This document shows, piece by piece, positions 1 to 23,238 of a stretch of 23,238 nucleotides of DNA. Numbering within the stretch: the first letter of the stretch is position 1; every line of letters starts with the position of its first letter. Origin of the DNA: Oscillospiraceae bacterium (GTDB lineage Bacteria; Bacillota; Clostridia; Oscillospirales; Acutalibacteraceae). The notes under the pieces are model-generated. The model did not search any database. It had not been told where the DNA came from and saw only the letters and a list, made by a program, of their open reading frames with translations. The stretch is taken from positions 1-23,238 of the forward strand of contig DXWE01000002.1 in NCBI GenBank assembly GCA_019417045.1. The letters are read 5' to 3'. A program made the translations under genes and the position numbers.

Positions 1-169
1 TCCGGACAGCTCGATTAGATTACCACATCTCGGCCCGCTTGTCAAGCCCTTTTTGCGGGTTTTGGGAATCCGGAGACACGGTTGCGGGGCCGCGGGGATC
101 TGATTTCCGATTCCCGCCGGATCCCCGCTCCCCCAGCAATGTTTAAAATGCAGGTTGCAAAAAAAGATC

Positions 170-198
170 TTGCATTTTTTGTCGGAATGCGGTATGAT
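170..198 (+). promoter_or_regulatory. Putative sigma-A promoter for the aminotransferase gene: TTGCAT (170-175), 17-nt spacer, TATGAT (193-198)
   Basis: Hexamers with 17-bp spacing about 55 nt upstream of the ATG at 255. The RBS AAGGGAG lies about 10 nt upstream of that ATG. Confidence 0.3.
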
Positions 199-254
199 AT
201 ATCCCGCTGTCTGAATACCTGATTACAGATTTATAGAAAGGGAGAGATGATCCC

Positions 255-1538
255 ATGGAACTCTCGTCCATGTCGCCCGACCAGCTGCAAGCCCGCCGGG
301 CCGCACTGGAGGAATCCTATGCCGCGTACAAGGCGCAGAACCTGCATCTGGATATGTCCCGTGGCAAACCCGGTCCGGAGCAGCTCGCGCTCACCGTGCG
401 TATGCTCGAATGTGTCAACGAACGGGACGGCTATCTGACGGAGGACGGGGTGGATACCCGCAACTACGGCCTGCTGGAGGGGATTCCGGAGGCGCGGCGG
501 CTGTTTGGGGACATTCTTGGCATGGATCCGCAAAACGTGATTGTCGGGGGCAACTCCAGCCTGAATCTGATGTATGATTACATAGCGGCGGCCTTTGCGA
601 AGGGTGTGTGCGGGGAGAAGCCGTGGGCCAGGCAGGGCGCGGTGAAGTTTTTGTGTCCCGCTCCCGGCTACGACCGGCATTTCGCCATCACGGAGTTTTT
701 CGGCATGGAGCTGATCCCGGTGGAGATGGACGAGAACGGCCCGGATGTGGACGCCGTGGAACAGCTGGTGAAGGATCCGCTTGTCAAGGGGATCTGGTGC
801 GTGCCGATGTATTCCAATCCCGGCGGGATCACCTATTCGGACGAGACGGTGCGGCGGCTGGCGCGGCTGCGTCCCGCAGCGCCGGATTTTCGCATGATGT
901 GGGACAACGCCTATTGCCTGCATCACCTGGGTCGCGAGCACGACACGCTGCTGAATGTCTATGACGAGGCAGTCAAGGCGGGAAATGAGGATATGGTGGT
1001 GCTGTTTGCCTCCACCTCCAAGATCAGCTTTCCCGGTTCGGGGATCTCCGCGATCGCGGCCAGCCCGCGCAATATGGCGGACATCAAGGCGCGGTTGCAG
1101 GTGGAGACCATCGGGTACGACAAATTGAACATGCTCCGACACATCCGGTTTTTCGGGGATATCGAGGGCGTGAAGGCGCACATGGAGAAACATGCGGCCA
1201 TTCTCCGTCCGAAGTTCGACGTGGTGCTCCGCACGCTGGAGGAAAAGCTCGGGGGCACGGGCGTCGCCACGTGGAGCCATCCGCTCGGCGGATACTTTGT
1301 CAGCGTGGATCTGATGGACGGCTGTGCCGGCAGGACGGCGGCGCTGCTGCGGGACGCGGGGGTGGTCATCACAGGCGCCGGTGCGACCTATCCCTACGGG
1401 AAGGACCCGCGGGATCGCAACATCCGCCTGGCGCCCACCTATCCGCCGGTGTCGGAATTGCAGACGGCGATGGAGCTGTTCTGCATCTGTGCACAACTCG
1501 CGGCCATCGACGTGCTGCTGGGGACAGACGCACGGTAA
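255..1538 (+). CDS. PLP-dependent aminotransferase, class I/II fold (putative aspartate-aminotransferase-like family), 427 aa
   Basis: Uninterrupted 427-aa ORF with an RBS. N-terminal 'LDMSRGKPGPEQL' and overall length and composition match the ~420-aa clostridial putative aminotransferase family. The antisense 421-aa ORF is a GC shadow. Confidence 0.7.
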   Translation: MELSSMSPDQLQARRAALEESYAAYKAQNLHLDMSRGKPGPEQLALTVRMLECVNERDGYLTEDGVDTRNYGLLEGIPEARRLFGDILGMDPQNVIVGGNSSLNLMYDYIAAAFAKGVCGEKPWARQGAVKFLCPAPGYDRHFAITEFFGMELIPVEMDENGPDVDAVEQLVKDPLVKGIWCVPMYSNPGGITYSDETVRRLARLRPAAPDFRMMWDNAYCLHHLGREHDTLLNVYDEAVKAGNEDMVVLFASTSKISFPGSGISAIAASPRNMADIKARLQVETIGYDKLNMLRHIRFFGDIEGVKAHMEKHAAILRPKFDVVLRTLEEKLGGTGVATWSHPLGGYFVSVDLMDGCAGRTAALLRDAGVVITGAGATYPYGKDPRDRNIRLAPTYPPVSELQTAMELFCICAQLAAIDVLLGTDAR

Positions 1539-1558
1539 AAGCGTAAAAAAATGGACAG

Positions 1559-1594
1559 GAAACCGCCGGAATGATTGACAATTCCGGCGGTTTC
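1559..1594 (+). terminator. 14-bp perfect stem (GAAACCGCCGGAAT / ATTCCGGCGGTTTC) with an 8-nt loop, just downstream of the aminotransferase stop. Candidate terminator or attenuator, but no U-tract follows.
   Basis: Inverted repeat read directly. It is followed by TCCTATAATAC rather than a T-run, so intrinsic-terminator function is uncertain. Confidence 0.35.
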
Positions 1595-1603
1595 TCCTAT
1601 AAT
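1575..1603 (+). promoter_or_regulatory. Perfect consensus sigma-A promoter for secDF: TTGACA (1575-1580), 17 bp, TATAAT (1598-1603). The -35 lies in the hairpin loop.
   Basis: Exact consensus hexamers with optimal 17-bp spacing, 67 nt upstream of the secD ATG (1670). RBS GGGAGG at 1655-1660. Confidence 0.55.
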
Positions 1604-1669
1604 ACTATATTGTGTTCAACGGACAGGCGCGGCTTGTCCGGACAAACGATACAGTGGGAGGACAAGCCG

Positions 1670-3106
1670 ATGAAGCGAACACCAAAAGCCGTATTCTTCA
1701 TCGTGGCTCTGTTGATCTTCGGGCTGGCATACACGTCCATTTTTGGCGTGTATACCTATTATGGAGACCGTCAAGACACGATCATACGCGGCGCGGACAA
1801 CATTCGGCTGGGCATGGATATCAAGGGCGGCGTGGACGCCACCTTTGGCCCGGCAGAGGATGTGGGGGACATCACGTCCAAACAGGTGGACGATGTCCGG
1901 GAAGTGATCGAGCAGCGCCTGGTGCTGCAGGGCATCACGGATTATGAAGTGTATTCGGACCAGACGAACCACTCGGTCATCGTGCGGTTCCCGTGGGCGA
2001 GCGACGAGGCGGATTACGACCCGGCGGCCGCCATTGAAGAGCTCGGGCGGACGGCCCAGCTCGAGTTCCACATCGGGAAAGCCTACGAGACGGTTGAGGA
2101 TGAGGAGGGCAACGAGATCCAGAAGCCCACCGGGGAGCTGATCCTCACGGGCGACGACGTGGACTCCGCGACGGTCATGTTTGACCAGGAGACCGGGGAG
2201 CCGGTGATCCAGCTCGAGCTCAAGGCGTCCGGCACGGACAAATTCTCCGATGCCACCGCCAAGCAGTACGCGGTATACCAGGCGGACAAAAGCAAGGACG
2301 CGACCATCTCGATCTGGCTGGACAATGAGATGATCTCCGCGCCGACAGTGGAGGCGCACATCACCGACGGTGTGGCCACGATCTCCGGCGGCTTTGCGGA
2401 TGCCTCCGAGGCCTATACCACTGCCAACCTGATCAACTCCGGCGCACTGCCGTTCAACATTGAGGTCAAGAGCTTCGGCACGGTGCCCCCGACCCTCGGG
2501 GAGAAGGCGCTGGACGCGATGATCCTGGCCGGCATTATCGCTTTTATCCTGGTGTCGGTGTACATCCTGCTCTATTACCGCCTGTCCGGGTTCGTGGCGG
2601 TCATCGCGCTGGTGGGCCAGGTGGCGGCTTCGCTCGCGGCCATCTCGGGCTATTTCGGCTTCTTCAACGGCTTCACCCTGACCCTGCCCGGCATTGCGGG
2701 TATCATTCTCGGCATCGGGATGGGCGTGGACGCGAACGTCATCACGTCCGAGCGGATCAAGGAGGAGATCCGGGCCGGCAAGACGATCGACGGCGCGATC
2801 AACGTGGGTTCCAAGAACTCCTTCTCCGCCATTTTCGACGGCAATGTAACGGTCGCGATTGTCGCGATCATCCTGATGGGCGTGTTCGGGCCGCCGGATA
2901 ATCTCTGCGCGCTGATCCTGAAGCCCTTCCTGTTCATGTTCCCCCCGGCGACAACCGGCACGGTGTACTCGTTCGGATACACCCTTTTCGTGGGGATTAT
3001 CTTCAACTTTGTGTTCGGCGTGCTGGCGTCCCGGCTGATGCTCAAGTCCATCACCCGGTTCAAGTGCCTGCGCAAACCCTGGCTGCTGGGAGGTGAACGG
3101 GCATGA
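1670..3106 (+). CDS. secD: Protein translocase subunit SecD
   Basis: Signal-anchor N-terminus (MKRTPKAVFFIVALLIFGLAY), a large periplasmic-type domain, then six C-terminal TM helices typical of SecD. The true start is the ATG at 1670 with RBS GGGAGG; the tool ORF begins upstream at 1571. It is followed by secF with a 4-bp overlap. Confidence 0.9.
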   Translation: MKRTPKAVFFIVALLIFGLAYTSIFGVYTYYGDRQDTIIRGADNIRLGMDIKGGVDATFGPAEDVGDITSKQVDDVREVIEQRLVLQGITDYEVYSDQTNHSVIVRFPWASDEADYDPAAAIEELGRTAQLEFHIGKAYETVEDEEGNEIQKPTGELILTGDDVDSATVMFDQETGEPVIQLELKASGTDKFSDATAKQYAVYQADKSKDATISIWLDNEMISAPTVEAHITDGVATISGGFADASEAYTTANLINSGALPFNIEVKSFGTVPPTLGEKALDAMILAGIIAFILVSVYILLYYRLSGFVAVIALVGQVAASLAAISGYFGFFNGFTLTLPGIAGIILGIGMGVDANVITSERIKEEIRAGKTIDGAINVGSKNSFSAIFDGNVTVAIVAIILMGVFGPPDNLCALILKPFLFMFPPATTGTVYSFGYTLFVGIIFNFVFGVLASRLMLKSITRFKCLRKPWLLGGERA

Positions 3107-4053
3107 AAAAGCTGTTTACGGGCAAATTTGACTATATCGCCTCCCGCAAATTCTGCATCTTTCTCTCCCTGGCCGTGATCCTGATTGGGATCGTGTGCAA
3201 CCTGATTTTCGGCACGGATCTGGACGTCACCTTCAAGGGCGGCACCCTGATTAAATACAGCTATTCCGGAGACTTGAACCTGTCAGAGGTGGCCGACTAT
3301 GTCAGCAGTGATTTCGGCTACGAGGGCGTAGACGTCAAATCCTCGTCCTCGAGCGGCCTGCAGATGATCGATGTATACACGACCAACAGCCTGACCATGG
3401 AGGAGCAGGAGGCATTTACGGCCAAGCTGACCGAGCGGTTTGCGGCAAACGGGCTCGAGCAGGACCGGGTCAACTCCCTGAGCGCGACCATGGGAACTCT
3501 GTTCTTTGTCAAATGCCTGGTGGCCATTGCGCTGGCCGGCCTGTTCCTGATTCTCTATGTCTCCCTCCGGTTCCGCAAGATCGGCGGCTGGACTGCGGGC
3601 GTCATGGCGGTGGCCGCGCTGGTGCACGACATGCTGATCGCCTACTTTGCGTTTGTGATCTTCCGCATCCCACTGGATGGCAACTTCGTCGCCGTGTTGC
3701 TGACCATCCTCGGGTATTCGCTGAACGACACGATCGTCATCTATGACCGGATCCGTGAAAACCGGCGCCTGATGGATGCCAAGACGCCGATTGCGGAAGT
3801 GGTGAACACCAGTCTGAACCAGTCCTTCGCCCGTGTGTTCAACACGAGCCTGGCGACGATCGTCGCCATCGGGACGGTGGCGGTCATCTCCCTGATTCTC
3901 GGACTGGACGCCATTATCAGCTTTGCTGTTCCCATGCTGGTGGGCCTGATCGCCGGCTTCTACTCCTCCACCTTCCTGTGTGTCCCGCTGTGGGCGCTGT
4001 GGACGGAGAAACGACAGGCCAAAAAGGCAGCGACCGCCAAATCCAGGAAATGA
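3103..4053 (+). CDS. secF: Protein translocase subunit SecF
   Basis: 316 aa. An N-terminal TM helix, a periplasmic domain, then an RND-like TM bundle. ATGA overlap with the secD stop gives the canonical secDF arrangement. Confidence 0.9.
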   Translation: MKKLFTGKFDYIASRKFCIFLSLAVILIGIVCNLIFGTDLDVTFKGGTLIKYSYSGDLNLSEVADYVSSDFGYEGVDVKSSSSSGLQMIDVYTTNSLTMEEQEAFTAKLTERFAANGLEQDRVNSLSATMGTLFFVKCLVAIALAGLFLILYVSLRFRKIGGWTAGVMAVAALVHDMLIAYFAFVIFRIPLDGNFVAVLLTILGYSLNDTIVIYDRIRENRRLMDAKTPIAEVVNTSLNQSFARVFNTSLATIVAIGTVAVISLILGLDAIISFAVPMLVGLIAGFYSSTFLCVPLWALWTEKRQAKKAATAKSRK

Positions 4054-4068
4054 TACTCACTTAGAAAT

Positions 4069-4106
4069 GGAGTGGGGCCGGAATCCGGCCCCACTCCTCT
4101 TTTTTG
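4069..4106 (+). terminator. Rho-independent terminator of secDF
   Basis: GGAGTGGGGCCGG-AAT-CCGGCCCCACTCC is a 13-bp GC-rich stem, followed by TCTTTTTTG, 15 nt after the secF stop. Confidence 0.85.
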
Positions 4107-4339
4107 CACAGCGTTTTTTTAACCGGCCAGGCGTGTATGTTTGTGAGATTCTATTCCCTTAACGCTGCAAGATTTCTCTGCCGTCTTTCGCCTCCCTTTT
4201 GCCTCGGACGGCGGGACCCTTCCCTCTCCCGGACCGCGTCCCATCCGTTTGGGTGCGCGCACCCCTTCGCCGCCCCATCGTCGGCAGGGGAGGGAAGCCC
4301 CCTTCTGATCCTGCCTGTTTCCGTTCCTTTCTCCGGACA

Positions 4340-4379
4340 AACACATACGCCCGCGGGAATACCCGCGGGCGTATGTGTT
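4340..4379 (-). terminator. 18-bp perfect palindromic hairpin (AACACATACGCCCGCGGG-AATA-CCCGCGGGCGTATGTGTT), 24 nt downstream of the GH5 gene stop. Probable terminator of the GH5 operon.
   Basis: Perfect inverted repeat read from the sequence. On the minus strand it is followed by TTTGTCC, a weak U-tract. It sits between convergent secF (+) and GH5 (-). Confidence 0.55.
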
Positions 4380-4402
4380 ATCTATCCAGGATACCAGAAA
4401 CC

Positions 4403-6811
4403 TTATGCAGAGGCCACCGTGGCCTGCAGAATCAACCGGGCATCCGTGCTGTTGATCGCGCCGTTCCCGTCCACATCCGCCGCCGCCTGCTGCTGCGCAT
4501 CCAGCTCGATCAGCTCCACGGTGAACTGCAACACCAGCCGGGCGTCGCTGCTGTTCACAAGCCCGTCGCCGTTGACGTCTCCCTTTTGCCCCGTGGACAG
4601 GCTGACGGGCATCACCTCGATATAGTCGATCACTGCCTCGCCGCCGAACCCGCCGGAGACCTCAATTGTGTTGACACCGGCCTGCAGCTTCAGTTGGACG
4701 GTCCTGTGCTGTACCATCTCCTCGCTTCCGTTCCGGATCGGGGCCATCTGCACCACGGTACCCGTCCCCTCGCCCGCACGGATGAGGACCGTTTTGTCCG
4801 CATTGCCACTATAGGCGATCGTCACATCATAGGTGCCCTCGGCGGCGACCTCCACCGTAAAGGCCAGCCGATTCAGGGAGGACCAGTTGCCGGCCGTATA
4901 CGCCGCGTTCTTGTCCGAGCCGTTCATCAGCCCGCCGACCGCCTGGCCGCCGGAATACTGGCTGCCGCTCTCGGTGCTGCCCTGCCCGGCGGGAACCGCG
5001 TCCGCGTCCTCCGCCTCATACCGCTGGCTGGACGGGTTCTCCTCGGTCTGTTCTACGGTGGCGGACGGCAGATTCAGCTCGATATAATCGATATTCGCCC
5101 AGGCGCCGCTGCCGACCACACCCGAGACACAGATCTCGTTGGATCCCTCCTGCAGCGTCACGGGAATCGTCTTGGTCCACAGAACATCCCAGCTGCCCGT
5201 TCCCTGCTGCGACAGCTCGACGGTCTGCTGGACGCCGTTCACCTTTACGAGAATGGTCTTGTCGTCGTCCCCGTTATACCCGATCCGGAGCTGATACTCG
5301 CCGGCCTTTTCCACCTGTAACCGATACTGTACGTAGCGGATGTTAGACCAGTCTGCACTCACCTGACTGATCGGGATCTCCGACCCGAGCCCACCCGCGG
5401 CGAGCTTGCCGGAGAAGAAGGTTTGCCGCTCGAATCCGGTCGGCGCATCCTCCTTGTCCATGTTGGAATTCACCACCGTCGCGTAGACGGGATCCTCTGC
5501 CTCAAACCGGGTCCAGCCCGTCTCCACCGCCGGAGACTGGCTGTCGGCGATGGCCTCTTTCACATAGTCGACCGTACTGGTTTTGTTGAAACCCAGAGTG
5601 CTCAGGGTGCTACCCCACTTCTGTTTGATCGTCTCGAAAGAGTCGTTGTAGGGATCGACTTCCGGCAGATCCTTCCAGTACCAGAACCAGTTGCCGTTGT
5701 TGCCCTTGCCGCCCTTGTAGCTCCAGGTCGTCCAGTGAATCCCATACTTGGTATATACATCGAAGGATTCCATATTGCTGAACTCGCCCATATACCCGGC
5801 GACGCCATATGCCTTCATGTTCTCGAACAGATCCTGGACCTCGTTTTCAAACGCCCAGATATAATCGGAATAGGTGTGGATCTGGTACATCATGTTGTAC
5901 CAGCCCTCCTCTGCGGGATCCGGCAGATAATTGCTGCTCCAGATACCCTCCAGCGTGATGATATGGCGGGTATCCACTTCACGGATCGCGGCCACCATCC
6001 GCCGGTAGATGCTGTTCGTCATCTCCTGGGTGGAGGAGAGCTGGGGCAGATAGAAATGCTCGTGCCCCCAGCTGCTGCCGTTGTTCTGCGGCTCGTTCAT
6101 GATGTCGTACGCCGCCACCGCCGGCTCGTCCTTATACCGCTCGGCGATCGCCACCCACAGCTTCTCCATGGCGGCCTGATACGCCTCATTGGTGTACAGA
6201 TCGTTTTCCTCCAGCGTCCCGGTGCTGTGATTGAGGCTCTGCCCACCGGGGCAGCCGTGCATGTCGAGGATCACGTACATCCCGCGCCGGCTCGCCTGCT
6301 CGATGGCCCAGTCCAGCCGCTGGAACCCGGGGTTGTCGTCCGGATCCTCGGTGATCCAGTCCCCTTCGGGATTGAGCATGAAGTTGCGGTACCAGAACGG
6401 GATCCGCACCACATTGCAGCCGGCATCGCGGACGACGTCGAAATCATAGCCGGTGATCCAGTTGTCCTGATACGTGTCAAACAGCTCCTGGATCTGCTCC
6501 TGCGTAAAGCCACGGGACTCAAAGACCTCGATCGTGTTGAGGTTGGCCCATTCGTTGTCCTCCCCTGCGATCGGGCACATCCAGTTTTCCTGAATCAGCC
6601 AGCCGCCGAAGTTGGTGCCCTGCAGGAGCACCTTTTCCCCCCGCTGGTTGACGATATCGGTGCCCTGCACATGCAGGAAATCCGCCTCCGTCAGCTGCTC
6701 ACTGGTGCTTGCCGCCGCACTCGTCAGCGGGACGCTCGTCCCCGCCAGCAGGATCGAACACAGCATGCACAGAGACAGCAGTGCGGAAATTCCCCGTTTC
6801 ATCCGTTTCAT
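4403..6811 (-). CDS. Cellulosomal GH5 glycoside hydrolase, 802 aa: signal peptide, GH5 catalytic module, two CBM6/35-like modules, C-terminal type-I dockerin
   Basis: GH5 hallmarks are present: NEP acid/base ('DIMNEPQNNG') and GEF nucleophile ('GYMGEFSN'). Two beta-sandwich modules each end in '..IDYIEL/V', as in CBM6/35. The C-terminus carries duplicated calcium-binding dockerin repeats 'GDVNGDGLVNSSDARLVLQ' and 'ADVDGNGAINSTDARLILQ'. Confidence 0.85.
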   Translation of the reverse strand: MKRMKRGISALLSLCMLCSILLAGTSVPLTSAAASTSEQLTEADFLHVQGTDIVNQRGEKVLLQGTNFGGWLIQENWMCPIAGEDNEWANLNTIEVFESRGFTQEQIQELFDTYQDNWITGYDFDVVRDAGCNVVRIPFWYRNFMLNPEGDWITEDPDDNPGFQRLDWAIEQASRRGMYVILDMHGCPGGQSLNHSTGTLEENDLYTNEAYQAAMEKLWVAIAERYKDEPAVAAYDIMNEPQNNGSSWGHEHFYLPQLSSTQEMTNSIYRRMVAAIREVDTRHIITLEGIWSSNYLPDPAEEGWYNMMYQIHTYSDYIWAFENEVQDLFENMKAYGVAGYMGEFSNMESFDVYTKYGIHWTTWSYKGGKGNNGNWFWYWKDLPEVDPYNDSFETIKQKWGSTLSTLGFNKTSTVDYVKEAIADSQSPAVETGWTRFEAEDPVYATVVNSNMDKEDAPTGFERQTFFSGKLAAGGLGSEIPISQVSADWSNIRYVQYRLQVEKAGEYQLRIGYNGDDDKTILVKVNGVQQTVELSQQGTGSWDVLWTKTIPVTLQEGSNEICVSGVVGSGAWANIDYIELNLPSATVEQTEENPSSQRYEAEDADAVPAGQGSTESGSQYSGGQAVGGLMNGSDKNAAYTAGNWSSLNRLAFTVEVAAEGTYDVTIAYSGNADKTVLIRAGEGTGTVVQMAPIRNGSEEMVQHRTVQLKLQAGVNTIEVSGGFGGEAVIDYIEVMPVSLSTGQKGDVNGDGLVNSSDARLVLQFTVELIELDAQQQAAADVDGNGAINSTDARLILQATVASA

Positions 6812-6830
6812 CTGACAACCGACCCCTTTC

Positions 6831-8759
6831 TTAACCGCTGACAGCCGTCTGTAAAATCAGGCGGGCGTCAGAACTGTTGATCTGCCCATTCACATCCATA
6901 TCCGCCAGCACCTGCTCGTCGATCGTCAGCTCCCTCAGGTCGACGGTCGCCTGCAGGACCATACGCGCGTCGCTGCTGTTGACAAAGCCATCCTGATTGA
7001 CATCCCCCTGCCGGATAGCCGGCTTGGGTTTGCCGATATCGATATAATCGTAGTTGATCCAGTTGTCATTGGCGGCTCCCTGCGTGCTGCCGGTGAGCCA
7101 GAGAACGGTGGTACCGGCGGGAAGCTCCACATCCCACGACCGTGTCTGCACCGTCTGCCAGCCGCCTGTTGAGGGCAGCGCCAGCCGCTCCCAGCTCTCC
7201 GCCGGCTGATCCCCCACCCGGAGATAGGCAATCACCTGTGTGGTGGTGGTCGCGTATCCGATCCGCAGCCGGTAGACCCCGGCCTCCGGCACGGTCACCG
7301 TGAATTTGACATACGGCACATTCGACCAGTCGGAGGCGATCTCCGAAACAGTCTGGATCTCGGCGTCGGTATTCAGGTTGCCGATAAACTGCCGGCCGGA
7401 GAAATTCTCGTTGTTGGTATTGAGCTTGGCGTTCTCGCTCCACTCGCCCTTTTCCGCCTCATACCGCGTCCAGGACTCCACCAGACTGTCGTCCGGGTCC
7501 ACATACGCGGCGGCCCGCACGGCGTCGATCACCCAGTCGTTGGCCTGGAAATTGCCGCTGTCCGTGCGCAGGGCACTGCCCCATTTCTGCTTGATCGTCT
7601 CAAAGGAATCACTGGTGGTATCGGCGATCGGCAGATCCGAGACAAACCAGCCCCAGCCACCGACCTGCTTGCCCGCCTTATACGTCCAGGTGGTCCAGCT
7701 GATCCCGCTCTGCTCGCAGATCGCGATCCCGTCCAGGTTGCTGAACTCGCCGACATAGCCCGCCACGCCGTAGCGGTTGCACACGTCCACCAGGCTGTCG
7801 ATGCCGCTCTGGAATCCCTCGTTATCGTTGTACAGGTGAAGCTGGTACATCATGTTGGTCCAGCCGTACTGTGCCGGATCGGGCAGATTGGAGATGCTCC
7901 AGATCCCCTCGATCGTGATCACATGGTCCGGATCCTGCTCCCGGATCACCGGGATCATCATGGCATAGATCTTGTTGGAGAGCTCCCACGAGGTGGGGTC
8001 ATTATAGGGATCCCAGTTGTTCGGGCCGTCGTAACCCGCGTTGTTCTGCGGCTCGTTCATCACGTCGTAAGCCGCGACCGCGGGCTCGTCCTTGTACCGC
8101 TCGGCAATCGCCGCCCACAGGCTCTTCATGGCCTCCTGGTAGACGGTATTGGTATAGAGCTCATTCTTGCCGAGCGTACCACAGCAGTGATCCTTGCTCT
8201 GCCCGCCGGGACAGCCGTGCATGTCCAGGATCACATACATCCCGCGCTCTTTGCACTCCTCAATCACCCAGTCCAGCCGCAAAAACCCGGGATTTTCGTC
8301 CGGATTCTCGTTGATCCAGGTGCCCGAGGCACTGGTCATGAAGTTGCGGTACCAGAACGGCACGCGCACCACATTGGCGCCTGTCTCCGCAATGAGATCC
8401 AAATCATATTCGGTGATCCAGTTGTCCTGATAGGTGTCAAACAGCTCCTGGATCTGCGCCTCGGTAAAGCCCCGGTTTTGCAGCGCTGCAATGCTGTCGA
8501 GGTTGGCCCACTGCCGGTCCTCGCCGTTGACCGGGCACATCCAGCTCTCCTGGATCAGCCAGCCGCCGAGGTTCACCCCGCGCAGCACCACCGTCTCCCC
8601 CTTGCGGTTGACCAGCTTTCCGTCCTCCACCGACAGGAAATCCCAATAATTCAGCGGCTGCCGGGCCGAAGAGGCAGGCAGAGCCGCCGCCGGCAGCGCC
8701 AGCCCGATCAGCAGGCAGACCGACAGAATTCCCGATACCAGTTGCTTCCACTTCTTCAT
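6831..8759 (-). CDS. Cellulosomal GH5 glycoside hydrolase, 643 aa: signal peptide (MKKWKQLVSGILSVCLLIGLALPAAA), GH5, one CBM35-like module, type-I dockerin
   Basis: Paralog of the flanking GH5 genes (LRGVNLGGWLIQESWMCP, NEPQNN, GEFSN). Dockerin repeats are 'GDVNQDGFVNSSDARMVLQ' and 'DMDVNGQINSSDARLILQ'. The start is the ATG at 8759 (RBS GGGAG); the tool ORF runs further upstream to 8960. It lies 19 bp from the next gene, so co-transcription is likely. Confidence 0.85.
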   Translation of the reverse strand: MKKWKQLVSGILSVCLLIGLALPAAALPASSARQPLNYWDFLSVEDGKLVNRKGETVVLRGVNLGGWLIQESWMCPVNGEDRQWANLDSIAALQNRGFTEAQIQELFDTYQDNWITEYDLDLIAETGANVVRVPFWYRNFMTSASGTWINENPDENPGFLRLDWVIEECKERGMYVILDMHGCPGGQSKDHCCGTLGKNELYTNTVYQEAMKSLWAAIAERYKDEPAVAAYDVMNEPQNNAGYDGPNNWDPYNDPTSWELSNKIYAMMIPVIREQDPDHVITIEGIWSISNLPDPAQYGWTNMMYQLHLYNDNEGFQSGIDSLVDVCNRYGVAGYVGEFSNLDGIAICEQSGISWTTWTYKAGKQVGGWGWFVSDLPIADTTSDSFETIKQKWGSALRTDSGNFQANDWVIDAVRAAAYVDPDDSLVESWTRYEAEKGEWSENAKLNTNNENFSGRQFIGNLNTDAEIQTVSEIASDWSNVPYVKFTVTVPEAGVYRLRIGYATTTTQVIAYLRVGDQPAESWERLALPSTGGWQTVQTRSWDVELPAGTTVLWLTGSTQGAANDNWINYDYIDIGKPKPAIRQGDVNQDGFVNSSDARMVLQATVDLRELTIDEQVLADMDVNGQINSSDARLILQTAVSG

Positions 8760-8875
8760 TGTACTACTCCCATTCCTTCTGTGGCATACGCGGGTCTGCA
8801 ACCCGTTTGCCGGATGTGTGCGCGCCAAAGCCGCCGCTCGCCCTGCGCTCGTATGAATTTCTCCTCGTGCGCCCC

Positions 8876-10180
8876 TCAGGCGGCGATTTGTTCCCGGACC
8901 AGCCGGATCAGCTCGGTATTCTCCTGGAAATGCCCTTTGGTGCGCAGGGGATTCCCCCATTTTTCCAGTATTTGCTCATAGGTGTCGGTATAGGGATCCA
9001 CGGCCGCGGGACTTCCCCACACCCAGAACCAGTTGCCCCAGTTGCCGGTGCCTCCCTTGTAGCTCCAGGTGGTCCAACTCAGACCGAGTTCCTCGCAGAT
9101 GGCGATCCCGTCCAGGTTGCTGAACTCGCCGACATACCCGGCCACCTTCCAGTCAGACACCGTGCGAAGGGTCTGCCGGGCGATATCGCGAAATGCGTCG
9201 GTCTCGTCGTACAAATGCACCTGATAGAGCATGTTGGTCCACCCGTAATCGGCGGGATCCGGCAGGTTTTCCGCCCGCCAGATGCCCTGCAGAGAGATCA
9301 CATGCGCCGGATCCACCTCCCGGATCGCGGCCACCAGCCGCGCATAGACCGCATTATACGAATCCCACGCCGCGGGATCCCAGGAATCCACATAATTCGG
9401 ATGGTCCTCAAACCCGCCGTTGTTCTGCGGCTCGTTGAGCACATCATACGCGGCCACCACGGGGCTGTCCTTATAGCGGGCCGCGATCGCCCTCCACAGG
9501 GACTCGGTGGCCAGCTGGCAGGTCTCATCGGTATACAGCCGGTTCTCGCCGAGCGTGCCACAGCAGTGGTTCAGGCTCTGTCCGCCCGGCGCGCCGTGCA
9601 GATCGAGGATCACATACATCCCGCGCTCACCGCACGCCTCGATCAGCCAGTCCAGCCGCAAAAACCCGGGATTCTCGTCGGGATTCTCGGAAATCCAGGT
9701 GCCCGTATCATCCGTCATGAAATTGCGGTACCAAAACGGCACGCGCACCACGTTGCAGCCGGTTTCGGCGATGAGATCCAGATCATATTCGGTGATCCAG
9801 TTGTCCTGATAGGTGTCAAAGAGCGTCTGGATCTGTTCTGCCGTAAACCCCCGCGATTCAAAGACCTCAATGGTGTCGAGATTGGCCCATTCCCCGTCTT
9901 CCCCCACGATCGGACACATCCAGTTCTCCTGGATCAGCCAGCCGCCGAGGTTCACCCCGCGCAGACGGACCGTCTCCCCGTTGCGGTTGACCAGCCGCGA
10001 CTCCTCCACCGAGAGGAAATCCTCATCGGTGATGTGCGCGGGCCGGGACGCCACCGGCCCCTGAGAAGGCGCGGACTCCTCCTGCGAGCCGGCCGGATCC
10101 GAGGCGCACGCCGAAAGCAGCAGCAGCCCGGCGGCGCAGATTGCCAAAACCCCTCTTTTCCACATCGAACGAACCTGCAT
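8876..10180 (-). CDS. GH5 glycoside hydrolase lipoprotein, 434 aa: lipobox signal peptide, catalytic module only, no CBM or dockerin
   Basis: The N-terminus 'MQVRSMWKRGVLAICAAGLLLLSAC' contains an L-L-S-A-C lipobox. The catalytic domain is about 70% identical by eye to the two downstream paralogs and carries the NEP and GEFSN motifs. RBS AAAGGAG lies 7 nt before the ATG. Confidence 0.8.
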   Translation of the reverse strand: MQVRSMWKRGVLAICAAGLLLLSACASDPAGSQEESAPSQGPVASRPAHITDEDFLSVEESRLVNRNGETVRLRGVNLGGWLIQENWMCPIVGEDGEWANLDTIEVFESRGFTAEQIQTLFDTYQDNWITEYDLDLIAETGCNVVRVPFWYRNFMTDDTGTWISENPDENPGFLRLDWLIEACGERGMYVILDLHGAPGGQSLNHCCGTLGENRLYTDETCQLATESLWRAIAARYKDSPVVAAYDVLNEPQNNGGFEDHPNYVDSWDPAAWDSYNAVYARLVAAIREVDPAHVISLQGIWRAENLPDPADYGWTNMLYQVHLYDETDAFRDIARQTLRTVSDWKVAGYVGEFSNLDGIAICEELGLSWTTWSYKGGTGNWGNWFWVWGSPAAVDPYTDTYEQILEKWGNPLRTKGHFQENTELIRLVREQIAA

Positions 10181-10226
10181 ACAGCACTCCTTTTTCTCAT
10201 AATCGGGATGTCAAAACAGCTCATAC

Positions 10227-10269
10227 ATCTTACCATATAGAAAAACGTTTTTCAATATAAAATTGAAAA
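10227..10269 (-). promoter_or_regulatory. Putative promoter of the GH5 operon: TTGAAA -35 (complement of 10250-10255), 17 bp, TAAGAT -10 (complement of 10227-10232). Overlapped by the palindromes GAAAAACGTTTTTC (10240-10253) and TTTTCAAT-ATAAA-ATTGAAAA (10249-10269).
   Basis: An AT-rich island sits in otherwise GC-rich DNA immediately upstream of the first GH5 gene. The hexamers and palindromes were read directly. Confidence 0.3.
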
Positions 10270-10432
10270 AACTGTATAGATACCCAACAATTTCACCAGA
10301 GTTCTGGGCAGCTTTTCCAAAAACGCACTTTCGTTTTTGTGAGGATTGCCGCCGGTTATTCCGTCATGAGCGGACATGTGCCTGCCGGTTTTACCGTGCC
10401 TTCCCCCGCTCTACTTTTTCCCGGGGAATGCA

Positions 10433-10465
10433 AAAGCTGTGTGCGGCAGACTGCCGCACACAGCT
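10433..10465 (-). terminator. Near-perfect 15-16 bp inverted repeat (AAGCTGTGTGCGGCAG / CTGCCGCACACAGCTT) downstream of floT. Probable terminator.
   Basis: It lies 16 nt after the floT stop on the minus strand. It is followed by TTTGCATTCC, a short U-tract. Confidence 0.5.
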
Positions 10466-10480
10466 TGTTGGGAATTTGGT

Positions 10481-11893
10481 TTATTGGGCGGATCCCTCGG
10501 ACACGTCCTTTTCGGCCGCGATCTCCCTGCCGAGGAACTCGGGAATCTGCAATCCCGCCATCTTGAACGTCTCGTTCAGCGGAGGAATGGATTTCATCAG
10601 GTTGCTCAGGAAGTTCGCGGTGGTGGAGCTGCCATTTTCGCCGTTCATGCTGTCCCACACGGTGACCTTGTCGATGTGGAGGTTCTTGACCGCCTCCACC
10701 TGGATCTTGGTCAGCTCCTCGATCTTGTCGACGAGCATCAGCTGCACGGCCTCGGCCGACCCGCCGGCCGCCTTGACAATCTCCTCAAACCCGGCCGCCT
10801 GCTTGGACAGGATCTCCTGCACGCCCCGCGCCTGCGCCTCCATCTTGGCATAGATGGCGTCCGCCTCGCCCTTGGCGAGCCGGCGGGCCTGTTCGGCCTC
10901 GGCTTCCGCCTCGAGCACCTTGCGCTCCTTCTCGATCCGGGCTTTGACGATGACATCCGCCTCTTGGGTGGCGAGTTCGCGGGCGGCACGCGCCTTTTCC
11001 GCGACCTCCTCGGCCGCATATGCCTCTTCGCGCGCCTTGGCCTCGGCGAGCTTTTCAGCGGTCACGGCACGGCGCAGGGCGTCGGCCTCCTGCTCGCGGC
11101 GGGTGGCATCGGACTGCGCGATCTCCGCCTTGGAGGTGTTTTCCCCGTCCACAGCCGTCGCGTTGGCCGCCGCCACCGAGATCCGCTGGTCGCGCACCGC
11201 GTTTGCCTCGCCGATGGAGCCCTCGCGGTTGCGCTCCGCCACCGAGATCCGGGCCTCATTGATGGCCTTGGCGGCCGCCTCTTTGCCGAGCGCCTCGATG
11301 TATCCCGATTCGTCGCTGATATCGGTCACGTTTACGTTGATCAGCCGCAGGCCGATCTTGCGCAGCTCGCTCTCCACGTTCGAGGACACCGCCGCCAGGA
11401 ATTTGTCGCGGTCGGTGTTGATCTCCTCGATCTGCATGGTCGCGATGATCAGGCGCATCTGGCCGAAGATGATGTCCTTGGCGAGATCCTGGATCTCCTG
11501 CGGACGCAGCCCGAGCAGCCGCTCGGCCGCGTTTTGCATGGTGCCCGGCTCGGTCGAGATCCCGACCGTGAACCGTGCAGGCACGTCGATCCGGATGTTC
11601 TGCCGCGACAGGGCGCTCTTGAGATCCACGCTCAGCGACATGGGCGTCAGATCGAGATACCGGTAATCCTGGATCACCGGCCACACAAAGGCCGCGCCGC
11701 CGTGAATGCACCGGGCACTGCGCGCGGTGCCGTCCTTGTTCAGCCCCACCTTACCGTAGATGACCATCACCTTGTCGGACGGGCACCGGCGATAGCGGCT
11801 CATCAGCCACATAAACAGGCCGAACACCACCAGCACCGCCGCCACAATGGCGACTACCCCCGCCACGGGGATGTTGAGCAACAACCCTCTCAT
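10481..11893 (-). CDS. floT: Flotillin (SPFH/band-7 family, FloT/YuaG-like), 470 aa
   Basis: N-terminal hydrophobic hairpin, an SPFH domain, then a long Ala/Glu-rich coiled-coil (EAEAEAEQARRLAKGEADAIYAK...) and C-terminal tail typical of bacterial flotillin-1-like proteins. RBS AAGAAGGAG. Confidence 0.85.
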   Translation of the reverse strand: MRGLLLNIPVAGVVAIVAAVLVVFGLFMWLMSRYRRCPSDKVMVIYGKVGLNKDGTARSARCIHGGAAFVWPVIQDYRYLDLTPMSLSVDLKSALSRQNIRIDVPARFTVGISTEPGTMQNAAERLLGLRPQEIQDLAKDIIFGQMRLIIATMQIEEINTDRDKFLAAVSSNVESELRKIGLRLINVNVTDISDESGYIEALGKEAAAKAINEARISVAERNREGSIGEANAVRDQRISVAAANATAVDGENTSKAEIAQSDATRREQEADALRRAVTAEKLAEAKAREEAYAAEEVAEKARAARELATQEADVIVKARIEKERKVLEAEAEAEQARRLAKGEADAIYAKMEAQARGVQEILSKQAAGFEEIVKAAGGSAEAVQLMLVDKIEELTKIQVEAVKNLHIDKVTVWDSMNGENGSSTTANFLSNLMKSIPPLNETFKMAGLQIPEFLGREIAAEKDVSEGSAQ

Positions 11894-11950
11894 GTTTCCG
11901 CACTCCTTCTTTTAGTTAAAATATTGTATAATTTCTTAAAATAATGCCCA

Positions 11951-12712
11951 TTATACCGGAATGACCACCAGGATATCTCCCGGCGCCACACCGATCACCC
12001 GTACCTGCCGACCGTTTTCGAGAGGCGCCCGGTCGGAGACGGCGTCAAAATCCAACAGCCGTTCCTGTACCATGACCGTGACCTTTCCCTTGCCTCCCTG
12101 TGGGATGGTGAGATACACCTCTCCCACCTGGCCAACGGCGTTGCGCACGTCCAGGTTGCCGCTCTGCTGGAGCTTCAACGCCGCCCTCATCAGCCAGGCG
12201 ACCAGGAACAACGCAAGCAATCCCGCCAGCAGCGCGATCGTGACCGCCAGCGCCGGATGCAGCCCGCTGTCGAGCGTGGCAATCGCGGTCCAGCTCCCAA
12301 TGCACAGGAACGCGACAACGCCGCGGAAGGTGAACCAGTGCAGACCGTGCGCGTGCTGCGCGCCCGGGTCGGGCGCGTCGGTTTCGGGGAAGACATCCGG
12401 CTGTCCGTCCCCGGTGGTATCCACACCGCCGTCCACCCAGACGCCGTCCGCATCGGCAGCACCGTCGCCGTTCAAATCGAAGCCACCGTCCACCTGAGCG
12501 CCGTCCGGCATGGCGCCGGCGTCAAAGTCCACACCGCCGACATCCGTACCGACCGCATCCCCTTCCATCCCGCCGCCGAACGCGTCGCCGGTGGTGTGAC
12601 CGAGTCCGATAAACATCAGGACCGTCTGGATGAGCAGCAACAGCGTCGCCGGAAAGGCGACGGCGTACAGCGCCTGGGACAGCGTCGACAGACTGTTCCA
12701 CCACTCCGTCAT
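11951..12712 (-). CDS. NfeD-like membrane protein (YuaF-type flotillin partner), 253 aa, with an ~90-aa Asp/Gly-rich insertion
   Basis: TM helices plus a C-terminal OB-fold (GEVYLTIPQGGKGKVTVMVQ...GRQVRVIGVAPGDILVV) characteristic of NfeD. It sits directly upstream of flotillin, as in B. subtilis yuaF-floT. It overlaps the upstream gene by 4 bp (ATGA). Confidence 0.75.
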   Translation of the reverse strand: MTEWWNSLSTLSQALYAVAFPATLLLLIQTVLMFIGLGHTTGDAFGGGMEGDAVGTDVGGVDFDAGAMPDGAQVDGGFDLNGDGAADADGVWVDGGVDTTGDGQPDVFPETDAPDPGAQHAHGLHWFTFRGVVAFLCIGSWTAIATLDSGLHPALAVTIALLAGLLALFLVAWLMRAALKLQQSGNLDVRNAVGQVGEVYLTIPQGGKGKVTVMVQERLLDFDAVSDRAPLENGRQVRVIGVAPGDILVVIPV

Positions 12713-13335
12713 TTCGCATCTCCCTCCTTTTCCGAGAGGGGTGCCGTCCCCTCTCCCTCTTCTTTAGTATGTTGAATCCTCTCTATATATAACGTCCTGG
12801 CAGACGCCATCAGCAGGGCCGCGCTGATATTCAGCAACATCAGCTCCAGCGCCGTCTGCAATCGGGATTTGGCATCCGGCACGGGGCCCGTATAGTCTTT
12901 CAGTTGCTGTTCCACCAGGTCGTGAATGGTCCGGTGTGTAATGGCCTCCTGCTGCTCCAGCCGGAGCAGCAGCCCGCCGACCAGGGAATACAGCTGCGGC
13001 TCGGGAATGATATCGTCCGCACGGCTGTCCACCCGGCCGTTGATAAAGCCCAGCAGCGTGACAATCTGGTCCAGCTGCATGGTCGGTCGGAGCAGGTTGA
13101 TGAGCAGAATCCGCGCCACCTGCTGCGCGCCATATTTCTTGTTGGTTGGGGCCTCCACCCATCCCCGCTTCACCCAGTTCTGGATGGTCGTCGCCGTCAG
13201 TCCGGTCATCTGTGAGACCTGAGAGAGCTGTAGTCCTCCCCCCGACACTGCGAGGATCGGCTCCAGCACGGAGAACAGATGGTCCTGCTGTCCCGGCGGC
13301 AGCGGGAGGATTGTGCCCGGCAATACCGTTTGCAT
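12709..13335 (-). CDS. DUF1836-type, MerR-like HTH protein (putative transcriptional regulator), 208 aa
   Basis: 'LQLSQVSQMTGLTATTIQNWVKRGWVEAPTNKKYGAQQVARILLINLLR' matches the MerR-type HTH plus wing pattern. RBS AGGAGG lies 6 nt upstream. It is the first gene of the nfeD-floT operon. Confidence 0.6.
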   Translation of the reverse strand: MQTVLPGTILPLPPGQQDHLFSVLEPILAVSGGGLQLSQVSQMTGLTATTIQNWVKRGWVEAPTNKKYGAQQVARILLINLLRPTMQLDQIVTLLGFINGRVDSRADDIIPEPQLYSLVGGLLLRLEQQEAITHRTIHDLVEQQLKDYTGPVPDAKSRLQTALELMLLNISAALLMASARTLYIERIQHTKEEGEGTAPLSEKEGDAK

Positions 13336-13392
13336 ATGCGTCCTCCTTTCCGTTTTTAGAGTTCTTCTGTCTCTCTTGATAAGTTCATTTGC

Positions 13393-13422
13393 ATTGTATC
13401 ATAAGTTCATATGAACTTCAAA
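13393..13422 (-). promoter_or_regulatory. Promoter of the DUF1836-nfeD-floT operon: TTGAAG -35 (complement of 13416-13421), 17 bp, TACAAT -10 (complement of 13393-13398). A 16-bp perfect palindrome AAGTTCATATGAACTT (13403-13418) fills the -35/spacer.
   Basis: Hexamers and palindrome were read directly. An additional ATAAGTTCAT direct repeat lies at 13379-13388, downstream of the -10. Confidence 0.4.
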
Positions 13423-13522
13423 TGGCGTCCAGCTGACTCTTTTGTACTTCTTTGTCAAACCAAGGGGATTATCTCCTTTTATCTCCGCTTTTCTGCCTCT
13501 TATCGCTGATTTTCTCTGTTTC

Positions 13523-13551
13523 TTGCGTCTTTTGTCTGTTTTTGATATACT
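13523..13551 (+). promoter_or_regulatory. Putative folK promoter: TTGCGT, 17 bp, TATACT, within a T/C-rich leader
   Basis: Hexamers lie 23 nt upstream of the RBS GAGGAG and the ATG at 13574. Confidence 0.3.
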
Positions 13552-13573
13552 GTCCTTAATAGAGAGGAGAGCG

Positions 13574-14062
13574 ATGGAAATGCAGGTTTTGATCGGATTG
13601 GGCAGCAATCTGGGGGAGGATCCCGCACAGACGCTTTGCCGGGCACGGGAGGCACTCGACCGGCTGCCGGGCACACAGGTGCAGCGGGTATCCAGTCTGT
13701 ATCGCACCCGGCCGGTCGGCTATGATGACCAGCCCTGGTTTGTCAACCAGGTGGCAGAGCTGTGCTCCGGGCTGTCCCCGCATGCGCTGCTGGGCGCATG
13801 CCTCGGGATTGAGGCGGCGTTCGGCCGGGTGCGGAGCTTTCCCAACGCGCCGCGGGTGCTGGATCTTGATCTGCTGCTGGCCGAAGGTGTGCAGTTGCGG
13901 GATCCGGAGCTCATCCTGCCTCACCCCCGCATGGGAGAGCGCGGGTTTGTGCTCGTCCCGCTCGCCGAGCTGTTTCCGGACCGCACCGTATATGGTTATA
14001 ATTTTCGGGATGCCCTTGCCCGGTGTGATGTCACGGGGGTCGAGCGGCTCGCCGCTGTGTGA
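13574..14062 (+). CDS. folK: 2-amino-4-hydroxy-6-hydroxymethyldihydropteridine pyrophosphokinase (HPPK)
   Basis: 162 aa. 'VLIGLGSNLG', 'RTRPVGYDDQPWFVNQV' and 'RVLDLDLL...LILPHPRMGERGFVLVPLAEL' are HPPK signature blocks. The true start is the ATG at 13574 with RBS GAGGAG. Confidence 0.85.
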   Translation: MEMQVLIGLGSNLGEDPAQTLCRAREALDRLPGTQVQRVSSLYRTRPVGYDDQPWFVNQVAELCSGLSPHALLGACLGIEAAFGRVRSFPNAPRVLDLDLLLAEGVQLRDPELILPHPRMGERGFVLVPLAELFPDRTVYGYNFRDALARCDVTGVERLAAV

Positions 14063-14083
14063 ATGCCCCGTTTCCGTCATTTG

Positions 14084-14173
14084 CACCCGTGTTCCGTCTC
14101 GCGATCCACACCCGTGTCCTGTCCCGCCGCCGGCGCCCATATCCCCATCACGCGATCCACACCCGTGTCCTGT
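14084..14173 (+). repeat. Three copies of the direct repeat CAC(A)CCCGTGTYCYGT. Two copies share the extended 23-bp unit CGCGATCCACACCCGTGTCCTGT (14100-14122 and 14150-14172).
   Basis: Read directly. A second repeat pair CTGCYGGGCCCATCCYGT lies at about 14352-14392. Confidence 0.5.
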
Positions 14174-14467
14174 TCCACCCGCCTGTCCTCACTCCGCCTT
14201 TGCCAGCCACTGTTTTTGACTTTTCCACTCTGCCGCCGGACCCTCCTTCCCGGCCCGGCTCTTTTGATCTGCCGACGTCTGGACTCTTCGCCGCAACCCG
14301 TCCACCCGCCGCCTGCCCGTTGTCCTCAGCCGTGAGCCGGCACGGCTCATCCGGAGTCTATCTGCCGGGCCCATCCCGTATCTGCTGGGCCCATCCTGTC
14401 GCCTGCCCCTGGTGTGCACCCCGTACTCCCTCTTTGTCCCTTGTTGGCTTTCTCTTTGCCCCGCCAT

Positions 14468-14496
14468 TTGACAGAGTGGGACAGGTGTTGTATACT
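14468..14496 (+). promoter_or_regulatory. Putative aconitase promoter: TTGACA, 17 bp, TATACT
   Basis: Consensus -35 with a good -10, 38 nt upstream of the ATG at 14534. RBS AAAGGAAAGG. Confidence 0.4.
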
Positions 14497-14533
14497 TAGA
14501 CAATGGATTTGAAAGGAAAGGCTGTGAGCACGC

Positions 14534-16456
14534 ATGGGCTATACGCTGGCACAGAAATGTATCCGCGACCATCTCGTCTCCGGAGAGATGACGGTGGGGA
14601 GCGAAATTGGGCTGAGAATCGATCAGACGCTGACCCAGGACGCCACCGGTACGATGGCGTATCTCGAGTTTGAGGCAATGGGGATCCCGCGCGTCAAAAC
14701 CGAGCTCTCGGTCGCCTATATCGACCACAACACCCTGCAGACGGGATTTGAAAATGCGGATGACCACCGGTATATCCAGAGCGTGTGCAAAAAACATGGG
14801 CTGTATTTCTCCCGGCCGGGCAACGGGATCTGCCACCAGGTGCACCTGGAGCGGTTCGGCGTGCCGGGGAAGACCCTGATCGGATCGGACAGCCACACCC
14901 CGACCGGCGGCGGGATCGGGATGCTCGCGTTCGGCGCGGGCGGCCTGGACGTGGCGGTCGCGATGGGCGGCGGTACCTATTATATCACCATGCCGAAGAT
15001 GGTGCGGATCAACCTCACCGGGAAGTTGTCCCCGTGGGTCACGGCGAAGGACGTGATCCTGGAGGTGCTCCGCCGGCTGACCGTCAAGGGCGGCGTCGGG
15101 AAGATCATCGAGTACGGCGGCCCGGGGGTGAAAACCCTGTCGGTGCCGGAGCGGGCCACCATCACGAACATGGGCGCGGAACTGGGGGCCTCCACCTCCA
15201 TCTTCCCGTCGGACGAGATCACCCGGCAGTTCATGGAGGCGCAGGGCCGCGGCGAGCAGTGGGTGCCGCTTGCGCCTGACGAGGACGCACAGTACGACGA
15301 AATCGTGGAAATCGACCTGTCCTCGCTGGAACCGCTGGCCGCCTGCCCGCATTCGCCGGACGCGGTCAAGCCGGTTTCGGAGCTTTCCGGACGAAAAGTG
15401 ACACAATGCTGTATCGGGTCATGCACCAATTCCTCGCTGCTGGATATGCTAAAAGTAGCGGCGGTTCTGAAGGGGCACACGGTGCACCCGAACGTCAGCC
15501 TGTCCATTGCGCCGGGTTCCAAACAGGTGTACAACATGTTGGCTGAGGACGGCGCGCTGGCCGATCTGATTGCAGCGGGCGCCCGGATTCTCGAATGCGC
15601 CTGCGGCCCGTGCATCGGCATGGGCCAGTCCCCGAATTCCGGCGGCGTCTCTCTGCGCACCTTCAACCGCAATTTCGAGGGCCGCAGCGGCACCGCGGAC
15701 GCGCAGGTATATCTGGTCAGCCCGGAGGTGGCGGCGGTGGCCGCACTGACCGGCGAGATCACCGACCCGCGCACCTTTGGGGAGGCGCCGCAGGTCACGC
15801 TGCCGGAGAAATTCCTGATCAACGACAACATGATCGTCCCGCCGGCTCCTGTGGAAGAGATGGATGAAGTCGTGATCGAGCGCGGGCCGAACATCAAGCC
15901 GTTCCCGTCGAATCAGCCGCTGCCGGAATCGATCGAGGCGCCGGTGCTGCTGAAGGTGGGGGACAACATCACCACCGACCATATCATGCCGGCGGGCGCC
16001 AAGATCCTGCCGCTGCGCTCCAATATTCCCGCCATTTCCGAGCACTGCTTTGTCCGTGTGGACGAGAGCTTCCCCGCGCGGTGCAAGGCTGCCGGGAAGG
16101 GGATCATCGTCGGCGGGGTCAACTACGGTCAGGGCAGCTCGCGCGAACACGCGGCGCTCGCCCCGCTGTATCTCGGGATCAAGGCGGTCATCGTCAAGTC
16201 GTTCGCGCGTATCCACGTGGCGAACCTGATCAACGCGGGAATCCTGCCGCTCACCTTCCAAAACCCGGACGACTACGACAAAATTTCCCAGGGCGACGAG
16301 CTGTGTCTCCCGGACGTGCGTACCCGTTTGCACAGCGGCGCGCCGCTGGAGCTGGTCAACCGTACCACCGGCGAGACCTATCCGCTGGCCGCGAACTTTT
16401 CTCAGCGGCAGATCCGCATTCTGCTTGCCGGCGGTCTGCTCTATGCCATCCAGTAA
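14534..16456 (+). CDS. Aconitate hydratase, 640 aa (aconitase-family Fe-S hydro-lyase with fused C-terminal swivel domain)
   Basis: 'GSDSHTPTGGG' substrate/cluster loop. Cys ligands in 'CIGSCTNSS' and 'CGPCIGMGQ'. C-terminal LeuD-like swivel 'GGVNYGQGSSREHAALAP'. Size matches the ~640-aa clostridial aconitases. Confidence 0.75.
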   Translation: MGYTLAQKCIRDHLVSGEMTVGSEIGLRIDQTLTQDATGTMAYLEFEAMGIPRVKTELSVAYIDHNTLQTGFENADDHRYIQSVCKKHGLYFSRPGNGICHQVHLERFGVPGKTLIGSDSHTPTGGGIGMLAFGAGGLDVAVAMGGGTYYITMPKMVRINLTGKLSPWVTAKDVILEVLRRLTVKGGVGKIIEYGGPGVKTLSVPERATITNMGAELGASTSIFPSDEITRQFMEAQGRGEQWVPLAPDEDAQYDEIVEIDLSSLEPLAACPHSPDAVKPVSELSGRKVTQCCIGSCTNSSLLDMLKVAAVLKGHTVHPNVSLSIAPGSKQVYNMLAEDGALADLIAAGARILECACGPCIGMGQSPNSGGVSLRTFNRNFEGRSGTADAQVYLVSPEVAAVAALTGEITDPRTFGEAPQVTLPEKFLINDNMIVPPAPVEEMDEVVIERGPNIKPFPSNQPLPESIEAPVLLKVGDNITTDHIMPAGAKILPLRSNIPAISEHCFVRVDESFPARCKAAGKGIIVGGVNYGQGSSREHAALAPLYLGIKAVIVKSFARIHVANLINAGILPLTFQNPDDYDKISQGDELCLPDVRTRLHSGAPLELVNRTTGETYPLAANFSQRQIRILLAGGLLYAIQ

Positions 16457-16650
16457 CCGGCCGAGAACGTACTTCCACACGGCCGTCCCCTGCGGGGCGG
16501 CGGCCGGTCTTTCCCTTGCCGTATAGAAGCTTTTTCGTATGAAACGCGGCGCGTGCGGCATGGTTGCTTTTCCCTTTTTGTATAGTTGTGGCAGACGGTA
16601 ACACTCTATATACAGCTACTCGGAGAAAAACACATCAGGAGGGGATCCGG

Positions 16651-17754
16651 ATGGATTTGCAGGCAGTGGTCTCTCAGTTTGAGGTGGGGGAGTTTATCAG
16701 CAGCGAGGAGATCCGCGCGGGGATCATCAACGGCACGTTCGGCGTGACCTGCCGGTCGCTGGAGGACCGGGACAAGACCGAGCGGTATGTGTTTCAGCGG
16801 ATCAACACCTATGTGTTCAAACATCCGCGGGAACTCATGCAGAACATCGAGGCGGTGACCACCCATATCCAGCAGCGGATTCTGCGCAGCAGTGACAGTT
16901 TTGACCGTCGGGTGTTGCATTTTGTCCGCGCAAAGGACGGGAAGCTATACCTGGACCACCCGGAATACGGGTTTTGGCGCGCCTACCATTTTGTGGAGGG
17001 GACCTGTTCTTATAACACCATCCAGGACCCCCGCCAGTTTTATGAGCTCGGCCGCACGTTTGGCCGGTTCCAGCGGCAGTTATCGGACTTTCCGGCCCAG
17101 ACGCTGCACGAGACCATCCCGAATTTTCACAACACGATCGACCGCCTGCGCCTGTTGGACGAGGCGATCGCGCGCAACGCCGCCGGCCGGCGGGACGAGG
17201 TGAAAGAGGAGATCGCGTTTATAGAGCAGCGCCGGGACGAGGCGGGGGCGATCGTGCGCGCGCTGGAGAGCGGCGCGATCCCGTGGCGCGTCACCCACAA
17301 CGACACCAAGCTCAACAACGCGCTGTTCGACACCGCCACCGGCAAGGCCATCTGTGTGATCGACCTGGACACGGTGATGCCCGGCTCGGCGCTGTACGAT
17401 TACGGCGACGCGATCCGCAGCGGCGCGAACGACGCGGCGGAAGACGAACCCGATCTGTCCAAGGTGAGCTTAAATATGGAGCTGTTTGAGCAGTTCACAC
17501 AGGGGTTTCTCGAGGGGACGCACGGGTTTTTGACGGAGGCGGAAGTGGACCTGATGGCGCCAAGCGCGAAAATTCTCACGCTGGAACTCGCCATGCGGTT
17601 CCTGACCGACTATCTGGACGGCGACCTGTATTTCAAAACCTGCTACCCGGACCACAACCTGGTGCGCACCCGCAACCAGCTGCAGCTCGTGCGGGACATG
17701 GAGCACAAGATGCCGCAGATGGAGGCGATCATCCGCCAATACCAGCCAAAATAG
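16651..17754 (+). CDS. APH-family sugar kinase, NahK-like (putative N-acetylhexosamine 1-kinase), 368 aa
   Basis: The Brenner/APH catalytic motif 'VTHNDTKLNNALFD', 'VIDLDTVMPGS' and the C-terminal 'YPDHNLVRTRNQLQLVRDMEHK' closely resemble, from memory, Bifidobacterium NahK. RBS AGGAGG lies 8 nt before the ATG at 16651. Confidence 0.6.
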   Translation: MDLQAVVSQFEVGEFISSEEIRAGIINGTFGVTCRSLEDRDKTERYVFQRINTYVFKHPRELMQNIEAVTTHIQQRILRSSDSFDRRVLHFVRAKDGKLYLDHPEYGFWRAYHFVEGTCSYNTIQDPRQFYELGRTFGRFQRQLSDFPAQTLHETIPNFHNTIDRLRLLDEAIARNAAGRRDEVKEEIAFIEQRRDEAGAIVRALESGAIPWRVTHNDTKLNNALFDTATGKAICVIDLDTVMPGSALYDYGDAIRSGANDAAEDEPDLSKVSLNMELFEQFTQGFLEGTHGFLTEAEVDLMAPSAKILTLELAMRFLTDYLDGDLYFKTCYPDHNLVRTRNQLQLVRDMEHKMPQMEAIIRQYQPK

Positions 17755-17787
17755 GCAAAAGGGCCGTTTGCCCCTTTGCACGGACGC

Positions 17788-17823
17788 GCGTTCCGGGAAA
17801 GATCCCGGGACGCCGTATTTTTT
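17788..17823 (+). terminator. Rho-independent terminator of the kinase gene
   Basis: GCGTTCCGGG-AAAGAT-CCCGGGACGC is a 10-bp stem with one G·U pair, followed by TATTTTTTG. Confidence 0.7.
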
Positions 17824-17851
17824 GTGGCATTTCTGTCGAGATGTGCTATAA
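17822..17851 (+). promoter_or_regulatory. Putative MATE-gene promoter: TTGTGG, 18 bp, extended -10 TGcTATAAT
   Basis: Hexamers were read directly. It overlaps the preceding terminator U-tract. Confidence 0.3.
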
Positions 17852-17914
17852 TACTTGACAGACATTGCTGTTGAGAGGGAAAGGCGAGGCGGTATTTTGC
17901 AAAAATCACATGAG

Positions 17915-19300
17915 ATGGACATGTGCAGCGGTCCGTTGTTTCGGAAAATTCTTCTTTTTTCGCTGCCATTGATGTGTTCCGGAATCCTGCAGCTGCTCTT
18001 CAACGCGGCGGATATTATCGTGGTGGGCCAGTTCACGGGCAGCACCGCGCTGGCGGCGGTCGGCTCCACCACGGCGCTGATCAACCTGCTGGTCAACCTG
18101 TTTCTGGGCGTATCGGTAGGCGCAAACGTGCTGGTAGCCCGCAGTTACGGGGCGGGTGACCAGGAGACGGTGCGCAGGGGCGTGCACACCTCCATCCTGG
18201 CGTCCGGGATCACCGGCTTTTTCATGATTTTCATCGGCCTGCTGCTGTCCCGCCCCCTTCTGGAGCTGATGGGAACACCGGACGATGTGATCGATCAGGC
18301 CACCTTGTACATCCGCATCTATTTTATCGGCATGCCCGCGCTGCTGCTGTACAATTTCGGGGCGGCGATCCTGCGCGCGATCGGGGACACCAAGCGGCCG
18401 CTCTATTTTCTGCTGATCGCCGGCGTGGTCAATGTGATCTTCAACCTGATTTTTGTGATCCTGTTCGGGCTGGGGGTGGCGGGGGTGGCCATCGCCACCG
18501 TGATCTCGCAGTATCTGTCGGCGGCGCTGATTCTGTTGTGCCTGATCCGCAGCGACAGCGTGTGCCGGCTGATCCCCTCGGAGCTGCGGATCCATAAAAA
18601 GCAGCTGCTCGCCATTCTGCGCATCGGCCTGCCCGCCGGAATCCAGTCGGTCATCTTCAATTTTTCCAACGTGCTGATCCAGTCGTCCATCAACAGCTTT
18701 GGCTCCTCCGTGATGGCCGGCAACACCGCGGCCAGCAATATCGAGGGCTTTGTATACACCTCCATGAACGCGGTGTACCAGACCTCGCTGAGCTTTACGA
18801 GCCAGAACCTCGGCGCACGCCAATACCGCCGGATCGACCGGGTGCTGGCCGAGTGCCTCGGGCTGGTCACGGTGGTCGGGCTGGTGATGGGGATCGGCGC
18901 GTATCTGCTCGGGACGCCGCTGCTCGGCATCTATTCTCCCGACCCCGTCGTGATCGAATATGGCCTGCAGCGACTGGGTGTGGTGAGCGTCACCTATTTT
19001 CTGTGCGGCGTGATGGATGTGATCACCGGCAGTATCCGGGGGCTGGGCTATTCCATCCTGCCCACCCTAGTATCCCTGGCGGGTGCCTGCCTCTTCCGGG
19101 TGATATGGATCTACACCATTTTCGCGTCTTACCACACCCAGTTTATCCTGTATCTCTCATATCCCGCCTCGTGGATCCTGACGATTCTCGCGCACCTGGT
19201 CTGCTTTCTGGTCGCCCGGAAACGTACGCTCAAGCAGGCCGCCGCACAGGCAGATCTGCCCGCTGCGGCATCCGTCGCCTCTCCCGGCGAAACCCTGTGA
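17915..19300 (+). CDS. MATE family efflux transporter (12-TM multidrug/toxic-compound extrusion protein)
   Basis: The N-terminus 'GPLFRKILLFSLPLMCSGILQLLFNAADIIVVGQF' is the MATE signature start. About 12 hydrophobic helices, 460–480 aa. The start is ambiguous: ATG at 17915, or TTG at 17897 with a GAGG RBS. The tool ORF begins at TTG 17855. Confidence 0.8.
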   Translation: MDMCSGPLFRKILLFSLPLMCSGILQLLFNAADIIVVGQFTGSTALAAVGSTTALINLLVNLFLGVSVGANVLVARSYGAGDQETVRRGVHTSILASGITGFFMIFIGLLLSRPLLELMGTPDDVIDQATLYIRIYFIGMPALLLYNFGAAILRAIGDTKRPLYFLLIAGVVNVIFNLIFVILFGLGVAGVAIATVISQYLSAALILLCLIRSDSVCRLIPSELRIHKKQLLAILRIGLPAGIQSVIFNFSNVLIQSSINSFGSSVMAGNTAASNIEGFVYTSMNAVYQTSLSFTSQNLGARQYRRIDRVLAECLGLVTVVGLVMGIGAYLLGTPLLGIYSPDPVVIEYGLQRLGVVSVTYFLCGVMDVITGSIRGLGYSILPTLVSLAGACLFRVIWIYTIFASYHTQFILYLSYPASWILTILAHLVCFLVARKRTLKQAAAQADLPAAASVASPGETL

Positions 19301-19348
19301 ATGATTCTGATACCTCCCGGCCGGAGGTCGGGGAAAGGAAGTAGTACT

Positions 19349-20215
19349 ATGGACAACTGCAAGCGGATCCTGCTGGTGTGCACAGGGAACACCTGCCGCA
19401 GCCCGATGGCAGAGGGATTGCTGCGCGCGCTCGCCAGGGAGCGCGGGCAGGCGGTGGAGGTGCTCAGCGCAGGGCTGTGTGCGGACGGGTCCCCGGCGAG
19501 TCCACAGGCTGTCGCTGTCATGGCGGAACGCGGAATCGATATCTCCCGCCACGTGTCCCATCCGGTCACGCCGGAACTGTGTGCGGCAGCAGACATGATC
19601 GGCGTGATGTCCGCCGGCCACCGGGATTTGCTCATTCGGCTGTTCGCAGTGCCGGCGGAGAAGGTGGTCTTGCTCGGCGGGGGGATCCCCGATCCGTTTG
19701 GCGGCACCCTGGAAGACTACCGCCGCACCCGGGACGCGCTGGAGAAAGCGGTGCGGGTGCTGCTGCCGAACTGCCGGATTGTGCGGATGGAGGAGCGCCA
19801 CATCGAGCCGCTCGCCGCGCTGGAGAAAGCGGTGTTCTCCACCCCGTGGACGGCGGACGGCCTGCGGGAGGAGCTGCAAAATCCTCTCGCGGTCTTTCTG
19901 GTGGCGGAGGACGCCGCACAGGGCGCCGTGCTTGGCTATATCGGCCTGCACCACGTGCTGGACGAGGGGTTTGTGACCAATCTCGCGGTGGATCCGGCCC
20001 GCCGGCGGGAGGGGATCGGCGGTGCCTTGCTGCAGGCTGCCTGCGCCTATGGCCGGGAGCACGGGCTCTCCCGCCTGGCGCTTGAGGTGCGGGCGGGCAA
20101 CCGGGAGGCGATCGCGCTGTACGAGGCCGCGGGCTTTACGCGCGACGGCCTCCGCCCCGGGTTTTATGACGCCCCCCGGGAGGACGCTGTGCTCTATTCC
20201 TATCATTTCCGGTGA
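19349..20215 (+). CDS. rimI: Fusion protein: YwlE-like low-molecular-weight protein (Arg/Tyr) phosphatase domain (aa 1 to ~145) fused to the ribosomal-protein-alanine N-acetyltransferase RimI (GNAT) domain (aa ~150 to 288)
   Basis: N-terminal P-loop 'LLVCTGNTCRSPMAEG' (CX5R(S/T)) plus the 'IPDPFGG' D-P general-acid loop make an LMW-PTP/YwlE domain. The C-terminal 'IVRMEERHIEPLAALEKAVFSTPW...LEVRAGNREAIALYEAAGF' is a RimI GNAT. It is one continuous ORF with no stop or frameshift. RBS GGAAAGGAAG. It lies immediately upstream of tsaD. Confidence 0.8.
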   Translation: MDNCKRILLVCTGNTCRSPMAEGLLRALARERGQAVEVLSAGLCADGSPASPQAVAVMAERGIDISRHVSHPVTPELCAAADMIGVMSAGHRDLLIRLFAVPAEKVVLLGGGIPDPFGGTLEDYRRTRDALEKAVRVLLPNCRIVRMEERHIEPLAALEKAVFSTPWTADGLREELQNPLAVFLVAEDAAQGAVLGYIGLHHVLDEGFVTNLAVDPARRREGIGGALLQAACAYGREHGLSRLALEVRAGNREAIALYEAAGFTRDGLRPGFYDAPREDAVLYSYHFR

Positions 20216-20341
20216 GTGCGCCGCGCGAACCCGTCTACTGTCCCCTCCCTATTGGGTAAGCGTCGCCGCATGAGCGGTTTGCCGCTGCTCTTCTCCCGGC
20301 AGAGGGTTTTTGTCCCCCATTCTTTTTCAGAGGTGATCCCC

Positions 20342-21349
20342 ATGCGGATTCTGGCCATCGAATCCTCCTGCGACGAAACCGCCGCCGCCGTGGTGGCGGA
20401 CGGCCGGCAGGTGCTGTCGAATATTGTCGCCTCCCAGGTGGAGGAACACCGGCTGTACGGCGGCGTGGTGCCGGAGATTGCGAGCCGCCGCCACGCCGAG
20501 GCAATCTCCGGCGTGGTGCGGGAGGCTCTGCAGCAGGCGGGAACCCCCCTGTCCGCCATCGACGCGGTGGCGGTGACCTATGCGCCGGGGCTGATCGGCG
20601 CGCTGCTCGTCGGGGTCAATTTCGCCAAGGGTCTCTCGCTCGCGTCGGGGCTCCCGCTCATCCCGGTGCACCATCTGCGCGGGCACATCGCCGCCAACTA
20701 TCTGGCGGATCCCGATTTGCACCCGCCGTTTCTCTGCCTGATCGTGTCGGGCGGGCACACCCATCTGGTACAGGTGGATGACTACACCCGGTTTCGGGTA
20801 CTCGGCCGCACGCGGGACGACGCGGCGGGGGAGTGCTTTGACAAGGCGGCCCGCGCGATGGGCATGCCCTATCCGGGCGGCATCGCACTCGACCGCCTGG
20901 CAGAGACCGGCGACCCCCACGCGTTCTCGTTTCCCACCCCCCATGTGGAGGGGAGTGCCTACGACTTCAGTTTTTCCGGGCTGAAAACCGCGGTGCTCAA
21001 TCTGCTCCACCATGCGCAGCAAAAGGGAGAAACTCTCCCGCTGCCGGACGTGTGCGCCTCCTTTCGCGGCCGGGTGGTGGACATCCTCTGCGACCACACC
21101 CTGCGTGCGGCCAAAGAGCTGCACAGCTCCGCACTGGTGCTGGCCGGCGGGGTGTCGGCCAACCGGGAGCTGCGCCGCCGCATGACGTCTCTGTGCAGGG
21201 AGAACGGTCTCTCCCTGCATATGCCGCCGTTGCCCCTGTGTGGGGACAACGCCGCGATGATCGGCTCGCAGGCCTTTTATGAGTTTGCCGCAGGCCATGT
21301 CGGCGGGGCGGATTTGAACGCCGTCGCCACCCTGCCGATTGAAGGATAG
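20342..21349 (+). CDS. tsaD: tRNA N6-adenosine threonylcarbamoyltransferase TsaD (Kae1/YgjD family)
   Basis: 'MRILAIESSCDETAAAV', 'PLIPVHHLRGHI' and 'GGVSANRELR' are canonical TsaD motifs, including the HxxH metal site. 335 aa. The true start is the ATG at 20342. Confidence 0.9.
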   Translation: MRILAIESSCDETAAAVVADGRQVLSNIVASQVEEHRLYGGVVPEIASRRHAEAISGVVREALQQAGTPLSAIDAVAVTYAPGLIGALLVGVNFAKGLSLASGLPLIPVHHLRGHIAANYLADPDLHPPFLCLIVSGGHTHLVQVDDYTRFRVLGRTRDDAAGECFDKAARAMGMPYPGGIALDRLAETGDPHAFSFPTPHVEGSAYDFSFSGLKTAVLNLLHHAQQKGETLPLPDVCASFRGRVVDILCDHTLRAAKELHSSALVLAGGVSANRELRRRMTSLCRENGLSLHMPPLPLCGDNAAMIGSQAFYEFAAGHVGGADLNAVATLPIEG

Positions 21350-21376
21350 AGTTTGGAAAATGTTCACAAATACCCC

Positions 21377-21406
21377 TTGCAAATTTTGACGGCGACGTGG
21401 TATAAT
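21377..21406 (+). promoter_or_regulatory. Putative pckG promoter: TTGCAA, 18 bp, extended -10 TGgTATAAT
   Basis: Read directly. It lies 52 nt upstream of the ATG at 21459. RBS AAAGGGG. Confidence 0.4.
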
Positions 21407-21458
21407 AAATGCAATTTGGCGCTTCTATATGGTAAGCTGTGAGAAAGGGGTTTTGCAC

Positions 21459-23216
21459 ATGACCAAGAACAAGTCCGTGCTGAACTGGATTGACGAGAAG
21501 ATCGAACTTGTCAAGCCGGAGAAAGTCGTCTGGATCGACGGCTCGGAGAGCCAGCTGGAGGAGCTGCGGGCCGAGGCCTGCTCCACCGGCGAGATGATCA
21601 AGCTGAATCAGGAGAAGCTGCCCGGCTGCTATCTGCACCGCACCGCGGTCAACGATGTGGCGCGCGTGGAGCACCGCACCTTTATCTGCTCCCCCACGAA
21701 GGAAGAGGCCGGCCCGACCAACAACTGGATGGAGCCCAACGAGGCGTATGCGCTGCTGTACGGGATTGCGAAGGACAGCTACAAGGGCCGTACGATGTAT
21801 GTCATCCCCTATTCGATGGGCCCGGTGGGCTCTCCGTTTGCTAAATACGGCATCGAGCTGACCGATTCGATCTATGTGGTGCTGAACATGGCCATCATGA
21901 CCCGTGTGGGCCAGGCGGTGCTGGACGCGCTCGGCGACAGCGACGACTGGGTGCGCGGGCTGCACTGCAAATGTGATATCGACGAGGAGAAGCGGTATAT
22001 CTGCCACTTCCCGCAGGACAACACCATCATCTCGGTCAACTCGGGTTACGGCGGAAACGTGCTGCTCGGCAAGAAGTGCTTTGCACTGCGCATCGCGTCC
22101 AACCTCGGCCGCAAAGAGGGCTGGATGGCGGAGCACATGCTGATTTTGGGCCTTGAGAACCCGAAGGGCGAGATCAAGTATATCGCGGCGGCGTTCCCGT
22201 CCGCCTGCGGCAAGACCAACCTCGCCATGCTGATCCCGCCGGAGTATTATCGGAATAAGGGCTACAAGGTCTGGTGCGTGGGCGACGATATCGCCTGGAT
22301 GCGCATTGGCGAGGACGGCCGTCTGTGGGCGGTCAACCCGGAGAACGGCTTCTTCGGCGTGGCGCCGGGCACCAACATGAAATCCAACCCGAACGCGCTG
22401 ATCTCCACCCAGAAGGGGACCATCTTCACGAACGTCGTGCACAATCTGGACGACAACACCGTGTGGTGGGAGGGCCTGGACAAGAATCCGCCGAAGAACG
22501 CGCTCAACTGGAAGGGTGAGAAGTGGGACTGCACCGACGGCTCCAAGGGGGCGCACCCGAACTCCCGGTTCACCGCGCCGGCGAAGAACTGCCCGTGCCT
22601 GTCCCCGGAATTTGATTCGGGCAAGGGCGTGCCGATCTCTGCGATCGTCTTTGGCGGCCGCCGCGCGAAGACCGCGCCGCTCGTGTACCAGTCCCGCGAC
22701 TGGAACAACGGTGTGTTTGTCGGCTCGATCATGGCGTCCGAGACCACAGCCGCCGCGACCGGTGCGGTGGGCGTCGTCCGCCGCGATCCGATGGCGATGC
22801 TGCCTTTCTGCGGCTACAACATGGCCGATTACTGGGCGCACTGGTTTGAGATGGGCCGCAAGCTCGGCGACAAGGCGCCGAAGATCTTCAATGTCAACTG
22901 GTTCCGCACGGATGAGAACGGCAATTTCATCTGGCCAGGTTTTGGAGACAACATGCGGGTGCTCGAGTGGATTATCGACCGCTGCGAGGGCAAGGTCGGC
23001 GCGAAGGAGACCGCGATCGGGTATGTGCCGGATGCGGACGATATCGATATCGACGGCCTGGATCTCAGCCGGGAGACCCTCCGGAGCATTCTGGAAGTGG
23101 ACAAAGGCCTGTGGCGCCAGGAGCTCGACGGGATCAAGGAGTTCTACGGCAAGTTCGACAAGCTGCCGGAAGAGCTCACCGAACAGCTGCACATCCTCGA
23201 GGACAATCTGAAATAA
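21459..23216 (+). CDS. pckG: Phosphoenolpyruvate carboxykinase [GTP]
   Basis: 585 aa. 'KGRTMYVIPYSMGPVGSPFAKYGIELTDS', 'FPSACGKTNLAM' (kinase-1a P-loop) and 'WWEG' are characteristic of GTP-type PEPCK. Confidence 0.9.
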   Translation: MTKNKSVLNWIDEKIELVKPEKVVWIDGSESQLEELRAEACSTGEMIKLNQEKLPGCYLHRTAVNDVARVEHRTFICSPTKEEAGPTNNWMEPNEAYALLYGIAKDSYKGRTMYVIPYSMGPVGSPFAKYGIELTDSIYVVLNMAIMTRVGQAVLDALGDSDDWVRGLHCKCDIDEEKRYICHFPQDNTIISVNSGYGGNVLLGKKCFALRIASNLGRKEGWMAEHMLILGLENPKGEIKYIAAAFPSACGKTNLAMLIPPEYYRNKGYKVWCVGDDIAWMRIGEDGRLWAVNPENGFFGVAPGTNMKSNPNALISTQKGTIFTNVVHNLDDNTVWWEGLDKNPPKNALNWKGEKWDCTDGSKGAHPNSRFTAPAKNCPCLSPEFDSGKGVPISAIVFGGRRAKTAPLVYQSRDWNNGVFVGSIMASETTAAATGAVGVVRRDPMAMLPFCGYNMADYWAHWFEMGRKLGDKAPKIFNVNWFRTDENGNFIWPGFGDNMRVLEWIIDRCEGKVGAKETAIGYVPDADDIDIDGLDLSRETLRSILEVDKGLWRQELDGIKEFYGKFDKLPEELTEQLHILEDNLK

Positions 23217-23238
23217 GTGCTGCCCTTTTCAGCGGCGG

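Follow-up and report, generated by a model that had tools for sequence, protein, structure and literature searches.

Three co-oriented GH5 genes lie side by side in a 23,238-nt stretch of bacterial DNA (the window), and they raise the question of how one catalytic family comes to be packaged in three forms, what it cleaves, and whether the dockerins carried by two of the forms mean that the host builds a cellulosome. The DNA belongs to an uncultured gut member of the Oscillospirales, Acutalibacteraceae/Oscillospiraceae-like.

Gene organization and conservation

The gene bounds were taken from the open reading frame listing and from the genes annotated in public copies of the same locus:

8876..10180, minus strand: gene A, a predicted 434-aa GH5 lipoprotein without accessory module
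6831..8759, minus strand: gene B, 642 aa, signal peptide-GH5-CBM6/35-dockerin
4403..6811, minus strand: gene C, 802 aa, signal peptide-GH5-CBM6/35-CBM35-dockerin

The mechanical open reading frame of gene B extends to an ATG at 8960; the start was taken as MKKWKQ at 8759, with a GGGAG ribosome-binding site, in agreement with the public gene calls and the orthologue. The three genes are co-oriented and each contains a GH5 module, as the sequence-only reading had described, and the gaps that it gave, 116 bp between A and B and 19 bp between B and C, agree with these gene bounds. The order A-B-C-SecDF is also found in a sister species (locus L087), where the orthologues are 80-83% identical, with dN/dS of 0.14-0.19 at a dS of about 0.7. 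The gene C orthologue there has 800 aa and is 83% identical, and for gene B the orthologue (P0043) shows 89% identity across the catalytic core and 81% across the whole protein. The trio consists of real, maintained genes under purifying selection.

Transcription unit

The borders and the interior of the putative unit contain the following features:

10431..10470, minus strand: hairpin and T-run at the end of the upstream flotillin-like gene, the 5' border of the unit
10227..10255, minus strand: promoter-like site 5' of gene A from the consensus scan (TTGAAA, 17-nt spacer, TAAGAT, with a TG extension)
8760..8875, minus strand: A-B intergenic spacer of 116 nt, in which terminator-like structure is absent
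4341..4378, minus strand: 17-bp perfect hairpin followed by TTTGT, 25 nt past the gene C stop

The site at 10227..10255 may work as a promoter, and gene A has an AAGGAG ribosome-binding site 7 nt ahead of its ATG. Both border hairpins fold far better than shuffled sequence: region 10400-10480 reaches -39.5 kcal/mol (z -5.5) and region 4330-4402 reaches -46.4 kcal/mol (z -8.6), with 0 of 200 shuffles as good in either case. The second hairpin, which the consensus scan overlooked because its T-run is short, is likely the terminator of the three-gene unit. The A-B spacer is no more stably folded than its shuffled versions (z +0.87), and the terminator scan found no minus-strand terminator within 4403-10180, which bears out the earlier statement that convincing internal terminators are lacking. 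With a promoter-like site and a strong hairpin before A, another hairpin after C and none inside, the apparent operon is plausible, and A, B and C would be co-transcribed as one unit. It is quite unlikely that B and/or C have promoters of their own and are regulated apart from A. The 116-bp gap could hold a promoter, and the scan gave weak matches to a promoter at 8787-8758 and 6985-6958; however, the former overlaps the gene B start codon, the latter lies inside the dockerin-coding region of gene B (6834-7007), upstream of the B-C gap, and the B-C gap itself is merely 19 bp. The absence of a minus-strand terminator within the unit and the conservation of both gap sizes in the sister species also argue against separate promoters. 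A TACAAT match at 8758-8763, which overlaps the gene B start codon, is not credible as a promoter.

Catalytic modules

Each gene has one Pfam PF00150 match:

8879..10027, minus strand: gene A GH5 module, E 4e-30
7500..8654, minus strand: gene B GH5 module, E 2.1e-30
5537..6700, minus strand: gene C GH5 module, E 1.7e-30

In gene A numbering, the acid/base is E250 in NEP and the nucleophile is E352 in GEFS, and R146, H195, N249, H322, Y324 and W369/W372 are further invariant residues. The alignment shows that all canonical GH5 catalytic residues are invariant in A, B and C, so that the shared catalytic family stands; the motifs quoted earlier are present, except that gene A has HGAPGGQS and not HGCPGGQS. 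The AlphaFold2 model of gene A (residues 50-434, mean pLDDT 93.1) is a high-confidence (beta/alpha)8 fold. Its top Foldseek match is 9KU5, a GH5_22 exo-beta-xylosidase (E 2.5e-25, TM 0.80), and other GH5 structures follow far behind at E 1e-15 or weaker. The same Geobacillus thermodenitrificans enzyme (GE32/GE39; PDB 9KU5/9KUA) is the best sequence match (E 1e-36), with 32% identity over 259 aligned residues, and has in common with the present proteins the fold, the NEP acid/base and the WTTW(T/S)YK strand. The next-best sequence matches, at E 1e-17 to 1e-11, are the GH5_9 fungal exo-beta-1,3-glucanases (Candida albicans Exg, 1CZ1/1EQP; Aspergillus oryzae AoBgl, 8Z2W), which share the N-terminal GGWL-x-E-x-W and HG-x-PG-x-Q motifs with A, B and C but are more distant than GH5_22, fungal and single-domain, with TM of 0.5-0.6.

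Placed by nearest matches, the three modules belong to a single subfamily-level clade nearest GH5_22. The recent paralogy proposed from the sequence found no support: the modules are 55-63% identical, they are no nearer to one another than they are to homologues from other clostridial families, and an exclusive A+B+C clade receives just 7% bootstrap support. A, B and C are old paralogs that form no exclusive clade.

Targeting, CBMs and dockerins

Outside the catalytic modules, the three proteins differ:

10106..10180, minus strand: gene A signal peptide with lipobox, MQVRSMWKRGVLAICAAGLLLLSA before C25, then a low-complexity tether, ASDPAGSQEESAPSQGPVASRPAH
7008..7499, minus strand: gene B CBM6/CBM35-superfamily module, Pfam CBM_6 27.9 bits, just below the 28.9 cut-off
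6834..7007, minus strand: gene B type-I dockerin, Ca-binding repeats DVNQDGFVNSSD and DMDVNGQINSSD, Dockerin_1 33.8 bits (cut-off 22.9)
5033..5536, minus strand: gene C first CBM (CBM6/35 superfamily), counterpart of the B CBM, Pfam CBM_6 27.0 bits (cut-off 28.9)
4583..5032, minus strand: gene C second CBM (CBM35), Pfam CBM_35 35.8 bits (cut-off 28)
4406..4582, minus strand: gene C type-I dockerin, DVNGDGLVNSSD and DVDGNGAINSTD, Pfam Dockerin_1 46.5 bits (cut-off 22.9)

The lipobox of gene A, LLLLSA-C25, is read directly in the sequence and fits the PROSITE PS51257 pattern; it is conserved in the orthologues P0012 and P0013 (LLLAAC and LLLGAC in orthologues), and the protein is predicted to be lipidated. 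In B and C, no G, A or S precedes any N-terminal Cys, and these proteins thus have ordinary signal peptides. Among the closest homologue clusters (about 120), most are single-domain proteins of 400-440 aa that carry either a lipobox or a membrane anchor at the N terminus, and gene A appears to have the ancestral form of the enzyme clade. The contrast in targeting between a lipoprotein and two CBM-dockerin forms is therefore borne out. To describe it as cell-surface versus scaffoldin-bound may be false, since cohesin proteins are often cell-anchored themselves; A, B and C might then all stay with the cell and differ in how far they sit from the membrane.

The CBM35-like modules of B and C, recognized in the earlier reading, are supported by Pfam, by PDB sequence matches and by their mutual homology. 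The B CBM matches 8zvk (isomaltodextranase CBM35, E 4.6e-9) and also the Cellvibrio Cel5B CBM6, and the first C CBM matches PDB CBM35 entries at E 3e-6 to 1e-5. The first C CBM is 30% identical to that of B (E 9e-24) and 34% identical to the second C CBM (E 2e-20), and all three are mutually homologous at E 9e-12 to 9e-24. The type-I dockerins, likewise claimed before, both score above the Dockerin_1 cut-off. In both repeats of both dockerins, all Ca-binding positions and the SSDAR/STDAR helices are kept, and the dockerins are likewise conserved in the sister species. The two dockerins are 67% identical, above the identity of the catalytic cores, as expected if they have a common binding partner, and B and C would share one docking type. 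Among the window and the 82 loci scanned (80 species loci, plus the present locus in two public copies), dockerins are confined to this lineage.

Substrate

The substrate is most likely beta-1,3-glucan, possibly beta-1,6-branched (laminarin, yeast or fungal wall glucan), and not cellulose, as suggested by the genomic context of the homologues. In 19 of the 80 species loci, the order is regulator, ABC permeases, binding protein, cytoplasmic GH30 and GH5; 61 of the 80 have no informative neighbour. A GH16 domain is fused to or adjoins the GH5 homologue in four loci, a GH55 exo-beta-1,3-glucanase lies near it in six (4PEW, E 8.5e-120) and a GH94 laminaribiose phosphorylase occurs in two (6GGY, E 1e-270); locus L010 encodes a GH161::GH17-like protein. 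Published bacterial beta-1,3-glucan loci combine GH161, GH94, GH16 and GH30 with an ABC transporter (PMC6484121), and this context of the homologues points to beta-1,3-glucan rather than cellulose. In the present organism, a GH161-like phosphorylase lies ~12 kb from gene C, ~9 kb past the left end of the window and separated from gene C by unrelated genes; within the window, no transporter, GH30 or beta-1,3-glucan gene adjoins the operon. The earlier hint toward an exo-beta-1,3-glucanase-like GH5, and not the classical cellulases, is sound, with GH5_22 nearest, GH5_9 next and homologue loci rich in beta-1,3-glucan enzymes; its mannanase suggestion is without support.

The main rival holds that these are GH5_22-type exo-beta-xylosidases or xylo-oligosaccharide hydrolases of a xylan-use operon, whose CBM6/35 modules bind xylan chain ends, and we regard it as rather unlikely. 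It draws on the nearest solved and characterised relatives, 9KU5 and GE39, and on the closest characterised relative of GE39, PcXyl5 of Phanerochaete chrysosporium (PMC6020330); several CBM6/35 PDB matches come from xylan-active enzymes, and Anaerocolumna xylanovorans is among the cultured species with homologues. However, identity to GE32 is just 32%, and the recurrent neighbour clusters that were annotated include GH16, GH55, GH94-LBP, GH161, GH30 and GH3 but not GH10, GH11 or GH43. Moreover, GE39 also cleaves pNP-beta-glucoside (PMC6020330). Against the beta-1,3-glucan reading, the closest characterised relative, Geobacillus GE39/GE32, is a pNP-beta-xylosidase with a beta-glucosidase side activity (PMC6020330). 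This enzyme is reported as one GH5 catalytic domain without CBM or dockerin, in a hemicellulose locus (PMC6020330); unlike it, the present proteins are predicted to be exported, and their context points to beta-1,3-glucan.

Dockerins and the cellulosome question

The sequence-only reading took the dockerins to establish that the host builds a cellulosome, which dockerins alone do not do. A dockerin makes a cohesin partner likely; it shows neither a scaffoldin nor a cellulose-degrading complex. A search for cohesins in the window and among the called genes of the adjoining 10 kb on its left side (~33 kb in all, a small fraction of the genome) gave none. It is very unlikely that the three are cellulase-type enzymes of a cellulosome producer that break down plant cell walls while attached either to the cell or to a scaffoldin with several cohesins. 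The two type-I dockerins are bona fide and have symmetric repeats, CBM6/35 modules are common in cellulosomal hemicellulases, and true cellulosome producers exist among Oscillospirales (PMC4081043). Nevertheless, the module is far from the classical GH5 cellulases (Foldseek E no better than 1e-15, whereas GH5_22 gives 2.5e-25), the homologue loci contain enzymes for beta-1,3-glucan and not for cellulose, and dockerin-rich, cohesin-poor species are known, such as Ruminococcus albus 8, with dozens of dockerins and cohesin undetected (PMC4081043). In addition, the missing cohesin in the ~33 kb counts against such a complex. The closest housekeeping relatives of the host are Acutalibacteraceae/Anaeromassilibacillus-like gut MAGs, which are not known to be cellulolytic.

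The same missing cohesin would fit dockerins that have no partner at all, with B and C as free secreted, CBM-targeted enzymes and the dockerin in another role or a relic; dockerins lacking matching cohesins are documented (PMC4081043, as cited there from Peer et al. 2009). We consider this unlikely: the Ca-binding positions and helices are intact in both repeats of both dockerins, both are kept in the sister species, inside genes under purifying selection, their mutual identity exceeds that of the catalytic cores, as for a common partner, and the cohesin search covered a small part of the genome.

Relation to known systems and proposed model

Like the Oscillospirales cohesin-dockerin systems (the R. 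flavefaciens cellulosome, R. albus), of which the R. bromii amylosome is another, B and C combine a secreted GH, CBMs and a C-terminal two-repeat type-I dockerin. In these systems, enzymes of a given GH family may occur both with and without a dockerin within a single genome (PMC4081043). The present locus differs from these systems in that no cohesin was found in ~33 kb, the catalytic family stands outside the classical cellulases, and the dockerin-free partner is a predicted lipoprotein from the same operon. Gram-positive polysaccharide utilisation loci, which include GH161/GH94/GH16/GH30 beta-1,3-glucan clusters (PMC6484121), unite a surface-tethered GH, an ABC importer and a cytoplasmic GH or phosphorylase, and Lachnospiraceae homologues of gene A fill the tethered-GH role in them (regulator-ABC-binding protein-GH30-GH5; in L010, GH30-GH5::GH16-GH161-GH94). 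Unlike in those loci, the GH5 genes of the window lie apart from transporter and cytoplasmic enzyme, are triplicated, and two carry dockerins. The locus is a tidy example of an already known enzyme packaging.

Taken together, the probable reading is a three-gene operon of old retaining GH5 beta-glycanase paralogues, GH5_22-like and exo-beta-1,3-glucanase-like, with A tethered and B and C in CBM-dockerin form. Gene A would keep the usual form of its clade, lipid-anchored on the outer face of the cytoplasmic membrane by a flexible tether of ~25 residues, while B and C would have gained one or two CBM6/35 modules and the C-terminal type-I dockerin. Given their ordinary secretion signals, CBMs and dockerins, B and C are probably secreted, glycan-bound and docked to at least one cohesin-bearing protein whose gene lies elsewhere. 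The putative cohesin binding would go with a division of labour in which B and C may act on polymer or particle-bound glycan away from the membrane, and A may trim the released oligosaccharides beside the importers.

Gene layout and transcription unit

Three minus-strand genes encode a predicted GH5 lipoprotein (A), a GH5-CBM6/35-dockerin protein (B) and a GH5-CBM6/35-CBM35-dockerin protein (C). The G+C content of the window is approximately 60%, and the features that define the unit are as follows.

Features of the GH5 gene region
10481-12712, minus strand: flotillin-like/NfeD-like pair, flank on the A side
10255-10227, minus strand: promoter-like TTGAAA-17-TAAGAT with a TG extension, from a consensus scan
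8876-10180, minus strand: gene A, 434 aa
6831-8759, minus strand: gene B, 642 aa
4403-6811, minus strand: gene C, 802 aa
1571-4053, plus strand: SecD/SecF pair, convergent to the GH5 genes, flank on the C side

Gene A is separated from B by 116 bp and B from C by 19 bp, the same values as in the sequence-only reading. The start of B was placed at the MKKWKQ start at 8759, which has a GGGAG ribosome-binding site, is used by the public gene calls and matches the beginning of the orthologue; the mechanical ORF from ATG 8960, overlapping A, was discarded. A hairpin with a T-run closes the upstream flotillin-like gene (fold z -5.5), and a 17-bp perfect hairpin lies 3' of the C stop codon (fold z -8.6). 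Within the unit, a minus-strand scan found nothing terminator-like, in agreement with the earlier view, and the A-B spacer folds no better than its shuffles (z +0.87). Based on the promoter-like site, the flanking hairpins and the lack of an internal terminator, we infer that co-transcription of A, B and C is plausible.

Four long plus-strand ORFs over the GH5 genes (4199-5320, 5423-6841, 7836-8981 and 8759-10240; 373-493 aa) were rejected as genes, since they are antisense frames in a 60% GC region and their Arg/Pro/Gly-rich translations are typical of high-GC antisense. The public gene calls at 4199-10240 comprise the three minus-strand genes only.

Two further arrangements were observed in the window. 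Just upstream of the GH5 operon, a co-oriented minus-strand set (10481-13335) comprises a 470-aa SPFH protein of the flotillin-like type, a membrane protein of 253 aa and a DUF1836/MerR-like protein; the membrane protein has an Asp/Gly-rich acidic region and no Pfam match, and from reading its sequence we presume that it is NfeD-like. At 19301-20215 (plus strand), one ORF encodes a fusion of two domains, a low-molecular-weight phosphotyrosine phosphatase and a GNAT (RimI-like) acetyltransferase, directly upstream of tsaD (20216-21349).

Exact window proteins occur on only 4-6 public contigs. The window aconitase is 83-86% identical to MAG proteins labelled Clostridia, Acutalibacteraceae, Oscillospiraceae/Ruminococcaceae and Anaeromassilibacillus sp., a homology that places the host at family level only.

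One catalytic module in three old duplicates

All three proteins match PF00150 (GH5), with E-values of 1.7e-30 to 4e-30 and scores of 105-107 bits (cut-off 23.5 bits). The AlphaFold2 model of A residues 50-434, the one module modelled, has a pLDDT of 93.1 and alternating strands and helices forming a (beta/alpha)8 barrel, and every top Foldseek match to it is a GH5 structure. The canonical GH5 set consists of Arg, His, Asn-Glu (the acid/base, at the end of strand 4), His, Tyr, Glu (the nucleophile, on strand 7) and Trp. The corresponding residues, R146, H195, N249-E250, H322, Y324, E352 and W369/W372 in A numbering, are invariant in A, B, C and 43 homologues; the role of each in the three proteins is presumed from alignment to GH5 and established knowledge. 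The shared motifs quoted earlier stand apart from one slip, A having HGAPGGQS and not HGCPGGQS.

The three catalytic cores are pairwise 55-63% identical (A-B 63%, A-C 59%, B-C 58%) and retrieve one and the same homologue set, so the claim of a single shared module holds at the level of one subfamily-level clade. The further assumption that the modules are recent paralogues is contradicted by the same comparisons, because A is as similar to homologues of unrelated Clostridia as the cores are to each other, and an exclusive A+B+C clade receives only 7% bootstrap support. In the bootstrapped neighbour-joining analysis, each orthologue group is recovered at 100%, with B+C at 19%, A+C at 22% and A+B at 0%. 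Recent gene conversion among the three genes was also considered and rejected, since their DNA repeats are colinear, with blocks 65-84% identical, and contain no identical tracts.

In a sister species (locus L087 and related contigs), the order A'-B'-C'-SecF of the orthologues is the same, with orthologue identities of 80-83% and dN/dS of 0.14-0.19 at dS about 0.7. In a third relative, a short contig carries the orthologue A'' and, after it, another gene. The conservation of the trio, the low dN/dS and the weak A+B+C clade together argue that A, B and C are old duplicates of one subfamily-level clade, maintained by selection.

Relationship of the module to GH5_22

In a PDB sequence search with the module, the Geobacillus 'putative beta-xylosidase GE32' (9KU5) ranks first at E 1e-36, and fungal exo-beta-1,3-glucanases come next (E 1e-17 to 1e-11). 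Similarly, 9KU5 is the best Foldseek match of the A model (E 2.5e-25, TM 0.80), with a wide gap to all other GH5 structures. The PDB title of 9KU5 reads GH5_22 exo-beta-xylosidase. As GE32 is only 32% identical to the module, over 259 aligned residues, the label was kept at 'GH5_22-like', which names the nearest labelled structure. The enzyme GE39, a relative of GE32 at 96%, cleaves pNP-beta-xyloside and has beta-glucosidase side activity (PMC6020330). NCBIfam holds no model matching A, B or C, a literature search on 9KU5 gave no paper, and a search on GH5_22 in gut Firmicutes found nothing relevant.

In the sequence alignment, the GE32 chain deposited in 9KU5 has MNAP in place of the GH5 NEP. 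Presumably the deposited protein is an acid/base mutant (Glu to Ala) prepared for the substrate complex, and automated comparisons would mis-score the catalytic motif as a result.

A mannanase reading, raised from the sequence motifs, was dropped, since mannanase structures matched weakly (E 4e-4 or weaker, except for one bifunctional enzyme at E 3e-11) and the homologue context contains no mannan genes.

Targeting signals and accessory modules

Lipoprotein signals were judged by a positive n-region, a hydrophobic h-region and a lipobox [LVI][ASTVI][GAS]C whose Cys falls at roughly positions 15-35. The N-terminus of A, as read from the sequence, carries R4, K8 and R9, the h-region VLAICAAGLLLL and the lipobox L22-S23-A24-C25; its start, MQVRSMWKRGVLAICAAGLLLLSA-C25, leads into a low-complexity tether. 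The pattern is textbook and is kept in the orthologues as LLLAAC and LLLGAC, which upholds the earlier call, and A is a predicted lipoprotein. B and C also begin with a positive n-region and an h-region; since only V or L precedes every early Cys, they fail the lipobox and appear to carry ordinary secretion signals.

The second CBM of C (C2) scores 35.8 bits against Pfam CBM_35, above the 28-bit cut-off. The B CBM and the first CBM of C (C1) score 27.9 and 27.0 bits against CBM_6, slightly below the 28.9 cut-off, and have PDB CBM6/35 sequence matches at E 4.6e-9 and 3e-6, respectively, so that their membership of the CBM6/CBM35 superfamily is supported at the sequence level. The three are mutually homologous (B-C1 30% identity, E 9e-24; C1-C2 34%, E 2e-20; B-C2 26%, E 9e-12), and C consequently looks like the B-type architecture plus one extra CBM of the same kind. 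Their PDB neighbours bind diverse ligands, including beta-glucans, xylan, alpha-glucans and uronic acids.

Dockerin_1 (PF00404) is matched at 33.8 bits in B and 46.5 bits in C (cut-off 22.9). A type-I dockerin has two repeats of about 22 residues, each with a calcium loop of the form D-x-[ND]-x-[DN]-G-x-[IV]-[ND]-x-x-D and, after it, a helix, and both repeats are visible in B and C, in line with the earlier assignment. The two dockerins are 67% identical, above the identity of the catalytic cores that they accompany. Each has intact SSDAR/STDAR helices along with two intact Ca-binding repeats, and these features are kept in the sister species.

Homologue loci and the likely substrate

More than 1,500 homologues of the module were found at E 1e-10 or better, and the typical one is a single-domain protein of 400-440 aa that carries either a lipobox or a membrane anchor at its N-terminus. 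This prevalence of single-domain, membrane-tethered forms indicates that A has the ancestral form and that B and C are derived. Among all loci scanned, dockerins are confined to the window lineage. Context was surveyed in 80 species-level loci from GTDB species representatives, namely gut Lachnospiraceae, Oscillospiraceae and some termite-gut Treponema. The window organism is not among these representatives, where the best match is only 56% identical.

Loci relevant to substrate
About 4000-11200 in each of L030-L034, L039-L041, L044, L045, L048, L049, L053 and L055: Lachnospiraceae operon LacI/AraC-ABC permease-permease-binding protein-GH30-GH5
8300-19374 of L010 (uncultured Acetatifactor sp. 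MAG, CANQPH010000026.1): laminarin-type locus, two of whose genes are unusual fusions
1-2122 of L083 (window organism, left extension), about 9 kb beyond the left end of the window: 1091-aa GH161-like protein

The first arrangement is conserved in 19 of the 80 loci. Its binding lipoprotein (about 550 aa) has no Pfam match, its GH5 enzyme is on the surface, and its GH30 is cytoplasmic and SrfJ/glucocerebrosidase-like (2WNW, E 4.5e-123). A search of the accessible literature for a GH30_1 plus GH5 locus returned nothing relevant, and the operon appears uncharacterised.

Enzymes of beta-1,3-glucan metabolism accompany some of the homologues. A GH55 exo-beta-1,3-glucanase lies within 10 kb of a GH5 homologue in six loci (L018, L023, L025-L027 and L075); these are 600-660 aa lipoproteins with no Pfam match that match SacteLam55A (4PEW, E 8.5e-120). 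A GH16 domain is fused to or adjoins GH5 in four loci, and a GH94 laminaribiose phosphorylase is found in two (6GGY, E 1e-270). In L010, the order is GH30, a GH5::GH16 fusion (P0021, 752 aa), a GH161::GH17-like fusion (1480 aa) and GH94 laminaribiose phosphorylase, a layout that agrees with bacterial gene clusters for beta-1,3-glucan utilisation as published (PMC6484121). In the window organism itself, the L083 protein is Pfam-negative, and its C-terminal 707 residues match GH161 phosphorylases (9QQK, E 1.6e-129; 9H8V, E 7.5e-130); a role as a beta-1,3-glucan phosphorylase is probable. Its gene is followed by others for a GH35 of 935 aa, a kinase of the FGGY family and a PALP enzyme.

The xylan-specific families GH10, GH11 and GH43 are absent from the recurrent neighbour clusters annotated. 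Taken with the beta-1,3-glucan enzymes in the homologue loci, this makes beta-1,3-glucan the best-supported guess for the substrate, with a probability of about one half. The main rival substrate, xylo-oligosaccharides, draws its support from the GH5_22 relationship, and it is the annotated neighbourhoods that favour beta-1,3-glucan.

Some Anaerocolumna/Anaerosporobacter-like genomes encode additional giant GH5 proteins of 905-1926 aa upstream of the operon, as seen in L042 (86-5866), L039, L043, L045 and L055. The L042 protein (1926 aa), the one scanned, contains five CHB_HEX_C_1 and five Fn3_assoc repeats and a Big_2 domain.

Dockerins and the cellulosome question

The dockerins had been taken to establish that the host builds a cellulosome, a conclusion that the present results do not sustain. 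No cohesin is present in the window, nor is one encoded by the genes called over the adjoining 10 kb on the left. A dockerin-profile search aimed at further dockerins or cohesins in the lineage returned only fragments of 63-103 aa, with nothing informative in the two gene contexts examined. Moreover, a comparative study of ruminococci found R. albus strains with dozens of dockerins and one cohesin or none (PMC4081043), so that a dockerin alone is insufficient evidence of a cellulosome. As the dockerins of B and C are conserved, symmetric and under selection, we consider it fairly likely that they have some cohesin partner. Equally, they may dock on a single cell-anchored cohesin or into a non-cellulolytic assembly. 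The R. bromii amylosome is an example of a non-cellulolytic cohesin-dockerin assembly.

For these three enzymes, a role as cellulases is not supported, the module being GH5_22-like or exo-glucanase-like and the homologue context that of beta-1,3-glucan; no cellulose-specific feature was seen in A, B or C, to which the statement is confined.

Proposed working and significance

Overall, the sequence-only reading is confirmed as an observation, one GH5 module in three packagings, and its interpretation survives in part. A single transcript would supply all three enzymes. A, once lipidated, would reside on the membrane, beneath the wall or inside it, and act on diffusible oligosaccharides beside the importers. 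B and C would be secreted, bound to glycan through their CBMs and docked on one or more cohesin proteins, which would place the same chemistry on polymer or particles; the extra CBM of C may alter avidity or ligand range.

A more ambitious proposal, which we regard as improbable, is that this Oscillospirales lineage, presumably of the human gut, recruited a normally membrane-tethered GH5 clade directed at beta-1,3-glucan into a cohesin-dockerin assembly, not described so far, for fungal, yeast or algal beta-glucan, not cellulose or starch, with the lipoprotein copy kept in the operon as the last membrane-proximal step before uptake.

Well-known precedents exist for lipoprotein glycanases, for CBM-dockerin enzymes and for sets of paralogues that differ in targeting, and the locus is a neat, unsurprising arrangement of a GH5 lipoprotein with CBM-dockerin enzymes that involves no new mechanism.

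If the inference holds, the locus offers a compact natural comparison in which a single operon has long kept the same catalytic module in three modes of deployment: lipid-anchored, with a dockerin and one CBM, and with a dockerin and two CBMs. The trio would be useful for studying the effects of tethering and CBM number on activity towards soluble versus insoluble beta-glucan. The analysis also flags a large GH5_22-like clade, for which no characterised member was found, spread across gut Lachnospiraceae and Oscillospirales within ABC/GH30 loci and probably acting on dietary or fungal beta-1,3-glucan. This clade, together with a possible beta-glucan-directed cohesin-dockerin system in an Oscillospirales lineage presumably of the human gut, is worth following.

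Follow-up and report, generated by a model that had tools for sequence, protein, structure and literature searches.

Membrane microdomains in bacteria are organised by flotillins and other SPFH proteins, which also influence the fluidity of the membrane, protein quality control and tolerance of envelope stress. To our knowledge, control of their expression is essentially known for Bacillus alone, through the SigW regulon. In B. subtilis the yuaF-floT-yuaI and yqeZ-floA-yqfB operons each place an NfeD gene before a flotillin/SPFH gene, and both fall within the SigW core regulon, SigW being an ECF sigma factor (PMC3498285). SPFH-NfeD pairing within an operon is likewise conserved in E. coli QmcA-YbbJ and P. 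horikoshii PH1511-PH1510, the OB-fold of NfeD being the SPFH-binding module. For streptococci, gene neighbourhood has led to the proposal that DUF1836 proteins are HTH regulators acting on a neighbouring hemolysin III/PAQR gene (PMC3146951); no operator, structure or SPFH link was given there.

The window, by which we mean the whole 23,238-nt stretch of DNA analysed, contains an operon that shares the NfeD-then-flotillin order of these systems and is headed by a gene of the same Pfam family as the streptococcal proteins. Open reading frame coordinates bear out the sequence-only reading of three overlapping or closely spaced minus-strand genes with the regulator in the lead:

12709 to 13335, minus strand: regulator gene, 208 aa, DUF1836 with a MerR-type winged HTH
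11951 to 12712, minus strand: NfeD gene, 253 aa
10481 to 11893, minus strand: flotillin gene, 470 aa
10431 to 10466, minus strand: intrinsic terminator, a 15-bp perfect stem followed by UUUUG

The regulator gene is preceded by the ribosome binding site GGAGG, its stop codon overlaps the NfeD ATG (ATGA), and 57 nt separate the NfeD stop from the flotillin gene. The terminator lies 16 nt past the flotillin stop codon and folds as RNA at −28.7 kcal/mol (z = −6.4), a stability equalled in 0/200 shuffles. By sequence analysis the three genes thus form one transcription unit, running from a sigma-70-type promoter to the terminator hairpin.

The leading protein matches Pfam DUF1836 (PF08876; 54.5 bits against a cut-off of 27, E = 1.4e-14), as do its homologues, and also MerR_1 (28.2 bits against 21.6). 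These matches and the fold, an N-terminal MerR-type winged HTH with helices at residues 37–44 and 48–56 followed by an all-helical C-terminal domain, confirm that a MerR-like HTH protein heads the operon. The segment QNWVKRGWV of the recognition helix is identical in all 82 homologues. A profile search of the regulator against PDB sequences returned only noise (amyloid precursor through the word WxKRGW; MerR at E = 0.49), so that structure comparison was needed; the MerR-fold matches included CbpM and DafA. NCBIfam holds no model for either the regulator or the 253-aa NfeD, and no homologues were found on plasmids.

The 253-aa protein consists of a transmembrane helix, an acidic disordered linker of about 80 aa, two further transmembrane helices and a C-terminal OB-fold, with helices predicted at residues 10–35, 129–148 and 153–185 in a structure model run with database homologues. 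It scores 15.3 bits against Pfam NfeD (PF01957), below the gathering threshold of 29.1, and hhalign against canonical short NfeDs gave a probability of only 11%. When the AlphaFold model was compared with the PDB by Foldseek, however, the top five matches were all NfeD proteins (YuaF 2k14, 3wwv, YbbJ 8z5g, 3cp0 and 2k5h), the best being B. subtilis YuaF 2k14 (E = 3.3e-5), which a profile search of PDB sequences with the 253-aa protein reached at E = 0.019. With its C-terminal OB-fold, membrane-embedded N-terminal part and SPFH operon partner, the modelled protein is a divergent NfeD member, and the original label stands although the Pfam threshold is missed. The label FloT for the third protein needs qualification. 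A hydrophobic N-terminal membrane anchor and a Glu/Ala-rich coiled-coil tail are evident from its translation, and Pfam places an SPFH/Band_7 domain at residues 56–221 (E = 1.1e-26), but it scores 153.9 bits against the NCBIfam FloT equivalog, whose cut-off is 700; it is flotillin-like without being equivalent to the FloT of B. subtilis.

The elements of the operon promoter, found by promoter scan, inspection of the sequence and comparison with homologous promoters, are as follows:

13416 to 13421, minus strand: −35 hexamer TTGAAG
13393 to 13401, minus strand: TG-extended −10 element TGATACAAT, with TG at 13401–13400 and TACAAT at 13398–13393
13403 to 13418, no strand assigned: operator O1, the perfect 16-bp palindrome AAGTTCATATGAACTT
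13381 to 13388, minus strand: half-site ATGAACTT, candidate second operator, with GAAC at 13386–13383 over the transcription start predicted near 13386
13360 to 13364, minus strand: half-site GAACT in the leader

The promoter scan thus gives TTGAAG-17-TACAAT with a TG extension. The conserved core of O1, GTTCATATGAAC at 13405–13416, lies within the 17-bp spacer and takes as its first base the last base of the −35 hexamer. Both the palindrome and the direct repeat downstream of the −10 element had been noticed beforehand and are present: ATGAACTTAT occurs at 13410–13401 and again at 13388–13379. All three copies of ATGAACTT in the window fall within 38 nt of the operon promoter; 0.36 copies were expected, and three were reached in 1/100 shuffles. 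Measured from the GAAC of O1, that of the candidate second operator is 22 bp away and the leader half-site 44 bp, or four helical turns. An RNA element behind these GAAC repeats was considered and dropped, because the leader adopts no stable RNA fold; an Rfam search of 10000–14200 returned nothing credible. Perfect 16-bp palindromes number three in the window against 0.5 expected, and 38% of shuffles contain at least one, so the palindrome by itself is statistically unremarkable. Its significance comes from its position, its repetition and, decisively, its conservation across species.

Homologous promoters were compared across species whose regulators are 37–63% identical. In about 78 of 81, GTTCA-N2-TGAAC sits at an identical position of a spacer fixed at 17 bp, within a shared pattern, TTGnnG-TTCAnnTGAAC-yTGTGA-TATAAT, that shows no length variation. 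Among the 71 aligned promoters the TTG of the −35 element is kept in 68–70 and the operator core bases in 54–71, while the two central bases vary; the family −10 consensus is TGTGATATAAT, and the DNA upstream of −35 is unalignable. Since conservation of the −35 and −10 elements is expected of any promoter, only the 12-bp core counts as specific evidence. Allowing one mismatch at most, the operator was matched 60 times within 20 kb of promoter-zone sequence and 17 times in the 730 kb outside it, a more than 100-fold enrichment. Locus L023 carries the symmetric variant GGTCA..TGACC, and L042 has the palindrome downstream of the −10 element instead of in the spacer. At L047, L061 and L071 the motif is visible farther downstream, the start codons first taken there having misplaced the promoters. 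Absence of the palindrome from orthologous loci had been set beforehand as a refuting test; it is retained there at the same promoter position, and at paralogous loci as well.

Additional half-sites distinguish the clade of the window. A GAAC at +22 is found in 22/22 of its promoters against 0/55 others, and a further GAAC at +42 to +44 in 12/22. The half-site at 13381–13388 is invariant in relatives at 89% and 80% identity, and the leader GAACT recurs in L158 and L160.

The association of the site with DUF1836 genes was recovered by a metagenome search that used only the 29-nt promoter-operator pattern and was blind to neighbouring genes. It returned 73 sites, and a DUF1836 gene followed within 30–240 nt at 65 of the 71 that had room for one; the site in L124 is followed directly by NfeD and Band_7 genes, without a regulator gene. 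DUF1836 genes of this subfamily adjoin SPFH/NfeD genes far beyond the present operon, and hundreds of gut Clostridia share the combination of gene, operator and SPFH cargo. The system spans at least 586 species-level loci within an order of Clostridia that is abundant in gut and rumen, the organisms concerned all being uncultured. An SPFH gene lies directly downstream of the regulator in 62/80 loci, often with NfeD, and comes from four subfamilies: flotillin and three other Band_7 types. Elsewhere the regulator is followed by YbjQ alone (12/80) or by nothing related (6/80), so control of SPFH genes does not extend to the whole regulator subfamily; the operator nevertheless accompanies the DUF1836 gene at these YbjQ and stand-alone loci. 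No hemolysin III gene was found in the loci examined. The suggested circuit is not peculiar to flotillin: at least four SPFH subfamilies would come under this regulator and operator, replaced at times by YbjQ or by nothing adjacent. The predicted core regulon comprises SPFH/NfeD operons of the four subfamilies plus a few transporters.

Some regulators carry further domains. In 12 protein clusters the regulator is fused to the NfeD C-terminal OB-fold, the SPFH-binding domain; this subfamily has the recognition helix QNWTKRGWV, and its promoters show variant half-sites at the same position. Regulators of a sister group bear long, disordered tails whose end carries the conserved motif KP[VIW]YF[RK][RK]. 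Such long-tailed forms had been suspected in the interval separating regulator from SPFH_C genes, but the regulators there are about 188 aa long.

We propose, with a probability of roughly 0.7, that the DUF1836 protein is a negatively autoregulated repressor of the regulator-NfeD-flotillin operon, acting through GTTCA-N2-TGAAC in the spacer of its own promoter. According to this model, which is built from sequence comparison, the 208-aa protein would be a MerR-fold transcription factor, presumably dimeric, that binds the inverted repeat within the 17-bp spacer of its strong sigma-A-type promoter and, in the clade of the window, also the phased GAAC half-sites that cover the start of transcription and the leader. 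Bound regulator would occlude RNA polymerase and repress both the operon and itself, keeping expression of the SPFH membrane scaffold homeostatic and inducible. The trigger for release would be a signal tied to the state of the membrane or of SPFH assembly, which the protein would sense either with its helical C-terminal domain or by contacting the NfeD/SPFH products. DNA binding, the repressive direction and the signal are what we infer here; the palindrome could in principle be bound by another factor, with the regulator binding elsewhere.

A more specific version, which we regard as tentative and rather doubtful, makes the regulator a product-feedback sensor of SPFH scaffold assembly, held or released at the membrane by contact with NfeD/SPFH. 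Free regulator, and hence repression of the operon, would then report the amount of unassembled or stressed scaffold, in a manner likened to GlnR with glutamine synthetase and HspR with DnaK. The translational coupling of regulator and NfeD, the 12 fusion clusters and the conserved tail ends of the sister group hint at such contact.

The fold of the regulator and a palindrome whose centre lies between −35 and −10, like those of the MerR, CueR, SoxR and BmrR promoters, would also suit a classical MerR-type activator, which binds the spacer with weak resting repression until a ligand causes it to untwist the DNA, realigning −35 and −10 and activating the operon. Activation of this kind requires a suboptimal spacer of 19–20 bp, and neither the window nor any aligned promoter has the palindrome in such an over-long spacer: the earlier suggestion of a MerR-type operator holds for the position of the site but not for the spacer length. 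The 17-bp spacer in every aligned promoter, the near-consensus hexamers and the TG-extended −10 make simple repression likelier than MerR-type activation, as do the position of the L042 palindrome and the GAAC half-sites at +22 and about +43, which cover the start site and leader in the window's clade. The core palindrome is, moreover, just 12 bp. Activation of this type is accordingly improbable.

MerR-fold proteins include chaperone modulators that do not bind DNA, and the DUF1836 protein might, like CbpM/DafA, be a partner that modulates NfeD/SPFH by protein contact while an unrelated regulator uses the palindrome. This is quite unlikely given the invariant HTH recognition helix, the presence of the site beside DUF1836 genes that lack SPFH neighbours, the altered helix and half-sites of the fusion subfamily, and a blind motif search that yields almost only DUF1836 genes; DNA binding and protein contacts are in any case compatible. 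Least credible by far is a palindrome without specific role, whether due to chance, purely a promoter feature or a global-regulator site (LexA, Cheo box): a single perfect 16-bp palindrome is nothing unusual in 23 kb and GAAC/GTTC are also LexA half-sites of Firmicutes, but spacers are normally unconserved, whereas this core with its variable centre persists across distant species and is enriched in DUF1836 promoters, its arms are too short and its 2-nt centre too small for a hairpin, and it lies upstream of the transcript. LexA and the Cheo box were rejected because GTTC-N4-GAAC reverses the half-site orientation of the SOS operator CGAAC-N4-GTTCG and because the site accompanies DUF1836 genes.

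The searchable literature yielded no description of such a regulator circuit for flotillin operons, in agreement with the initial claim of novelty, and the DUF1836 protein is a candidate for the first dedicated regulator of these genes in bacteria. The repressor model would give a DUF family a definite function open to experiment, with operator sequence, promoter architecture and core regulon, and would shift the question from the signal that induces flotillins to what releases the predicted repressor. The regulator-NfeD fusions suggest that a transcription factor may be tied physically and directly to the SPFH scaffold. Together with the hemolysin III/PAQR neighbourhood, DUF1836 proteins could represent a general class of membrane-homeostasis regulators in Firmicutes.

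Compared with the MerR family (MerR, CueR, SoxR, BmrR, TipAL), the system has a spacer of 17 bp instead of 19–20 bp and a regulator co-transcribed with its target rather than divergent from it; its likely mode is repression, and the C-terminal DUF1836 helical domain matches no known effector domain. Bacillus GlnR/TnrA (MerR-fold; glnRA) and HspR (dnaK operon) show no sequence relationship to the regulator beyond the HTH, and the GlnR/TnrA operator TGTNA-N7-TNACA differs from that of the window. The window subfamily, recognised by its [IV]QNWVKRG motif, goes together with SPFH/NfeD, in contrast to the hemolysin III/PAQR-linked DUF1836 proteins. Whereas the Bacillus flotillin operons lack a regulator gene, the window combines a sigma-A-type promoter, a candidate dedicated operator and an in-operon regulator. 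We know of no transcription factor described as a member of QmcA-YbbJ-type SPFH-NfeD operons; here such a predicted factor leads the operon, and 12 clusters show it fused to the OB-fold itself.

The regulator, NfeD and flotillin genes form one compact transcription unit on the minus strand, running from 13421 to 10431. The 238-bp AT-rich region upstream of it is common to the divergent folK gene (39% G+C versus 61% for the window). Genes, promoter, palindrome and repeat were re-checked, and the coordinates and sequences proposed for them in the sequence-only reading were all correct.

13421-13416, minus strand: TTGAAG, -35 element of the operon promoter (promoter scan), followed by a 17-nt spacer
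13398-13393, minus strand: TACAAT, -10 element, with TG extension
13403-13418: O1, candidate operator, a perfect 16-bp palindrome, AAGTTCATATGAACTT
13381-13388: third copy of ATGAACTT
13386-13383 and 13364-13361: extra GAAC sites, two and four helical turns from O1
13335..12709, minus strand: regulator gene, 208 aa
12712..11951, minus strand: NfeD gene, 253 aa; its ATG overlaps the regulator's TGA, giving ATGA
11893..10481, minus strand: flotillin-like gene, 470 aa, 57 nt past the NfeD gene, with its own GGAG ribosome-binding site
16 nt past the flotillin stop, minus strand: terminator hairpin, 15-bp perfect stem, then UUUUG (-28.7 kcal/mol, z = -6.4)

The regulator matches Pfam DUF1836 (E 1.4e-14) and exceeds the cut-off for MerR_1 (28.2 bits; cut-off 21.6). 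Its structure model, built with 82 homologues (pLDDT 92, pTM 0.85), reproduces the MerR DNA-binding domain, comprising helices 37-44 and 48-56, a beta wing, and helices 70-82 and 88-99; the leader protein of the operon thus has a MerR fold, and the MerR-like HTH first proposed from sequence is borne out. Residues Q52-V60 (QNWVKRGWV), across the recognition helix, are invariant in the 82 sequences. Structure comparison gave no match for the remainder of the protein (helices 112-127, 134-144 and 155-194), and a sequence search of the PDB gave no significant match.

The C-terminus of the 253-aa middle protein scored only 15.3 bits against the Pfam NfeD model (cut-off 29.1), its orthologues likewise fell below threshold, and profile-profile comparison with canonical short NfeDs was weak; a profile from 43 homologues matched B. 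subtilis YuaF (2k14) with E 0.019. In the AlphaFold model (pLDDT 76 overall, >90 in folded parts), a TM helix (10-35) is followed by an acidic disordered linker (40-122), a pair of TM helices (129-185) and, last, a five-stranded barrel (196-252). NfeD proteins take all of the top five places when this model is compared with the PDB: YuaF (E 3.3e-5), P. horikoshii 1510-C, E. coli YbbJ (the chain in the QmcA-YbbJ complex structure), 3cp0 and 2k5h. On this structural evidence the protein is an NfeD. The insert between TM1 and TM2 (~80 residues, 40-122; window 12349-12594) is acidic, Gly/Asp-rich and predicted to be disordered; in orthologues it carries His/Asp-rich HDxD-type repeats of variable length, reminiscent of metal-binding linkers. 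The 470-aa third protein matches Pfam Band_7/SPFH (E 1.1e-26) and scores 153.9 bits against the NCBIfam FloT model (equivalog cut-off 700 bits), which makes it flotillin-like, not a FloT equivalog.

Taken alone, the perfect palindrome is unremarkable, because the window contains three of 16 bp and 38% of shuffles contain at least one. The ATGAACTT 8-mer is confined to this promoter within the 23-kb window (0.36 copies expected; three copies in 1/100 shuffles). The case for an operator comes from conservation. Regions upstream of the relatives' regulator genes contain one alignable block, the rest being unalignable. Anchoring 71 promoters on the palindrome gave TTG in 68-70/71, then G64 T60 T71 C71 A54, two variable bases and T61 G71 A71 A64 C71, followed downstream by yTGTGA and TATAAT; the 71 show no length differences, and therefore the spacer is always 17 bp. 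The combined promoter-operator score was >=15/19 in 75 of 81 promoters, and three further loci (L047, L061, L071) carry the same block just downstream of the assigned start codon. The palindrome is conserved at orthologous loci; among the 81 promoters, the block was absent from L011 and L043. Of the operator matches with at most one mismatch in the 750 kb of fetched loci, 60 fell within promoter zones (20 kb in all) and 17 in the other 730 kb; none of these 17 was perfect or in promoter context. One locus (L023) has the symmetric variant GGTCA..TGACC, which is what a dimer site predicts.

Comparison with the two nearest relatives (89% and 80% protein identity) shows an intergenic region that has diverged except at three elements: the -35/O1/-10 block, the start-site copy of ATGAACTT and an additional GAACT. 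Counting from the GAAC of O1, a GAAC occurs at +22 in 22/22 promoters of the window's clade and at +42 to +44 in 12/22; at +22 it occurs in 0/9 distant flotillin-type promoters and 0/46 others. Since the leader RNA does not fold stably (-2.4 kcal/mol, z +0.6) and matches no Rfam family, the simplest reading of these repeats is as putative DNA sites on one helix face. The folK-proximal half of the intergenic region also holds a 20-nt imperfect direct repeat, CCTTTTATCTCCGCTTTTCT / CCTCTTATCGCTGATTTTCT (window 13475-13515, spacing 21), partly kept in the same two relatives.

A scan in which each species was represented by a single genome turned up at least 586 loci encoding relatives of the regulator; the best 80 all belong to Oscillospirales MAGs (Ruminococcaceae, Acutalibacteraceae, Ca. 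Fimenecus, Ca. Avimonas). An SPFH gene follows the regulator at 62 of these best 80, confirming the association of DUF1836 genes with SPFH/NfeD, and its subfamily varies with regulator clade.

Genes after the regulator on the same strand, best 80 of at least 586 loci
Long NfeD and flotillin: 29/80
(DUF6054)-NfeD-Band_7, stomatin-like type: 17/80
Band_7, three further types: 16/80
YbjQ only: 12/80
Nothing related: 6/80

The YbjQ_1 (UPF0145)-only loci (L024-L027, L029, L031, L032, L034-L036, L038, L040) have the same operator and no SPFH gene, which makes YbjQ an alternative cargo. A 110-aa DUF6054 gene lies between the regulator and NfeD-Band_7 at L056, L066, L068-L070, L075, L077, L079-L081 and L084, and is a conserved fourth component of stomatin-like SPFH operons. 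Single insertions are a Bax1-I (BI-1/YccA-like) gene between NfeD and flotillin (L057 6326-7033) and an additional 172-aa membrane protein separating the regulator from NfeD (L048 5579-6097).

A blind search of metagenome contigs with the pattern TTGNNGTTCANNTGAACYTRTGATATAAT returned 73 sites. A DUF1836 homologue lay 30-240 nt downstream at 65 of the 71 with downstream sequence, and an SPFH gene was also present at 29 of the 33 DUF1836-linked sites where 2 kb or more of sequence was available. At L124 the operator-promoter leads straight into NfeD (Pfam E 2e-11) and Band_7, and a regulator gene is absent. Elsewhere the promoter-operator precedes an ABC-2 transporter (L090 and L140), an MFS transporter (L125), a LURP-one-related protein (L134), or a 531-aa membrane protein together with a GDSL lipase (L099). 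Together with these exceptions, the matches therefore suggest that the site marks a small membrane-protein regulon with SPFH/NfeD at its core; the genes at L090/L140, L099, L125 and L134 are candidate trans-regulon members.

We put the probability that the regulator binds this site and autoregulates at roughly 0.7. MerR-type activation of the operon is the main rival, but the 19-20-bp spacer that defines it is missing, the spacer here being 17 bp. Moreover, L042 has a normal promoter with its palindrome, GTTCGTGCGAAC, ten bases past the -10, a position that suits a repressor but not an activator working through the spacer. Repression is accordingly the direction we hold to be likely, if a little less firmly than binding itself. 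With near-consensus elements, a TG extension and a 17-bp spacer, the promoter should be strong on its own, and a protein sitting in the spacer, and in this operon over +1 and the leader as well, would be expected to block it; negative autoregulation, with release dependent on a signal, is favoured for these reasons. The proposal of a dedicated autoregulated circuit is thus supported with two corrections: repression is more likely than MerR-style activation, and the circuit would serve SPFH genes generally rather than flotillin alone.

A full HMM search of the regulator family gave 893, 454 and 223 clusters (50% identity) at E <=1e-3, 1e-10 and 1e-30. In at least 12 representatives the regulator is extended by 100-340 disordered residues; these low-complexity tails, with conserved R-K-T-[VI]-S-Q-A-L-R-E-W-D and C-terminal K-P-[VIW]-Y-F-[RK]-[RK] motifs, mark a sister group (P0223, P0231, P0235, P0225, P0239, P0259, P0275, P0284, P0286, P0302, P0318, P0363), and P0302 has the terminal motif duplicated. 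In P0258 the regulator is fused to the NfeD C-terminal OB-fold without a membrane segment (Pfam NfeD 40.9 bits, cut-off 29.1). This fusion recurs in 12 clusters (66-100% identity, four data sources), which rules out an assembly artefact and indicates that selection maintains it. Fusion genes and their unfused relatives share a conserved synteny with a Band_7 gene ~3 kb away (L161-L165: divergent M50 peptidase, regulator, IreB, RibF, PBP5-type carboxypeptidase, convergent 71-aa gene, Band_7), which would link the subfamily to cell-wall and envelope genes. Its promoters have the same architecture with variant half-sites (TTGACA-ATCACnnGACC...TATAAT), and its recognition helix reads QNWTKRGWV. 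Physical communication between regulator and partner occurs in the GlnR-glutamine synthetase and HspR-DnaK pairs. Because the NfeD OB-fold is the module contacting the SPFH partner (PDB 3wwv and 8z5g descriptions), the fusions suggest, as a lead, that regulator and SPFH scaffold may likewise communicate physically.

Three GH5 cellulase genes lie directly downstream of the operon (window 4403-10180, minus strand; L001 9156-12627). Two carry CBM6 and dockerin modules, and the host is therefore probably a cellulosome-type fibre degrader of Oscillospirales. Just upstream of one (10180..8876) is a promoter-like site, TTGAAA-17-TAAGAT (10255..10227, minus strand), whose spacer contains a 14-bp palindrome, GAAAAACGTTTTTC (window 10240-10253); this palindrome may be the operator of a sugar-responsive repressor.

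DUF1836 has been proposed, from STRING neighbourhood, to regulate adjacent hemolysin III genes in streptococci (PMC3146951); in the literature searched, with subscription journals outside coverage, we found no other functional comment on it, and nothing relevant on a MerR protein, repressor or operator for flotillin, SPFH or NfeD. The B. subtilis operons yuaF-floT-yuaI and yqeZ-floA-yqfB are part of the core SigW regulon (PMC3498285). SPFH genes are an interesting, poorly understood target class for such a repressor, and with an operator defined, auxiliary sites in phase with it and regulator-NfeD fusions occurring in nature, the signalling question becomes open to experiment. The proposed circuit resembles autoregulated HTH repressors with an operator in the promoter in its architecture, and differs from them in its SPFH target class.

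Follow-up and report, generated by a model that had tools for sequence, protein, structure and literature searches.

A YwlE-type phosphatase fused to RimI upstream of tsaD in an Oscillospiraceae bacterium

INTRODUCTION

The t6A modification at tRNA position 37 is universal and is essential in most bacteria, and rimI, whose product targets bS18 in model organisms, adjoins tsaD in many of them. RimI is usually free-standing, about 150 aa long, and encoded in a tsaE-tsaB-rimI-tsaD cluster. In the Oscillospiraceae DNA analyzed here (contig DXWE01000002.1; the window is the whole 23,238-nt stretch), the gene likewise adjoins tsaD, but the RimI domain follows an N-terminal domain resembling the phosphatase YwlE, and tsaE and tsaB lie elsewhere. 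YwlE (PrpB) of B. subtilis and Geobacillus is a protein arginine phosphatase with the LMW-PTP fold, and what is known of protein arginine phosphorylation is mainly its part in Bacilli as a signal of stress and for degradation. The locus raises the questions of whether the fused gene is genuine, how it arose, and whether phosphatases of this type have a part in t6A synthesis or translation.

RESULTS

The fusion gene and its neighborhood

17855..19300, + strand: MatE-family transporter gene (Pfam MatE), separated from the fusion gene by 48 nt
19349..20215, + strand: fusion gene for a YwlE-type LMW phosphatase and a RimI N-acetyltransferase, a single ORF of 288 aa (LMWPc and GNAT; TIGR01575 above cutoff)
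20216..20341, + strand: 126-nt spacer separating tsaD from the fusion gene, in which a weak hairpin and T-run occupy 20285-20302
20342..21349, + strand: tsaD, the t6A threonylcarbamoyltransferase subunit (TIGR03723 429.7 bits, cutoff 296.1; Pfam TsaD E=3.5e-93)

The + strand ORF is stop-free throughout 19301-20215, and the fusion gene starts within it at ATG 19349 (MDNCKRILLVCTGN...), where homologues also begin and with an AGGAAG Shine-Dalgarno-like motif 5' of the ATG. When each half was searched as the first-pass annotation had proposed, both matched the expected families, Pfam LMWPc at aa 7-139 (E=1e-26) and Pfam Acetyltransf_1 at aa 157-263 (E=3e-19), and NCBIfam TIGR01575 (rimI) scores 106.2 bits at aa 153-282 against a cutoff of 86.4. 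These matches confirm the in-frame YwlE-type phosphatase-RimI fusion that had been read from the sequence, with both halves complete.

The matE gene is probably the first gene of a transcript that includes the fusion gene; a promoter-like site at 17824-17852 follows a strong terminator (17788-17813), there is no terminator before 19349, and the matE-fusion order is the same in a sister species. The listed tsaD ORF begins at GTG 20216, but a GAGGTGA Shine-Dalgarno motif accompanies MRILAIESSCDE at 20342, which agrees with homologues. The spacer before it is only 28 nt in the sister species. Among 62 related loci, tsaD lies downstream of rimI in about 50, within a few hundred bases to ~1.4 kb and mostly with a gap of <50 nt; it is not downstream in L021, L043, and L019. 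The earlier description of tsaD directly after the fusion, with tsaB and tsaE absent nearby, is borne out by TIGR03723 and by a domain search of the window ORFs, in which no sizeable ORF has a TsaB or TsaE domain. A search of 80 loci with approximate query sequences likewise gave neither tsaB nor tsaE, a weak negative, and the window has no Rfam match to a structured RNA.

The phosphatase half

19349..19774, + strand: N-terminal phosphatase domain, aa 1-142 (solved-structure matches; model superposition)
19379..19402, + strand: P-loop CTGNTCRS, aa 11-18, with Cys11 the nucleophile, Thr15 at the phosphoarginine-specificity position, and Arg17 (conservation of 90% or more across 121 fusion proteins)
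19691..19705, + strand: DP loop DPFGG, aa 115-119, with Asp115 the general acid (aligns with YwlE DPFGG)

Among solved structures this half is closest to YwlE, from B. subtilis (1zgg and 4kk3, E=6e-26) and from Geobacillus (4pic); superposing its predicted model on 4kk3 and 4kk4 gives 1.5-1.6 A. It combines the LMWPc fold with a C-X5-R-(S/T) P-loop, and shares with YwlE a near-identical P-loop (CTGNTCRSPMAE), the position-5 Thr, and the DPFGG acid loop. YwlE itself, however, is free-standing and about 150 aa long, whereas the window domain is joined to RimI and is ~40% identical. The YwlE-type assignment made at first reading therefore stands, with B. subtilis YwlE the nearest among solved structures and Thr at P-loop position 5; the N-terminal half is a recognizable phosphatase and not a divergent extension.

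The LMW-phosphatase fold is also common to ArsC-type arsenate reductases and capsule-type Wzb tyrosine phosphatases, and weak NCBIfam matches to arsC and Wzb models could suggest that the domain is one of these and not a protein phosphatase. The scores, however, are far under the cutoffs (58 versus 215 and 53.6 versus 174 for arsC; 57.8 versus 243 for Wzb), and the phosphatase Asp general acid is invariant. The two downstream cysteines required in ArsC are not conserved, the sole other Cys (aa 78) being variable across the family, and neither arsenic nor capsule genes were found among the window ORFs. We have rejected this identity as highly improbable on the sub-cutoff scores and the lack of a conserved second and third Cys.

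Within 121 fusion-family sequences D115 and P116 are invariant, and the P-loop is nearly as constant in a broader set: of 209 fetched proteins with a recognizable P-loop, 190 have CTGNTCRS and 204 have Thr at position 5 (Thr15 in the fusion). According to a passage of PMC7772506 that cites Fuhrmann 2013, Thr at this position (YwlE Thr11) is the phosphoarginine specificity determinant. With its Thr15, the YwlE-type P-loop suggests a preference for phosphoarginine. This Thr is also invariant in Planctomycetota homologues, and we know of no arginine kinase McsB described in that phylum, so the Thr alone is not proof of phosphoarginine specificity.

The RimI half and the junction

19775..20215, + strand: C-terminal RimI domain, aa 143-288 (nearest solved relatives RimI 5isv, 9mto, and 2cnm)
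20000-20023, + strand: acetyl-CoA motif RRREGIGG in the RimI domain (sequence motif)
20081-20092, + strand: Glu246 in LEVR of the RimI domain (aligns with E. coli RimI LEVR)
20114-20125, + strand: Tyr258 in ALYE of the RimI domain (aligns with E. coli RimI ALYE)
19760..19789, + strand: junction LLPNCRIVRM, in which the last phosphatase helix ends and, after a linker of about three residues, the first RimI strand follows; it contains Met147 ("MEERH")

This half resembles the bS18-alanine N-acetyltransferase of E. coli and Salmonella in exceeding the TIGR01575 equivalog cutoff, in its acetyl-CoA motif, and in its catalytic Glu and Tyr. E246 and Y258 are invariant in the 121 fusion-family sequences and correspond to the catalytic E103 and Y115 of enterobacterial RimI. 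In these proteins, then, each catalytic residue of the two halves is either invariant or conserved to at least 90%.

A separate RimI product from an internal start at the Met of MEERH, as had been suggested, is unsupported: ATG 19787 (Met147) has no Shine-Dalgarno motif 5' of it, and the position is M, L, I, or F across the family.

Linkers vary in both length and sequence among the fused lineages. The window protein, with its 3-residue linker, gives a predicted structure with pTM 0.89, and this hinted at a fixed, co-evolved interface between the domains. We dropped that idea after the long-linker control, P0134 (40-residue linker, near-identical alignment), gave pTM 0.54 with both domains still confidently predicted. 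The models suggest that the two domains are tethered modules and not partners in a fixed interface.

The fusion is widespread and carries a single-function name

A protein 99% identical to the window fusion (P0001, 288 aa) and another 86% identical (P0002, 290 aa) have the same architecture, and P0002 is an uninterrupted ORF with the same neighbors in three separate assemblies of the sister species. A stop or frameshift that splits two genes is absent from all three, and an artefact of sequencing or assembly is rejected on the identical ORF layout in independent assemblies and on the size of the family. Full-length homologues of the fusion fall into at least 120 clusters at 90% identity, and 132 representative clusters are matched at E<=1e-30. 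Among the best 150 clusters at 50% identity, 87 have a P-loop and at least 250 aa, and hence at least 87 clusters share the fusion architecture. The fusion is therefore widespread, but it does not belong to a named family, as the NCBI label is RimI only. No papers on a YwlE-RimI fusion, a TsaC-phosphatase fusion, or a YwlE-Sua5 link were found in the open-access literature.

Fused and separate genes among related Clostridia

The survey of related genomes that had been proposed shows that the gene order ywlE-like, rimI, tsaD is conserved in related Clostridia, with in-frame fusions in 19 of the 62 sources that have both phosphatase and rimI and separate genes in the other 43. The fusion is thus not the basic state, and most of the related bacteria, from gut and rumen, encode the phosphatase and RimI in two neighboring genes. 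As two genes in this order are the rule among relatives, the fusion is derived and seems to have happened more than once. In a TsaD tree (neighbor joining, one protein, no support values), fused genes turn up at five or six distinct places, and the window's nearest relatives in it, L018 and L023, are unfused. The cultured species Solibaculum intestinale (L022) and Butyricicoccus sp. (L037) also have the unfused arrangement. Judged from these sequences the fusion looks to have arisen repeatedly; a history of fewer fusions followed by later splits is possible.

These patterns bear on whether the fusion could be a neutral accident without shared function, the phosphatase being a housekeeping enzyme encoded in a conserved cluster of growth genes (prfA, tsaC, ywlE, and others). 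Among close relatives, fused and separate genes are intermixed, and 17 of the 43 unfused pairs have a stop/start overlap of 4 nt (ATGA), in which a one-base change suffices to merge the genes; in about 15 others a candidate start lies 5' of the stop. Long, floppy linkers are tolerated, with no confident interface in the long-linker control, and the 5' neighbor of the clostridial operon varies, being polA in most, tsaC/sua5 in some lineages, and matE in the window. B. subtilis YwlE, moreover, has many targets (PMC10117790). The adjacency of phosphatase and rimI nevertheless lasts across many Clostridia species, and we regard a neutral accident as somewhat unlikely, in view also of the wider associations of the phosphatase.

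YwlE-type phosphatases recur at t6A genes

In 11 of the related Clostridia loci tsaC/sua5 lies directly 5' of the phosphatase gene, the same holds for 13 of the 19 loci belonging to other lineages, and tsaC-ywlE-rimI-tsaD strings occur. The adjacency of B. subtilis ywlE and ywlC (tsaC) suggested in the first-pass annotation fits two Bacilli loci, L064 and L079, in which sua5 is one small gene 5' of the phosphatase gene. Beyond Bacillota, phosphatase genes immediately following tsaC are present in Dictyoglomota, Planctomycetota, and a Pontiella MAG. A large Planctomycetota/Phycisphaerae family consists of TsaC(YrdC)-LMW phosphatase fusions in which both active sites are invariant, and one Bacillota MAG codes for a Sua5-LMW phosphatase fusion. 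Like the window protein, the TsaC-phosphatase fusions have a YwlE-type domain with invariant CxGNTCRS and DP motifs joined to a protein of the t6A neighborhood; they differ in having the phosphatase at the C-terminus, with the TC-AMP synthase as partner. Their database names are TC-AMP synthase or tyrosine phosphatase. Together with the RimI fusions, hundreds of entries labeled just "RimI" or "TC-AMP synthase" are bifunctional and under-annotated.

The proposed recurrence of LMW-PTP genes beside t6A genes accordingly holds at the genomic level, more strongly than had been guessed, through the tsaC adjacency and the TsaC-phosphatase family, while the phospho-regulatory link drawn from it stays an inference. 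Adjacency to tsaC beyond Bacillota and the invariant active sites of the Planctomycetota fusions also count against a neutral accident, as it would be an unlikely coincidence for the phosphatase to have joined, independently, two partners of a single pathway neighborhood. The broader proposal that YwlE-type LMW phosphatases are an unrecognized accessory or regulatory part of the bacterial t6A and translation-modification machinery is tentative and, in our estimation, rather doubtful; on that reading, the independent fusions to TsaC and to RimI beside tsaD, together with the tsaC adjacency, would point to a shared substrate or a so far undescribed regulatory step in t6A synthesis. A YwlE-type phosphatase repeatedly linked, and twice fused, to t6A-neighborhood proteins does provide a concrete and cheaply testable hypothesis, with natural fusion proteins to hand.

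DISCUSSION

We think it likely that the window gene codes for a two-headed protein-modifying enzyme that arose by merger of two coupled, neighboring genes of a clostridial operon, with the catalytic halves intact and carried as tethered modules. Translationally coupled ywlE-like and rimI genes of a ywlE-like/rimI/tsaD operon would have lost the intervening stop codon. The phosphatase half would dephosphorylate proteins in the manner usual for LMW phosphatases (Cys11 thiolate, Arg17, and Asp115), and the RimI half would acetylate a protein N-terminus with acetyl-CoA as donor, by way of Glu246 and Tyr258. The domains would fold independently, so that fusion mainly ensures 1:1 production and keeps them together, and the protein would be co-expressed with TsaD. 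The phosphatase may serve the translation or t6A apparatus. These are known enzyme types in a new combination, and the locus is a good comparative-genomics lead.

A stronger version makes the phosphatase a dedicated regulator of t6A synthesis or translation that dephosphorylates TsaD, TsaC, RimI substrates, or ribosomal proteins, possibly reversing a kinase of the TsaE/UbK family or an arginine kinase. Phosphatase genes accompany tsaC, rimI, and tsaD in several arrangements and in several phyla, which is consistent with such a role, and published reports describe TsaE homologues (YdiB, UbK, and SP-TyK) as Ser/Thr/Tyr autokinases (PMC8689070, PMC13241743). M. tuberculosis RimI binds TsaD and acetylates it in vitro (PMC5335608), and YwlE dephosphorylates trigger factor (Tig), leading to translation restart (PMC10117790). 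Published work on S. pyogenes points both ways: sp-tyk expression falls about eightfold without the LMW phosphatase, but the phosphatase left the TsaE-type kinase phosphorylated. There is also no tsaE near the fusion in any examined locus, a weak negative given the approximate queries. Gene-name searches for the tsa genes, rimI, and rpsR in S. aureus arginine-phosphoproteome supplements gave no matches, and these tables may use locus tags. We consider a dedicated regulator distinctly unlikely.

For the two-headed enzyme that we favor, there is a parallel in the TsaB-RimI fusion proteins reported for M. leprae and Neisseria (PMC5335608), in which RimI is likewise joined to its upstream neighbor in the t6A gene cluster, the partner there being the t6A subunit TsaB and not a phosphatase.

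The fusion gene and its neighborhood

The first-pass annotation, made from sequence alone, had described a YwlE-type low-molecular-weight (LMW) phosphatase fused in frame to RimI and followed directly by tsaD, with tsaB and tsaE missing from the neighborhood, and this account is accurate. The relevant features are as follows.

19349-20215 (+), phosphatase-RimI fusion gene, 288 amino acids
19787 (+), ATG of Met147, within the first strand of the RimI domain
20216-20341, 126-nt spacer between the fusion gene and tsaD, with a weak hairpin and T-run at 20285-20302
20342-21349, tsaD, the next gene after the fusion (TIGR03723, 429.7 bits versus a cutoff of 296.1)
Upstream, ending 48 nt before the fusion gene, MatE transporter gene (Pfam)
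Downstream of tsaD, GTP-dependent PEP carboxykinase (PEPCK) gene with its own promoter-like site

An uninterrupted plus-strand reading frame spans 19301-20215, and the ATG at 19349 (MDNCKRILLVCTGN...), which is the start in homologues, is preceded by an AGGAAG motif at a distance of ∼9 nt. When each half is checked against HMMs, Pfam places an LMWPc domain at residues 7-139 (E=1e-26) and a GNAT acetyltransferase domain at residues 157-263 (E=3e-19), and the NCBIfam RimI equivalog TIGR01575 matches residues 153-282 with 106.2 bits against a curated cutoff of 86.4. Neither TsaB nor TsaE is found among the sizeable window ORFs. It had also been proposed that an internal methionine could allow separate RimI expression; initiation at Met147 is not supported, as no Shine-Dalgarno-like motif was found upstream of its ATG and residue 147 varies among M, L, I, and F in the fusion family. 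The MatE gene has its own promoter-like site, located after a strong terminator. We note that the spacer before tsaD is ∼92 nt longer than the 28-nt gap of an 86%-identical sister species, and that the weak hairpin and T-run fall in this extra stretch.

The fusion is real and common. Two database homologues, P0001 (99% identical) and P0002 (86% identical), have the same length and domains, and an unbroken ORF for P0002 is present in three separate assemblies, which argues that the fusion is genuine and not an artifact. All three match the window in gene order near the fusion and jointly span HPPK, aconitase, APH, MatE, fusion, TsaD, and PEPCK. At 90% identity, the best 120 clusters consist entirely of full-length proteins with both domains, 43 to 99% identical to the query; those with an NCBI name, from Clostridia or Acutalibacteraceae metagenome-assembled genomes (MAGs), are called only "ribosomal protein S18-alanine N-acetyltransferase." Among 1.84 billion representatives at 50% identity, a search returned 132 clusters with E≤1e-30, and 87 of the best 150 have the P-loop and a length of at least 250 residues.

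Identity and predicted competence of the two halves

Among all solved structures, the N-terminal half is closest to YwlE of Bacillus subtilis (1zgg and 4kk3; E=6e-26) and Geobacillus, and its AlphaFold model superposes on YwlE at 1.5 to 1.6 Å. ArsC and Wzb were rejected as identities, with scores far under the cutoffs and the ArsC cysteine pair missing. Across 121 fusion proteins, P-loop residues Cys11, Arg17, and Ser18 are at least 90% conserved, and Asp115 and Pro116 do not vary. For the C-terminal half, the closest solved structures are the RimI proteins 5isv, 9mto, and 2cnm, and this half contains the acetyl-CoA motif RRREGIGG; Glu246 and Tyr258, invariant in the same 121 proteins, fall in alignment on the LEVR and ALYE segments of Escherichia coli RimI, at positions that are catalytic in the enterobacterial enzyme. 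Both halves thus look catalytically competent. Of 209 fetched proteins in which a P-loop could be recognized, 204 have Thr at its position 5 (CTGNTCRS or CSGNTCRS); according to PMC7772506, citing Fuhrmann 2013, this residue shifts preference from phosphotyrosine to phosphoarginine in YwlE and Drosophila DARP.

The sequence record of PDB 4egs, an LMW phosphatase of Thermoanaerobacter tengcongensis, is labeled "Ribose 5-phosphate isomerase RpiB," probably a naming slip from the neighboring rpiB gene, the B. subtilis ywlE-ywlF pair being a parallel.

No solved structure with both domains was found. The window protein is predicted with a mean pLDDT of 96.4 and a pTM of 0.89, junction included, values that might point to a defined interface. 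As a control, we modeled P0134, a member of the family whose linker is 40 residues long, from nearly the same alignment; both domains are confident, the linker has pLDDT below 50, and the pTM falls to 0.54. What raises the pTM of the window protein is therefore its three-residue linker and not a conserved, co-evolving interface, and in these models the two domains are best regarded as tethered modules.

Origin from two adjacent genes

We scanned one genome per species with the peptide pattern GNTCRSPM, giving at least 80 loci, a sample and not a census. Among the 80 loci listed, 61 plus the window have both phosphatase and rimI, in organisms labeled Acutalibacteraceae, Ruminococcaceae, Oscillospiraceae, Ruminococcus, Butyricicoccus, Solibaculum, Neglecta, and unclassified Clostridia. 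The two are adjacent in all except L065, with ∼230 nt between them, and L070, where glycoside-hydrolase genes intervene and a 618-residue ORF (637-2493) lies between phosphatase and rimI. In about 50 of the 61 loci plus the window, tsaD lies close downstream on the same strand, abutting rimI in most and separated by an inserted gene in a few. By-eye calls of inserted genes include a SmpB-like ORF (L018, 8838-9452) and extra GNAT-like ORFs (L027, 8903-9403; L037, 8839-9306).

This survey of relatives shows in-frame fusion in only 18 of the listed loci plus the window, and separate reading frames in 43. Of the 43, 17 have a 4-nt overlap between the phosphatase stop and the rimI start (ATGA, GTGA, or TTGA), and about 15 more have a candidate rimI start upstream of the phosphatase stop, as is typical of translationally coupled genes. 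The fusion is derived from two neighboring genes, and a one-base change can merge such an overlapping pair.

The fused genomes are scattered over five or six separate places in a neighbor-joining TsaD tree, in which the window's nearest relatives, L018 and L023, are both unfused, and linkers vary in length and sequence among fused groups, some being 40-residue Pro/Ser-rich stretches. Because the tree covers one protein and carries no support values, we only infer from it and from the differing linkers that fusion has been recurrent.

Association of the phosphatase with t6A genes

That LMW phosphatases recur beside genes of the t6A tRNA modification pathway, as first suggested, is borne out by synteny. 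A full-length Sua5/TsaC gene lies directly upstream of the phosphatase in 11 of the listed rimI-bearing loci (L007, L009, L029, L035, L036, L044, L052, L056, L062, L066, and L074), giving the gene order tsaC, phosphatase, rimI, tsaD; L035 is itself a phosphatase-RimI fusion. Pfam confirms Sua5_yciO_yrdC and Sua5_C in L009, L035, and L056, and tblastn supports the other eight. Release-factor genes often precede sua5 in these loci, and polA ends at or overlaps the phosphatase start in 34 of the loci listed. L062 has a second, partial LMW-phosphatase-like match downstream of tsaD (3345-3530).

Nineteen listed loci of other lineages have the phosphatase without rimI, and in 13 of these Sua5/YrdC is immediately upstream, or one small gene away in Bacilli. 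The 13 come from Bacillota (Tissierella, Gallicola, Symbiobacteriaceae, Brevibacillus, and Melghirimyces), Dictyoglomota, Planctomycetota, and a Pontiella MAG. Six listed loci, four of them also among the 13, have Sua5/YrdC and the phosphatase as a single ORF.

Single ORFs joining Sua5/YrdC (TsaC) to a YwlE-type LMW phosphatase
L058, 635-2401, Bacillota, 588 amino acids
L068, 7239-8459, Planctomycetota
L076, 4007-5134, Planctomycetota
L077, 7344-8456, Planctomycetota
L078, 7320-8468, Planctomycetota
L080, 6017-7195, Planctomycetota

One phosphatase type is therefore joined to two distinct proteins from the t6A gene neighborhood. The five Planctomycetota fusions are 370 to 406 residues long, and in L068, L076, and L080 the KxR and SxN motifs seem to have disappeared from the YrdC-like half. 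With the L077 protein as query, all 120 best clusters have both PF01300 and PF01451; they are ∼370 residues long and named "L-threonylcarbamoyladenylate synthase" or "protein-tyrosine phosphatase," and this is a large family in Planctomycetota/Phycisphaerae. Alignment of 37 members of the L077-like group shows no variation in the TsaC motifs K-x-R and S-A-N, the DP loop, or five of seven conserved P-loop residues (Cys, Gly, Asn, Arg, and the position-5 Thr).

Proposed function and significance

The N-terminal half is predicted to remove phosphate from proteins in a Cys-dependent manner and the C-terminal half to carry out acetyl-CoA-dependent N-terminal acetylation. The fusion protein would be made from one message together with TsaD, and fusion would keep the two activities together in equal amounts. 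The P-loop indicates phosphoarginine as the substrate, an assignment that is provisional because the same P-loop is invariant in Planctomycetota, where the arginine kinase McsB is not known to have been described.

Published reports offer possible connections, none specific to the phosphatase-RimI fusion protein. YwlE dephosphorylates trigger factor (Tig), leading to translation restart in germinating spores (PMC10117790). TsaE homologues are reported as Ser/Thr/Tyr autokinases, but in Streptococcus pyogenes the LMW phosphatase did not dephosphorylate the TsaE-homologue kinase (PMC8689070). In Mycobacterium tuberculosis, TsaD interacts with RimI and is acetylated by it in vitro, and fusions of TsaB to RimI are also known (PMC5335608).

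Both domains belong to well-known families and the fusion is already in public databases, but named as RimI only; in the open-access literature we found no paper on the phosphatase-RimI fusion, the TsaC-phosphatase fusion, or a YwlE-Sua5 link. By itself the fusion is of modest interest, since overlapping genes give rise to it easily. That YwlE-type phosphatases are repeatedly associated with TsaC, RimI, and TsaD across phyla is a genuine, testable lead.

Other genes in the window

The remaining sizeable ORFs code for an aminotransferase, SecD, SecF, three GH5 enzymes (two with dockerins), an SPFH protein, a MerR-like protein, HPPK, aconitase, and an APH-family kinase, and an Rfam search of the window found no RNA family. 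Two minus-strand ORFs, 11951-12712 (253 residues) and 13556-14140 (194 residues), have no Pfam match; the latter overlaps the HPPK gene (13442-14062, plus strand) and is probably not a real gene. The three GH5 genes are consecutive (4403-10180, minus strand), the first two with type I dockerins and CBM6 and the first also with CBM35, which suggests a cellulosome-producing, fiber-degrading member of the Clostridia with ∼60% G+C.
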